Assembly (NCBI GenBank): GCA_963792585.1
Contig: CAWBWI010000001.1
Span: 640,001 to 704,000 of the forward strand
From: Candidatus Eiseniibacteriota bacterium
GTDB lineage: Bacteria > Eisenbacteria > RBG-16-71-46 > CAIMUX01 > VGJL01
Direction of reading: 5' to 3'
Length of the DNA stretch: 64,000 nt
Positions 1 through 64,000 of this stretch are shown here, one piece after another (positions within the stretch are counted from its first letter, which is position 1; every line of letters starts with the position of its first letter). The notes beneath the pieces were generated by a model, which had not been told where the DNA came from, ran no database searches, and worked only from the letters and a program-made list of their open reading frames with translations. Made by a program: the position numbers and the translations under genes.

Positions 1-909
1 GGGCTCGGACGCAAGAGCCATCCCGCACTCCGCGGGCTGTCTCTGGAAGTCAAACCCGGCGAGGTCTATGCGCTCATCGGCCCGAATGGGGCCGGGAAGA
101 CCACCACCTTTCGCATCCTGCTCGGGCTGCTCCGCCCGGATTCGGGTAGGGGAAGCGTTCTCGGGCGCCCGCTCGGGGATGCGGAGGCCCGGCGCCGCCT
201 GGGGTTCCTGCCCGAAGCGCCCTGCTACTACCCGTTCCTGACGGTTCGAGAGTTCCTATGCATGGCCGGGACCCTCTCCGGGCTCGCGGAGCCGGGGCAG
301 GCGGCGGATCGAGCGATCGATCGCTTCGGACTCGGCGAGTTGCGGAGACGGCCCCTTCGCCGCCTCAGCAAGGGGCAGGCGCAACGGGTCGGCATCGCGC
401 AGGCGGCGCTGCACGAGCCCGAGCTCCTGATCCTGGACGAGCCGATGAGCGGGCTCGACCCTCTCGGGCGCGCCGATGTGAAGGAATGGATCCGCACCGT
501 CCGCGCCGACGGGCGAACCGTTCTGCTTGCGAGCCACGTGCTCGCCGATGTGGAGGCTCTCGCAGATCGCGTCGGACTGCTCCGCGAAGGATCCCTGGTC
601 GTGCAGGGGGCTACCGAGGATCTTCTTTCCGCCGACCGGGCGGAGGTCGAAATCGAGTTCGTATACCCGAGCGATCCCTCAGCGCTCGTCGACGGGCTCT
701 CCACGAGCCTGGAGCGGCGGGTCGGTGTATGGGCGGCGAGGCTGGCGAGCGGACAGGAGATGCAGGTTTCCGCGCTCCTGGCGCGGATCCTCTCTCACGG
801 CGGAACCGTGCGCTCCGTGGAACGCCGTCGGGCGGACCTCGAAGGATTCTTCCTCGCGTCATTGGAATCCCAACCGATCCAGCCTGCCGACGGAGCGACG
901 GCGCGATGA
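1..909 (+). CDS. ABC transporter ATP-binding protein (PilH-like), 5' partial
   Basis: Frame open from base 1: Walker A GPNGAGKTT, signature LSKGQAQR, Walker B LLILDEP, H-loop SH; sits upstream of a permease and the pil genes. Confidence 0.9.
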   Translation, partial: GLGRKSHPALRGLSLEVKPGEVYALIGPNGAGKTTTFRILLGLLRPDSGRGSVLGRPLGDAEARRRLGFLPEAPCYYPFLTVREFLCMAGTLSGLAEPGQAADRAIDRFGLGELRRRPLRRLSKGQAQRVGIAQAALHEPELLILDEPMSGLDPLGRADVKEWIRTVRADGRTVLLASHVLADVEALADRVGLLREGSLVVQGATEDLLSADRAEVEIEFVYPSDPSALVDGLSTSLERRVGVWAARLASGQEMQVSALLARILSHGGTVRSVERRRADLEGFFLASLESQPIQPADGATAR

Positions 910-1679
910 GCGCGATTCGAGCGATCGCGTGGAACACCGTTCTCGAAGCGGTGCGCGAACGGGTGCTCTATCTTCTGGCGGGCTTCGGCGTCTTCGTATT
1001 CCTCGCCTCCCGGCTGTTGGCGCCGCTCGCGCTCGGCGAAGGGCGCAGGATCACCTGCGATCTGGGGCTCGTCTCCCTCTCGCTATTCGGGGTGTTGATC
1101 ATCGTCTTCGTCGGCCATTCCCTGGTCCACCGGGAAATCGAGCGGGGGAGTGTGGCATTCATCTTCAGCCGTCCCGTCGGGCGGGGCGCCTTCGTGGCCG
1201 GCAAATTCCTGGGACTCATCCTCGTGTTGTCCGCAGCCGAACTGGCGATGGGGTCCATGCTGGCAGCCATGCTCGCGCTGTCGCACTACGCGGTCGGTTG
1301 GGATCTCGCGGGCGCGGTCATCCTCACCCTCCTGGGACTCTGGGTACTCGCCGGGATTGCGATCCTCTTCGCGTCGATTGCCTCGCCGATCCTCGCAGGA
1401 CTGCTCGTGATGGGAGTGTGGTTGATCGGCCACGGCGCCGGCAGCCTCTCCGACCTCGCGCGGTTGTTGCCCGATGGGGCCGCCGGCACAGCCGCCGGGG
1501 CGATCCTGTGGGTCGTCCCGCGATTAGACCTCTACGATGCCTCCACGCTCCTCGTGCACGGTGTGGCCGTGGCGCCTGGCCGCTGGCTTTGGTCCGCCTC
1601 GTATGCCCTGCTCTACATCGCCGGGACCCTGCTTCTCGCGCGAGTCGCCTTCTCGCGAAGGCCGCTGACGGGGATCTGA
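906..1679 (+). CDS. ABC transporter permease (PilI-like)
   Basis: ATGA overlap with the ATPase; MSAIRAIAWNTVLEAVRERVLY; about 6 TM segments; EIERG..SRPV.R..FVAGKFLG motif. Confidence 0.85.
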   Translation: MSAIRAIAWNTVLEAVRERVLYLLAGFGVFVFLASRLLAPLALGEGRRITCDLGLVSLSLFGVLIIVFVGHSLVHREIERGSVAFIFSRPVGRGAFVAGKFLGLILVLSAAELAMGSMLAAMLALSHYAVGWDLAGAVILTLLGLWVLAGIAILFASIASPILAGLLVMGVWLIGHGAGSLSDLARLLPDGAAGTAAGAILWVVPRLDLYDASTLLVHGVAVAPGRWLWSASYALLYIAGTLLLARVAFSRRPLTGI

Positions 1680-1684
1680 CCGAG

Positions 1685-2344
1685 ATGAGACTGCTACCGA
1701 TCGGAGTGCTCGCGATCCTCCTGGCGGGCATCTGCCTCGGCCCCCGCCTCGAGAATCTCTGCGGTCCGTCGGGGACCTCGGACGAACTGCCCCTCTTCCC
1801 GTCGGGGAAGCTCCTGGAGGCGGTGCCGGCGGGGTGGCGTACGACCGCGGCCGACCTCACCTGGCTCCAAGCGATTCAGTACTACGGGAAGCATCACTTG
1901 GAGGATCGGACCTACCCGATGGCGCGGCACCTCTTCGGGGTGACGACGCGCCTCGATCCCCGATTCCGCAACGCGTACGTCTTCGGTGGTTGGGTGCTGG
2001 GGGAGGAGGCCGGGGACATGGACGCAGCGCGGGCCCTCTTCGACCGGGGCCGGCGGGCGATTCCGAACGACTGGATGCTTGCCTTCCAGAGGGGCTTCCT
2101 GGAGTCGATGCGAGGCGACGCGACGCGCGGCGCGCTCCAGATGGCACACGCGGCGGAGATGGAAGGGGCCCCGAGCTATGCGGCCCGTGTGGCCGCGTTC
2201 GCCTGCACGCGGGCCGGCCGCACGGAACTTGCGATCCGTCTCTGGGAGGAACTCGTCCGGGACCCGGATCCAGCGATTCGGGCCTTGGCGCAAGAGCGTT
2301 TGCGCGCGATCGGCACGCGCGTCGCGCGAGGGAGGGATTCATGA
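1685..2344 (+). CDS. TPR-like pilus-associated protein (PilG-like of the myxobacterial pilGHI type)
   Basis: N-terminal hydrophobic anchor; ADLTWLQAIQYYG and LDPRFRNAYVFGG motifs; helical repeats; context. Confidence 0.65.
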   Translation: MRLLPIGVLAILLAGICLGPRLENLCGPSGTSDELPLFPSGKLLEAVPAGWRTTAADLTWLQAIQYYGKHHLEDRTYPMARHLFGVTTRLDPRFRNAYVFGGWVLGEEAGDMDAARALFDRGRRAIPNDWMLAFQRGFLESMRGDATRGALQMAHAAEMEGAPSYAARVAAFACTRAGRTELAIRLWEELVRDPDPAIRALAQERLRAIGTRVARGRDS

Positions 2345-3153
2345 GCCCCGGCGCATGGGTGGGAGCGATTCCTGGAGGATGGGTTCTGCTCGGGCTCCTC
2401 GGGCTTTGCCTTGGGAGCTTCCTCAACGTCGTCATCTACCGGTTGCCGCTGGGACGCTCCCTGGCGCGCCCCCGCTCCGCGTGCCCCAGTTGCAGGACGC
2501 CGATCGCCCCCTACGACAACATCCCGCTCTTGAGCTGGTCGTTGTTGCGCGGGCGATGCCGTCGATGCCGGGCTCCGATCAGTCCGCGATATCCGGCCGT
2601 CGAGGCGCTCGGCGCCGCCTGCGTGCTCGTTTCCGCAGCCATCTCGATCGGGCCCGCCGCTGCGGCCGTGCGGGCGATATTCCTCCTGTCCATGGTCGCG
2701 ATCACCCTGATCGACTATGACCATCGAATCATCCCCGACGAGATCAGCCTGGGTGGAATTCCCCTGGGCCTGCTCGCCTGCACCGTGATCGGCGTGCCCC
2801 GCCTGGAATCCTTGATCGGCGCCCTTGCCGGCGCCGGGGGATTGCTGGCCGTCGCATCCCTCTATTCCGCGCTGCGGAAGGTGGACGGCATGGGCGGGGG
2901 CGACATCAAGCTCGCGGGCATGCTGGGAGCATTCCTGGGCTGGAAAGGGGTCCTGATGACCGTCGTCCTGGGATCCCTCCTCGGATCGCTCCTGGGGATC
3001 GCCCTGATGGCCTCCGGCAAGGGTACGGGAAAGACCGCCCTACCCTACGGGACCTTCCTGGCCCCGGCCGCCGCGCTGATCCTCATCGTGGGCCCCCGAC
3101 TCTGGACCTGGTACGCGTCGCTCCTGCAGCCCTCGGCCGTGGGATCCTGGTAA
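2341..3153 (+). CDS. pilD: Prepilin peptidase
   Basis: GSFLNVVIYRLP, CPSC...CRRC Zn site, GMGGGDIKL, PYGTFLA. Confidence 0.95.
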   Translation: MSPGAWVGAIPGGWVLLGLLGLCLGSFLNVVIYRLPLGRSLARPRSACPSCRTPIAPYDNIPLLSWSLLRGRCRRCRAPISPRYPAVEALGAACVLVSAAISIGPAAAAVRAIFLLSMVAITLIDYDHRIIPDEISLGGIPLGLLACTVIGVPRLESLIGALAGAGGLLAVASLYSALRKVDGMGGGDIKLAGMLGAFLGWKGVLMTVVLGSLLGSLLGIALMASGKGTGKTALPYGTFLAPAAALILIVGPRLWTWYASLLQPSAVGSW

Positions 3154-3249
3154 ATATCCGGGGCGAATCGACCGATACAGGACTCGGAGGGAGCCCAAAG
3201 AGGCACTCCTCGGAAGAGCAAAATCGCCCAGGAAAAGCAGGAGGTTCGC

Positions 3250-4284
3250 GTGTTCGGCAAGAGCAAGACGACGGTGGGTCTCGACATCGGCTCGAGTTCG
3301 ATCAAGGTCGTCCAGCTCGAGACGCGCGGCGAAGTGACCCGCCTCATGAACTACGGCATCGCGGACATCGTCCCAGAAGCAATTGTCGAGGGTGAGATCA
3401 TGGATCGGCAACTCGTGATCGAGGCGATCCAGAATCTTCTCGAGCGTTGCGGGATCAAGGAACGCCGGATCGCAACGGGAATCGCCGGACGCGGCGTGAT
3501 GGTCAAGAAGATCACGATGGACCGGCTCGACCCGAAGGACGCGCGCGAGGCGATCCACTGGGAGGCCGAGCAGTACGTTCCCTACGACATCAACGACGTC
3601 TCCCTAGACTTCCAGATCCTCGATCTCGACGTCGGACCGAAGCAGATGCAGGTTCTCCTCGTCGCGGCGAAGAAGGACCTCGTCAACACGCAGGCCGATC
3701 TGATCCGCGAAGCGGGCCTGATTCCCGCCGTGATCGACGTCAACTCCCTGGCCGTACAGAACGCGGCCGAGCTGAACTACGACTTCGTTCGCGATGAGGT
3801 CGCCGCCCTCGTCAACGTGGGCGCGGAACTGACGAACGTCAACATCATCCGCGGCGGCATTCCGCTCTACGCGCAGGATCTCTCGATCGGCGGCAACAGC
3901 TTCATCGAGAGCGTGCAGAAGCGCTACCAGGTGAGCCGCGAGGAGGCCGTGGGCGCCTTCCGCGCGGGCGAATCATCGACCCTCGATCTCGCGCCCGCCG
4001 TGAAATCCTTTGCCGAGGAACTCGCCATCGGGATCGAGAGAAGCATCGCCTACCTGAAATCCAGTGGCGAGGCCGAGCGCGTCGACCGGGTACTGCTCTC
4101 CGGCGGCGGAGCGCGGATTCTCGGTCTACCGCAAATGCTGGCCGAGCGGCAGCGGGTGCCCGTCGACATCGTCGATCCGCTCCGCCGGATCCAGTTCGCA
4201 CCGGAGTCGTTCGGCGCGGACGATCCGCGGGGGATCGGCCCGCAACTCACCGTCGCGATCGGGCTCGCCCTGAGAAAGGCGTAA
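3250..4284 (+). CDS. pilM: Type IV pilus assembly protein PilM
   Basis: VGLDIGSSSIKVV actin-like fold, EAEQYVPY, LSGGGA, VAIGLALR; AGGAGG RBS before GTG. Confidence 0.95.
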   Translation: MFGKSKTTVGLDIGSSSIKVVQLETRGEVTRLMNYGIADIVPEAIVEGEIMDRQLVIEAIQNLLERCGIKERRIATGIAGRGVMVKKITMDRLDPKDAREAIHWEAEQYVPYDINDVSLDFQILDLDVGPKQMQVLLVAAKKDLVNTQADLIREAGLIPAVIDVNSLAVQNAAELNYDFVRDEVAALVNVGAELTNVNIIRGGIPLYAQDLSIGGNSFIESVQKRYQVSREEAVGAFRAGESSTLDLAPAVKSFAEELAIGIERSIAYLKSSGEAERVDRVLLSGGGARILGLPQMLAERQRVPVDIVDPLRRIQFAPESFGADDPRGIGPQLTVAIGLALRKA

Positions 4285-4289
4285 GAGAC

Positions 4290-4847
4290 GTGATCCGGGT
4301 CAACCTGGTTCCCCTGGAGGAGCGCGTCGCACAGCCGCATCCGAGTCTTGCCACGCCGCGTAGAGGGTTCTGGATATCGATCGGCCTGTGCTTCGCGATC
4401 CTGCTGCCGCTGGGAGGAATCGCAGCGATGCAGCGAGTCAAGATTTCCGGCCTGCGGGAGGACATCGCCCGGGCCGAGACGGAGACCCGGCGCCTGAAGC
4501 CACAGATCGACAAGATCCAGGCTCTGGAGCGGGAACGCGCAGAGGTCAACCAGCGACTCGTCACGGTGCAGGGGCTGGTTCGTGACCGGTACCTTCCCGT
4601 GCAGGTGATGGACGAGCTCGCAACCTCGACCCCCGAGCACCTCTGGTTGACGAAGTACGAACAGAAGACCACGGGGGAGTTTCATTTGGAGGGCATGACC
4701 TTCTCGAACCTCCTCGTAGCCGATCTGATGATGCGGATGGAGGAAGCGGACATCTTCGAGGGGGTCTCGCTCACGGTTACGGAGCGGGGGAAGGTCGGGG
4801 CGAACAAGGTCGTGAAGTTCTCCCTAACCAGCAAAGTCAAGCCGTAG
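4290..4847 (+). CDS. pilN: Type IV pilus assembly protein PilN
   Basis: MIRVNLVP PilM-binding motif, one TM, coiled coil. Confidence 0.9.
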   Translation: MIRVNLVPLEERVAQPHPSLATPRRGFWISIGLCFAILLPLGGIAAMQRVKISGLREDIARAETETRRLKPQIDKIQALERERAEVNQRLVTVQGLVRDRYLPVQVMDELATSTPEHLWLTKYEQKTTGEFHLEGMTFSNLLVADLMMRMEEADIFEGVSLTVTERGKVGANKVVKFSLTSKVKP

Positions 4848-4875
4848 CCAGCGCGCGCTCGGCAGGAGGCTCATC

Positions 4876-5568
4876 GTGGCGATCCAACTGCGCGAACCGA
4901 AGACCCAGAAACTCGTCCTCGTCGGCATCCTCGGCGTGGCGGTCATGTACGTCTACTTCATGACGAGCCTTGTCCCATTCACGTACAAGGCGAGCGCCGC
5001 GGAACTGAGCGAGCTGACGGGCCAGTACCAGCAACTCAACCGCGAGCTGACCGCGGCGCGACAGACGGTCAACTCCTTGCCGTACCTCGAGAGGGAGTAC
5101 GGGCTGCTCCACGAGAGATGGACGCAGGCCCAGCGCCTGCTCCCCGTGGACGAAGAGACGGCGGCGATGCTGCGCGCGGTCACGCTGGTGGGGGACCAGT
5201 CGGGAGTCGACTTCCTCCTCTTCCGACCGCTGCCGTCGCAACCGGCCCAGTACTACACGGAGTACCCGATCGAGGTGAAGGTCGAAGGCGGATACCACGA
5301 GATCGGCGCATTCCTCGGGGAACTGGCCAACATGGATCGGATCGTGACGGTTTCCGACCTGACGATCGAGGCGACGAAGACACAGGAATCGGAGAAGCCG
5401 GCCACCGCCATATTCATCGCGAAGACCTACACCGAGGGTGGGACAGGCGTCGCTCCGGAGGCCGCCGTCGACGGGGAATCGGGAGCCGTGAAGCAGACGG
5501 CCCAGCAGGCGGCGAAGATCGGCAAGAAGCTGAAAGCCAAGACGAGGGGGGAATCGAGCGATGAATAG
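4876..5568 (+). CDS. pilO: Type IV pilus assembly protein PilO
   Basis: N-terminal TM, coiled coil, YTEYPIEVKVEGGYHEIGAFLGELANMDRIV. Confidence 0.92.
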   Translation: MAIQLREPKTQKLVLVGILGVAVMYVYFMTSLVPFTYKASAAELSELTGQYQQLNRELTAARQTVNSLPYLEREYGLLHERWTQAQRLLPVDEETAAMLRAVTLVGDQSGVDFLLFRPLPSQPAQYYTEYPIEVKVEGGYHEIGAFLGELANMDRIVTVSDLTIEATKTQESEKPATAIFIAKTYTEGGTGVAPEAAVDGESGAVKQTAQQAAKIGKKLKAKTRGESSDE

Positions 5569-6199
5569 GGGATCGCTCCGCCTGTTCTGCATCGTCGCGG
5601 GAGCGCTGCTGATCGGGAGCGCCGGCTGCTCGACGGGCAAGGGGAGCAAGGACTCCGCGAAGGCGAAGAGTGAGGCTGCCCATAAGGCGGAGGTGCGCGG
5701 CAAAAAGTCGGCGGCCCCCCGTCCGGCCCCGCTTCCCGACCATGCAAGTGCCGCCCAGCCCGCGTTTGCGATGGCCTCGATGGGCGGGCCAGGCCCGGTC
5801 ATGGTGCAGGCGGACTCGGACTCGGCGGCTCTGCAGGATCTCACCCTGACCCCCGAGCCTTACTACTACGAAAGCGTCGGCCGGCGAGACATCTTCGTCA
5901 GCCTGGTTTCCGAGGAGTACAAGGCGGAGGCGGCCGAGACGGCACGTCCATCGAGCGGAGAACTCCGTGTGGTCGGCATCCTCTGGGCCGAGAACGATCG
6001 CTTCGCCCTCGTTGAATCGGAGGATGGCAAGAGCCGGATTCTTCACGAGGGCGACTCGCTCGGCGACGGCACGGTCGTGCGGGTCCTGCCGGATCGCATC
6101 GTCGTTCACGTAAATCTGTACGGCACGTCACGCAACGTCACGCTGCCGCTGGTCGAGGGAGGAGGATTCGATGAGAGTCCCAAGTCACGCGTCCGCTAG
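5561..6199 (+). CDS. pilP: PilP-like lipoprotein
   Basis: Lipobox-like LIGSAGC; Y...GRRDIF..L; LRVVGILW...ALVE...G beta domain; lies between pilO and pilQ. Confidence 0.8.
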   Translation: MNRGSLRLFCIVAGALLIGSAGCSTGKGSKDSAKAKSEAAHKAEVRGKKSAAPRPAPLPDHASAAQPAFAMASMGGPGPVMVQADSDSAALQDLTLTPEPYYYESVGRRDIFVSLVSEEYKAEAAETARPSSGELRVVGILWAENDRFALVESEDGKSRILHEGDSLGDGTVVRVLPDRIVVHVNLYGTSRNVTLPLVEGGGFDESPKSRVR

Positions 6200-8126
6200 T
6201 CCCCACGGGATCCTCGCCGGGATCTGTCTTATCCTCGCGCCGGCCTTGGCGGCCGGAACGACGCTCGTCGGGGCCACGCTGACCCACACCGATGGAGAGG
6301 CGGTCCTCGCCCTGTCCGCCGAGGACCCCATTCACTATGACGTCTTTCAGCTGACCGAACCCGATCGTGTGGTCATCGACTTGTTGGATACGAATGCCGG
6401 CGTCGAGCCCACCGTCACGGGTGAGGATGGGACCGGATGGTTTGGGGCGGTCCGTCAGGGACTGTGGCGTGATGAGCCGGACGGCCGGATCGTGCGCTAT
6501 GTCCTGGAGACGACGGCGCCTTCGCGATGGGGCGTGACCGCGGAGGGCAATCAGCTCCGTTTTTGCGTGAATCGCGCGGACGCACCGTCGACGACGCCGG
6601 CCGAGAACGGCGCGGGTGAGGGATTCGGGGCCGGCGTTGAATCGACCTCTGAGCCCGCATCGATCGTGCCTCTGCATGCGTCGGAGTCCGTGTCTACGTC
6701 GGACTGCACGACGGCCCCGACGACAACCCCCGAGTCCGTCTCCGTGTCAGAGCCCACTCCCGCGGTAGCGCCTATGACCAACGCGGAGCCCGTAACTTCG
6801 TCGGAGCCCACGTCTGCTCCCGAGTTGGCATCCACGCCGCAATCCGTGCCTGCGCCGATGTCCGTGCCTGCGCCGAATGCGGACATGGCTCCGCCCCTCG
6901 GGGCAGCCGATCCGGCTGTTCCCGCTGCGCTTCTGGCGTCCCCGCCGGAGGGCGCGTCCATGAACCTCGACGTACAGGGAGCGGACATCCGGACCGTCCT
7001 GCGCTCGATTGCCGAGTTCGGCAAGGTGAACATCGTCCCGGATAGGGATATCGATGGGCCGGTCAGCGTGCGATTGGTCGACGTGCCCTGGAGGCACGCC
7101 CTCGATGTGGTCTGCGAATCCGCGTCGCTGACCCCCATCGAACGGGGAGACGTCATTCGTGTCGCGACCCGGAAGATGGTTCTCGAGGAGGACATCGATC
7201 GCGAAGCCGCTGCGCGGAAGCGCGAGGAACTGCTCCCGCTCCAGACGGCGATTCTCCCCGTCGACTACGCGAATGCCGAGGAGCTCAAGAAGTCGATCGG
7301 CTTCACCTTGAGCAAGCGTGGGAGCGCCGAAGTCGATGCGCGGACGAACTCGATCCTGATCACGGACATCGCGGAGCGGATCGACCAGATCCGCAGCATG
7401 GTACAGGACCTCGACACCGAGACGCCTCAGGTCGAGATCATCGCGAAGCTCGTCGACGTCGACGTGACGGCGGCGCGGTTGCTTGGAATCAGCTGGAACG
7501 TCGAGAACCTCCACTCGGACAAGGAGCGGATCTCCGGATCGATCTCGCACAAGACCCCACTCACCGGTGCGACCACGGAGATGAAGCTGGGCATGATCCG
7601 AAGCTTCGGGAACATCGATGCGACGATCCAGGCGCTCGAGAACAAGAACAAGGCGACTCTCCTCAGCAACCCAAGCATCACGACCGTGAACAACCGCAAG
7701 GCCCGCATCCTGGTCGGCAAGGAGATTCCCTTGATCGTTCTGGATCAGTCGGGAAATCCGATCACCGAACTGAAGAAGGTGGGCATCACCTTGGAAGTGA
7801 CGCCTTACATCAACGCCGACGGGCGGGTCACGATGGACCTCCACCCAGAGGTGAGCGATCTTTCGTCGCAGTCGACCGTCCAAGGCGGAATCGTATTCAC
7901 GACGACCGAGGCCGACACGCGCGTGATGGTCAGCGACGGAGAGACCGCCGTCATCGGTGGGCTCATTTCGCAGACCGAGACTCGCTTCGAACAGGGCGTT
8001 CCGATTCTGAAGTCGGTGCCGATCCTCGGCCACCTGTTCCGAACGAGTGACGTTAGGAAAGAGAACCGCGAGCTGATGATCTTCGTCACCCCGCGGATCG
8101 TTCACGGCTCGGCGGGGAGGAAGTAA
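6171..8126 (+). CDS. pilQ: Type IV pilus secretin PilQ with N-terminal AMIN domain and Pro/Thr-rich linker
   Basis: PDRVVIDL (AMIN), MNLDVQGADIRTVL, DARTNSILI, LEVTPYI, DGETAVIGGL, ELMIFVTPRIV. Confidence 0.95.
   Translation: MRVPSHASASPHGILAGICLILAPALAAGTTLVGATLTHTDGEAVLALSAEDPIHYDVFQLTEPDRVVIDLLDTNAGVEPTVTGEDGTGWFGAVRQGLWRDEPDGRIVRYVLETTAPSRWGVTAEGNQLRFCVNRADAPSTTPAENGAGEGFGAGVESTSEPASIVPLHASESVSTSDCTTAPTTTPESVSVSEPTPAVAPMTNAEPVTSSEPTSAPELASTPQSVPAPMSVPAPNADMAPPLGAADPAVPAALLASPPEGASMNLDVQGADIRTVLRSIAEFGKVNIVPDRDIDGPVSVRLVDVPWRHALDVVCESASLTPIERGDVIRVATRKMVLEEDIDREAAARKREELLPLQTAILPVDYANAEELKKSIGFTLSKRGSAEVDARTNSILITDIAERIDQIRSMVQDLDTETPQVEIIAKLVDVDVTAARLLGISWNVENLHSDKERISGSISHKTPLTGATTEMKLGMIRSFGNIDATIQALENKNKATLLSNPSITTVNNRKARILVGKEIPLIVLDQSGNPITELKKVGITLEVTPYINADGRVTMDLHPEVSDLSSQSTVQGGIVFTTTEADTRVMVSDGETAVIGGLISQTETRFEQGVPILKSVPILGHLFRTSDVRKENRELMIFVTPRIVHGSAGRK
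6843..6876 (+). repeat. Tandem repeat with 18-bp period (TCCGTGCCTGCGCCGA x2) in the PilQ linker
   Basis: Identical 16-mers at 6843 and 6861 encoding SVPAP. Confidence 0.7.
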
Positions 8127-8155
8127 ACCCCCAGGTTGTGGATCGAAGATTGGTG

Positions 8156-8197
8156 ATGATGGGTTGATGCGGGTTTCGCCTGGCATCAGCCCATCAT
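8156..8197. terminator. Subterminal hairpin inside the IS end
   Basis: ATGATGGGTTGATGC / GCATCAGCCCATCAT, 15-bp stem with one G-U pair. Confidence 0.5.
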
Positions 8198-8271
8198 GTA
8201 TTCAACTGACTCGACCTCTCCTCTCCTCCTGATGCTCCAGTGGATCCGGCGGAATCCCAGTTCCCTCCCTA

Positions 8272-9420
8272 CTAGAATGCGTACTCCAGCCGATGCTCCG
8301 CCTGCCCCGATCCCAACGCTGCCGTCTTGATTCTTCGCCAGTAGTACGACCACCAGGGTTCTGGTAGATCCTCCCGTCGCGGGAACTTCCTCGTCCGAAA
8401 GACCTGCCTCCAGCTCCACTGGCGATCCAGCATCCCCGCTGCCATGGCCGCCGTTTCTCCGGGCGCCTTCTCCCTGCGGCTCTTGATCGCGTTGCGCCAG
8501 ACCGTGAAGACCGCCAGTCGCTCGATGGCTGCTTGGCGACGCTTGCTGAATGCAATGGTCTCCCGCCGGTGGTTGGCTTGACCATGGCGCAGGAGCAGAT
8601 CGGTCAGGTTGACGGGGAAGAGCGGATTGTGAACGGTTCTGCGGACGGTGGAGGATGTGACCCGGTGCTGGACCACGGGAGATCCCGGCATCGTCGCCAG
8701 ACGGCGAAGAGCCCGTCGGTATGCGGGATGATCGTCGCTGTGGAGCACCCGAAGCGAGGTCGTGGTGAGGCTTGGCCCCATGCAGAGGGGCAGGAGTAGA
8801 TCGAAGACGCCATTCTCAACCGCCTTTGGATCGGGCCGACCCAGCTGGGCCTCCAGATACTGTCTGCGGGACCTCTGTTGGGGCGTCATGGTGCCTTTGC
8901 GGCGCAGAGGGCTGTCGGTGAAGTGGAAGATGGTCCAGCTCTGTGCACCGACAGCGAGGTTGAAGTGAAAGGGGAAGAACTGGGAGAGCTCGAAGGACTC
9001 GAAACCGTCGATGACGAGGGGTTCGTGGATCGGGCAGTCGGCGAGGACCTGCCGATGGAAGAGGAGGCAATGTCGGCCGGCCCGGGCGAGGTGGCGCATG
9101 ACAGTTGCGTGGGAGATGTGAAGGATTCGAGCGATCTGGCGCAGACCTGGACCTTCGGTGGAGAGTTGGGCGATGGTGCGGAGCAAGTCGCGGCGTCTTA
9201 GCCAGTAATCGAGAGTGAACGTTCGGGAGGAGAAGCGCCGTCGGCAGCGGGGACAACGGAAGCGCTGGAAGATGCGACCGTCCGAGGGTCGACAGAAGGA
9301 GCCGTCCAGGGAAGGATTCCAGTTCGGATTGGGGAAGTAGTGACGGCAGTGGATGTTTGGGCAGTGGGGTGGACGGAAGGCGCGGCTGTTGGGGTCGATG
9401 GTTGGACGGGGTTTGGTCAT
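8272..9420 (-). CDS. Transposase (Zn ribbon + HTH + RNase H-like catalytic domain)
   Basis: CPNIHC...FRCPRCRRRFS Zn ribbon; LRQIARILHISHATV HTH; LVIDGFE and LHSDDHPAY acidic motifs; TAAMAAG tail. Confidence 0.85.
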   Translation of the reverse strand: MTKPRPTIDPNSRAFRPPHCPNIHCRHYFPNPNWNPSLDGSFCRPSDGRIFQRFRCPRCRRRFSSRTFTLDYWLRRRDLLRTIAQLSTEGPGLRQIARILHISHATVMRHLARAGRHCLLFHRQVLADCPIHEPLVIDGFESFELSQFFPFHFNLAVGAQSWTIFHFTDSPLRRKGTMTPQQRSRRQYLEAQLGRPDPKAVENGVFDLLLPLCMGPSLTTTSLRVLHSDDHPAYRRALRRLATMPGSPVVQHRVTSSTVRRTVHNPLFPVNLTDLLLRHGQANHRRETIAFSKRRQAAIERLAVFTVWRNAIKSRREKAPGETAAMAAGMLDRQWSWRQVFRTRKFPRREDLPEPWWSYYWRRIKTAALGSGQAEHRLEYAF

Positions 9421-9520
9421 GGTGGAAGAGAGATGCAGCCGCCGTGCCGTGGATGACGGGATGCGGGGGGACGCCTCCTCCTCAGCGGAAGATCAGCAGC
9501 ACCAATCTTCGATCCACAAC

Positions 9521-10339
9521 CTACTCGCCACGGGAGAGGGCGCCAGGGTGGCGTGCTTCCAATCCCACCAGCGCCGTTTCCACCCGCTCCTCCCACGCCG
9601 GCGAGCTGGGGACCGTTGCGTCCATCGATCGAAGACGGACGTCCACGGCCCGAACCGGTTTCCCGTCCGTGACGCGCGCGAGCCCGACGTACTTTCCGTC
9701 GACCCCCGGTCCAAGGAAGAGAACGCCGTCTTGCCAGATCGGCGCGGTGTACTTCGCGCCACGGGCTACGACCGCGATGTCCGCGTGGACGATCTCGGCC
9801 GCCGTCGTCGCGAAGCTGAAATCGCCGGAACAGAGCAACACCACCAGGTCGACCCTCGCGAGGGAGCGCACGGCCTTCGCGGCGGGCGCCGGATCGGTTC
9901 GCTCGTCCACAGCCACGAATCCAACGGCCACGCCGTCGCGGACAACGCGGAGGGCTTCATTCGCCTGTAGCGAAGCGGCGTCGCCACCCGCCCCCACGCA
10001 GGCGTCGTAGGCCATCTCCCGATCGGCCGCTTCGAGAAGCGTTTGCAGACCCGTGCGCTCCGCCGGGGGGACGAAGGGATAGCCGGCTAAGGGCTCTTCG
10101 GAGCTGCCCGCATCGACGACGAAGACGGGTCCCGCCGAAGCCGACCGCAGGGAATCGACCCAGCCGATCCGTCGAGCGAGCCCGCCGAGAGGGCGGGCCG
10201 GGCAGGCGCAGGGGACCAGATTGCCCCGAAGCTCCGCGGTGTAGGCGAGGGTGATCGTGCGACCTGCCGCGCCTCCTGCGGGGGCGGCCGAAAGGAGGAG
10301 ACCGCCGGCCATGAGGAGGCCGGCGGTCCGAAGTCGCAT
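9521..10339 (-). CDS. Exported UshA/5'-nucleotidase N-terminal-like protein (Cys form of a family with CxU selenoprotein members)
   Basis: Signal peptide; TITLAYTAELRGNLVPCACPARPLGGLARR; VVDAGS; G..GKYVG; start overlaps the upstream TGA. Confidence 0.7.
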   Translation of the reverse strand: MRLRTAGLLMAGGLLLSAAPAGGAAGRTITLAYTAELRGNLVPCACPARPLGGLARRIGWVDSLRSASAGPVFVVDAGSSEEPLAGYPFVPPAERTGLQTLLEAADREMAYDACVGAGGDAASLQANEALRVVRDGVAVGFVAVDERTDPAPAAKAVRSLARVDLVVLLCSGDFSFATTAAEIVHADIAVVARGAKYTAPIWQDGVLFLGPGVDGKYVGLARVTDGKPVRAVDVRLRSMDATVPSSPAWEERVETALVGLEARHPGALSRGE

Positions 10340-13179
10340 CACGGGAGGACGGCCGTCGACTGGCAACGGACGTCGTCCCAGCGAGCGGCACTGCTGGACG
10401 TGCGGAAGCCGATCTTACCGGTCGCGTTCATCAGTGTGTCGGTGAAGTCGATCACCTGCGCGCAGTCCAGGAAGACGCGGAGGCGCTTCGCCGCGAGGAC
10501 GACCTTGATGTTGTACCACTGATTGTTGCTCAAACTCACGTTGTAGGAGTTGGTCTGCGTCGTCGTCCCGCTGCGCATCCGCTGTACCCGCACGATGTCG
10601 GAATCGGTCCTCAACCCCACCATGTAGAAGTTGTTGTCATCGGTGTAGCGGAAGATCAGGTAGGCCTGTGTTCCCGAGGTTACCTTGATCTTGCCTTCAT
10701 ATGTGATGTCCCCGAGGACATCCCCGCCGATCAAGATGCGGTTGGAGGTCGTCGACGATTGGTACAGCTCGCCGTTGGTGGACATCCACGATCCGCTCCG
10801 GACCGTCCATCCATTGATGTTGCCGTCGTCGAAGTCGTCGAAGACCGCCGCGCCGCGATTGGTGCCGTCCGAGGTGCAGAATCCTCCGATCGGATTCTTG
10901 AAGCGCAGATCGAACGCGACATCGCGGACATCGGCATCGAAGAACAGGACCAGGGGTTCCCCATCATCGACCGTGGTCCAGGATGGCACCGTTACGTCGG
11001 TGACGTTGAGCACCGAATCCGAGGGTCGGGGACCGACGTTTCCGTCCTCTCCCGCCGTGCCGTCAGACTTCCAGATGGAGACCAGCGGCCGGCCGTATTG
11101 AACTTCGGTGACATTGGCGCCGCCCGCCCAGGTCGCGATCAAACGGGCCAGGGTTTGGTCCGTCCCGTTGTCGCTGTAGAGCTCGAGTCGAACGTCTCGG
11201 TTCGCGGAAGCGGTCGTGGCGACCCACGATGCGCAGCCGGCCTGGATCCGGCATGGCACGCAGGTGGTCGTCGCATGGCCCTCGGGTGAGTAGGGACTTT
11301 CGTGAGGCGGCGTGCAGCGGTCATAGGCGGTAGCCGCGATGTAGTAGTCCTGGCAACCCGGAAGGCCCGTCAGACTGAATGCGCAGGACTCGCCTTGATT
11401 GACCGCCTCGCTGTCCAGGGTGATGGGAGAGTTCCCCTCCACGGCCCCGGTGCCGTTGTAGACGCCGGTTGTCGTGCCGTAGTAGAGCTTGTAGCCCTGG
11501 ATGTCGCAGTCGACGCGGTTGGTCGCCCAGGAGATATCAACCCGCTCGTCGAGCCCCGTGGCGGCGAGGGAGGCAGGCTGCTGTGGGATCGCGGGGTCGC
11601 AGGGTTCCGAGAGCATGACGGCGACCTCGTTGCCAAGGCACGTGCCCGTGCCCACGTGCCCGCAAACATCCTGGGTTCTGGCGTGCACGTAGTATGTCTT
11701 GCAACCGATGAGCCCCGTCAAGACCGCGGAGGTGCCGTTCCCCGGGACAACGGTATGTTGCACCACGTTGCCGGGGAGGGTGTCGTAGTAGACCCAAGTG
11801 GCCGCGATCTCTTCCGCAGGCAGAGCACTCAAGTCCTCTCTCAAGGTTGGATTCGTCCAGGACAGGTCCAGTTCCCCCGACTGACCGCCGGGTGCGCCAG
11901 CTAGACTCCCGGGGCACTGCGGCGTCGAGGGGCGATCCACTCGGATCTCAGCGGTGGGGTCGCTCTCCTGACAGCAGACGCGCGCCGAAACCACGTAGTA
12001 GTCGTCGGCGCACGCGTTGGAGACGTGGTCCACGTAGTCGGTGATTCCCGGACCGACGACGGCGATCTGGTTGGTTTCGTCGGGCGTGAATCCCGCAGAC
12101 GTTTCCCGATAGACGAGGTACTCCACCGGCACCGTGATCGATGTGTTGTCGGTGAACTGGGACACCTGGGGCCAGTCGAGCTTCACGCCGGTCGAATCCC
12201 GCGCCACAAGGCTCGCTGGGGCCTTGGGCGTCTTGCCTCCGGAGACGGTAACGTCGCGGCGGCACTGGTAACTCTCCACCCCGCTCCGGCTCACGCACGT
12301 GACTGCGACGAGGTAGTCATCGCAACCGAGTCCGGAGACGGTCCACGAATTCACCGTGCGGGCGAGTCGGGCGTCCAGCGCCAGGTCGTCCGGATCGGTG
12401 CCGAAGTAGAAGTTGAAGTGACTGATCTCGGAGAGGGGAAGCTCCGTTCCGTCCGTGTTGGTGGTGGGAGTCTCCCACGTCATGGTGACCGACGAGCAGT
12501 CGGGAAACGTAGGCGGATCGCACGCCGGCGTAGCCGGACGGCTGCGCGCCGGGGACAAGGGCAAGTTTCGGGGATATACGGTTGAAGAGAGCTCCATCTG
12601 CGCATAGGGGTTTTGTTTCCAGCGCTCGGCTTCCGTCGTCGTGACGTCGACGCTCATCTCGCCGATCAGCTCCGGCTGCGGCACGGGATTGGGCAACTCG
12701 GTGCCTCCGCCATTGAAGTAGCGGATGCTCAAGCCCCCGTTGTGGATCCCGTACGATTGCGGTTGGCTGAAGATCATGACCCCACCGCTGTCGGAGACCG
12801 TCTTCATCAGAATCGTGTCGTCCGGATTCGGTGTCTCGGGATCCCCGTCGGGAGCAAGGAAATAGGCGATGACCTCCGCGCCGGGAACCTCGCTCATGAC
12901 GTCGGCGATGAACACGATGGAGTCGGGCCCCGCGAACCGGATCGAGGGCTGGGTCGGATCCTTGCCGTAGCTCACGTGTCGGAAGTCGTCCGTGAGCGAG
13001 GAGATCGCCACCCGGGCGTTCTGCTGCATTTCGATCAGGTTCTTTCCGATCTCGTGGCTGCGGCGGCCGGCCGCAAAGACCTGATAGAGCCCCGCGGTCA
13101 CGATGCCCGTCAACATCAGCACGACGAGCATCTCGACCAACGTGAAGCCGGGCGAGCGCTTGGGCATCCGGGGGTTCAT
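10339..13179 (-). CDS. Giant PilW-like minor pilin with four FN3-like repeats and a C-terminal ConA/lectin-like domain (946 aa)
   Basis: Class III signal G|FTLVEMLVVLMLTGIV; four P..P..L...v.lsW repeats; FDDFDDG..W...GSW...GKIGF...WDDV; GGAG RBS. Confidence 0.8.
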   Translation of the reverse strand: MNPRMPKRSPGFTLVEMLVVLMLTGIVTAGLYQVFAAGRRSHEIGKNLIEMQQNARVAISSLTDDFRHVSYGKDPTQPSIRFAGPDSIVFIADVMSEVPGAEVIAYFLAPDGDPETPNPDDTILMKTVSDSGGVMIFSQPQSYGIHNGGLSIRYFNGGGTELPNPVPQPELIGEMSVDVTTTEAERWKQNPYAQMELSSTVYPRNLPLSPARSRPATPACDPPTFPDCSSVTMTWETPTTNTDGTELPLSEISHFNFYFGTDPDDLALDARLARTVNSWTVSGLGCDDYLVAVTCVSRSGVESYQCRRDVTVSGGKTPKAPASLVARDSTGVKLDWPQVSQFTDNTSITVPVEYLVYRETSAGFTPDETNQIAVVGPGITDYVDHVSNACADDYYVVSARVCCQESDPTAEIRVDRPSTPQCPGSLAGAPGGQSGELDLSWTNPTLREDLSALPAEEIAATWVYYDTLPGNVVQHTVVPGNGTSAVLTGLIGCKTYYVHARTQDVCGHVGTGTCLGNEVAVMLSEPCDPAIPQQPASLAATGLDERVDISWATNRVDCDIQGYKLYYGTTTGVYNGTGAVEGNSPITLDSEAVNQGESCAFSLTGLPGCQDYYIAATAYDRCTPPHESPYSPEGHATTTCVPCRIQAGCASWVATTASANRDVRLELYSDNGTDQTLARLIATWAGGANVTEVQYGRPLVSIWKSDGTAGEDGNVGPRPSDSVLNVTDVTVPSWTTVDDGEPLVLFFDADVRDVAFDLRFKNPIGGFCTSDGTNRGAAVFDDFDDGNINGWTVRSGSWMSTNGELYQSSTTSNRILIGGDVLGDITYEGKIKVTSGTQAYLIFRYTDDNNFYMVGLRTDSDIVRVQRMRSGTTTQTNSYNVSLSNNQWYNIKVVLAAKRLRVFLDCAQVIDFTDTLMNATGKIGFRTSSSAARWDDVRCQSTAVLP

Positions 13180-13193
13180 CGCAGCTCCTTCCA

Positions 13194-13687
13194 TCAGAGA
13201 CCGCCGCGGCGGACCGTGACCCTTCCCGTTCGGACGAGGGTGACGGTGGCCGAGTCGCCCTCGGCATCGGCGAAGTGGATCACGAGTGGGGCGTCCTCTT
13301 CGAGGACCGTGCCCCGGCTCTCGAACTCGATGTCGGTGTTTACCGGGTCGCCGCCGGCCTCGAAGTCCCAGATGACCTGGGCGGGGATACGGTAGATGCT
13401 GTCTCCGTCCGCGGCCCATGTCGAATCGTTCACGAGACGTTCGGTCCGGTACGCGTGCGATCCCGGCAGGAGGACGAGGCGGTGCGGGATGCGCGTGGCG
13501 ATCGTCCGCTGCCGCTCGAGATTCATCCGCGCGGCAAGGTCGTTCGCCGCCGCCTCCACCCGCCGGCCTCTGTTGGTCTGCGCGAGGTTCGGGACGGCGA
13601 TGGCGAAGACGATTCCAATGACGACGACCACCACCATCGTCTCGACGAGGGTGAATCCGCCGGCCGGTTGCGGTTTGTCTGTTTCAT
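13194..13687 (-). CDS. FimT/GspH-like minor pilin (one frameshift just after the start)
   Basis: MKQTNRNRP then, in a shifted frame, GFTLVETMVVVVVIGIVFAIAVPN; IEFESRG; VTLVRTGRV. Confidence 0.8.
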
Positions 13688-13695
13688 CGCCGTGC

Positions 13696-15309
13696 CTATT
13701 CCGGAAGGAAGTTCGCCAGCGGGGCGCGCACGTCGAAGACTTCCGTCCAGGAGACGTCCTTGTACATGTTGAGCGGCACCGGGAAGCAGGGGGGCGGGTA
13801 GCTCGTCAGGTCCATGTCGTAGTTGTAACGACGCGTCGGGCCGGTCGCCGTTGCGAGGACGGTCGAGTTGTTCCAGGGCGAAGCGCTTCCCGGTACCGAT
13901 CGTGACGATGCCGCCGTTGATGTTCAGGACCCAAGTTCGTGGCCGTGATCGTTGAGTTCGTTCCATCCCTCGCCGCGACCGGATCGTTGTTGTGTGGGTG
14001 TCTCGCCGCTGATTCCGTCCTGGTCGAGGTCCAGCGGGCCGGGACCGGACGACCGGGTGGTCCGTTGTGTTGTCGCCCCCCAAGCCGGACCAGTTCGCGG
14101 TCCGGGAGAGCAGCATCGCGTCCACGCGGAGGACTCGCGGAGTGCCTCGATCGCATGTAGATGTAGTTCTTCGGCGACCAGTCCCACGTTCACCGGGTCT
14201 CCTGTGTGGCTCGGGCAGGCGTGTGATCGGATCGTAGCACGGTGAACCCGGTGATCAGGTTGTTGCTTGAACGTAGACGTTCGAGGTCGCATAGACGGTC
14301 ACGCTGCGGGCGCTGACACCGTCCAGGGTGCCGCGGATCTTGCCGTCGCCCTCGAAGAAGATGATTCCGTTGAAGTCGTGGCATCGGAGCGGCTGACCGG
14401 TTTGGGGATTGATGACGTTCTGCTCCGTTGTACCGGACGCAGGTGTCGGGCGGAGCCGTTGTTACGTTCTCGAAGTCCAACCGGTCGAATACCAGCACGT
14501 TCAGATCCGCACCGGACTGGGTGGCGAGGTGCAGGGGATCGGTTCCTGGAAGGCTGGTATAGAGGCCGACCGTTCCTTTTCTCTCGCACGCGTTGTCGGC
14601 ACCGAGTCCGCGCGCCTTGTCGCGGACGTCTGTCCAGCTGAAGGAGTTCTCGAGGTCGATCGGCTCGGCATTGGTGACGTACCCGCGGTAGAACTCGCCG
14701 CACGCGGCATTGGGCACGTCGTCCACGACGGAGACCATCTCGAGGAAACTGCACCGCTTGGTGGCGGCGCAGTTGCAGGGGATGTTGAGGTTCCCGTTGA
14801 CGAAGACCTCGCCGGTGATGTTGGCGTCGCACTCGTAGGTGAGGTCCGAGAGAGCGGTGAATCGCGCGTACTTCAAGAAGCTGTCGTGAACGATCTCGAC
14901 CTTGACGCGCCGGATGGCTCCCTGGAATCGACCCTCGGAGACGATGGTGAAGCCGTTCGATTGGTAGGCGGTGATGCCCATCCCCTTGACGTCGCTGGCT
15001 TCGGCGATGACGGAGTAGCTGCCGCCCCATGCAAGCGTATCCGCCATGCGGAAATCGGGCCGGCCGTCCTCGTCCTCGTCGGCCATCGGGGCCAGGAGGT
15101 CGCGGATCGAACGCTTCGCAAAAGCGACTCCGGTCTCCGAGGCCGCGAGCGCCTCGACGCTTTGCCGCTCGTACCGGGACAGGTTGCGGTCGCTCATGGC
15201 GACGACCGCCACGGACGAGGCCGAGAATGGAGAGGGCTGCCAGGATGAGGATCGCGAGCAGGAGGGTGCTCCCGTCGCTCGATCGCAGGATGGAACGCAA
15301 CGCCTTCAT
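13696..15309 (-). CDS. PilX-like minor pilin with large C-terminal domain (several frameshifts)
   Basis: DG|STLLLAILILAALSILG (no Glu5), ALAASETGV; pieces across frames ending LNINGGIV...RRYNYDMDLTSYPPPCFP...WTEV...LPE*. Confidence 0.7.
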
Positions 15310-15319
15310 GGTCGCCTCA

Positions 15320-15791
15320 TCAGCTTCCGATTTCGGTGATTGCGAAACGAATCGGGACGGTGACCGTTTCTCCGTCCCTGAGCCAGGAAATCTCGATTTC
15401 CGACCGAGAACATCCCCTGCAGCAACTCCGGGTCTTCCGTCGAGTCCCGGACCCAGATCCGGCCACGTCCGTTGGGACCCAGCTGCTCGGTGAGATGGTT
15501 CGCCCAGACGGTGCAGGGGATGGTCACCGTGCCGGCGTCATCGGTGTCGACCCCATTGAACATCGTCATCACCTGGTCGACCGACTCGCTCAAGATCTTC
15601 TCCTGGATCTCCCGGGCCAGGGATACCGCGGTGGTCTCGGCTCGGCCGAACGAGGCGTTGCGGGTCGAGACGGCAAAGATCTGGCCAACCGAGAGAATGC
15701 CGATGGCCAGCAGAGTTACGGCCACAAGCAACTCCACAAGGGTGAAGCCGCTTTGCGCCCTTCGAATTGGACGAATCGACTTGCTTCTCAT
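15320..15791 (-). CDS. PilV-like minor pilin (frameshift near the C-terminus)
   Basis: QSG|FTLVELLVAVTLLAIGILSV; the shifted frame gives VEIEISWLRDGETVTVPIRFAITEIGS*. Confidence 0.8.
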
Positions 15792-16010
15792 GACGTCCCT
15801 CTCCGGGAGGCGGATTCGCCCCACCGCGGACCGCCCCCATCCGGGGCTAAGCACGAACCATTCCCATGGTTATTGATTCGGGCAATCGGGCCGATTCCTA
15901 CAGTTACGGATCCAGGCGCGCGGGGGGGACGGTGGGGTCCTTGCAAGAAGCCGATGCCGGCATTGCAAGCTGCTCTGCCGGGCGGCCGGAACCTGTATCA
16001 GGAAAACTGC

Positions 16011-16039
16011 TTGACAGGAGCATGGGGGAAAACTATCTT
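16011..16039 (+). promoter_or_regulatory. Sigma70-type promoter for the TBDR cassette
   Basis: TTGACA-N17-TATCTT. Confidence 0.7.
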
Positions 16040-16177
16040 GCCAGCGCCTAAGCTCAGAGCCCCAAGCAACTAGTGAACGATTTCGCGGGTTTGCTTGGGG
16101 GCAGCGTGGTGTGCGGGCCAGTCGGCCCGGGCGGACAGGGAGTCCAAGGGCCTCTCGTTTCGAGCAAAGGGGGACTT

Positions 16178-19043
16178 ATGTTCCGGCAAAAGCGTCTCCA
16201 CCGAATCTTGCTTCTCGTGTTCCTGGCGATCCTCGTGGCGCCGGGTGCGTGGGCAGGGACGGTGGGGAAGATCTCGGGGGTTGTGACCAACGAGGCGAAC
16301 GGCCAGCCGCTCGCAGGGGCAAACGTCACGGTCGTCGGGACCACGATGGGGGCGAACGCCGATGCGGCAGGCAAGTTCTCGATCTTGAACGTTCCTGCAG
16401 GCACCTACCAGGTGCAGGCCACATTGGTCGGGTACAAACCGATCCAGATGAACAACATCACGGTTGCGCCCGACTTCACGACCGAGGTCAACTTCGCCCT
16501 GACCCAGACCGTCCTGGGGATCGTCCAGACGGTCGAAATTCGGGCGGAGAAGCCGCTCATCCAGAAGGACATCACGGGAACGACCCGGTTCATTGGGCGC
16601 GAAGAGATCCAGAACATGCCCACCCGTGGCTACCAGGATGCGGCAAGCCTGCAGGCAGGCGTGACCTCGCAACAGATCAACCAGGACCTGAGCACCGCGG
16701 ATCTCGAGAGCGCGAACTCGCCGAGGCTCCACGTTCGCGGGGGTCGCGCTGAGGAAGTCGCCTACTTCGTCGACGGCTTCTCGCAGCAGGATCCGCTGAC
16801 CGGTCTTTCCACGACATCGATCAACCAGAATGCGATCGACCAGATCGTGGTTCTGACGGGCGGTTTCAACGCCGAATACGGGAAGATCATGTCGGGAGCC
16901 GTCAACGTGATCACGCGCGAGGGGGCCCCGAAGTACTTCGGCTCCATCGAGGCGATCACCGACAACCTCGCCGGCAGCTGGATCGGCGCGAAGAAGTACG
17001 ACAACAACATCTATGACGTCTCGCTGGGCGGGCCGGTCCTGCCCGGCAGCGATGCGTTGTCCTTCTTCGTCAGCGGCGAACGGCGCTGGCAACGGGATCG
17101 GTCCCCGCACCCCGTCGACGGCTTGGGATACACCAAGGAGCAGGAGAAGCTCTTCCTGCGCGACGGCTTGCTGCCGAACAACCAACTCGGCGGCTACACG
17201 TGGCAGGGGAAGCTGACCTGGGCGCTGAACAACTCGTTGAAGCTGCGGGCCGGAACGCTAGGTTCCAAGGACGAGTGGCGGGAGTACCACCACCAGTACG
17301 TCTTCAACCAGGCCCACATGCCCCGCTATGAGGACAGGAACAACAGCGTTTTCGGTACGGCCACGTACACCTTCAACCCGAAGACTTTCGCGACCCTCGG
17401 GGTCAACTGGTTCTACACCGAGCGGTTCCGGGGCGACGGCGTCTATTTCAAGGACCTTTCCTTGTACCCCAGCGAATTGCCGGTGGATCCCGCGACCGGA
17501 TTCCCCATCGGCAATCCCAGGTACGCCGAGAATGCGCCCCTCTTCTGGTACGGCGGAGAGGACAGCACGAAGGGCGCGCATGTCTGGGATGATTACCTGC
17601 ACCGTGAGTCGTCGTATGTCGGCACGAAGGGCGATATTTCCTTCCAGTGGTCACCGACGAACCAGGCGAAGGTCGGGGTCGAGTATCGGCGCCACACGCT
17701 GCGCCGCTATCGCCACCTCTTCCCGGTCCAGGTCTGGAAGGGAGTCGCCGGCGGTGGATACAACGACGTCGACGGGTTTGGCTACGCCCTCGATGACCCC
17801 GAGAAGCACCTCGACTCCGGTCTCGACGGGGCGAAGCATCCCAAGGATGCGTCCCTCTTCTTCCAGAACAAGTACGAGAAGGATCAGTTCGTTCTGAACG
17901 CCGGAATCCGCTACGACTACCTGAACGCGGAGACGGACGTTCTCGCGGACAACAATCTGCCCCTGGGAGAGGACCGCACGGTCCTCGACACGAGCGACCT
18001 CAAGAAGGGCAAGATCCGCCACAAGGTCAGCCCGCGGCTCGGCGTAGGATTCCCCGTGTCCGAGAGGACGCAGTTCCACGCGAACTACGGTCTGTTCTTC
18101 CAGCAACCGAACCTCGAAAACCTCTATACCAGCTACGGCTATCTCGAGTACAAGGCAAAGGTCGGCGGGTACTACTACCCGTTCGGAAACCCGGATCTGG
18201 CACCGGAGACGACGACCGCTTACGAGGTTGGCTTCACGCAGCAACTCGCCGTCGAATGCGCGTCTCGACGTCACGGCGTTCTACAAGAACGTGCAGGACC
18301 TCGTGCAGGTCGAATCGATCCGGTCGTCCCCGAACTCCTACACGACCTTCCGGAACACCGACTACGGGACGATCAAGGGCGTCGATTTCGCGTTCGACAT
18401 GCGCCGGACGGAGAACACCACCGCGACGGTGAACTACACCTTCTCGTATGCCAACGGCACCGGGTCGGTGTCGAACACCCAGCGCAACATCGCATGGACC
18501 GGCGGCATTCCGCCGAAGCAGACGCTCCGCGCTGGACTTCGACCAGCGTCACAAGATCTCGCTCAACGTCGATTGGCGGCTCGGTCGGGGGCAGGGTCCT
18601 CTGCTCGGCTGCCTCCACCCTCTCGAGGACTTTGGATTCAACGTCCTCGTGAACATGGGGAGCGGCACGCCCTACACGCCGACCAAGCCGTACGACGAGG
18701 TTACCCTCGCGGCGGTCAACATCGAGCCGGCCGGTCCGATCAACAGCCGCTACGGCCCGTGGACCTATCGGGTCGACCTGAAGGCGGACCGCACCATTCA
18801 ACGTCGGGTGGACTGAACGTCAATGCCTACATCTGGATCCTGAACGTGTTGAACCGGAAGAATCCGGCCAACGTCTACACGTCGAGCGGAGTGAGCGACG
18901 AAACCGGGTGGCTCAGCAATCCGGTCGGGGAGCGGGCGTACAGCACCGCGGAGCTGCGGGAGCGGTACAACCTTGCCCAGAGCAACCCGAACAACTACGA
19001 CGTGCCGCGGATGGTGCGCTTTGGACTCAAGACCAGCTTCTAG
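16178..19043 (+). CDS. TonB-dependent receptor with N-terminal carboxypeptidase-regulatory-like domain (at least 3 frameshifts)
   Basis: Signal peptide; GTVGKISGVV..GQPLAGANV; plug LHVRGGR..EVAYFVDG, GGFNAEYG..SGAVN; SPRLGVGFP; GNPDLAPE; C-terminal PRMVRFGLKTSF. Confidence 0.9.
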
Positions 19044-19098
19044 GAGCAGGGAATGCGCGGGACGGCCGCGGCCGCGGTCGTCCCGACAAGGAGGTTCT

Positions 19099-22000
19099 AT
19101 GAATCGGCCGATCTGGAGATTTCCTGCCTGGCTGGCCATGGTTGCACTGCTGGCTTGCTGTGGCGTTGCGGCGGGTGCGCCGGTCGTGAAGATGGGAGTC
19201 ATCGGTCTCGCCGATGATCATCTCGAACGACGTGCATGTCGATGTGAACAACATCGCGATGTTCGTGACCAACCGCGGTGGTTTCGCCCGCGACCTCGAG
19301 TCGCCCGGCGGACCGTCGGGGCTTTTCTTCCCCCGCGGGCACCGACAAGACGGCCGTCTACGCGGCCGGATTGTGGTTTGGCTCGCGAGGTCAACGGCGA
19401 GACGCGGGTCACGGTGGCCGAGTACGACCTGGAGTACACGCCGGGAATCATCTACAACGACGGAACCGAGATCACCTGGGACGATGCGGGTGATGCACGC
19501 CTGAAGGTCTACAAGCTCGCCAAGGGCGACACCCTGAGCGACGACTACCTCAACTGGCCTGTCGCCGACGGCGCGCCGCTGAACGCGGCGGGCAAGCCGC
19601 TGTGGCAGGGCGACCAGACCTTGTGGGCGGTCTACAACGACGCGGATCCTTCGACGCACACGAACGACGCTGGAGGCTCGACGCCTCAAAACATCGAGAT
19701 CCGGCAGACGACGTTTGCGTTCGACCGCCAGGGCCCGCTCGGGAACATGATCTTCGTCAAGTTCAACTTCAAGAACCGCGGCAACGAGACCCTCGAGGAC
19801 TGCTATGTCTCGATGTGGTCGGACATCGACATGGGGGGGCGACGGACGACATGGCCGGCTGCGACACGCTGCTCTCGCTCGGCTATGTTTACAACGCTTC
19901 CAACAACGACGAGATCTACGGCGCGGTCCCGCCGGCCGTCGGTTTCGACTTCTTCCAGGGGCCGATCGTTCCCTCCGCGGGCGATACGGCGCTCGTCAGC
20001 GGCCAGCACGTACTCGACTACAAGAACCTGCCGATGACGTCCTACAACCGCTACATCAACGGGACCGACCCGGACAGCCGTGTCGCATCCTACAACTACA
20101 TGAAGGGCCTCACGAAGGACGGCGCGCCGCTGCACATCAACGAGGATGTGACGCAGCCGATCACGCGCTACTTCTTCCCGGGAGATCCGGTGACCCAGAC
20201 CGGCTGGATCGACGAAGCGCAGGCGGACAAGCGCATCATGCTCTCCTCGGGACCCTTCACGATGGCGCCCGGCGACAGCCAGGAGGTCGTGGTCGGTTTG
20301 ATCGTCGCCCAGGGCGGGGATCGGCTGTCGAGCCTGACCCTGCTGAAGTCATACGACGACCAGGCCCAGAAGGTCTTCGACGCGAACTTCGACCTTCCGT
20401 CGGCGCCACCACGGCCCGTTCTCTACGCGCGGCCGATGGACGGGGCCGTCGACCTGAGCTGGTCGACCGACGCAGTGGGGGACGTGCAGATCAGCCTTCC
20501 TCTGGGCGAGGAGTACCACCATCAGGGGTACAACCTCTATCAGGGGGAGTCGATCGCCGGCCCGTGGAAGAAGATCGGCACATGGGATCTTGCGGACAGC
20601 GTCGGTTTCACTTACGCCGATGTCTTCGATCCCGACCTGAAAGGTAACCAGCGCATCATTACCCAGCAGGGGACCAACAACGGTCTGGACTTCCATATGC
20701 TGCTGGAGGACGACCTGATCACGGGCGGACCGCTCCACAACAACCTCGACTACTTCTATGCGATCTCCGCCTATTCGTACGACGTCAACCACCTGGAGCC
20801 CTACTTCGTGGGGCCCAACCAGGTTGGCTGGCTGACGCCGACCCTGGAGAACTCCAAGGCGGGCGTGATCGTCCGGCCGGGCTCCTCGGCGGCGGTTCTC
20901 GACGCCGTTGGCACGCGGCTCGCCGGCACCAGCGACGGCTCGGTGCAGGTTGCCTTCGTCCAACCGGAGCTGGTGAAGGATGGGACGTTCAATGTTACGT
21001 TCCGCGAGATCACGATCGACGAGACGCCGACCGTTGTTTGGGATCTGACAAATGCTTCGACCGGTGACACGCTTCTCAAGGCGCAGACCTATCAGTCGTC
21101 GAATCCCGAAGACTACGCCTATCCGGTCGTCGACGGCATGATGGTTCGCGTGCTCGGTCCGGCGCCGGGCTTCAAGTTCAACACGCGCACGGATATCAGC
21201 AATCCCTTGATGTTCGACGAGGTCAAGGGTGCCGGAGGCGCCGACATTCCTGCGGACGCCAACGGTGGTCCGGGCAAGAACTGCTGGTGGATCCGTAACT
21301 CGACCGGGGAGTGGTCCCTGTCGGCCGGTGGCGGTGATGGAGGCTACGGTCGCCTGACCCGCGACGGAACGAACAACGTGAACCTCACGTCAGCTGACAT
21401 CATCATGAAGTGGGACTACGCAGACGACAACTGGGCCGTCTGGGGGTTCGACTCTGGTGTTGTTGGGAAGGTGCCGTTCGGGCTCTACCTCAAGGATCCG
21501 GGCACCGGGGCCGAGACCCGGCTCGTTCCGGAACTCACCGCCGGAGGCGGCACCGAGGGCGTCTACGAGATCCAGCAGGATACCGTGGACGGCCACTACG
21601 GGCTTCCGAGCACCGACTGGTGCTATGCCTATACGTTCGACGGGGATTGGGAGGCATTCGTAGCAGCCGTCGCGGACGGCACCTACGGCCCCGACGAAGA
21701 CACGACCCAGAACGAGCTCTTCGCGCGTCTCGTGGTCGTGCAGCGCGGCGACACGCCCGTTCTGCCGGCCGAGGGAACGGTGATCCAGTTCTCAACGACG
21801 AAACCGAACACGCCGCTCGACAAGTTCCAGTTCAAGGCCTATGCGCCCGGACACGCCGTCGGCACGGTGATCGGCGACGATCTCGCTGCCATCCACGTCG
21901 TGCCGAACCCCTACCTGAACCAGAGCGCATATGAGCTGAACCAGTTCAACCGGGTCATCAAGTTCATCAACCTCCCGGCGAAACCGGCGACGATCCGGAT

Positions 22001-22202
22001 CTTCAACCTCGGTGGCGAGTTGGTCCGCACGATCGAAAAGACCGACGTGGTCAACAGCGAGGCGATCTGGGATCTCCAGAACTCGAGGGCGATTCCCGTC
22101 GCGAGCGGAATCTATATCTACACCGTCGACGTGAAGGGGCTGGGCCGGAAGACGGGCAAGATGGCCGTCTTCGTGGAAAAGGAGAGGCTCAACCGCTTCT
22201 AG
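19099..22202 (+). CDS. Large secreted protein (~1,030 aa) with T9SS-CTD/FlgD-Ig-like C-terminus (frameshifts in the first ~750 nt)
   Basis: AAGGAGG RBS; signal peptide; FN3-like segment (PPRPVL...VDLSW...GYNLY); C-terminus IHVVPNPY...IRIFNLGGELVRTI...WDL...VASGIYIY...KTGKMAVF. Confidence 0.8.
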
Positions 22203-22236
22203 GGCGGGAGAGGAAACCGTGGAAGGAGGAAACGAG

Positions 22237-23253
22237 ATGAGAGTTCGGATTCTCTGCTGCACGGCGGTCCTGCTCCTCGCCCTCGTGGGAGGCGCATTCG
22301 CCGGCAATCCTGATCGAATCGGCACCTCTGGTGGCCAGGAACTGACCATCCCCAACTCGGCACGCGGGATGGCCCTGGGCAGCGGCATGGTTGCGGATCC
22401 GGGCGGGGTGGACATGCTCTTCTACAACCCGGCCGCCATCGCGGGCGTGACGGGCGTGGAAGCGTATTTCAGCAATCTGAAGTACATCGCGGACATGAAG
22501 AAGAACTACGTGGGCGTCGCCGCGAAGACAGGCTTCGGGACCATCGGGGTCACGGCCGACGTCCTTTCGATCGGGGACATCGAGGAGACGACCGAGGAGA
22601 ACCCGAATGGAACGGGCAGGGTGTTCTCCCCGAACTTCTCGATCCTGGGACTCAGCTACGCCCGTTACATGACCGATCAGGTGACGATCGGGGCGACGTT
22701 CAAGGTCATCTCCGAGTCCGTGCTGCAACTCCACTCGACGGGCCTCGCGTTCGATGCCGGAATCCAGTATCGGCCGGGCCCGAAGGGAGTCTGGTTCGGG
22801 CTCGCGGTCAAGAACTTCGGCCCGAACATGAAGTTCACAGGAAGCGATTTCGAGAGCTTCCACCGGACGGGGAGCAACCCTCAATCGAACGATCGCTCCC
22901 TCGCCTCGTTGTCGGCGCCCTTCGAGCTGCCCAGCTACTTCGAGATGGGGGTTCGTTATGAGCTCCCCATCGAGACCGTGGGAAGCCTGACGGGTTACGG
23001 AACGTTCCAGTCGAACAACTTCAACAACGACGAGTTCAAGCTCGGGGGCGAGTTCGCCTTCCGGGATGCGCTCTTCCTTCGCGCCGGCGGCGTCATCACC
23101 GGCAACGACGACTACCTGTTCGGCCCGGCCTTCGGAGCGGGCTTCTCCCTCCCGCTGGGTGGGACGAGCAAGCTTCAGGTCGACTACACGATCCGGACCG
23201 TTCCGGACTACTTCGACGACAACCAGCTCCTGGCGGTGAAGTTCGTCTTCTAG
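22237..23253 (+). CDS. PorV/PorQ (UPF0164)-like outer-membrane barrel
   Basis: Signal peptide; GTSGGQELTIPNSARGMALG, FYNPAAIA; amphipathic beta strands; terminal Phe. Confidence 0.85.
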   Translation: MRVRILCCTAVLLLALVGGAFAGNPDRIGTSGGQELTIPNSARGMALGSGMVADPGGVDMLFYNPAAIAGVTGVEAYFSNLKYIADMKKNYVGVAAKTGFGTIGVTADVLSIGDIEETTEENPNGTGRVFSPNFSILGLSYARYMTDQVTIGATFKVISESVLQLHSTGLAFDAGIQYRPGPKGVWFGLAVKNFGPNMKFTGSDFESFHRTGSNPQSNDRSLASLSAPFELPSYFEMGVRYELPIETVGSLTGYGTFQSNNFNNDEFKLGGEFAFRDALFLRAGGVITGNDDYLFGPAFGAGFSLPLGGTSKLQVDYTIRTVPDYFDDNQLLAVKFVF

Positions 23254-23277
23254 CCGGTTGCTCGATTGTCCCTACTT

Positions 23278-23313
23278 GGGGCGGGGGTCGATGGGACCCC
23301 CGCCCCTCGCTTT
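23278..23313 (+). terminator. Probable terminator hairpin after the PorV-like gene
   Basis: GGGGCGGGGGTC-GATGG-GACCCCCGCCCC, perfect 12-bp stem, weak T tail. Confidence 0.6.
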
Positions 23314-23384
23314 GCGGCGGCGGGAACGCCGTGCCGGTGCTAGCATGGGAGAAACCCGAAACCACCGAGGAGAAGGCGCCGAAC

Positions 23385-23735
23385 GTGTTCAATATCGGAT
23401 CCCAGGAGTTGCTCATCATCCTGCTCCTGGTCTTTCTCTTCTTCGGCCCCCGGCATTTGCCCGAGGTCGCCCGCACGCTGGGCAAGGGGCTTGGGGACTT
23501 CCAGCGGACGCTGCGGGGGGTGGAGGACAACGTCCGACGGGCCAGCGAGGAGACGATCGGGCGCGCTTCGGTCGTCCCGTCGATCTTCGACAAGAACCTA
23601 CTCGATGTGGGCCCTCCCGACCCCGCAGGCGCGATTGCGGGAAACCGGGCGACCTTGGGCCCGGCCGGGCCCCCCGCGGACGCGACAGAGCCCGAGGATG
23701 AGGAAGGGGCCGGCCCGGCGGTGAATCCATCATGA
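23385..23735 (+). CDS. Twin-arginine translocase TatA/TatB family subunit
   Basis: MFNIGSQELLIILLLVFLFFGPRHLPEVARTLGKGL. Confidence 0.9.
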   Translation: MFNIGSQELLIILLLVFLFFGPRHLPEVARTLGKGLGDFQRTLRGVEDNVRRASEETIGRASVVPSIFDKNLLDVGPPDPAGAIAGNRATLGPAGPPADATEPEDEEGAGPAVNPS

Positions 23736-24271
23736 TGGGCGCGGCGAATATTGCCCTGGTCGGCTTCATGGCCTCCGGCAAGACGACGGTGGGGGAGGCG
23801 CTCGCCGCCATGACCGGGATGCCATTCCGGGACGTCGACAGGCTCGTGGAGGAGATGGAGGGGGCCAGTGTCGCCGAGATCTTCGCCTCCCGCGGAGAGG
23901 CGGTCTTTCGCGCTCGAGAGGGAACGGTCTTCCGGCAGCTGTGCGAAGGAACCGGGGTCATCATCGGCTGCGGCGGCGGCACCCTGATCGACCCGATCAA
24001 CCGGGCGGCGCTACGCGCCCGCTGCATCGGAGTCTGGTTGAGAACCTCGCTGCCCGAGATCCTCGATCGGATGGGCTCCAGCGAGCGGGCGATCCGTCCT
24101 CTGCTTCAGGGAGCGGCTCCTGAGGTGGTCGTACCGAAGCTCCTGGCGGCCCGTGAAGCGCTCTATGGGGAAGACGCGGACGTGGTGATCGACACCGACG
24201 GCCGAGGGGTCGTGGAGATCGCGGAGCAGATCCGCCTCACCCTCGCCCTTCCGACGAGGTTCCGGACTTGA
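23732..24271 (+). CDS. aroK: Shikimate kinase
   Basis: NIALVGFMASGKTTVG, GEAVFRARE, CGGG, RPLL. Confidence 0.93.
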   Translation: MMGAANIALVGFMASGKTTVGEALAAMTGMPFRDVDRLVEEMEGASVAEIFASRGEAVFRAREGTVFRQLCEGTGVIIGCGGGTLIDPINRAALRARCIGVWLRTSLPEILDRMGSSERAIRPLLQGAAPEVVVPKLLAAREALYGEDADVVIDTDGRGVVEIAEQIRLTLALPTRFRT

Positions 24272-24864
24272 GGGTGATTTCGGGGCAACTGCGGGGAAGG
24301 CCCCTGAAGGCGCCACCGGGGCGGGCGGTCCGCCCGACGCAGAGCCATGTTCGTCAGGTCCTCTTCGACATCGTGGGGGTGTCGATCGAGGGGGCGAGGG
24401 CGCTGGATCTCTTTGCGGGCGTCGGGGGGCTCGGAATCGAGGCCCTCAGCCGAGGGGCTGCGGAGGTCTGCTTCATCGAGAAGGACCCGGTCGCGACCCG
24501 CTTCCTGCGCGCGAACCTCGAGGCGCTCGATCTCACGGATCGAGCGCGGGTGCTGCCGGTGTCCGTGGAGGCGGGGTTGCGGATCCTGGAGAAGGAGGCG
24601 CCGGGCTTCCGGTGGATCTTCGCGGACCCGCCGTACAAAGCGGAGCCGGCCGCTTGGCTGCGCCGCGCCGTCCGCACGGGCCCGGGGGGGCTCCTGGATG
24701 CCGGTGGGACGCTCGTTTTCGAGACATCGCGACGCGCGCCCAGAATCGATCGGATCGAAGCGCTCGAGCACGTCCGATCCCATCCGGTCGGCGAGACGAC
24801 GCTCGAGTTTTACAGATGGGGGGGCAGGGATGGAACGCAGGGGGATCTTTCCGGGAACCTTTGA
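24268..24864 (+). CDS. rsmD: 16S rRNA m2G966 methyltransferase
   Basis: MRVISGQLRGR, VRPT, LDLFAGVGGLGIEALSRGA, FADPPY. Confidence 0.93.
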   Translation: MRVISGQLRGRPLKAPPGRAVRPTQSHVRQVLFDIVGVSIEGARALDLFAGVGGLGIEALSRGAAEVCFIEKDPVATRFLRANLEALDLTDRARVLPVSVEAGLRILEKEAPGFRWIFADPPYKAEPAAWLRRAVRTGPGGLLDAGGTLVFETSRRAPRIDRIEALEHVRSHPVGETTLEFYRWGGRDGTQGDLSGNL

Positions 24865-25324
24865 TCCGCTCACGCTCGGCCATCTCGATGTGCTGACGCG
24901 TGCGCTCCACCTATTCGACCGCGTCACGGTGGCGGTGGCCGCGATCGATCGGCGTCGCAAGGAGACGCTCTTCAACGTGGATGAACGGATGGAGATGGTT
25001 CGGGACGCCATCGTGCCGGCCCTCCGCCCTCGCGTCGACGTGATGGTACTCGAAGGGCTGTTAGTCGATTTCGCGCGGGCGCAGGGGGTTCACGCGGTCG
25101 TCCGCGGATTGCGTTTCATCTCGGACTTCGAGTACGAGTTCCAGATGGCCTTGATGAATCAGAAGCTGTGGGCGGAGCTCGACACGGTCTTCTTGATGCC
25201 CAACGACAAGTACTCATACGTCAATTCGAGCCTGGTGAAGGAGATCGCGCGCAACGGGGGCGACGTGAGCGAGCTCGTGCCGCCGGACGTCGCGCGCCGC
25301 CTTTCGGAACGTTTCGGGCGTTAA
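24830..25324 (+). CDS. coaD: Phosphopantetheine adenylyltransferase
   Basis: FPGTFDPLTLGHLD, RGLRFISDFEYE, SSLVKEIA. Confidence 0.96.
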   Translation: MERRGIFPGTFDPLTLGHLDVLTRALHLFDRVTVAVAAIDRRRKETLFNVDERMEMVRDAIVPALRPRVDVMVLEGLLVDFARAQGVHAVVRGLRFISDFEYEFQMALMNQKLWAELDTVFLMPNDKYSYVNSSLVKEIARNGGDVSELVPPDVARRLSERFGR

Positions 25325-25341
25325 CTTGGGTTGAGGAGGGG

Positions 25342-26547
25342 ATGATGAGGATTTCGAAGTTCGCATCGAAGGTCAGCCTTTCGGAGACGGGGGCCATGGA
25401 CGAGAAGGTCCGCGAGATCCGCGCGGCCGGCCGTGAGGTGTTCAATTTCGGGGTCGGGCAACCGGATTTCCCGACCCCGGCGAACATCTGCGAAGCGGGG
25501 ATCCAGGCGATCCGGGACGGCAAGACGCGCTACACGTCACCCATGGGGACGGCCGAACTGCGCAAGGGAATCGCGCGAAAGCTCCAGGAAGAGAATGGGC
25601 TGACATACGGCACGGACCAGATCATCGTCTCAGGCGGGGCCAAGCACTCGATCCACAATCTGCTCGCCGCCGTCGTGAGCCCGGACGAGGAAGTCCTGAT
25701 GCCCACGCCCGGGTGGGTCAGCTATCCGTCGATGATCCGACTGCTCGGCGCGGAGTGCATTCCGGTCCCGACACGTCTCGAGGACGAGTTCAAGATCACG
25801 CCTGCGGGTCTCCGTGCCGCGATCACGCCCAGGACCGTGGGAATCATCCTGAATAGCCCGTGCAACCCCACCGGAGCCGTATACAGCGAGGCGGAACTGC
25901 GCGCGCTGATCCCGGTGTTGAACGAGGCGAATCTATGGGTCATCGCCGATGAGATCTACGAGAAGATCGTCTTCGACGGTCGTCGCCATGTGAGCATTGC
26001 CGCGCTGGATCCCGCGGTCGCCGCGAGAACCGCCGTCGTCAACGGGGTGTCGAAGTCCTATTCAATGACCGGCTGGCGGATCGGCTACGCCGCCGGGCCC
26101 GCGGACTGGATCCGCGCCGCCGCGGCCATCCAGAGCCATCAGGCCGGGAATCCCTGCTCGATCTCCCAGGAGGCGACGCAGTTCGCGCTGCACGCAGGGG
26201 AGGAGAGCGCCGAGGCCATGCGCGGGGCGTTCGAGCGCAGGCGGGATCTCGTCATGCGGCTCCTGGGCGGGACGGATGGCTGCGAGCTCTTCGCTCCCCA
26301 GGGGACCTTCTACCTGTTTCCGCGGGTCGTCTCCTTCCTGGGAACGCGGACGACCGGTCCCTCCCTCATGACGGACAACGACCTGGTCCACTGGTTGCTG
26401 GATCAGACCGGTGTGGCGACCGTCTCGGGAACGGCGTTCGCCGCGCCCGGGCACCTGCGCATTTCGTTCGCCGCCTCCGAGGAGTTGCTGGAGCGGGGGC
26501 TCGGGAGCATGCGCAAGGCACTGGAAGGTCTTGGCAGAGCCCGATAG
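25342..26547 (+). CDS. Class I/II PLP aminotransferase (aspartate aminotransferase-like)
   Basis: GQPDFPTP, NSPCNPTG, DEIYE, SKSYSMTGWRIGY. Confidence 0.92.
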   Translation: MMRISKFASKVSLSETGAMDEKVREIRAAGREVFNFGVGQPDFPTPANICEAGIQAIRDGKTRYTSPMGTAELRKGIARKLQEENGLTYGTDQIIVSGGAKHSIHNLLAAVVSPDEEVLMPTPGWVSYPSMIRLLGAECIPVPTRLEDEFKITPAGLRAAITPRTVGIILNSPCNPTGAVYSEAELRALIPVLNEANLWVIADEIYEKIVFDGRRHVSIAALDPAVAARTAVVNGVSKSYSMTGWRIGYAAGPADWIRAAAAIQSHQAGNPCSISQEATQFALHAGEESAEAMRGAFERRRDLVMRLLGGTDGCELFAPQGTFYLFPRVVSFLGTRTTGPSLMTDNDLVHWLLDQTGVATVSGTAFAAPGHLRISFAASEELLERGLGSMRKALEGLGRAR

Positions 26548-26583
26548 ATCGAGCAGAATCCGGCCGAGAGGAGCCATGGATCG

Positions 26584-26940
26584 ATGCCTACATATGATTA
26601 TAAATGCGATGCTTGCGGGCATGAATTCGAGTTGTTTCAGAAGATGACCGATCCCCCCGCCAAGGTCTGCCCGAAATGCGGGGGCGTCGTGCGGCGAAAG
26701 ATCGGGTCCGGGGCTGGGCTGATCTTCAAGGGGACCGGTTTCTACGCGACCGACTATCGGAGCTCCGAGTACAAGACGAAGGCGAACGCGGAGCGGCCCG
26801 TCGCCCCTTCGCCGGCCAAGACCGACGGGGGCGCGACGGAGACTACGAAGGGGGCCGACTCGGCGAAGGACTCGAAGGACGCGAAGGACTCGAAGGAGTC
26901 GAAAGCCTCGAAGGGTTCGAAGGATTCGAAGGACGCCTAG
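26584..26940 (+). CDS. FmdB family zinc-ribbon protein
   Basis: MPTYDYKCDACGH...CPKCGG...FKGTGFYATDY, low-complexity tail. Confidence 0.9.
   Translation: MPTYDYKCDACGHEFELFQKMTDPPAKVCPKCGGVVRRKIGSGAGLIFKGTGFYATDYRSSEYKTKANAERPVAPSPAKTDGGATETTKGADSAKDSKDAKDSKESKASKGSKDSKDA
26866..26937 (+). repeat. Degenerate 9-bp tandem repeat (AAGGACTCG) x8 encoding a (KDS)n-like tail
   Basis: Units aaggactcg, aaggacgcg, aaggactcg, aaggagtcg, aaagcctcg, aagggttcg, aaggattcg, aaggacgcc. Confidence 0.85.
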
Positions 26941-28074
26941 ATGTTTGTCGATGAAGCCCGGGTCCGGGCGCTCGCGGGAAACGGCGGTAAGGGATGTGTT
27001 TCCTTCCGCCGGGAGAAGTTCGTTCCCCGCGGAGGACCCGACGGCGGGGACGGTGGCGATGGAGGCGACGTGCGCATCCTCGTGGATGGGGGACTGAGGA
27101 CTCTTCTTCACCTTCGCCACACTCCGACCTTCGCGGGAGAGAACGGACAGCACGGTCTGGGCAAGCAGTGCACGGGTCGCCGGGGGAGCGACTGTCTGAT
27201 CCGGGTGCCGCCCGGGACGATCATCAAAGATGGACGGACCGGCGCCTGGATCGCCGACCTGGTCGATCTGGGGGATACGATTCTCGTGGCGCGGGGGGGG
27301 AGAGGCGGGAAGGGAAACGTCCACTTCAAGTCCGCCACGCGGCGATCGCCTCGCATATCGACTCCGGGAGGGGAGGGCGAGCAGAAGGAGCTGACGCTCG
27401 AACTGCAACTCCTGGCCGACGTGGGCCTCGTCGGGCTGCCGAATGTGGGGAAGTCGACGCTGCTCGCACGACTCTCGAACGCCCGACCGAAGATCGGGAA
27501 CTTCCCCTTCACGACGCTCCAGCCGAGCCTCGGGATCGTCGCCGTCGGTGAGACGGACAGCATTGTGATGGCCGACATCCCGGGCCTGGTCGAGGGGGCG
27601 CATCAGGGGCGCGGCCTCGGCGCGCAGTTCCTGCGGCACATCGAGCGCACGCGACTCCTGCTGTTTCTGGTGGACAGTCTCTCCGACGACCCGCAGCGCG
27701 ATTTTCATCTCCTGCTCGCGGAACTGGCCGCCTTCAGCGCTCCCTTGGCGCGCCGGCCGCGCATCGTGGCCTACAGCCGCGGGGACCTTCGGGGACCCGG
27801 GTGGAAACCGCCCCCGATCGAGGGAGAGGAGACGTTCGTCTTCTCCTCGCAATCCGGGCAAGGTCTCCCGGAACTGCTCGGCAGATTGCGCGACGGGCTA
27901 TCCGCGATGCTGGACGACACGGTGGCCGTCCGGGCGGGGGACCCTACCGGCTCGATCGAACTGCCATTCGCATGGCGGGTGGATCGCGGCCTGGAGTTGG
28001 GATCCCGTCCGTGGCCGGAGCGGTGGATCGTCGGCCCGATCGTGGGGGGTGGGGGAGAAGCATCCGTTGGATGA
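26941..28074 (+). CDS. obgE: GTPase Obg
   Basis: MFVDEA, FRREKFVPRGGPDGGDGG, GLPNVGKS, FTTL, DIPG. Confidence 0.96.
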   Translation: MFVDEARVRALAGNGGKGCVSFRREKFVPRGGPDGGDGGDGGDVRILVDGGLRTLLHLRHTPTFAGENGQHGLGKQCTGRRGSDCLIRVPPGTIIKDGRTGAWIADLVDLGDTILVARGGRGGKGNVHFKSATRRSPRISTPGGEGEQKELTLELQLLADVGLVGLPNVGKSTLLARLSNARPKIGNFPFTTLQPSLGIVAVGETDSIVMADIPGLVEGAHQGRGLGAQFLRHIERTRLLLFLVDSLSDDPQRDFHLLLAELAAFSAPLARRPRIVAYSRGDLRGPGWKPPPIEGEETFVFSSQSGQGLPELLGRLRDGLSAMLDDTVAVRAGDPTGSIELPFAWRVDRGLELGSRPWPERWIVGPIVGGGGEASVG

Positions 28075-29185
28075 TCCGCGCGCGGACCGCCGGCTTCGGT
28101 GGGTCGGCTGGTCGCTTCGCCCCGAGATCCGCCCGTCGGTCCTGGCCGACCTGATACGGCTGCGCGACGGCGACCCCCCGCCGATTCCGATGGGGCCGGA
28201 CGCGTTTCCCCTGGGGCTCCGCTTGCGCGCGGGCGATCGTGCCCTCTTCTCTGCCCCGTCTCCAACCAGGGAGGATGCGCGGGCGACCTTCGTCGCCGCC
28301 GATGCCCTGGGAATCCGGATCCTCACGCCGGATGACGACGGATGGATGCCCCGTTTCTGGAGCGAACTGACGGATCCCCCCGCGGCGCTCTATGTCAGGG
28401 GCGAACTTCATGGAGTCGATGAAGCGGCGGTTGCGATCGTCGGCTCGCGATACCCATCCCCGAACGGCCTGGCCCTCGCCCGTTCCCTTGCGCGCGACAT
28501 CGCCGGAGAGGGGGTCACGATCGTGAGCGGGCTGGCGCTCGGGATCGACGGCGCGGCGCATCGTGGCGCGCTCGACATCGAGGGCCGCACCGTCGCGGTG
28601 CTCGGGGGCGGTGTGGACTGTCCGAGCCCGCCGAGCCATGCGGCGTTGGGCGAGCGGGTCGCCCGCGCCGGCGCCGTCGTGAGCGAGTTCCCGCTGCGAA
28701 GTCACCCGCGTCCTCTCCACTTTCCCAGGCGGAATCGGATTCTGGCGGCCCTCGCGCAAGTGGTTCTCGTGGTCGAAGGATGTGAGCGCAGCGGCGCTCG
28801 TTCCACGGTCGACCATGCCGCGTCTCTCGGCCGCGACATTGCCGCGGTTCCGCGCGACCCGGTGCACGAGGGTTCGGAGCTTCCCAACTCCCTCCTTCGG
28901 AGCGGCGCCACGCCGGTCGCGCGGGCGCAGGATATCCTCGACCTCCTCGCCTCCTCCTCTCCTGCCGCGCGTCGCGTGCCGGTGGGACGAAGCGAGGACG
29001 ATCTCGCGCTGGAAGAAAGTGTCCTTGGCGGCCTTGCGGCCGGACGGTGTGGCATCGACGGGCTCTCGCGCGCGGCGGGTCGCGGCCCGTCCGACCTGCT
29101 CGGGGTTCTCGGCCGCCTGGAAGCGTCGGGGAAAGTGCGGCGTCTGCCGGGGATGCAATTCGAGATCACGGGAAGGCGGACGTGA
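28067..29185 (+). CDS. dprA: DNA-processing protein DprA (start uncertain)
   Basis: DPPAALYVRG, AIVGSR, VSGLALGIDGAAH, FPRRNRI, C-terminal winged helix. Confidence 0.92.
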   Translation: MDDPRADRRLRWVGWSLRPEIRPSVLADLIRLRDGDPPPIPMGPDAFPLGLRLRAGDRALFSAPSPTREDARATFVAADALGIRILTPDDDGWMPRFWSELTDPPAALYVRGELHGVDEAAVAIVGSRYPSPNGLALARSLARDIAGEGVTIVSGLALGIDGAAHRGALDIEGRTVAVLGGGVDCPSPPSHAALGERVARAGAVVSEFPLRSHPRPLHFPRRNRILAALAQVVLVVEGCERSGARSTVDHAASLGRDIAAVPRDPVHEGSELPNSLLRSGATPVARAQDILDLLASSSPAARRVPVGRSEDDLALEESVLGGLAAGRCGIDGLSRAAGRGPSDLLGVLGRLEASGKVRRLPGMQFEITGRRT

Positions 29186-30099
29186 GCGGCCCTTCCGACT
29201 GGATCGAATACGCGGCGCTTCGCGGCCTTCTGGGATTCCTCGCTCGAACACCTGCATCGTTCGGTCGATGGTTCTGCCGGGGGCTCGGGGACATCCTCTA
29301 CGACCTGGTTCGCCTGCGCCGGCGCGTGACGCTCGAGAATCTGCGCGCCTCCTTCCCGGAGAAGACGGAAGCGGAAATCGGGGGAATCGCGCGCGCCTGC
29401 TACCGCACCTTCTGTGAGACCGTGGCGGAGTTCGCGCGGGTTCCCCGTCTGTCACCGGAGCAACTCCTCGAATCGAGCACCGTCGTGGGGCGCGAGCATC
29501 TCGAAGCGGCCTCGCGATCCGGGCGGGGCGCCATCCTGCTGACGGGTCATTTCGGCAACTGGGAGCTGCTGGGAGCGTTGTTCCCGGCGATGGGATACAG
29601 GCTCTCGGTGGTGGTCGGGGAGCAACACAACCGGCTCGTCGATCGCTACATTAATGAGGCCCGCGCGCGAATGGGCGTCGGGGTTCTTTCGGCAGAGAAG
29701 GATCTCCGCGGAATCGTGCGGGCTCTGGAGGGAAGGGGGCTGCTCGCGATCGTGGGGGATCAGGACGCGGGACGGGACGGCGTCTTCGTCGAGTTCCTCG
29801 GGCGGCCGGCGTCGACCGCGGTCGGACCGGTGCGGCTCGCGAGACGATTCGGCGTGCCGATCGTCCTCGGGTTTGCGATTCGACAGCCCGGGGGCAAACT
29901 CCGCTTCGAGCTGTTGCCGCCGATCCATGTCCCGCAGGAAGGCGACAACGAGACGGTCGAGCTGGAGTACACGGGGATCTGGAGCCGGATCCTGGAGGAC
30001 TATGTCCGTCGATACCCGGACCATTGGTTCTGGATGCATCGGCGGTGGAAGACGCGCCCGGATTCCGCGCGGCGCCTGACGGAGGGGATTGGACGATGA
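29182..30099 (+). CDS. Lipid A late acyltransferase (LpxL/HtrB family)
   Basis: NLRASFPE, HFGNWE, DQD...FLG, PDHWFWMHRRWK. Confidence 0.9.
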   Translation: MSGPSDWIEYAALRGLLGFLARTPASFGRWFCRGLGDILYDLVRLRRRVTLENLRASFPEKTEAEIGGIARACYRTFCETVAEFARVPRLSPEQLLESSTVVGREHLEAASRSGRGAILLTGHFGNWELLGALFPAMGYRLSVVVGEQHNRLVDRYINEARARMGVGVLSAEKDLRGIVRALEGRGLLAIVGDQDAGRDGVFVEFLGRPASTAVGPVRLARRFGVPIVLGFAIRQPGGKLRFELLPPIHVPQEGDNETVELEYTGIWSRILEDYVRRYPDHWFWMHRRWKTRPDSARRLTEGIGR

Positions 30100-30938
30100 A
30101 GCTGGCAAGCATCGGCAAGGCAGGGCAGGAGTCTCCGGCATTCGTGTCCGAGGACGGCGCCCGGATCTTCCGTGCGCGAGGGGCGTCGTGGCAGACGTTG
30201 CTCGAGGCGGGAACTCTGGAGGCGGAGATCGCGCGCGCCCGGAGCGCCCCGGCCGACCAATGGGTATCCGCCCGTGGGGAGCGATTCGGTCCTCCGATTC
30301 CGAATCCGTCGAAGATCATCGCCATCGGCCTCAACTACCGGGACCATGCAGAAGAACAGGGAAAGCAACCGCCGGAGCGGCCCCTGCTCTTCGCGAAGGC
30401 GCCAAGCTGCCTCGTGGGGTCCGGCGACCCGATCGTCCTGCCTCCGCAGGAATCGAAGGTGGACGCGGAAGCGGAGTTAGGCGTCGTGATCGCCCGTCGA
30501 GCGCGCCATGTTCCGATTGAAGAGGCCCGCGGTTTCGTGCTCGGCTACACGGTCTTCAACGACGTCTCGGGCCGCGAGGCCCAGTATGGGGACAAGCAGT
30601 GGTTTCGAGGAAAGAGCTATGACACGTTCGGGCCCTGCGGTCCCTGGATCGTCACCGCCGATGAGATCGCCGACCCGCAGGCGTTGCCGATCCGCTGCTA
30701 CTGGAACGAGACGCGGATGCAGGATTCGAACACCGGCCAGTTGATCCATGGCATCGATGCGCTCATCGCCTACATCAGCGCGCAGATGACGTTGCTTCCC
30801 GGGGACCTGATCGCGACGGGGACCCCCGCCGGGGTCGGGGTCTTCCGCGATCCTCCGCGATTCCTCAAGGCGGGGGATCGCACCCGGATCGAGATCGACC
30901 GCATCGGAGTGCTCGAGAATCCCCTGATCGCGGGCTGA
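30096..30938 (+). CDS. Fumarylacetoacetate hydrolase family protein
   Basis: KIIAIGLNYRDHA, EAELGVVI, NDVSGR, GKSYDTF, TGTPAGVG. Confidence 0.93.
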   Translation: MKLASIGKAGQESPAFVSEDGARIFRARGASWQTLLEAGTLEAEIARARSAPADQWVSARGERFGPPIPNPSKIIAIGLNYRDHAEEQGKQPPERPLLFAKAPSCLVGSGDPIVLPPQESKVDAEAELGVVIARRARHVPIEEARGFVLGYTVFNDVSGREAQYGDKQWFRGKSYDTFGPCGPWIVTADEIADPQALPIRCYWNETRMQDSNTGQLIHGIDALIAYISAQMTLLPGDLIATGTPAGVGVFRDPPRFLKAGDRTRIEIDRIGVLENPLIAG

Positions 30939-30955
30939 GATGTCCCCCGTGCGCA

Positions 30956-30992
30956 CGAGGGAGCGACGGAGGATCCCTCCATCGCTCCCTCG
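30956..30992. terminator. Hairpin between convergent genes
   Basis: CGAGGGAGCGACGGAGG-ATC-CCTCCATCGCTCCCTCG, 17-bp stem with one mismatch. Confidence 0.6.
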
Positions 30993-31022
30993 TCCATCTC
31001 CGGGGCTCGGCCCGACGGGACC

Positions 31023-32330
<1,308 letters not shown>

Positions 32331-32476
32331 GGGTTCACCTCTTCCTTTTCGTTGCAGGCCTTGGCGGGAGGATCGTGTCTTGCCTGGCATCTGTCTATCG
32401 CATATTGGTTAGAGGAGACATAACCCTGGCAAATGGATGGAGGCGCATTGGCGCGCAGGATGGGAATCACGCGCGG

Positions 32477-33370
32477 ATGAGCGAGATCGAGATCTTCACC
32501 CTCCGCTGTCTCGAGGCGGCGGCGCGTCTGGGCAGTCTGACTGCCGCGGCGCGAGCGCTCGGCGTGAGTCAGCCGGCCGTATCGGTGCAGATTGCGTCCC
32601 TGGAGCGGCATCTGGGCGCGCGCCTCCTCGACCGCCGCGCCCGGGGCGTCCGCCCGACCGCCGCGGGGGAGTCCATCCTGGAACGCGCCCGCCGCGTGCT
32701 GGACGAATTCCGCTCGCTCCAGGGGGATATCGAGCAGGGCGCGCTCCGGGGCCTCCTGCGGATCGGCTCGACCGACGTCGTCGTGCTGCACCGCTTGCCG
32801 GCCGTGCTCAAGAGCTTCCGGGCAAAGCACCCGGGGGTCGATCTGCAGTTGATCATCGAGGGGAGTCTCGTTCTTGCGGAGGCGGTCCGCGCCCGCGACA
32901 TCGAGCTGGCGTTGCTCACGCTCCCGATCCCAAACCCGCCCGGACCGCTGAGGCCGCTCTATCGAGATCCACTCCTCTTCGTCGTGGCGCCGCGGCACGC
33001 CCTCGCGCAGCGCCGGGCCGTTCGACTCGAGGAGATCGCCGCCGCGCAGTTGCTCGCCCACAAGACCGGTTCGGTCACACGCGGCATGATCGATGGCTTC
33101 TTCACGGCGCGGGGTCTGGCCCCGCGCGTCGTCATGGAGGTCTCGAGCCCGGAGGTGCTGCGCCGGATGGCCCAGAGCGGCCTGGGTGTCGCCATCCTTC
33201 CGGGGGTGAGCGTCGCCGAGGATCTTCGTCGCGGCCGGCTGAGGAGTCTCGCCGTCCGCGGCTGGAACCTCGAGCGCGTGTCGGGACTCCTCCTGCCGCC
33301 CGCGGGCCCGCCGTCGCGCGCCGGGCGGGAGTTCGTCCGCATCCTCCTGGGGGCGGTTTCTCCAGCCTAA
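32477..33370 (+). CDS. LysR family transcriptional regulator
   Basis: GSLTAAARALGVSQPAVSVQIASLE HTH plus substrate-binding domain. Confidence 0.93.
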   Translation: MSEIEIFTLRCLEAAARLGSLTAAARALGVSQPAVSVQIASLERHLGARLLDRRARGVRPTAAGESILERARRVLDEFRSLQGDIEQGALRGLLRIGSTDVVVLHRLPAVLKSFRAKHPGVDLQLIIEGSLVLAEAVRARDIELALLTLPIPNPPGPLRPLYRDPLLFVVAPRHALAQRRAVRLEEIAAAQLLAHKTGSVTRGMIDGFFTARGLAPRVVMEVSSPEVLRRMAQSGLGVAILPGVSVAEDLRRGRLRSLAVRGWNLERVSGLLLPPAGPPSRAGREFVRILLGAVSPA

Positions 33371-33463
33371 TCGTCGAACACGGTCTCGCCTACCACCGGG
33401 TTCGGTCTGCCCTCTGAGAGGGTCAATGGCGATACCTCTCCGCCCCACGGCAGCGGAAGGATC

Positions 33464-35935
33464 TCAGCGCTTCCGCCCCGCGAGGATCGCCTCGCGGCCC
33501 GCCAGGTAGAGGACCAACGTCAGCGCCAGGAACGGCAACATCGAGAGGGCATCGGCGTGCGCCCCGCCGTAGAACGGATTGTGCGCGATCGACCACTCCT
33601 CGATTCTCTGGTTGCTGCGGGTCAGGACCCCGGCCATGAACGCGATGACGATCCCCGCGATCGCTCCTCCCGCGATGTACCCCGACGCCATCAGCACGCC
33701 GGGGCTCTTGTCGCCCTCGGCGACCAACTCCTCTTCGGTCAAGCTCCGGTGACGGAGCTTGCGCCGCAGATTGCGGTCGACGAGCCAGCGGACGAAGCCT
33801 CCGATGAGGATCGGCGAGGAGGATGAGAGGGGAAGGTAGACTCCCACGGCGAAGGCGAGCGATGGGATGCTCGCCATCTCCAGGACGATCGCGATCATCA
33901 CGCCGAGCAGGACGAGCGCCCACGGAAGCTGGTGATTGAGGATCCCCTTGATGATGTAGGACATCAGGGTCGCCTTCGGCGCATCGTACTTCGCGACGGT
34001 CGTGCCGTCGGGACGGGTGCGATGGATGCCGTTGATTCCGGGGTCGACAAGATAGGCCGGAACGCCGTCCGCGGCCACGAGGTAACGTCCGGCGGGTCCG
34101 CCGACGTCGTCGACCTTCTGCCAGACGCGATAGTCCGCTCGATCGGACGATGCCTGCGGTCCCCGGATCTTCTCCTGGGCGCCCAGCTGTGCGGCGTCGG
34201 CGCGCAGGGCCGCGGGGAAGTTCGCCTCGACCCGGTAGCGAACCTGCCCCGTTTCGGTGAGGAGGTACTCTCCCGGTCCGAGCCCGACGACGGCCGGTGC
34301 ATCGGGAGCGATCGCGAGCACCCGGTAAGTGGCGGAGCCTGGTGGGCGGATCGGATCGGCATAGGGGGGAAGTCCCTCGACCGCGCCGGCATCGAGCGCC
34401 GGGGCGTTCGCGACCGCCGCGAATGTGACCCGCGGAACGTAGACCGTGGCGGCGTCGTTCAACCGCAGGAGGATCGGCCCGAGGATCACCGCGGAGGCCA
34501 GGGCCCCGACCAAGATCGAGATCTGCTGCAGCCGCGGGGTGGCGCCGACGAGGTAGCCGGTCTTCAGATCCTGAGATGTCGTCCCGCCGTTGGAGGCCGC
34601 GATGCAGACGATCGCACCCACGGACAGGGCGGTGACGTAGTAGACGGGTCCCGTCCAGCCGACGATCAGAAAGATCAAACAGGTGAGCAGGAGTGTGGCG
34701 ACCGTCATGCCGGAAATTGGATTCGACGAGGATCCGATCTCCCCTGTCAGACGGGACGAGACGGTCACGAAGAGGAAACCAAAGGCGACGATCATGATCG
34801 CGCCGAGCAGGTTCATGTGGAGCGTGCGGAAGGCCAGGATCATGACGACCAGGACGACGATACCGGCGATGACGAAGTTCATCGACAGGTCCCGGTCGAC
34901 CCTCGGCGCGGCTGCGGCCCCTGCGCGGCCACCCCGCACGTCCGCGATGCCGCCCTTCAGACCGTGCCAGATGATCGGGAGAGATCGTGCCAGGCTGATG
35001 ATGCCGCCTGCGGCGACGGCGCCGGCGCCGATGTAGAGGACATATGCGCCGCGGATCTGGTGCGGGCTCATCTCCGCGATCGGTATCGTTCCCGGCGGAA
35101 GGGCGCGCGTCATCCCCTCGCCGAAGAACTTGATCGCCGGGATCAGCACGAGGTAGGCGAGCACGCCGCCCGCGCACATGATCGACGAGATCCGCGGGCC
35201 GATGATGTAGCCCACGCCCAGCAGCGCGGGGGAGATCTCGGCGCCGATCGATCCGGACTGGAAGGGGCGCCCGAAGACTTTTTCCGGAATGTCCTTCCAG
35301 CCACGCAGCGCGGACATGACGACCTGGTAGGCGAAGCCGATCCCGAAGCCGGTGAAGATCGTCTTGGCGCCGATCTGTGATCCCGCCGGATCTTCGATGA
35401 GGCCCCCTTTGGCCGCGACGGCGCGCGACTCCTCCGAGGCGCCGGCTTTCAGAACCTCTGCGCAGGCGGTTCCCTCCGGGTACTTGAGGATGCCGTGCTG
35501 TTGCACGATCAGCGCCCGGCGCAACGGGATCATCATCAGGATGCCGAGGAGCCCTCCGAGGACGGCGACGAGCATGACCCGCGTGATTTCCAGATCGAAG
35601 CCGAGGATCATGATGGCCGGCATCGTGACGCCGATCCCGAAGGCGATCGACTCGCCCGCGGACCCGGCGGTTTGCACGATGTTGTTCTCGAGGATCGTCG
35701 CGTTTCGGACCCCGGCCCGTGAAAGCAGCCGGAAGAGCGTGATCGAGAGGACCGCTACCGGGATCGAGGCGCTCACCGTCAATCCGACCTTGAGAACGAG
35801 GTAGAGCGAGGAAGCGCCGAATACCACGCCGAGCAAGGTCCCAACGATGAGGGGCAGAGGGGTCAGCTCGGCGATCCGGGCTTCGGTGGGGATATAGGGT
35901 CGGAATGAGGCGGGGTCGCTGGGGCGCGTCGCCAT
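33464..35935 (-). CDS. OPT/YSL family oligopeptide transporter
   Basis: LKVGLTVSASIP, ENNIVQTAGSAG, YPEGTA, SSNPISG, QDLKTG, APKATLM. Confidence 0.93.
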   Translation of the reverse strand: MATRPSDPASFRPYIPTEARIAELTPLPLIVGTLLGVVFGASSLYLVLKVGLTVSASIPVAVLSITLFRLLSRAGVRNATILENNIVQTAGSAGESIAFGIGVTMPAIMILGFDLEITRVMLVAVLGGLLGILMMIPLRRALIVQQHGILKYPEGTACAEVLKAGASEESRAVAAKGGLIEDPAGSQIGAKTIFTGFGIGFAYQVVMSALRGWKDIPEKVFGRPFQSGSIGAEISPALLGVGYIIGPRISSIMCAGGVLAYLVLIPAIKFFGEGMTRALPPGTIPIAEMSPHQIRGAYVLYIGAGAVAAGGIISLARSLPIIWHGLKGGIADVRGGRAGAAAAPRVDRDLSMNFVIAGIVVLVVMILAFRTLHMNLLGAIMIVAFGFLFVTVSSRLTGEIGSSSNPISGMTVATLLLTCLIFLIVGWTGPVYYVTALSVGAIVCIAASNGGTTSQDLKTGYLVGATPRLQQISILVGALASAVILGPILLRLNDAATVYVPRVTFAAVANAPALDAGAVEGLPPYADPIRPPGSATYRVLAIAPDAPAVVGLGPGEYLLTETGQVRYRVEANFPAALRADAAQLGAQEKIRGPQASSDRADYRVWQKVDDVGGPAGRYLVAADGVPAYLVDPGINGIHRTRPDGTTVAKYDAPKATLMSYIIKGILNHQLPWALVLLGVMIAIVLEMASIPSLAFAVGVYLPLSSSSPILIGGFVRWLVDRNLRRKLRHRSLTEEELVAEGDKSPGVLMASGYIAGGAIAGIVIAFMAGVLTRSNQRIEEWSIAHNPFYGGAHADALSMLPFLALTLVLYLAGREAILAGRKR

Positions 35936-35984
35936 CTTCGAGTCCTCCGATCGGCCTCCTAGGCCGGTGGGATCTCCCTACGGA

Positions 35985-37190
35985 TCAAACTTGGAGCCCA
36001 GGATATTGTTTGAGACCTTCGAGCAGGATCGACATCGCGCGGCGAAGCGTCTTCTCCTCGAAGACGTAGGCGATGCGAATCTCCTTCTTGCCCATGCCGG
36101 GAGTGGCGTAGAAGCCGTCCCCGGGAGCGGCCATGACCGTCTCGCCATCGCGCTCGAAGGATGTGAGCATCCAGCGGATGAACGTGTCGGCGTCGTCGAC
36201 CGGCAGAGTCGCCATGACGTAGAAGGCGCCGCGGGGTGGGCGACAACGGATGCTCGGCGCCGCGGCGAGCATCTCCATGACGGTGTTGCGGCGTCCCTCG
36301 AACTCGCGGACGAAGCCGTCGTAGTAGCTCTCCGGCAGCGAGAGGGCCGGGACGGCGGCGATCTGCCCGAGCCCGGGCGGAGAGAGACGGGCCTGGGCGA
36401 AGCGCATGCAGCAGTCGAAGACCTCGCGATTCTTCGTCGCGAGGCAGCCGATTCTCGCCCCGCACGCGCTGAAGCGCTTCGAGATCGAGTCGACGAGGAT
36501 CACTCGCTGGTCGATCCCCGGAATCGTCAGGACGGACTGGTGCTTCCGGCCGTCGTAGCAGAACTCCCGGTAGACCTCGTCCACGATCAGGAAGAGACCG
36601 TGGCGCACCGCGAAGGCGGCGATCGCCTCGACTTCCGACTGATCATAGACGGTGCCAGTGGGATTGCCGGGATTGCAGAGGAGGATCGCACGGGTCCGCG
36701 GGCCGACCGCCGCCGCCCAGCTCTCCGGGGGCGGGAGGTGATAGCCGTTGTCGGCCGAACAGGTCAGTGGGCGCACCTCGACGCTCATGAACCTCGCGAA
36801 TCCGACATAGTTGGCGTACAGCGGCTCGGGGACGATCACCTCGTCGCCGGAGTCGGCGACCGCACCGATCGCGAAGAGGATCGCCTCGCTCCCCCCGGCC
36901 GTGACGAGGATTTCGGCGGGGTCCAGCGCGATCCCGTGGCGACGGTAGTAGGCAGAGAATGCATCCCGGAGCTCCGGAATCCCGCCGGAAGGGGAGTAGG
37001 CCAGGGTCGTGGGGAGTTTGCCCCTCAGCGTCTCCCACATGACCTCCGGGGTCGGTATGTCCGGCTGTCCGATGTTCAGGCCGTGGACGAAGATCCCCCG
37101 TCGGCGGGCCTCATCCGCCAACGGCACGAGCTTGCGAATCGGCGACGGCGGGACCGACTGGCCCCTACGCGAGATCGACAACCCCTCCAT
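35985..37190 (-). CDS. Class I/II PLP aminotransferase
   Basis: SPIRKL, NIGQPD, CNPGNPTG, DEVYREF, SKRFSACGARIG. Confidence 0.92.
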   Translation of the reverse strand: MEGLSISRRGQSVPPSPIRKLVPLADEARRRGIFVHGLNIGQPDIPTPEVMWETLRGKLPTTLAYSPSGGIPELRDAFSAYYRRHGIALDPAEILVTAGGSEAILFAIGAVADSGDEVIVPEPLYANYVGFARFMSVEVRPLTCSADNGYHLPPPESWAAAVGPRTRAILLCNPGNPTGTVYDQSEVEAIAAFAVRHGLFLIVDEVYREFCYDGRKHQSVLTIPGIDQRVILVDSISKRFSACGARIGCLATKNREVFDCCMRFAQARLSPPGLGQIAAVPALSLPESYYDGFVREFEGRRNTVMEMLAAAPSIRCRPPRGAFYVMATLPVDDADTFIRWMLTSFERDGETVMAAPGDGFYATPGMGKKEIRIAYVFEEKTLRRAMSILLEGLKQYPGLQV

Positions 37191-37224
37191 CACGTACCCC
37201 CCAGCGATCTCGGCCCAACTGGGC

Positions 37225-37536
37225 CTAATGTGATTCGGGTTTGAAGCCGATATCACGGACGGGAGGAGGTTCCCCCTGCGTCCGGATCTTCCCGTATTGG
37301 GCCTCGTAGCCCTCGATCATGACCTGCAGCCTACCCAGGAAGGAGCGGGCCGTTGTGGGCGTCATCAGGATGCGGGAGAAGACCTTCGGCCTTGGAAGTC
37401 CCGGCAGGTTTCGAGCGAAATCCAGGATGAACTCATGGTCCGAATGAGCGAGCACCACGAAGTTTGCGTAGATCCCAATCGCCTCGTTGGGATCGATTTG
37501 GACTTGGACCTGTGCGGGAGGCGGCTGCTTCTCCAT
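37225..37536 (-). CDS. DUF3467-like protein
   Basis: GIYANFVVLAHSDHEFILDF...RILMTP...YEAQYGKI. Confidence 0.85.
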   Translation of the reverse strand: MEKQPPPAQVQVQIDPNEAIGIYANFVVLAHSDHEFILDFARNLPGLPRPKVFSRILMTPTTARSFLGRLQVMIEGYEAQYGKIRTQGEPPPVRDIGFKPESH

Positions 37537-37646
37537 CGATTCGAACCCCCTCGCGGCATGCCCGACACCATCGGGCGCCGCCTCCGATCCACCCCATCCT
37601 CCCGGCCCGGCACCCGGGCGGGAGTCGAGAAGACCGGGCGGAAACC

Positions 37647-39428
37647 ATGACATCCAGTCCGTCGAATCCGGGCCGGCCCGGAAAGAAGCCGGGGACCGAA
37701 AGCCAGCCGGAGTATATCCGACGCCTCGAGGCGAGGCTCCAGCAAATCTCCCGACTCGCCGATACGGGGGCCCGGGTGCAGCAGGCGGGCGCGATCGACG
37801 TCATCAGCGGCGAGTTGCTCACCGCGGTGCGTGATGCCGTCCCCGACGCCGAGGTACGGCTCTATCTTTGCGAGGGGGAGAGCCTGCGGGACGCGGAAGC
37901 GGCCCACAGGTTCGATGGCCTCGGTCAGGGCGGAGAGATCGCGGGTGACGACCTCGGCGTGACCGAGCGGGCGTTGCGTGACCACAGGACGATCTGGGTC
38001 GGCGCCGGCCCCGACGGCGGGACCCATGTCGTTGCCGCAGTTCCCCTGCCGGTCGACGCGGAACCGATCGGCGTCCTGGCGTTCCGGGCGGACCGGAGCC
38101 TGGAGCCTCCGGATCCCGTGGTGCTGTCCGGGATCGAGACCCTGGGTCGCCACGCCTCCGCGGCGATCGAGCGGTTGCGCGCGGCCCAAAGGGCGGATCA
38201 GCGGAGGGTCTACCTCGACACCCTCGTTGAGATCGACCGCGAGATCCTGGGTGCGACCCGCCTGAACGAGGTGATCCGCTTCGCGCTGCGGACCGCGGTG
38301 GAACGGACCGGCGCCGCGTGGGGCGTGGCCTGGCTCTACGACGCATCGGCCGAGCGGCTGCGCCTTTCCTCGACGTTTGGGGGCGGGTCCCCCGAATTCG
38401 ATGCGCAGCTGGCCCGCATGGGAGAGCAGGCGCTTCGCGCCCTGCGTTCCCATGGCCCCGTCAGCGGCGCCGACCCGGACACGGCCGCCAGCTTCCTTTG
38501 CGCGCCCATGATCGCCTTCGACGAGCCCCTTGGCGCACTCGCCGTCGGGGAGCGCCGGGGGGGCCGGGCATTCGGAGGCGACGAAGAGGCGTTCCTGCGA
38601 ACGGTCGCCTCCCAATGCGCATTGGCGACCCAGAACGCTCACCTCTGCGACCGCGAGCGGGACGCCATGCGGAGGCTCCAGGAAACGCAAGGGATGCTGA
38701 TGCAGACCGAGCGACTCGCCGCACTGGGCGAGTTGAGCGCGAAGGTCGCGCACGAGATCCGCAATCCTCTCTCGGCGATCGGAGGATTCGCGAGGCGGAT
38801 CGAGAAGGCGCTTCCCGAGACGGATCCGAATGCTTCCTACGCGGCGATCATCACCCGCGAGATCCGGCGGCTCGAGACCATCCTGACCGAACAGCTCGAG
38901 TTCGCCCGTTCCCCGCATCCGCGGCTCGTCATGATCGATCTGAACGAAGTCGTGCGCGAGACCATGACCCTCATCCGCGAGGAGACCGAAAAGATCGGCG
39001 TGGAACTCCTGGAGGGTTACGAGAGCAGGATCCCCCCGATGCTTCTCGACGCCGATCGCGTCAAGCAGGTCCTCTTGAACATCCTCAAGAACGCCGCCGC
39101 CTCGACGCGCAAGGGGCAGCGGATCCGCGTGCGAACGAGGGCTTCGGAAGGGTGGGCGCAAATCGAGATCGCCAATGACGGGGAGCGCCTGGCCGGAGAG
39201 ATCCTCGAGCAGCTGTTCGTTCCGTTTGCCACCGGGCGAAACCAGGGATGCGGACTCGGCCTGGCCGTGGCCGATCAGATCGTCAAAGAGCACGGCGGGG
39301 AGATCCGCGTTCGGTCGGACGAGGAGTGGAGTGTCGTGTTCACCGTGAGTCTCCCGATCCGACAAAACCAGGACAAGCGCCGGAATCCACAACGGCGAAG
39401 GGGACGCGACCGGAGATGGGCCGCGTGA
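37647..39428 (+). CDS. Two-GAF sensor histidine kinase
   Basis: Two GAF-like segments, ERLAALGE..VAHEIRNPL, QVLLNILKNA, GCGLGL. Confidence 0.9.
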   Translation: MTSSPSNPGRPGKKPGTESQPEYIRRLEARLQQISRLADTGARVQQAGAIDVISGELLTAVRDAVPDAEVRLYLCEGESLRDAEAAHRFDGLGQGGEIAGDDLGVTERALRDHRTIWVGAGPDGGTHVVAAVPLPVDAEPIGVLAFRADRSLEPPDPVVLSGIETLGRHASAAIERLRAAQRADQRRVYLDTLVEIDREILGATRLNEVIRFALRTAVERTGAAWGVAWLYDASAERLRLSSTFGGGSPEFDAQLARMGEQALRALRSHGPVSGADPDTAASFLCAPMIAFDEPLGALAVGERRGGRAFGGDEEAFLRTVASQCALATQNAHLCDRERDAMRRLQETQGMLMQTERLAALGELSAKVAHEIRNPLSAIGGFARRIEKALPETDPNASYAAIITREIRRLETILTEQLEFARSPHPRLVMIDLNEVVRETMTLIREETEKIGVELLEGYESRIPPMLLDADRVKQVLLNILKNAAASTRKGQRIRVRTRASEGWAQIEIANDGERLAGEILEQLFVPFATGRNQGCGLGLAVADQIVKEHGGEIRVRSDEEWSVVFTVSLPIRQNQDKRRNPQRRRGRDRRWAA

Positions 39429-39466
39429 GCGCTCCGCACATGGGGAGCGCTGGAAAGGGGCGTCCT

Positions 39467-39829
39467 ATGCAAACCCTCTTGATCGTGGAGGACGATCCGA
39501 ACCTCCGCCTCCTTTACGAGGAGGAATTTCGAGAAGAGGGATACCACGTTCTCACGGCTGCCTCCGGCGAGGAGGCGCTCGAGATCGCGCGCAGGTCACG
39601 GGTGGCGGGCGTGGTGCTGGACATCCGTCTGGGGGGGATCGACGGCCTCGAGGTGATGCGAAGACTGCTGGACATAAGTCCGGACACAGCCGTGGTCCTG
39701 AACTCGGCCTACCCGAGCTTCAAGTCCGATTTCGCGAGTTGGGGCGCGGAACACTACGTGGTGAAGTCCTCAAACTTGTTGGAGTTGAGACAGGCCGTCC
39801 ACGACGCTCTCTGCAGATTCGCCGCCTGA
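39467..39829 (+). CDS. Single-domain response regulator
   Basis: LLIVEDD, VLDIRL..DG, SAY, YVVKS. Confidence 0.9.
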   Translation: MQTLLIVEDDPNLRLLYEEEFREEGYHVLTAASGEEALEIARRSRVAGVVLDIRLGGIDGLEVMRRLLDISPDTAVVLNSAYPSFKSDFASWGAEHYVVKSSNLLELRQAVHDALCRFAA

Positions 39830-39890
39830 CGAGCCTCAAATCGGGCCTTGACCAGCACGGGTAGGGTCGTGCTTATATCGTGCCTTGGGT

Positions 39891-39966
39891 GCTGGCTTAG
39901 CTCAGTTGGTAGAGCGCTAGACTGAAAATCTGGAAGTCCGCAGTTCGAATCTGCGAGCCAGCACCA
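39891..39966 (+). tRNA. tRNA-Phe (GAA)
   Basis: 76-nt cloverleaf, anticodon loop CTGAAAA, TTCGA, encoded CCA. Confidence 0.96.
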
Positions 39967-39997
39967 GTATTCCATTCCTACGATTCGCATGGTTCTC

Positions 39998-40073
39998 GCT
40001 GGTGTAGCTCAGCTGGTAGAGCAGCGCATTCGTAATGCGCAGGTCAGCGGTTCGATTCCGCTCACCAGCTCCA
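39998..40073 (+). tRNA. tRNA-Thr (CGT)
   Basis: 76-nt cloverleaf, anticodon loop TTCGTAA, U73, encoded CCA. Confidence 0.96.
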
Positions 40074-40135
40074 TCCTTGGTCCCAGGCCCTTCCCGGCGC
40101 GTCCGGGGAGGGCTTGAACCTATCCGGGAGGACGA

Positions 40136-41485
40136 ATGAGCCGTCTGATGGTCAGCATCTCGGGTGTGCGGGGAATCGTCGGGCCGGACCTCAATCCATT
40201 GCTCGTCGCCCGCTGGACGGCGGCTTTCGCCGCGGGATTGCCGGAGGGACCGGTCGTCGTGGGACGCGACTCGCGGCCCAGCGGGGAGCGACTGGCCTGC
40301 TGCGCGATGGACGTGCTCCAAGCGTGCGGACGCGATGTCTGGGACCTGGGAATCGTCCCGACCCCGACGGTGCAAGTTGCGGTCGAGACGTGGCATGCGG
40401 CGGGAGGCCTCATCCTCACCGCGAGCCACAACCCCGCACCGTGGAATGCCCTGAAGTTCGTCGCGCCGAACGGGTCGTTTCTCGATCCCGACGCCTTCGC
40501 CGGACTGCGCGCGCGCGTGGATGCCGAGGTCTCCAATTTCCGGCCGGCCGACGGGTGGGGCGCACGCTTCCATCGGGGCGAAGAGGCGCTCGGGGAACAC
40601 CGTCGCCTCATCCTGGCCGGGGTCGACACGGAGTCGATCCGGAAGCGTCGGGTATCCATATTGATCGACTGCGTACACGGGGCGGGAGGTGTCCTCATCC
40701 CGGATCTCCTCCGGGACCTGGGGGCGGACGTGCGGGTTCTTCACGGCGAGCCGCACGGGAGATTTCCGCGGGACCCGGAGCCCACGGGGCCCGCGATCGA
40801 TGACCTGGCGCGGGAGGCGGCCGCGACCGGCGCGACATTCGCCCTGGCCGTGGACCCGGATGCCGACCGGTGCGCCCTCGCGTTGCCGGGCGGAGAGGCT
40901 GTCGGAGAGGAGTGGACGTTGCCGCTGGTGGCGGCCCAGGTCCTGTCCAAGCGACCCGGACCGATCGTGACGAACTTGAGCACTTCGACCCGGATCGACG
41001 CCGTTGCGGAACGCTTCGGGTGCGTGGTGACCCGGACCCCGGTCGGGGAGGCGAACGTGGTCGCGGGAATGCGCGCCGCGGGGGCCGTGCTTGGCGGCGA
41101 GGGCAACGGCGGCGTCATCGATCCCATGGTCCACTACGGTCGGGATGCCGCCGTGGCCGCGGTTTGGCTGCTCCAGGCCGCCGCCGCCCCGGATGGCCTG
41201 TCCGGGATGGCGCGCTCGCTGCCGCCGCGCTACCTTCTGAAGAGAAAACTGCCCTTGAAGCAGGGCACGGGCCCCGAGGATCTGCTGGAAGGCATTCGCG
41301 GACTCTTCGGGGAGGCCGACGCGCGGGATGGCCTTCGGTGGGGGATGGCGGACGGATTCGTGCACGTCCGAGCTTCGGGGACGGAACCAGTCGTGCGGGT
41401 CATCGTAGAAGCGGCGTCCGAGGATGAAGCCCAAACGAGACTCGAGCGGGTGATGCGGGCCGGGCCCTTCGGGGCCGGAGGGTAA
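40136..41485 (+). CDS. glmM: Phosphoglucosamine mutase / phosphohexomutase
   Basis: GRDSR, TASHNP, DPDADR, GGEGNGG, RASGTEP; adjacent to glmS. Confidence 0.85.
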   Translation: MSRLMVSISGVRGIVGPDLNPLLVARWTAAFAAGLPEGPVVVGRDSRPSGERLACCAMDVLQACGRDVWDLGIVPTPTVQVAVETWHAAGGLILTASHNPAPWNALKFVAPNGSFLDPDAFAGLRARVDAEVSNFRPADGWGARFHRGEEALGEHRRLILAGVDTESIRKRRVSILIDCVHGAGGVLIPDLLRDLGADVRVLHGEPHGRFPRDPEPTGPAIDDLAREAAATGATFALAVDPDADRCALALPGGEAVGEEWTLPLVAAQVLSKRPGPIVTNLSTSTRIDAVAERFGCVVTRTPVGEANVVAGMRAAGAVLGGEGNGGVIDPMVHYGRDAAVAAVWLLQAAAAPDGLSGMARSLPPRYLLKRKLPLKQGTGPEDLLEGIRGLFGEADARDGLRWGMADGFVHVRASGTEPVVRVIVEAASEDEAQTRLERVMRAGPFGAGG

Positions 41486-41492
41486 CGACGCG

Positions 41493-43319
41493 ATGTGTGG
41501 AATCGTCGGCTACGTGGGTCCCAAGCAGTGTCAGTCGATCCTGATCGACGGGCTGAGACGCCTCGAGTACCGCGGCTACGACTCGGCCGGGATCGCGGTC
41601 ATCAACGCAGAGGGACTGAAGGTCACGAAGGACGTCGGCAAGATCAGCGCCCTCGACGCCCTCGTAGCCGCCCACCCGATGGAGGGAACCGTAGGCATCG
41701 CCCATACGCGATGGGCGACCCATGGGGTGCCCAGCCAGCGCAACGCGCATCCTCATATCGACTGCAATCGCCACTTCGCGGTCGTCCACAACGGGATCAT
41801 CGAGAACTTCGATGCCCTCCGCGAGCGCCTCAAGCGCAGCGGTCATCGGTTCACGACCGATACCGACACGGAAGTCCTGGCACACCTCCTCGAGGAATCC
41901 TGGACCGGGACGCTCGAGGAAACGGTGGCGACCGCGCTCAAGACCGTCGACGGCACCTTCGGCATCGCGGTGGTGAGCGATCTGGACCCCGGAAAGGTGA
42001 TCGGGGCGCGGCGCGGGAGCCCGCTCGTGGTCGGGGTCGGCAAGGACGAGTACTTCTTAGCCTCCGATGTCTCGGCGATCCTCGGACACACCCGGCAGGT
42101 CATCTATCTGGATGATGAGGAGATGGTGGTTCTCAGCCGGGACGGTTACCGAACGCAGACCCTCGATGAGGTCGCGGTGGAAAAGGCGGTCGAGGAGATC
42201 ACCTGGGAACTCGCCCAGATCGAGAAGGGGGGCTACCCCCACTTCATGCTCAAGGAGATCTTCGAGCAGCCGCGCGCACTGCGCGACTCCATGCGCGGTC
42301 GCGTCAACGAGGTGACGGGGGAGACGAAGCTCGGGGGGCTCAACCTGAGCGCCGAGCAATTCCAGCACTTTCGACGGGTCATCCTGACCGCCTGTGGCAC
42401 CTCCTGGCATGCCGCCATGATCGGCGAGTACATGATGGAGGAGTTCTGCCGCATCCCCGTCGAGGTGGAGTACGCATCCGAGTTCCGATACCGGAATCCG
42501 GTCATCGACGAGACGACGCTCGTCGTCGTGATCAGCCAGAGCGGGGAGACGGCCGACACTCTCGCCGCCCTACGCGAAGCGAAGCGGCGCGGGGCCTGTG
42601 TGCTCGGGATCTGCAACGTGGTGGGTTCCACCATCGCCCGGGAGTCCCATGGCGGGATCTATACGCACGCCGGTCCGGAGATCGGGGTCGCCTCGACGAA
42701 GGCCTTCACGACACAGGTCGCGGCCCTGATGATCCTGACCCTGCACCTCGCCCAGATGCGCGGGCACGCGGTTCCGATCGCCGCCGCATTGATCCGGAGC
42801 TTGATGGATATCCCGTTGCTCATCGACCGATGCCTGGAGGGCAGCGAGCATATCCGCGAGATCGCCGCCGTCTATGCGAAGCACAACAACTTCCTCTACC
42901 TAGGTCGCGGGTACAACTTCCCCGTTGCCCTCGAGGGAGCGCTGAAGCTCAAGGAAATCTCCTACATTCATGCGGAGGGATATCCCGCGGCGGAGATGAA
43001 GCACGGCCCGATCGCGCTGATCGACGCCAACATGCCCGTCGTCTTCATCTGCACTCGGGACTCGGCCTACGAGAAGATCCTCAACAACATGGAAGAGGTC
43101 CGGACGCGAAGGGGCCGGATCATCGCGATCGCCACGGAAGGGGATGAGGGTCTGTTCGGCAAGGCGGACCACGTCATTCCGATCCCGCGGACGCTCGACT
43201 CATTGACGCCGCTGCTCTCGGTGATCCCGCTCCAGTTGCTCGCCTACCATATGGCGGTTCTTCGCGGATGCGACGTCGATCAGCCCCGGAACCTGGCCAA
43301 GAGCGTCACGGTCGAATGA
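41493..43319 (+). CDS. glmS: Glutamine-fructose-6-phosphate transaminase
   Basis: MCGIVG, HTRWATHG, SQSGETADT, PRNLAKSVTVE. Confidence 0.98.
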   Translation: MCGIVGYVGPKQCQSILIDGLRRLEYRGYDSAGIAVINAEGLKVTKDVGKISALDALVAAHPMEGTVGIAHTRWATHGVPSQRNAHPHIDCNRHFAVVHNGIIENFDALRERLKRSGHRFTTDTDTEVLAHLLEESWTGTLEETVATALKTVDGTFGIAVVSDLDPGKVIGARRGSPLVVGVGKDEYFLASDVSAILGHTRQVIYLDDEEMVVLSRDGYRTQTLDEVAVEKAVEEITWELAQIEKGGYPHFMLKEIFEQPRALRDSMRGRVNEVTGETKLGGLNLSAEQFQHFRRVILTACGTSWHAAMIGEYMMEEFCRIPVEVEYASEFRYRNPVIDETTLVVVISQSGETADTLAALREAKRRGACVLGICNVVGSTIARESHGGIYTHAGPEIGVASTKAFTTQVAALMILTLHLAQMRGHAVPIAAALIRSLMDIPLLIDRCLEGSEHIREIAAVYAKHNNFLYLGRGYNFPVALEGALKLKEISYIHAEGYPAAEMKHGPIALIDANMPVVFICTRDSAYEKILNNMEEVRTRRGRIIAIATEGDEGLFGKADHVIPIPRTLDSLTPLLSVIPLQLLAYHMAVLRGCDVDQPRNLAKSVTVE

Positions 43320-43356
43320 TGGGGGACGGACCAAGGGCCGAATGGAGGAGCGAGGA

Positions 43357-43779
43357 ATGTCGCGGATGCACGTGAGAGTCCAGACCGATCGGGCCCCCGA
43401 GGCGATCGGGTCCTACAGTCAAGCCGTCTCCGTTCCCGAACTGGGCCTGGTCTTCACGTCCGGGCAGATCGGCCTCGACCCGGCCACCGGGAAACTCGTC
43501 GAAGGGGGGATCGAGGCGGAGACCCGCCAGGTCATGGAGAACCTCTCCGGCGTCCTCGAGGCTGCCGGGTCCGGTTTCCACCGCGTCATCAAGGCGACCG
43601 TCTACCTGATCGACCTCGCGGAGTTCGCTCAGGTCAATGCCATCTACGCCGAGCGCGTCGGCGAACCGCTCCCGGCGCGCAGCACCGTCGGGGTCGCTTC
43701 CCTGCCCCGGGGCGCGCGGCTCGAGATCGATCTGGTCGCATCCCTCGCGGACTCCGGAACCGCGGGGCTCACTCATTGA
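43357..43779 (+). CDS. RidA family enamine deaminase
   Basis: APEAIGSYSQA, SGQIG, PARSTVGV..LP, EID. Confidence 0.92.
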   Translation: MSRMHVRVQTDRAPEAIGSYSQAVSVPELGLVFTSGQIGLDPATGKLVEGGIEAETRQVMENLSGVLEAAGSGFHRVIKATVYLIDLAEFAQVNAIYAERVGEPLPARSTVGVASLPRGARLEIDLVASLADSGTAGLTH

Positions 43780-43831
43780 CCCCAGCGGCGCCGGAAACGT
43801 ATTCTCCCGCGGGGTCCACTCTCAAGATTGC

Positions 43832-43927
43832 GGGAGCGCATGGGTCCTGGTGGGTCCCAAGGACTTCAAATCCTCTGTCGGGCGTTTCTGCGTCCGGGGT
43901 GGGTTCGATTCCCACACGTTCCCGCCA
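43832..43927 (+). tRNA. selC: tRNA-Sec (TCA)
   Basis: 96 nt; 6-bp D stem with TGGT loop; GGACTTCAAATCC anticodon arm; long variable arm; GGTTCGATTCC; G73-CCA. Confidence 0.93.
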
Positions 43928-43973
43928 TATCTCTACGCGCGTTCGGCCGCGATTCGAGCGGACCGGGCGCGCG

Positions 43974-44438
43974 TTGATTACGATCTGCGGACTGCTCGCG
44001 CTCGCGGGGGGTGCGCACGCGGCCGGATCCGGGACCGACTCGACGAGCGTTGGGAGGGGCAAGGGTTTCGACCGCCCCTTCTGGGTGATGATGCGTTCGG
44101 TCGCGGTGCCCGGATGGGGCCAGGCGAAGAACGGGCAGTGGGTAAAGGCTGTCCTCCTGGGCGGGACGGAAGCCGGGTTCATCGTCGCCGCGGTCCGGGA
44201 AGACCGCCTGGCATCGGACGCGCGGCATAACGGCCGGCTCATGCCGGATGAGTCGGCATACTGGGCCGACCGGGCCGACGCGCATGTTTCGAGGAAGAAG
44301 GATTACGTCTGGTGGGGCGCGTTCACGCTGCTCCTGAGTTTGGGGGATGCATACGTGGATGCCCACTTGAAGGGATTCGACGCGGAGTTCGATCCTGAGG
44401 GCTCGGCCATGAGGGTCTCGATGGGGGTGCGCTGGTGA
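43974..44438 (+). CDS. DUF5683-like exported/membrane protein (start uncertain)
   Basis: [29 protein letters not shown]. Confidence 0.75.
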
Positions 44439-46237
44439 GCGAAGAGCGCGAGCGCGTCCGGAACTTCTGCATCATCGCCCACATCGACCACGGAAAGTCG
44501 ACCCTGGCCGACCGAATCCTGGAGGTGACCGGGACTCTCTCGAAGAAGCAGATGCGCGATCAGGTTCTCGACGACATGGATCTCGAACGGGAACGTGGGA
44601 TCACGATCAAGGCCCACGCGATCACCATGCAGTACGAGGCCGCGGACGGGCAGAGCTATCGCATGAACCTGATCGACACCCCCGGCCATGTCGATTTCTC
44701 GTACGAAGTCTCCCGGAGTCTCGCCGCCTGCGAGGGGGCGCTCCTCCTGATCGACGCCTCCCAAGGAGTCGAAGCGCAGACCCTGTCCAACCTCTTCATG
44801 GCCCTCGATCACAATCTCACCATTCTGACCGTGTTGAACAAGATCGACCTCCCGAGCGCCCGCGTCGATGAGGTCCGCTCCTCGATCTGCAATCTGACGG
44901 GGGAGGCGGAGGAGAAGGTCCTGCTCGCGAGCGCGCGGGAAGGGATCGGCGTGAGGGAAATCCTGGAGGCGGTCGTCCGCGAGGTGCCCGCCCCGAAGGG
45001 TCGCGCCGAGGATCCCCTGCGCGCGTTGATCTTCGATTCCACCTTCGATCCCTACCGGGGAGTGTGCGCCTATGTCCGCGTCGTCGACGGAACCATCCGG
45101 ACCGGCGACCGGGTCCGCCTGCACTCGACCGGCAAGGAGTACGACGTCCAGGAGGTCGGGATTTTCCAGCTTCGCCTGGTGCCCCAGGAGCACCTCGAGG
45201 CGGGTGACGTCGGATACATCGTCGCCGGGATCAAGATCGTCGCCGAGGCCAAGGTGGGGGACACGGTAACCGGCGCCGACTCGGTCATCGAGCCGCTGCC
45301 CGGCTACAAGCCGATGAAGCCGATGGTCTACTCCGGGCTCTTCCCGATCGAGAGTGATGACTACCTGAGGCTCAAGGACGCCCTCGGCAAATTCCAGCTC
45401 AACGACGCCTCCCTGGTCTACGAGCCGGAGACGTCGTTGGCCCTCGGGTTCGGCTTCCGAGCAGGATTCCTCGGCCCCCTGCACATGGAGATCGTGGTCG
45501 AACGTCTCCGGCGGGAGTACGCCCTGGATCTGATCGCAACCTCGCCGACCGTTCCGTACTTCGTCTACCGAACCGACGGCACACGGATCGAGGTCGACAG
45601 CCCGGCGCAGCTGCCTGCCGGCAGCGAGATCGAGCGGCTCGAAGAGCCCTTCGTTCTGGCCACCGTCATCACCCCCACGGACTACGTCGGTGGGGTGATG
45701 AAGCTCTGTCAGGAGAGGCGGGGGGAGTTTCAGGAGATGCAGTACCTGGATGCCACCCGCGCGCGGCTGACCTACCTGATCCCCCTCTCCGAGCTGATCT
45801 ACGACTTCTACGATCGTCTCAAGTCGTGCAGCCGCGGGTACGCGACCCTCGATTACGACTTCCACGGTTACGTCGACTCGAACCTCGTCAAGCTGGACGT
45901 GCTCCTCAACGGCGATCCGGTCGACGCGCTATCGATGATCGTTCACGCCGACCACGCCTACGAGCGCGGGCGGGATCTCGTCGATCGACTGAAGGATCTG
46001 ATCCCGCGCCAGCTGTTCCGCATCGCGGTGCAGGCGGCCATCGGCTCGCGGGTCGTGGCGCGTTCGACGATCTCTCCGATGAGGAAAGACGTCATCGCGA
46101 AATGCTATGGTGGCGATATCAGTCGCAAGCGGAAGCTGCTCGAGAAGCAGCGGGAGGGCAAGAAGAGGATGAAGCAGATCGGCAGCGTGCAGGTGCCCCA
46201 GGAGGCCTTCCTCGCCCTCCTGAAGACGACGGAGTAG
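44435..46237 (+). CDS. lepA: Elongation factor 4 (LepA)
   Basis: [36 protein letters not shown]. Confidence 0.98.
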
Positions 46238-46240
46238 ATC

Positions 46241-46876
46241 GTGGCCGCCTCCAGAGCGAGCACGAGGCCGGGGGAAACCCGCCTGAAGCGGGAAGTGCGA
46301 GAGACTGCGAACTCCTTCCTCTGGGCGATCGTCCTCTTCCTGATCATTCGCAGCCTGGCATTCCAGGCCTTCCGGATCCCGTCCCCCTCGATGGAGGACT
46401 CGCTTCTGATCCACGATTTCCTCTTCATCAGCAAGCTGACCTACGGCCCGAACATCCCCTTCACGCACACCCGGCTCCCGGGTCTGCGAAAGCCGAAACC
46501 GGGCGACATCATCGTCTTCCAGAACCCGACAAACCCGAAGGAGGACTACATCAAGAGGTGCGTGGCTGTCGCGGGGCAGACCGTGGAGGTCCGGGACAAG
46601 GCCCTTTTCGTCGACGGTGTGGAGAAGGTCGAGCCGTACACCAAGCACGTGGATCCGAGGAACATCGGAATCCCCCGGGACACCTTCGGCCCCGTGCGCG
46701 TCCCGAAAGGGATGGTCTTCATGATGGGGGACAACCGCGACAACAGCGCCGACAGCCGCTACTGGGGCTTCCTCGACATGAAGCTGATCCGGGGGAAGGC
46801 CGCGATCATCTACTTCTCGTGGGACGGCGAACGGAAGCTCCCGAGATTCAGCCGGTTCTTCCGGTTGATCCACTAG
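46241..46876 (+). CDS. lepB: Signal peptidase I
   Basis: IPSPSME, YIKRCVA, GDNRDNSADSR. Confidence 0.95.
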   Translation: MAASRASTRPGETRLKREVRETANSFLWAIVLFLIIRSLAFQAFRIPSPSMEDSLLIHDFLFISKLTYGPNIPFTHTRLPGLRKPKPGDIIVFQNPTNPKEDYIKRCVAVAGQTVEVRDKALFVDGVEKVEPYTKHVDPRNIGIPRDTFGPVRVPKGMVFMMGDNRDNSADSRYWGFLDMKLIRGKAAIIYFSWDGERKLPRFSRFFRLIH

Positions 46877-46930
46877 ATCGATCGCGGACCAGGGCCTGCG
46901 AATGGACTTGAAGATCCGCCCGCAATCGCC

Positions 46931-48076
46931 ATGAACGCCGGCCTCTACGTACACGTCCCGTTCTGCGCCCGTCGCTGCTCCTACTGTGATTTCTACACGC
47001 TCGTGGCTGACACCGGCGCTCAGGACCGGTGGGTCGAGGCGCTCCTCCGGGAGGCCGAATTGCAGGGACCCGCTTGGGCGCACCATCGTTTCGACAGCGT
47101 ATTCCTCGGGGGCGGAACGCCGAGCCATCTGGGTCCTGAGCGCCTCCGTCGCCTCTTCCGAGGGTTGCTGGCCCGTCTCCCGATCGCGCGCGACGTGGAA
47201 TGGACCATGGAAGCGAACCCCGAGTCGGCGGACGACGACGTCCTTGGCGTCGCGCTCGCGGAGGGGGCGAATCGGATCAGTTTTGGCGTCCAGACCCTGG
47301 ACGACGGGGAGCTTGCGCTGCTCGGCCGGCTCCATGACGCGACCTCGGCGCGGGAAGCGGTGGCGCGCGCCCGGCGCGCGGGTTTCGATAACATCAGCGT
47401 CGATCTCATTTACGGACTGCCGCCCGGCCCGGACCGCCGGGACGCCTGGGAGCGGAGTCTGCAGGGGGTCATCGAGATGGGCACGGATCACGTCTCCTGC
47501 TATCTCCTCACCCTCGAGCCCGCGGTGCCGATGGCCCGGGCCGTAGCCCGCGGAGAGGTTCACCTGCCTCCGGAGGAATCCCAGGTCGCCGAATACGCGC
47601 TCGCGCGAGAACTTCTTGCGGCGGCCGGATATGAGCGCTACGAGATCTCGAACTGGGCGCGGGGCGGGCGACGTTGCCGTCACAATGTGAATGTCTGGGA
47701 GGGAAACGTCTATCTCGGCCTCGGACCGGGCGCACACGGCTTCGACGGCTCCGCGAGGCGCGCCAACAGGCCCGACATCGGGGCATATGTCACCGCTCTC
47801 GAGGTCGGGGAGGATCCGCCCCACACGCTCGAGACGATCGAAGGTCGGGCGCGCGAAGAGGAGGTCATCTTCTTGGGTCTGCGGTTGCGCGAGGGTCTCG
47901 CCTGGGATGATCTCGCCGAACTTCTCGGCCCGGATCGAACGGATCGGCTCCGGGCGCGCTCGGCGCAGTGGATCGCACCCGGTTATCTTGTCGACGAAGG
48001 CGGACGGCTGCGGATCGGTGAGGAGGGACTTCTCGTCTCCAACGCCTTGATTGCGGACTTGCTCGATTCGATCTGA
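46931..48076 (+). CDS. hemW: Radical SAM heme chaperone HemW
   Basis: LYVHVPFCARRCSYCDF, GGGTPS, YEISNW, HN, YLGLGPGAH. Confidence 0.9.
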   Translation: MNAGLYVHVPFCARRCSYCDFYTLVADTGAQDRWVEALLREAELQGPAWAHHRFDSVFLGGGTPSHLGPERLRRLFRGLLARLPIARDVEWTMEANPESADDDVLGVALAEGANRISFGVQTLDDGELALLGRLHDATSAREAVARARRAGFDNISVDLIYGLPPGPDRRDAWERSLQGVIEMGTDHVSCYLLTLEPAVPMARAVARGEVHLPPEESQVAEYALARELLAAAGYERYEISNWARGGRRCRHNVNVWEGNVYLGLGPGAHGFDGSARRANRPDIGAYVTALEVGEDPPHTLETIEGRAREEEVIFLGLRLREGLAWDDLAELLGPDRTDRLRARSAQWIAPGYLVDEGGRLRIGEEGLLVSNALIADLLDSI

Positions 48077-48082
48077 GGAGGC

Positions 48083-49195
48083 ATGGTGCGGGTCGCTCTG
48101 GTGCACGACTGGCTGACCGGGATGCGCGGGGGGGAGAAGGTTCTCGAGGCCTTCTGCGAGCGGTTCCCCGAGGCGCCGATCTACACGATCGTCCACAGGC
48201 CCGGCTCGGTGAGTGCGTCCATCGAGAGCCACCCCATCGTCACCTCGTTCGTGCAGCGTCTACCGGGCGGCGCGAGTTCCTACCAGCGCTACCTGCCGCT
48301 TCTGCCCGCGGCGATCGAGCGCTTCGACCTGCGCGGCTTCGACCTCGTCCTCTCCACGAGCCACTGCGTGGCGAAGGGGGCAAGGGTTCATCCCGGCTCC
48401 CTGCACCTCTGTTACTGCCATACGCCGATGCGATACGTCTGGCCCGCCTATGAGGAATACTTCGGCGACGGGCGGATCGGCGCTCCCGCCTCCTGGGTCA
48501 TGCCGGTCCTCGCGAGCTGGCTGCGAACCTGGGACGTTGCGAGCGTCCCACGGGTCGACTCCTTCGCGGCCAACAGCGCCCACGTCGCGGCGCGGATTCG
48601 ACGCTGGTACGGCCGCGCCTCGCGGGTGATCCATCCATGGGTCGACACGGAGCGCTTCCGTCTGCCGGTCGTGAAAGCCCAGGAGCCCTACGATCTGATC
48701 CTCTCCGCACTGGTTCCCTACAAGCGAATCGACGTCGCCATCGAAGCCTATCGGGGGCGCGATGACGAACTGGTCATCGCAGGGAGCGGAGTCGAGCGCG
48801 AACGTCTCATGCGGCTGGCGCCGCGCAACGTCCGGTTTCTCGGTTGGCTTTCCCCCGAGGAGACCGTGAAGCTCGTGCAAGGTTGCCGCTTCCTCCTCTT
48901 CCCGGGCGAAGAGGACTTCGGGATCGTGCCGGTCGAGGCGATGGCCTGCGGCAAGCCGGTGATCGCCCTGGGCCGCGGGGGAGTTCTCGAGACGGTCCGG
49001 AGCGGCGAAACGGGGATCTTCTTCGACGAGCCCACGCCGGCCGCCGTGCGGACGGCGATCGATCGCGCGGGCGCGATCCGGTGGGACGAGGCGGTGATTC
49101 GCAACCAGGCGGAACGGTTCGGCCGCAAACGCTTCGAGGCCGAGATCGACGCGTGGCTCGCGGAAGAGTCGGCGCGCCCAGCGGCGGCCGGGTAA
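48083..49195 (+). CDS. GT4 glycosyltransferase
   Basis: VALVHDWLTGMRGGEKV, YCHTPMRY, EDFGIVPVEAMACG. Confidence 0.93.
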   Translation: MVRVALVHDWLTGMRGGEKVLEAFCERFPEAPIYTIVHRPGSVSASIESHPIVTSFVQRLPGGASSYQRYLPLLPAAIERFDLRGFDLVLSTSHCVAKGARVHPGSLHLCYCHTPMRYVWPAYEEYFGDGRIGAPASWVMPVLASWLRTWDVASVPRVDSFAANSAHVAARIRRWYGRASRVIHPWVDTERFRLPVVKAQEPYDLILSALVPYKRIDVAIEAYRGRDDELVIAGSGVERERLMRLAPRNVRFLGWLSPEETVKLVQGCRFLLFPGEEDFGIVPVEAMACGKPVIALGRGGVLETVRSGETGIFFDEPTPAAVRTAIDRAGAIRWDEAVIRNQAERFGRKRFEAEIDAWLAEESARPAAAG

Positions 49196-49199
49196 CACC

Positions 49200-50606
49200 G
49201 TGGGACAGGTCGAGCGGCGGAAGCGGATCACGCGCATCGAGGCCGTTTGGCATCTCACGGATGGGATCGGGGTCGTCGGGGGCTTCGCCATCGGTTATCT
49301 GATTCGCTTCGCTCCCCCCATGGCGACCTGGTTCCCGCCGAGGCAGGCGCTCCCTTCCCTTCGGCTCTATCTGGCGGCGGGCGTCGTTGCCGCGATCCTG
49401 TGGATCGTCCTGTTCCATGCGCTCGATCTCTACAGGGTCGAGGGAACGCGCCGCGGCCTGCGAACCCCTGTCCTGTTACGAGCGACCGGGCTCGGGATGC
49501 TCGGGAATGCGGGAATCGCATTCTTCTATCGCGGAGCGAGCTTCTCCCGCCTCGCCGCGCCCGTCATCTGGCTCGTCGCGTTTCTGCTGATCCGTACACT
49601 TCGGCGCGCAGGCCTTCGGCTCTTGGTGGGCGTGGGCGGCGTCCCCCCGGTTCGGTTCGCCCTGGTCGGCGGCGGCCCCGCGGGTCTAAGACTCGCGCAA
49701 CAACTACCTCGGGCCGGTGTGGTGCCCCACGAATTCCGGGGACTGTTCCGGCTGCCGGGGGATCCGCCGCCCCCCGCAGGGGTCGTGGACCTCGGCGGAC
49801 CGGAGCGGCTTGCCGAGGTTGCGACCCGCGAAGGGCTCGATCGAGTCGTGGTCGCCCTGCCGGCCGAGAACGAGCAACTGGTCGAGCGCGTCGCGCAGAC
49901 CTGCCGGGAACTGGACATCGACTTCGACTTGGTCCCGGACCTCGGTTTCCCCTTCCGGGGAGGGATCCAGGTCGAGGAGATCGCCGGGCTCCCGGTCGTG
50001 CGGGGGCGACCGCTGCCCCTCGTGGGTTGGAACGGCGTGATGAAGCGGACCGTGGACATCATCGTCTCCGGAGCTCTCCTGGTCCTTCTCGCGCCCGTGC
50101 TGCTGGTCTCGGCGCTGGCCGTCATCGTCGACTCACGCGGGCCGGTCTTCTATGGACAGGAGCGGATGGGACGCGACCGGCGCGTCTTCCGGATGGTCAA
50201 GTTTCGCTCGATGCGCGTCGACGCGGAGACGGCAAGCGGGCCGGTCTGGGCAAAGGACGCGGATCCGCGGCGGACGAAGGTCGGGAGCTTCCTGCGAACA
50301 TGGAGTCTCGACGAGTTGCCCCAGCTCTGGAATGTCCTCAAGGGGGACATGAGCTTGGTCGGACCCAGGCCGGAACGGCCGTACTTCGTCGACCAGTTCC
50401 TCGAGAAGGTTCCCGACTACTACGGCCGACATCGGGTCAAATCCGGGGTGACGGGGTGGGCGCAGGTCAACGGCCTGCGGGGAAACGTGCCGGTCGAAGA
50501 CCGGACGAAGTACGATCTCTACTACATGGAGAACTGGTCGCTCTGGCTCGACGTGCGGATCCTCTTGATGACCGTGAAAGCGGTCGTCACGCATCGCGGG
50601 AGCTGA
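49200..50606 (+). CDS. Undecaprenyl-phosphate sugar phosphotransferase (WcaJ-like)
   Basis: N-terminal TMs, KRTVDI, KFRSM, SLDELPQL, GPRPERP, GVTGWAQVNG. Confidence 0.92.
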   Translation: MGQVERRKRITRIEAVWHLTDGIGVVGGFAIGYLIRFAPPMATWFPPRQALPSLRLYLAAGVVAAILWIVLFHALDLYRVEGTRRGLRTPVLLRATGLGMLGNAGIAFFYRGASFSRLAAPVIWLVAFLLIRTLRRAGLRLLVGVGGVPPVRFALVGGGPAGLRLAQQLPRAGVVPHEFRGLFRLPGDPPPPAGVVDLGGPERLAEVATREGLDRVVVALPAENEQLVERVAQTCRELDIDFDLVPDLGFPFRGGIQVEEIAGLPVVRGRPLPLVGWNGVMKRTVDIIVSGALLVLLAPVLLVSALAVIVDSRGPVFYGQERMGRDRRVFRMVKFRSMRVDAETASGPVWAKDADPRRTKVGSFLRTWSLDELPQLWNVLKGDMSLVGPRPERPYFVDQFLEKVPDYYGRHRVKSGVTGWAQVNGLRGNVPVEDRTKYDLYYMENWSLWLDVRILLMTVKAVVTHRGS

Positions 50607-50743
50607 TCGCGTCGGCCCTGATCGGGCCGCATAGATCGGCAACGGCACAGATCGGGCCGTCCGTTGCCAGTCCGATCGCGATCGCATAGCATCGGTAGTT
50701 TCACGACCCGCGGTGCGACGCCGCCGCGATGAGGGGAGGGCGA

Positions 50744-52351
50744 TTGGAGACTCTCGAGAGCAGGATCGACCTGAACGACCCGACCTATCGGGAGAACCAG
50801 GCCCATCATGCGAGCCTCCGTGACCAGCTCCGCTCGCGATTGGCCGTGATTCGCGAAGGCGGACCCGCCGAGTCGCGCGAGCGGCACGTCAAGCGGGGCA
50901 AGCTCCTGCCGCGCGATCGGATCACGAGGCTCTGTGATCCGGGAACCCCATTCCTCGAGTTGATGCCGCTGGCGGCGTACGAAATGTACGGAGGCGAGGT
51001 TCCCGCGGCGGGGATCGTGACCGGGATCGGTCGGGTCAGCGGACTCGAGTGCATGATCATCGTCAACGATGCGACCGTGAAGGGCGGAACCTACCATCCG
51101 ATCACGGTGCGCAAGCACGTCCGCGCCCAGGAGATCGCGCTCGAGAACGGCTTGCCCTGTGTCTACCTGGTCGACTCGGGCGGCGCGTTTCTGCCGCTTC
51201 AGGCCGAGGTCTTCCCGGACGAGAAGCACTTCGGGAGGATCTTCTACAACCAGGCCCAGATGAGCGCGGCGGGGATTCCGCAGGTGGCCGCGGTGCTCGG
51301 CTCCTGCACGGCGGGAGGCGCCTACGTTCCCGCGATGAGCGACGAGACCGTCATCGTCCGCAATCAGGGGACGATCTTCCTCGCGGGGCCGCCCCTGGTG
51401 AAGGCGGCGACGGGTGAGGAAGTCACGGCGGAAGACCTGGGTGGCGCGGAAGTCCACTGCAAGGTCTCGGGCGTGGCCGACCACATCGCCGACGATGACG
51501 CGCATGCTCTGGATACGGTGCGGGAGATCCTGGCGCACGCCAACCGCGCAACGGCGTCGACGGCGGTCGTCGCCCCGCCGGAAGACCCTCAGTATGACCC
51601 GGCGGAGATCCTCGGGATCCTGCCGAAGGATCTGCGTCATCCCTTCGATGTGCGCGAGATCCTGGCGCGGCTGCTCGACGGTAGCCGGTTCCACGAGTTC
51701 AAGAGGCTGTATGGATCGACCCTCGTGTGCGGTTTCGGCCGAATCCACGGCTACCCGGTCGGGATCCTGGCGAACAACGGCGTCCTCTTCTCGGAGAGCG
51801 CCCTGAAGGGGACGCACTTCATCGAGCTGGCGAGCCAGCGAAAGATCCCCCTTCTCTTCCTGCAGAACATCACCGGCTTCATGGTGGGGCGACGGTACGA
51901 GTCGGGCGGCATCGCCAAAGACGGCGCGAAGCTCGTGCAAGCGGTTGCGACGAGCGCGGTGCCGAAGATCACCGTGATCATCGGCGGATCGTTTGGCGCG
52001 GGGAATTACGGCATGTGCGGCCGCGCGTTTGCGCCGCGATTCCTGTTCATGTGGCCCAACGCGCGGATCTCCGTCATGGGGGGCGAGCAGGCCGCCGGCG
52101 TTCTGGTCACGGTCAAGCGGGATCAGTTGTCCGTACGCGGCGAGAAGCTGTCCGCCCAGGATGAGGCCGCGATCACGAGGCCCATCCTCGAGAAGTACGA
52201 AACCGAGGGGAATCCGTACTACAGCTCGGCCCGACTCTGGGACGACGGAATCCTCGACCCGCTCGAGACGCGAAGGGTCCTCGCCCTCTGCCTCTCGACG
52301 GTCCTGGGCCGACCGGTCGGCGAGAGCCGCTTCCCGGTCTTCCGGATGTAG
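50744..52351 (+). CDS. liuB: Methylcrotonyl-CoA carboxylase beta subunit
   Basis: [44 protein letters not shown]. Confidence 0.92.
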
Positions 52352-52359
52352 GGGGGTCG

Positions 52360-53154
52360 ATGACCGCTGGAATCACTCTGGTCCGGGAGGGAGACGTCGC
52401 GCGCGTCCGGCTGACGCGCGCGGATCGCCGCAACGCGCTCGACGAAGCGATGATCGCAGGTCTCCGCGAGGCATTCGCATCGATCGAATCCGGCCCGGAT
52501 GTGCGCGTGGTCGTGATCGAGGGGGAGGGCGAGGCCTTCTGTGCGGGGGCTGACCTTGCGTGGATGCAGCGGATCGGGGAGGCGGATCGGGAGACCAACC
52601 GCCTCGACGCGCTGAACATCTCGGCGATGTTCCGTGGCGTCGCCGACTGCCCCTTTCCCGTGCTGGCCCGCGTGCATGGCGCCGCGCTGGGCGGTGGGGC
52701 CGGGCTCGCGGCGGCCGCGGACATCGCCGTTGCCGATTCCAAGGCGGTATTCGGTTTCACGGAGGTCCGCCTCGGGATCGTCCCCGCCGTGATCTCCCCG
52801 TTCGTCCTGCGAAAGGTGGGAGCGGGGGATGCGCGACGGTATTTCCTCACCGGAGAACGATTCTCCGCCGCCGAGGCGCTGCGGATCGGGCTCGTGCAGG
52901 TCACCGCGGAGCCCGACGCGCTCGACGCGACCGTCGATCGGCTCATTGGAGAACTGCTGGCCGGTGGACCCGTGGCGCAACGAGAGGTCAAATCGCTCAT
53001 CGAGCGATTACGCGGGACGAAGGAGGAGGAGCAATCGGCGCTGACCGCCGACCTCATCGCCCGCCTCCGCGCCTCGGATGAGGGCCGGGAGGGGATGCGC
53101 GCCTTCCTCGAGCGCCGGGCGCCGTCGTGGGCGCCTCGGAAGGAGGGTCGATGA
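52360..53154 (+). CDS. liuC: Methylglutaconyl-CoA hydratase (crotonase family)
   Basis: FCAGADL, ALGGGAGL, EVRLGIVPAVISP; context. Confidence 0.85.
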   Translation: MTAGITLVREGDVARVRLTRADRRNALDEAMIAGLREAFASIESGPDVRVVVIEGEGEAFCAGADLAWMQRIGEADRETNRLDALNISAMFRGVADCPFPVLARVHGAALGGGAGLAAAADIAVADSKAVFGFTEVRLGIVPAVISPFVLRKVGAGDARRYFLTGERFSAAEALRIGLVQVTAEPDALDATVDRLIGELLAGGPVAQREVKSLIERLRGTKEEEQSALTADLIARLRASDEGREGMRAFLERRAPSWAPRKEGR

Positions 53155-54650
53155 TCCGGCGACTCCTCGTAGCGAATCGTGGTGAGATCGCCGTGCGCGT
53201 GATCCGGGGGGCGCGCGAGCTTGGGATCGAGACCGTCGCGGTCTATTCCGAAGCCGATCGGCAAGCGCTGCACGTGCGGACCGCCGATCGCGCGGTCGCG
53301 ATCGGCCCGCCGCCGGCGCGCGACAGCTACCTGAACATCGAGGCCGTGCTGGGGGCCGCGCGCACGACCGGGTGCGACGCGCTGCATCCCGGCTACGGCT
53401 TCCTGGCTGAGTCGGCGGATTTCGCGGAAGCCTGCGCGGCCGCAGGGCTGATCTTCGTCGGTCCGCCGGCGGAGGCGATGCGGGCGCTGGGAGACAAGAA
53501 GAGAGCCCGTGCGCTTGCCGAGAAGGCGGGTTTGCCCGTTGTGCCCGGCTACTCGGGGGCGACGGACGATGTCAAGACGCTGACCGAGCGTGCCCTCGCC
53601 GTGGGCTTTCCCCTGCTCGTCAAGGCGTCCGCCGGAGGCGGCGGCAAGGGAATGCGCAAGGTCGACCGAGTCGAGGATCTTCCGGACGCCCTCGCCTCGG
53701 CGCGGCGTGAGGCGGAGGCGGCCTTCGGGGACGGGATGCTCCTGCTCGAACGCTATCTCGATCCGGTTCGCCACGTGGAGATCCAGATCATTGCCGATGC
53801 GCAGGGAAACGTCGTCTCCTTCGGGGAGAGGGACTGCTCCCTGCAGCGACGGCATCAGAAGATCGTCGAAGAGGCGCCCTCTCCGGCCGTCGGCCACGAA
53901 CTTCGTATGCGGATGGGGGAAGCGGCGGTCGCGCTCGCTCGAACCGCCGGGTATCGCTCGGCCGGAACGGTCGAATTCATGCTCGATGGCGACGGGCATT
54001 TCTACTTCCTGGAGGTGAACACCCGCCTGCAGGTGGAGCATCCCGTCACGGAGCTGATCACGGGATACGATCTCGTGCAGATGATGTTGCGCGAGGCGGT
54101 GGGGGAACCGCTGCGGGTCCACAAGCGCCAGATTGCTCCGCGCGGACACGCGATCGAGGCGCGCATCTACGCCGAGGATCCGGAGAACGGCTTTCTCCCC
54201 TCACCAGGGCCGATCCTCTTCGCGCGGATGCCGGCCGGGCCGGGAATCCGCGTCGATGCGGGCATTGCCACGGGGTGCGAGGTCAGCGTGCACTACGATC
54301 CGATCCTGGCGAAGGTCGTCGCGCATCACGAGGACCGGGAGGGCGCGATCCGGCGACTTCGACGCGCGCTCGCGGAGACGATCATCTTGGGGGTCCGCAC
54401 CAACCTCCCGTTCCTGCAGGCCGTTCTCGCGCACCCGGAATTCGAAAGGGGCGCGGCGAATACCCGCACGGTCGAGCGTTCGTTCGGAGGCTGGCAAGCT
54501 ATGACGGCTCCGCCCCCCCCGGTCGTGCTCGCTGCGGCTGCTTTCACGGAGATGACCGGCTCCAAGCGGACCCCGGGGAGAACGCCCGGGGAAGCGGCCG
54601 CGTACTCGCCGTGGAACGGGCCGGAGTTTCGTATCGGAGAGTCGGCATGA
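53151..54650 (+). CDS. liuD: Biotin carboxylase subunit of MCC
   Basis: ANRGEIA, HPGYGFLAE, GGGGKGMR, RDCSLQRRHQK, EVNTRLQVEH. Confidence 0.9.
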   Translation: MIRRLLVANRGEIAVRVIRGARELGIETVAVYSEADRQALHVRTADRAVAIGPPPARDSYLNIEAVLGAARTTGCDALHPGYGFLAESADFAEACAAAGLIFVGPPAEAMRALGDKKRARALAEKAGLPVVPGYSGATDDVKTLTERALAVGFPLLVKASAGGGGKGMRKVDRVEDLPDALASARREAEAAFGDGMLLLERYLDPVRHVEIQIIADAQGNVVSFGERDCSLQRRHQKIVEEAPSPAVGHELRMRMGEAAVALARTAGYRSAGTVEFMLDGDGHFYFLEVNTRLQVEHPVTELITGYDLVQMMLREAVGEPLRVHKRQIAPRGHAIEARIYAEDPENGFLPSPGPILFARMPAGPGIRVDAGIATGCEVSVHYDPILAKVVAHHEDREGAIRRLRRALAETIILGVRTNLPFLQAVLAHPEFERGAANTRTVERSFGGWQAMTAPPPPVVLAAAAFTEMTGSKRTPGRTPGEAAAYSPWNGPEFRIGESA

Positions 54651-55159
54651 GAATCGATCGCACCTATGGTTGGGGATGGGGGGACGTGACGATCGAGGCT
54701 TCCTGCGAGGGGCGCGAACTCCTGCTCCGGGTCGACGGAGCGGAGCATTCTTTCTCGATCGATGAGCCGGAAGCCTGCGTCCAGTTTCTCCGTTCCGAAT
54801 CGGGGACCGATTCGATCGCCGCGGTTGATCGTGACGGCAAGATCTGGATCCACCACCTGGGGCAAACCTACTGTCTCGAAGCGCGGAGTCAGAAGCGCCG
54901 AAGCGCGGGTGTGGCCGCCGGTCGTCTCGGGCCGATCGAGTCTCCCATGACCGGGACGGTGCGGCGCGTCCTGGCCGCAAAGGGACAATCGGTCGCGCAG
55001 GGGGAACCGCTCGTCGTCCTGGAGGCGATGAAGATGGAACTCAGCGTGCGCGCCCCCGTGGCCGGCCGGGTCGGGTCGGTCATGGCCAGCGAGGGAGAAC
55101 GCGTAGAGCAGGGAAGCGTTCTCCTCGTGCTCCTGCCTCTCACGGAGGATGGGGCGTGA
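54647..55159 (+). CDS. Biotin carboxyl carrier protein (separate MCC alpha C-terminal module)
   Basis: SPMTG, EAMKME biotinylation motif. Confidence 0.9.
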   Translation: MRIDRTYGWGWGDVTIEASCEGRELLLRVDGAEHSFSIDEPEACVQFLRSESGTDSIAAVDRDGKIWIHHLGQTYCLEARSQKRRSAGVAAGRLGPIESPMTGTVRRVLAAKGQSVAQGEPLVVLEAMKMELSVRAPVAGRVGSVMASEGERVEQGSVLLVLLPLTEDGA

Positions 55160-56063
55160 CCCGCGCGACCCCCGATCGCGTTCGCATCGTCGAGGTCGGC
55201 CCTCGGGACGGCCTCCAGAACGAGTATGGGACGGTCCCCGTCGAGATTCGCGTGCGCTTCATCGAGCAGCTGGTGGCGGCGGGACTGACGGAGATCGAGG
55301 TCGGCAGCTTCGTTCGCCCCAGTGGGTGCCGCAGATGGCCGATACCGATGATGTGGTCCGTAGGCTCCCGCCCGCGCCCGGGGTCACCTATTCCGCGCTC
55401 GTCCCCAACGAGAAGGGCATGCTGCGCGCGATGGCCTCCGGGCTCCGATCGGTCGCGGTCTTCACGGCCGCAAGCGAGACCTTCAACCTCAAGAACACCA
55501 ACGCCGATTGCAAGTCGCTCGAACGATTCCGGCCCGTCCTGGACCTTGCTCGTGGCGAACGGATCCACGTGCGCGGGTACGTGTCGACGGCCTTCGCCTG
55601 CCCCTACGAGGGACCGATTCCGCCCGCGCAGGCCGTCGAGGTGTCCCAGCGTCTGTTCGAGATGGGCGTGGACGAGGTGTCGGTCGGCGACACGATCGGC
55701 ATGGCCACGCCGCGCGACGTGCGGGCGTTCATCGCCGCCGCGGATGGGACCCTGGATCCGGCGAAACTCGCCTTCCACTTCCACGACACCCGAGGAATCG
55801 CTCTCGCCAACGTACTGACCGCCATCGAGGATGGGTTCGCGATCTTCGACGCATCGGCCGGAGGACTCGGAGGGTGCCCCTACGCGCCGGGGGCGAGCGG
55901 CAATCTCGCGACCGAGGATCTTGTCTACATGCTCGCCGGGATGGGGATCGCGACGGGGGTGGACCTGAACCTACTCGCCGCGGCCTCGAGCACGATCGAG
56001 CGCTCCCTGGATCACCCCCTTCCCTCCAAGGCGTACCGCGCCCTGCGCGCGTGCCAAGCCTGA
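55156..56063 (+). CDS. liuE: Hydroxymethylglutaryl-CoA lyase (frameshift ~55318)
   Basis: EVGPRDGLQNE in one frame; WVPQMAD, HFHDTRG, GGCPYAPGASGN in another. Confidence 0.9.
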
Positions 56064-56073
56064 GTCCCATGCG

Positions 56074-56102
56074 TTGCAGAGATCAAAGAAATGGGCTATT
56101 CT
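56074..56102 (+). promoter_or_regulatory. Possible sigma70-type promoter for dnaJ
   Basis: TTGCAG-N17-TATTCT in an AT-richer intergenic gap. Confidence 0.45.
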
Positions 56103-56156
56103 CAGACGATTGTGCCCGTCGGGAGGCCCGGCAGGCGTCTCAAGGAGGTTCTCTAG

Positions 56157-57310
56157 TTGGCGAAGCGCGACTTCTATGAAGTCCTCGGGGTCGAACGGGA
56201 ACCGACGCCCGACGCGATAAAGAAGGCCTACCGCAAGCTGGCCATCCAGCACCACCCGGACAGCAATCCCGGCGACAAGACCGCCGAGGAGACGTTCAAG
56301 GAGGTGACGGAGGCCTACGAAGTCCTCTCCGACGAACAGAAGCGCTCCGCCTACGACCAGTACGGCCACGCGGGGGTCGACCCGAGCTATTCGGGAGGCG
56401 GCCCCGGGCCCGGGGGGTTCGGATTCGACCTGTCCGACGCCCTGCGCGCCTTCATGCGGGAGTTCGGCTGGTTCGGCTCGAGGTTCGAAGGGGACGACGG
56501 CTTCGGGCGATCGCGTGAGAGCCGCGGAGCCGACATCCAGGTAAGGGTCCGCCTGACCCTCGAGGAGATCGCCGAAGGCGTCGAGAAGAAGATCCGCTTG
56601 AAGAAGGCGGTCGTCTGCTCCCACTGCAAGGGCAAGGGGGCGGAGCCCGGCAGTTCGGTCATCACATGCACCCAGTGTGAGGGCCAGGGGCAAGTCCGTC
56701 AGGTCCAGCGTTCCTTCTTCGGTCAGATCGTCAACGTGACGACCTGTCCGCGTTGCCGCGGCGAAGGAGAGATCGTCCGCAACCCGTGCAAGCCGTGCGG
56801 TGGTGAAGGGAAGGTCGAAGGGAGCGAGACCGTGGCGGTCAAGATCCCCGCGGGAGTCATGGAAGGCAACTACATGACGCTCCGCGGCCACGGCCACATC
56901 GGCTACCGGGGCGCGTCGCCCGGGGATCTGATCGTCGTCATCGAGGAGAAGCCCCACGAGATCTTCGAACGGCACGGCGAGATATCCTGACGCGGATCAC
57001 GATCACGCCCGCGATGGCGGCCCTCGGCACGAAGGTGGACGTTCCGACGCTCACCGGGCGGGCCATCGTGGAGATCCCTCACTCGATTCAGGCGGGAAAG
57101 GTCCTGCGCCTTCGCGGCAAGGGGACTGAAGTCTCTGCGCGGTTCCGAGCAGGGCGATGAGCTGATCCGGGTCGAGATCCGGGTACCGGAGAAGCTCTCC
57201 GGCCAGGAGCGCGAGCTGTACGAGGAGCTGCCGCCGGCTCGAGGGCGATCATCCCGCCGAAGGCGGAGCGGGGGTTCTTCGAGCGGGTTCGGGATGCATT
57301 CTCGGGCTGA
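56157..57310 (+). CDS. dnaJ: Chaperone DnaJ (frameshifts after ~56980)
   Basis: HPD motif, four CxxCxGxG repeats; C-terminal AALGTKVDVPTL, VLRLRGKG, GFFERVRDAFSG* in shifted frames. Confidence 0.93.
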
Positions 57311-57314
57311 GACG

Positions 57315-58062
57315 ATGGCGCGGGATCCCCATCCATTCCTCGTCGCCCCCGGATCGCTTCGACGCCCGACGGCCGGGTGCGTTTCCCGGCCGACGAGGCG
57401 CATCACGCCCGACGCGTCGTGCGCCTCGGATCCGGAGACGAGTGTCGGGTCGTCGATGGTCGCGGCGGGCTCTTTCGGGTCCGTCTGGAGGAGGACGCGA
57501 GCGAACTCGTCCGGCGGATCCTCGAGACGTCGCGGGAAGCGCGCGGCGAGCCGCTCGCGGTGCTGGGGTTTCCGGTCCTGCGGCAGCACGCGCGCGCGGA
57601 CTGGCTGATCGAGAAAGCGGTCGAGGTCGGGATCGATCGTCTCATACCGGTCGCGTGGGAACGAATCGATAAAGGGCGCGACGGCGGATCAACGGCGCCG
57701 GTGGGAGCGGATCGCGCGCGAGGCGATGAAGCAGTCGGAGCGCGGGTGGCTCCCGGGCATCGGTCCGAGAGGCGACCCCGAGCGAGCTGCCTCGGGACCA
57801 GCGGATGGTCCTCGCAGACCCTGAAGGGGAAGCGGATTTGCCCGATCTGACGGAGGCCTCCTCGGTGATGCTCTTGGTCGGTCCGGAGGGCGGGCTGACC
57901 GATGACGAGAAGCGGATGATGATCGAACGCGGTTGCGCGCTCTGGTCGTTGGGCCCGACACGCCTGAGGGCGGAGACCGCTGCCGTTGTTGGATCGCACA
58001 GACTCACCTGCGCCGCGCGCGCGTCGCGGGCACGGACGAGACCCGTGGAAGGGGGACGTTGA
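57315..58062 (+). CDS. rsmE: 16S rRNA m3U1498 methyltransferase (several frameshifts)
   Basis: EAHHARRVVRL, IEKAVEVG, EAMKQS, VGPEGG, LGPTRLRAETAA across frames. Confidence 0.88.
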
Positions 58063-58066
58063 GACC

Positions 58067-59578
58067 ATGTCATTGACCGAGGAACAGGTTCGCCTCCTGA
58101 AGACACTGGCGGCCCTTCCCGACGGAGAACGGGTGGACGCGCTGGCCGCACGGCTGGAGATCGACCAGGCGCGGGTATCGGCCGCTTCCGTCCAGCTTCG
58201 GGATGCGGGATTCGTGCGGATCGAGGAGGAGCCGTTCCGCGAGCTGGCCATCCGGCCGGATGGGCGACGCTCCGCCAGCGAGGGGTTCCCCGAACGACGG
58301 GTCCTTCGAGCGTTGATCGCAGGTGGAGGAGCCCTTTCTATGGCCGATGCCGCCGCGAAGAGCGGACTCGAGGCCAAGGAGGTCGGGGGCAGCCTGCGTT
58401 GGCTGACAGGTCGTGGCTGGGCGCGGAAGGACGGCTCTCTCCTGCACGCCCTCGTTTCGGAGCCGGAGCCTTGCGCCGATGAGCGGCTCATCGCGGAACT
58501 CGATCGGCGCGAGAAGGCGCCGGAAGCCGACCTTCGCGCCGCCGGCCTTCCCGTTGACGAGGCGATCGAGTTGCTCAAGGGGCGCGCGAGCTGGTGCGAG
58601 GTGCGCGAAAAGGTCCATCGCCGCGTCGTCCTCGAAGAGGCGGGCAGGAAGATGGCCTCGGCCGATCTGAGGGCGACGACCGAGGTAACTCAGTTGACGC
58701 CGGAACTGATCGCCTCGGGTCGTTGGCGCGAGGTGAGCGTGCGGGCCTACGACGTCCGACTCGCGACCGACCCGATCCACCCGGGAAAGCGCCACCCGTT
58801 GCAGCGGATCCTCGACGAGACTCGTCACAATTTCCTGGAGATGGGTTTTCAGGAGACGATCTCGCCGGTTGCGGAATCGGCCTTCTGGGATTTCGACGCC
58901 CTCTTCCAGCCGCAGGACCATCCCGCGCGGGAGATGCAGGACACCTTCTACCTCGCAGCCCCCGCCACGGCCGCATTGCCGTCGGACGCCAAGCTGGTCG
59001 ATGCCGTGCGGCGCGCGCACGAGGACGGGGGAGACACCGGATCGATCGGCTGGCAATACCGATGGGACGCGGATCGCGCGCGCCGGATGGTCCTGCGCAC
59101 GCATACGACCGCGACGACGATCCGATCGCTGGCTGCCGATCCCATCGGTCCGCGGCGCGTCTTCTCCGTCGGCAGGGTCTTCCGCAGCGAGACGATCGAC
59201 TACAAGCACCTGCCGGTGTTCCACCAGGTGGACGGGATCGTCATCGACGCGGATGCGTCCTTCGCGACGCTGCTGGGCACGCTCGCGGCGTTCTATCGGA
59301 AGATGGGCTTCGAGCAGTTGCAGTTCCGGCCGGCCTTCTTCCCGTACACCGAGCCGAGCGTGGAGGTCTACATTGGTTCGAAAGAGGAAGGATGGGTGGA
59401 GATGGGGGGGGCGGGCATCTTCCGCCCCGAGGTGACGGAGCCGCTGGGCTGCAAGCAGCCGGTGCTCGCCTGGGGCCTCGGCCTCGAGCGCTCGCCATGC
59501 TGCGCTACGACCTCTCGGACATCCGCGAACTCTACCGCCCGACACGGAGTGGTTGAAGGGGTGCCGCTATGCCGGTGA
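58067..59578 (+). CDS. pheS: Phenylalanyl-tRNA synthetase alpha subunit, archaeal/eukaryal type (~500 aa; indels near the 3' end)
   Basis: FDALFQPQDHPAREMQDTFY, LRTHTT, GRVFRSE, FHQVDG, FFPYTEPS, GAGIFRPE, AWGLGLER; long N-terminal extension. Confidence 0.93.
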   Translation: MSLTEEQVRLLKTLAALPDGERVDALAARLEIDQARVSAASVQLRDAGFVRIEEEPFRELAIRPDGRRSASEGFPERRVLRALIAGGGALSMADAAAKSGLEAKEVGGSLRWLTGRGWARKDGSLLHALVSEPEPCADERLIAELDRREKAPEADLRAAGLPVDEAIELLKGRASWCEVREKVHRRVVLEEAGRKMASADLRATTEVTQLTPELIASGRWREVSVRAYDVRLATDPIHPGKRHPLQRILDETRHNFLEMGFQETISPVAESAFWDFDALFQPQDHPAREMQDTFYLAAPATAALPSDAKLVDAVRRAHEDGGDTGSIGWQYRWDADRARRMVLRTHTTATTIRSLAADPIGPRRVFSVGRVFRSETIDYKHLPVFHQVDGIVIDADASFATLLGTLAAFYRKMGFEQLQFRPAFFPYTEPSVEVYIGSKEEGWVEMGGAGIFRPEVTEPLGCKQPVLAWGLGLERSPCCATTSRTSANSTARHGVVEGVPLCR

Positions 59579-61445
59579 TCGGAATCCCGCTCGATCTTCT
59601 GCGCAAGCGGCTCGGCGCCGACCTGCCGGGGGAGCGCCTCCTGCGCGTGCTGGAGCAGATCGGCTGCGACGTGGAAGGCTTCGCGCGCCTGAAGCGGACG
59701 CGTTGCCGCTCGTGCGGCTGGATCGAAGAGCGGACCGAGACCGAAGAGTCTCCGGCCCGTTGCGATCGCTGCGACGCGGACCACCGGCAGGATCCCGCCA
59801 GCATCGAGGATCTCGCCGACCTCGAGGTCGTCCGGATGGAACTCCTGGCCGTTCGGCCCGACATGTTCGATCCGGGCGGACTCGCCCGCGCGCTTCGCGG
59901 CTATCTCGAGCTCGAGACGGGGCCCGTCGGCTACGACGTGGGTCCCGCCGCGGCGCGTGTGCGGGTCGACCGAGCGTTCGCGATGCGCGATCCTCTCGGC
60001 CGTTCATCGCGTGCGCGGTGATCGAGGGCGCGCGGCTCGACGGCGACCTGGTCAAGGTCGTCATGAAGCTGCAGGAGAACCTCCACTGGGCGCTCGGCCG
60101 CGATCGCAAGCTCGCGTCGATCGGCGTCTACGATTTCGACACGATCGCGGCCGACCTCGAGTACTCCACGGAAGACCCGGATCAAGGCCGTTTCGTGCCG
60201 CTGGGAGCGACGGACGGGCAGGCGCGCACGTTGCGGGAGATCCTGGAGGAGCATCCGAAGGGTCGGGCCTACAAACACCTGCTGGAGAGCTTCGCGCGCT
60301 ATCCGATCCTGCGCGACTCTCGGGGGCAGGTGCTCTCGATGCCGCCGATCATCAACAGCGAGGAGACGAAGGTCCATCTGGGGAGCACGAGGCTCTTCAT
60401 CGACGTCACCGGCACCGGTGAGCGGATCGTTCAGCGGGCGCTGAACATCCTCGTCACGTCCCTCATGGAGAATCTGCCGGGCGTCAAGGCCCGCGCGGTC
60501 TCCATCGACGGCGCGAGCACGGAGGATGGGAAGGCGGGGCGTCCGGCGACCCTCTCCACGCCCGACCTCTCGCCCCAGAAGGCCCAGGTTCATGTCGAGG
60601 CCGCGTCGCGTCTGATCGGCGTTCCCATGACGACGGAGCAGGCGGCGAAGCTACTGGAGCGGATGCGCCATGGGGTGCGCACCGCCGGCACGGACCTGCT
60701 CGAGGTCGCGGTGCCTGCCTATCGAAATGACATCCTCCACGAGCGCGATCTGATGGAGGACCTCGCCATCGCCTATGGATACCACCGGATCGTCCCGGAG
60801 CTGCTCCCCGCGCGAACGGTGGGACGGGCCCTCCCGCTGGAGAATCTCACGGGGAACGTTCGCGACACGCTCTGCGGTCTCGGGTTCCACGAGGTGATGA
60901 CCCTGGTGCTCACCAACGACGAGGAGAGCGACCTGGCGCTCGGCAGGAACGTCGATGGCCGGGCCGTGCGGATCGAGAACCCGATCTCCGGAGAGCAAAC
61001 GCGGTTGCGGACCCGACTCATTCCCGGGCTCCTGCAAGTGTTCCGTCACAACCTCCACCAGCCGCTGCCGCAGCGGATCTTCGAGGTCGGGGACGTGACC
61101 TGGCTCGACCCCGAGGCCGAGACGGAAGCGGTCGAGCAACGGATGATCAGCTTCGCTCTGATCTCACCCAAGGCCGGATTCACCGACGCCCGGGCGCTGG
61201 CGGAGGCGATCGTGCGGGAGTTCGGCGTTGCGATCGACTGGGAGCCGGCGCAGGAAGCGCCTTTCCTGACGGGACGCTGCGCTCGGATCCGCACAACGGC
61301 GGGGGACCCGATCGGAATCCTCGGGGAGATTGACCCGGAGGTGCTCGAACGGCTCGGCCTCGAGAACCCCGTGGCGACGGGGGAACTCTGGCTCGAAGGC
61401 CTGGCGGGTCGCCCGCCGCGCCTCCAGTTCTCTCTCGACGATTGA
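59569..61445 (+). CDS. pheT: Phenylalanyl-tRNA synthetase beta subunit, archaeal/eukaryal type (frameshift ~59990)
   Basis: RPDMFDPGGLARALRGYL, LQENLH..LGRDRK..SIGVYD, MPPIINSE, VPAYRNDILHERDLMEDLAIAYGY, LPQRIFEVG. Confidence 0.92.
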
Positions 61446-61447
61446 GC

Positions 61448-62836
61448 ATGCGCGTCACCGCGGCCCTGGCGCTTCTCTTCTTCGCCGCGACCGGCGCGGG
61501 CGCGACGCCGGCGGGTCTCTCGGCCGAGCTGGCGGGCAAGGGCGCGCCGGCGGGCGTGGCCGTGAGCATCTGCTTCGCGCCGATTTGCGGAGATGGTCCG
61601 CGCGTCTCGCTGGATGCGGAACGGCCCCTGCCGCCGGCAAGCGTCCAGAAGATCGTCACGTCGGCGGCCGTCCTCGATCTCCTGGGACCGGATCACACCT
61701 TCGAGACCCGCGTGCGCGCGGACGGCTCGATCCAGGGGCCTCGCATGGATGGAAACCTCTATCTGGAGGGGGACGGGGATCCTTTCCTGGTCTCCGAGCG
61801 GCTCTGGCTGCTCGCCCAGGACCTCGCGGCGACGGGACTTCGCGAGGTCGGCGGCTCCCTCATCGTCAACGCGAGAAGGGTCGCGGACCTCGACTCGATC
61901 CGCATCGCCGAACGCACCGATAGCCCCTATGCGTCGCCCGTCTCGCGACTCGGGGTCAACTTCAACAATCTCTGTTTTCTCGTGCGTCCTGCCCCGCGGG
62001 CTGGGGCGCCCGCCTTCGTCGCCTGCGATCCGTATCCCGTTGCAGGGGTCTCGATCGACAACCAGGTCCGCACAGGGGCGGCGGCTCCCATCGAGATGAC
62101 CCGATCCTCATGGAAGGGAGCGGAACGGTGGACGGTGCGGGGCTCGGTTCCCCCCGACGCGACGCCCGAGCGCATTTATCGCGCGGCCGCGGATCCCGCC
62201 CGCCTCGCAGGGAGCGTTCTGATGGGCCTCATGAAGGAGACCGGCATTGTCGTGCGCACGGTCGCCGCGGGGGCCGCGCCCAAGAGCGCGCCGGTCGTCG
62301 CCCGTCTCTCTTCGTTGCCTCTGGGCGAGTTGGTGCGGAGCATGAACGGCTACAGCAACAACTTCATGGCCGACCTCCTGCTCGCCGACATCGGCGAGGG
62401 AAGCGCGCGCGTTGGGGCGGAACGCGTCCGCGGGTGGCTCGCGCAGAGCGTTGGTTTGCGGTCCCTTCCGGAGATCCGGGACGGAAGCGGCCTCTCCGGC
62501 GCGAATCGGATCTCCGCCGCGCAGATCGTCGGGGTTCTGGAATGGGCCTCCCGAAGCGAGCGGGTCTTCCCGGACCTGTACGCTTCCCTGCCCCGGCCGC
62601 ACGGTTCCGGGACCCTCGAGAAGCGCTTCCGCGACGCGAGCGCTCCCGCGGTGCGCGCCAAGACGGGCACGCTCGGGGATCGGGGGGTATCGAGCATCGC
62701 AGGCTACATCGACACCGCCGCGGGGGAGCGCTATGCCTTCTGCATCATCCAGCAGGCATCGCCCGAGTCGGGAGTCAAGGTCGCCGACCTGCGCGCCCGT
62801 GAGGAGGCCTGGCTCCGCCTCTTCGTGGCACCTTGA
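61448..62836 (+). CDS. dacB: D-Ala-D-Ala carboxypeptidase/endopeptidase PBP4
   Basis: PASVQK (SxxK), SNN, DGSGLS, AKTGT; signal peptide. Confidence 0.92.
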   Translation: MRVTAALALLFFAATGAGATPAGLSAELAGKGAPAGVAVSICFAPICGDGPRVSLDAERPLPPASVQKIVTSAAVLDLLGPDHTFETRVRADGSIQGPRMDGNLYLEGDGDPFLVSERLWLLAQDLAATGLREVGGSLIVNARRVADLDSIRIAERTDSPYASPVSRLGVNFNNLCFLVRPAPRAGAPAFVACDPYPVAGVSIDNQVRTGAAAPIEMTRSSWKGAERWTVRGSVPPDATPERIYRAAADPARLAGSVLMGLMKETGIVVRTVAAGAAPKSAPVVARLSSLPLGELVRSMNGYSNNFMADLLLADIGEGSARVGAERVRGWLAQSVGLRSLPEIRDGSGLSGANRISAAQIVGVLEWASRSERVFPDLYASLPRPHGSGTLEKRFRDASAPAVRAKTGTLGDRGVSSIAGYIDTAAGERYAFCIIQQASPESGVKVADLRAREEAWLRLFVAP

Positions 62837-62882
62837 GAAGCGCCGAGAACGGTATCCCGGCTCCGATGTCGGGGTCGCACGA

Positions 62883-63776
62883 TCAGGAGAGCGAGAACCC
62901 CACGGGCTGGATCTCGAGGGCGAGGTCGACGCCGGCGGTCTCGCGCACGCGCGCGCGCACCGCTTCGATGAGCGCGACGACTTCGCGGGCTGTCCCACCC
63001 CCTTCGTTGATGATGTAGTTCGCGTGAAGCGTGCTGACGACCGCCGCGCCGCGGCGCATCCCTTTGCATCCCGCCGCCTCGATCAATCGGCCCGCCGACG
63101 TGCCGGGGGGATTGCGGAAGACCGAGCCGCAGGAAGCGCCGATCGGAGTCTTCGCGCGTCGCTCTGCGGAGATGCGCGCAATCTCGGACACCAGGATGAC
63201 GGGATCGCCCTTCTCCAGGCGGAATCGCGCGGCGACGACCGCGGGACCGGCGGGATCGCGTCCCTTCAAGCAGGATGCGCGATAGGCGTATTCCATCCGC
63301 GCGGGCGCCCAGGTCTCGCGCGTGCCGTCGGATTGAACGATCTCGACGTCGATCAGCCTTGATGCGATATCGCCGCCGTAGGCGCCTGCATTCCCGATGA
63401 CTGCGCCGGCGACCGTCCCGGGGATTCCCTCCGCCCAGACAAGACCGGACCACCCCGCGCGGGCCGTCTCCCGCGCGAGGCCGGCGAGGGGCATGCGCGC
63501 TTGTGCCCGCACCCAGGCGCCGTCGCCATCGGCCTCGATCGCCCGCGCGCGTCCCGCGTACCGGATCACCATTCCCGGGTAACCCTCATCGGCTACGAGG
63601 ATGTTGCTGCCCCCGCCCAGGAGGAAGACGGGCCAACCCTGCGCGGCCGCCTCTCGGCGCGCTGCGGTCAACTCATCGGGATTGCGCGGCTCGGCAAAAG
63701 CGCGGGAAGGGCCGCCGATCCGCCACGTCGTCAGCGGGGCGAGGGGGACGCCGTTGCGGATCGAGATCTCGTTCAC
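62883..63776 (-). CDS. murB: UDP-N-acetylenolpyruvoylglucosamine reductase
   Basis: TTWRIGG, GGGSN, GIPGTVAGA..NAGAYG, SCGSVFRNP, HANYIIN. Confidence 0.95.
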   Translation of the reverse strand: MNEISIRNGVPLAPLTTWRIGGPSRAFAEPRNPDELTAARREAAAQGWPVFLLGGGSNILVADEGYPGMVIRYAGRARAIEADGDGAWVRAQARMPLAGLARETARAGWSGLVWAEGIPGTVAGAVIGNAGAYGGDIASRLIDVEIVQSDGTRETWAPARMEYAYRASCLKGRDPAGPAVVAARFRLEKGDPVILVSEIARISAERRAKTPIGASCGSVFRNPPGTSAGRLIEAAGCKGMRRGAAVVSTLHANYIINEGGGTAREVVALIEAVRARVRETAGVDLALEIQPVGFSLS

Positions 63777-64000
63777 CGCTCTTCTTCCGGCGCGTCCTGA
63801 ACGGCAGGCAACGCCTCCGGCTTCGGCGGCGCGGGAATGACGAGTGAGGCGAAGACGGAGGCGCCGAGCAGCGTGGCCACGATGGCGAGCGAGATGCCGA
63901 CCGGAACCTCTACGAAGTGGCTCGTGGCCATCTTCAGACCGACGAAACAGAGAACGAACGCCAGACCGTAGCGCAGGAACCGGAGGCGATCGACGAGGGC
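63773..64000 (-). CDS. TerC/Alx family membrane protein, C-terminal fragment (5' end outside window)
   Basis: Manual translation ALVDRLRFLRYGLAFVLCFVGLKM...ISLAIVATLLGASVFASL...EEER*; TGA overlaps the murB GTG. Confidence 0.75.
   Translation of the reverse strand, partial: ALVDRLRFLRYGLAFVLCFVGLKMATSHFVEVPVGISLAIVATLLGASVFASLVIPAPPKPEALPAVQDAPEEER

Follow-up and report, generated by a model that had tools for sequence, protein, structure and literature searches.

The window analysed here, a stretch of 64,000 nucleotides from the genome of a Candidatus Eiseniibacteriota bacterium, encodes a phenylalanyl-tRNA synthetase (PheRS) of the archaeal/eukaryal type (pheS and pheT, Table 1). This enzyme is the only PheRS found in the genome, and its genes were likely (at a probability of roughly 0.85) transferred from another bacterium to the ancestor of an Eisenbacteria order, displacing the native genes. 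The site behind rplT where the native pair would have stood is empty.

Enzyme type and gene structure

With the archaeal model PRK04172 (cut-off 350) the product of pheS reaches 500.7 bits. Its N-terminal half is winged-helix-like (MarR_2, E 1.4e-6; HTH_IclR, E 3.1e-5; helix-turn-helix matches at residues 3-56 and 78-123) and precedes a class II core (PF01409, residues 228-475); the class II motifs QDHPAREMQDTF, GRVFRSE, FPYTEPS and WGLGLER were found, and the Pfam search gave no match to Phe_tRNA-synt_N in PheS. By itself the C-terminal part of PheT reaches 403.4 bits with the archaeal model TIGR00471 (cut-off 282.65) and 140.2 bits with the bacterial model TIGR00472 (cut-off 402.65), and neither part of PheT has a Pfam match to tRNA_bind (OB-fold) or FDX-ACB. 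In a PDB sequence comparison an intact relative (L037, 69% identical over the PheT C-terminal part) matches 8s8b, human 3l4g, and Plasmodium and Pyrococcus horikoshii chains at E 1e-54 to 1e-67, with the best bacterial chain at only 1e-22, and its model (pLDDT 94) superposes on the P. horikoshii fragment 2CXI with Z 43.2 (rmsd 1.7, 345 residues) versus Z 24.7 for the best bacterial chain. Trees without eukaryote rows separate the enzyme from the bacterial type with supports of 100/100 (PheT) and 100 (PheS). The editing-site asparagine (N263 in L037), which is the same in all 77 rows, aligns with that of human MPPIIN; by our own reading of the numbering it appears to be human Asn238 (PMC3275996).

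A preliminary description of this DNA had proposed the archaeal/eukaryal type from a PheS of about 500 amino acids with a long N-terminal extension and a PheT of about 620 amino acids that starts MPVIGIP, carries the motifs LQENLH, GRDRK..SIG and MPPIINSE (located here at 60066, 60096 and 60336) and is without OB and FDX-ACB domains. Each of these points was borne out, the type itself by the comparison of archaeal and bacterial models, and the proteins do not nest in the bacterial clade, the placement that it had named as a refutation.

Table 1. Features of the window that bear on the phenylalanyl-tRNA synthetase
Feature	Position	Strand	Description
pheS (PheRS alpha, archaeal/eukaryal type)	58067..59578	+	ATG start, frame stop at 59578, 503 aa as read; winged-helix N-terminal half and class II catalytic core
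pheT (PheRS beta, archaeal/eukaryal type)	59569..61445	+	starts MPVIGIP, ~625 codons; B1, B3/4 editing domain, B5, catalytic-like module; without B2 and B8
Insert in PheT B1, 49 residues	59680..59826	+	CxxC-x15-CxxC at 59704-59772; predicted zinc ribbon on beta-hairpin stalk
rsmE, upstream neighbour, split into frames	57377..58062	+	PUA_4 and Methyltrans_RNA matches on two pieces
dnaJ, split into frames	56157..57310 (end approximate)	+	Pfam; upstream neighbour kept across order
dacB-like peptidase S13, downstream	61442..62836	+	PF02113, 237 bits
tRNA-Phe(GAA)	39891..39966	+	ARAGORN, Rfam; U20, A37, A73, encoded CCA

The start of pheT overlaps the end of pheS by 10 bp, and Rfam at the gathering threshold returned only tRNAs from the window, with no T-box or other leader RNA. 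Both genes contain frame breaks. In pheT there is one frame change near 59970 in comparison with an intact relative, and related short-read contigs from two studies (relatives at ~90% identity, not the same strain) have one extra base near this point. The last ~90 bp of pheS contain several frame breaks, and the C-terminal tail conserved in eight relatives (PheS of 502-516 amino acids) is scattered over three frames. Reading frames are likewise interrupted in dnaJ, rsmE, thrS, rny and ymdB, the indels of rsmE being visible against related contigs, and the pheST genes of relatives are intact at 66-72% identity. The frame breaks of pheS and pheT are likely assembly errors rather than decay.

Like the archaeal/eukaryal enzymes (human 3L4G, P. 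horikoshii 2CXI), the PheRS of the window has a long alpha subunit with a winged-helix N-terminus, and a beta subunit with B1, B3/4, B5 and a catalytic-like module, without B2 or B8, in which the editing asparagine is invariant; unlike them, it has a bacterial host, a four-cysteine (C4) insert in B1, and a tRNA-Phe with U20 to read in place of the G20 given for archaea and eukaryotes in PMC9976931. With the bacterial enzymes (E. coli 3PCO, Thermus thermophilus 1B70) it shares the reaction and the interruption of B1 at the same point, but those have a coiled-coil N-terminus on alpha, a B2 OB-fold and B8, and the enzyme of the window scores far under the TIGR00472 cut-off. The bacterial PheRS subunits are of about 340 and 800 amino acids. 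By analogy with its family, for which assembly, tRNA binding by winged helices and B3/4 editing are treated in PMC3275996, the enzyme would work as an (alpha-beta)2 assembly: alpha would activate phenylalanine, its winged-helix domains gripping the tRNA and standing in for the missing B8, and beta would edit Tyr-tRNA-Phe in B3/4 with the invariant asparagine aligned to human Asn238.

Loss of the native genes behind rplT

The genome is 84% complete in 7 contigs. It contains one PF01409 match, which is this pheS; at that completeness it contains no TIGR00472 match over the cut-off, and there is no FDX-ACB match anywhere in it. The search of the genome for a bacterial-type pheST, which had been proposed as a check, found none, and the pair in the window is the sole copy found. 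Bacterial-type relatives have the gene order thrS-infC-rplT-pheS-pheT-zapB-zapA-rny-ymdB-folD (seen over its whole length in L122, and in L125 and L128 as far as these were scanned). In the present genome the ancestral site lies, assembled, ~170 kb before the genes of the window and on one 2.0-Mb contig with them, and it is empty: the stop of rplT at 526547 and the start of zapB at 526558 leave a 10-bp gap within the order infC, rplT, zapB, zapA, 6S RNA, rny, ymdB, folD. At all 30 rplT loci returned from the order (rplT was matched in 33 of its 35 genomes), zapA follows rplT at a distance of 260-541 bp and pheS gives no match, and the cut-off for bacterial pheT is passed by none of the 35 genomes.

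Replacement is shown because this scar lies behind rplT, where the bacterial-type relatives keep pheST. The gain of the new pair and the loss of the old one likely predate the radiation of the order, to infer from this distribution. The GC3 of pheST (0.83-0.87) matches that of the neighbouring genes (0.82-0.87), and a recent transfer was rejected on GC and GC3 like the neighbours'. An old replacement, now fixed, had been suggested in the preliminary description, and the scar at 30 of 30 loci and the lack of bacterial pheT in the 35 genomes agree with it. Its placement between rsmE and dacB was right for the immediate neighbours of the window, and dacB proved not to be a general neighbour: the synteny puts the new site behind dnaJ-(rsmE) in three families (f1, f2 and f3), with dacB downstream of pheT in f1 only, the family of the window itself. 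Nor did the exchange take place in situ between rsmE and dacB, since it was behind rplT that the native genes were lost, and the incoming pair stands behind dnaJ-(rsmE).

The four-cysteine insert and tRNA-Phe

The B1 domain of PheT in the window contains 49 extra residues (45-50 in the insert generally). The insert had gone unnoticed in the preliminary description. Its four cysteines are invariant, both in 42 of 42 carriers and in a later set of 57 of 57 aligned carriers. The motif is present in 69 of 71 bacterial rows, the remaining two being without the N-terminus, and in none of 94 archaeal rows (a set that includes duplicates and a few partial rows). It is also present in 120 of 120 homologues obtained with a query that itself contained the insert, and no archaeal name occurs among the named matches, most matches being nameless. 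In the alignment the insert sits between the B1 flanks that in bacterial PheT lie on either side of the B2 OB-fold, and the structures agree on this slot (residues 1-191 of the bacterial 2rhs align over 67 residues to residues 4-115 of the model).

The AlphaFold2 model of a relative gives the insert as a long hairpin with the cysteines at the tip (pLDDT 92). Two CxxC knuckles on a beta-ribbon, with invariant cysteines and the predicted fold, characterize it as a C4 zinc ribbon, and it likely binds one Zn2+. Model residues 40-85 superpose, with weak scores, on the zinc fingers of MCM helicases (Z 4.6-5.3; best 4me3, Z 5.3, rmsd 2.5, 46 residues; 6xtx, Z 5.2, rmsd 1.6, 41 residues) and on rubredoxin and rubrerythrin (Z 3.9-4.1, also weak), and no common function is implied. 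Scores at the level of Z 4-5 may mean a common arrangement. RUBY_RBDX was matched in 11 of the 42 insert members, and no Pfam zinc-ribbon family was over its cut-off in the insert tables shown. The net charge of the insert is acidic in 40 of 42 carriers and never basic; its stalk bears a small basic patch (R43 in 35 of 42), and outside the cysteines conservation is sparse, mainly at E54, P62 and R43. The net acidity does not favour RNA binding, but in nine rows the B2 stretch of the bacterial enzyme has a net charge of 0 to -9, likewise neutral to acidic, so charge was set aside as a test that does not discriminate.

The tRNA-Phe(GAA) of the window is likely the substrate of this PheRS. Its U20 and A37 recur in all 30 tRNA-Phe genes examined, which are the best 30 of 60 matches (23 from the order, 2 from genomes with the insert-less enzyme, and 5 from genomes with the bacterial enzyme). 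At position 20 the identity element is U in bacteria and G in archaea and eukaryotes, according to PMC9976931. Because the bacterial identity element has been kept, the tRNA was not replaced together with the enzyme, which would have to charge a tRNA-Phe of bacterial type. The G20 of the cognate tRNA of archaeal and eukaryal enzymes is thus not found here, and position 20 characterizes the tRNA of the host rather than the enzyme family. Co-adaptation of the tRNA at this position was rejected, as U20 occurs alongside all of the enzyme types.

The role favoured for the insert, only tentatively, is that of a B2-like accessory arm that would help to position the acceptor end of the tRNA or steady the B1-B3/4 module; a contribution of B2 to editing is the subject of Roy and Ibba 2006, whose title is cited in PMC5370408. 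There is something close to an even chance that it is instead a purely structural zinc ribbon, or an iron- or redox-sensitive rubredoxin-like site, at an insertion-prone loop and with no role toward tRNA. The acidic surface, the few conserved residues besides cysteine, the nearness of the rubredoxin and rubrerythrin scores to those of the MCM zinc fingers, the RUBY_RBDX matches and the fact that archaeal enzymes manage without an insert are all consistent with such a site, whereas its persistence (all 69 bacterial rows whose N-terminus is intact have kept it, as have the homologues found with the insert-containing query) and its occupation of the B2 slot count against such a site. A bolder and rather unlikely proposal is that an archaeal-type PheRS subfamily confined to bacteria has taken the place of the native enzyme repeatedly, in many phyla, with the ribbon as a convergent substitute for the lost B2 OB-fold that would adapt the enzyme to the bacterial U20 tRNA-Phe or restore B2-assisted editing.

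Distribution, descent and significance

The nearest named relatives of the enzyme belong to Ca. Eisenbacteria (66-69% identity). In a survey of the phylum that covered 193 genomes, 37 score above the archaeal cut-off (a tally that includes the unpublished genome G071): within the order of the window 31 of 32 genomes do so, the remaining one having a fragment, and outside it 6 of 161. Weak matches in 151 genomes were read as the bacterial type (verified with Pfam for two), and 4 genomes had no match. Six genomes of the same class carry a spirochaete-like form, and this insert-less form is only 32-34% identical to the enzyme of the window. Record titles in the insert clade include Planctomycetota (with the complete Uabimicrobium genome), Myxococcota, Vulcanimicrobiota, Actinomycetota, Caldithrix, Omnitrophota, Acidobacteriota and Spirochaetia. 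The occurrence is patchy, with the insert form in 6 of 81 genomes of the phylum of Uabimicrobium (7 more are insert-less) and in 3 of 61 genomes of the phylum of the Spirochaetia record (9 more are insert-less). Bacterial-type pheT is absent from 11 of 12 bacterial carriers checked. The twelfth, a Burkholderiales record (G204), holds a bacterial-type pheT besides an insert-type protein whose first 110 residues are the same as in Xenobia and Eremiobacteraeota records, an identity that points to likely mis-binning. Some phylum labels in the clade, such as that of G204, are unsafe. The archaeal type had been described as known in few bacteria, such as spirochetes; it is not rare here, and it forms a separate clade with the C4 insert that extends over several phyla.

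Trees were built, those of PheT with the insert columns removed, the careful tree being LG+G4 on 36 rows and another a quick mixture-model version on 60 rows; Thermococci, Thermoplasmatota, DPANN, Asgard archaea and eukaryotes were not knowingly in them. The insert carriers of PheT form one clade in FastTree (47 of 47 rows), in the quick mixture-model tree (22 of 22) and in the LG+G4 tree (11 of 11, 100/100). The PheS tree agrees (46 of 46 carriers, support 99), which indicates that pheS and pheT travel as a pair. The sequences of the order are one clade in the PheT trees, and those Eisenbacteria whose enzyme is without the insert cluster with the spirochaete-like rows. The insert clade falls inside the archaea, beside methanogen-type rows, in three free PheT trees (99, 98 and 91/95) and likewise in the PheS tree (88). 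The AU test does not reject a tree in which this clade branches off as the sister of every other archaeal-type row (p-AU 0.185). The transfer between domains proposed in the preliminary description holds as to the archaeal type of the enzyme; a direct step from archaea to this lineage does not follow, since the nearest relatives are other bacteria and a position outside the sampled archaea has p-AU 0.185.

The preferred account of transfer from another bacterium into the ancestor of the order, with the native site behind rplT emptied, has against it the 84% completeness and frameshifts of the genome, and the grouping with methanogen-type rows at a bootstrap of 91 only. The same completeness and the broken frames of pheS and pheT could be taken to mean that pheST is an accessory or decaying copy, or lies on a contaminant contig, and that an unassembled bacterial pheST is in use; this is scarcely credible, being largely refuted by the old site, assembled and empty on the same 2.0-Mb contig, and by the lack of the bacterial form in all 35 genomes of the order, and thrS, rny, ymdB, dnaJ and rsmE are broken too while the genes of relatives are intact. 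A transfer shared with the spirochaetes is very improbable. Archaeal-type pheST of Spirochaeta, Treponema and Borrelia also replaced the bacterial enzyme and is inherited as a clade marker, the enzyme of the window has the architecture and size range described for spirochaetes in PMC3191353, and six genomes of the class of the window hold a spirochaete-like form. However, the spirochaete enzymes belong to a separate clade: the AU test rejects a single origin for every archaeal-type row from bacteria (p-AU 0.001; LG+G4, 36 rows, spirochaete rows identified by phylum), and also a clade joining the two Eisenbacteria forms (p-AU 1e-98), and the spirochaete-like form is without the insert and distant in sequence. 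The donor published for the spirochaete enzyme is near Thermococcales (Andam and Gogarten 2011, PMC3191353). It is unlikely, though less so, that the insert clade is an old sister lineage of the whole archaeal/eukaryal type, from an unsampled or extinct donor, with later moves only among bacteria; the unrejected sister position and the restriction of the insert to bacterial rows and names accord with this, and the placement of the clade inside the archaea by the three PheT trees and the PheS tree opposes it.

The replacement is real and old, and the system is not of a new kind. The enzyme type is known, and its distinctive insert-bearing subfamily was not found in print: neither the clade nor the insert is described in the open-access literature searched, subscription journals and supplements lying outside that scope. 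A table of PMC7214798 lists PheS (TIGR00468) and PheT (TIGR00472) with the BAC120 markers. The PheS of the window passes TIGR00468 (342.8 bits, cut-off 237.45) and its PheT fails TIGR00472, so that such genomes would add one xenologous BAC120 marker and miss another. Displacement of a core two-subunit translation enzyme by its archaeal form is not a spirochaete oddity, and one bacterial class holds three types of PheRS (bacterial, spirochaete-like and zinc-ribbon). By its deletion scar, the swap likely goes back to the ancestor of a single order, and the insert provides both a clean marker for later transfers from bacterium to bacterium and a testable new domain in the B2 slot.

The former pheST site and its counterparts in other bacteria

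In the genome containing the window (G000), infC and rplT are followed after 10 bp by zapB, zapA, 6S RNA, rny, ymdB and folD (loci L279 and L280, outside the window), which is the ancestral operon minus pheST; the loss is clean. thrS has likewise been relocated, and is now on contig C3. Insert-type pheST occupies the ancestral site, with rplT immediately 5' of it, in six Planctomycetota/Pirellulales records (L089, L091, L095, L101, L103 and L104), but a different site in Eisenbacteria. Among L076, L078, L081, L083 and L070, the insert-type pheT of Vulcanimicrobiota/Xenobia is nearly identical to copies in records titled Burkholderiales, and the latter contigs are likely to be mis-binned.

The slot of the PheT insert and annotation of insert-bearing PheT

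Human B1 (PDB 3l4g_B) aligned over 87 residues with residues 1-115 of the model, versus 73 for Pyrococcus; the longer alignment is a hint that eukaryotic B1 may also be extended in the loop that holds the four-cysteine (C4) insert. This slot of B1 may be an insertion hot spot. Two insert-bearing PheT proteins (P0147 and P0169) carry the precomputed family annotation PF27353, which was absent from the local Pfam scan.

tRNA genes and a putative catabolic cluster

In the tRNA-Phe genes compared (L250-L278 and the window gene), pair 28-42 is a U28-G42 wobble in 23 of 23 from the order, whereas all 7 from outside it have C28-G42, a contrast confounded by kinship. The second tRNA-Phe called by ARAGORN in G000, 67 nt long and poor in the D-arm, is probably spurious. 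Genes to which we tentatively assign five functions from their translations (carboxyltransferase, enoyl-CoA hydratase, biotin carboxylase, biotin carrier and HMG-CoA lyase) form a run resembling leucine catabolism.

Coordinates of the features discussed
Feature	Sequence	Position
tRNA-Phe	window	39891-39966
tRNA-Sec	window	43832-43923
Putative leucine catabolism-like gene run	window	50729-56063
Second tRNA-Phe call	G000:C1	448328-448394
Ancestral operon minus pheST	G000:C1	526170-530608

A second archaeal-type pheST in the class

Three other families of the window's class (genomes G035, G039 and G041-G044) possess an insert-less, spirochaete-like archaeal-type pheST (L116-L121) in unrelated gene neighbourhoods. 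This is a second acquisition, independent of that of the insert-type genes.
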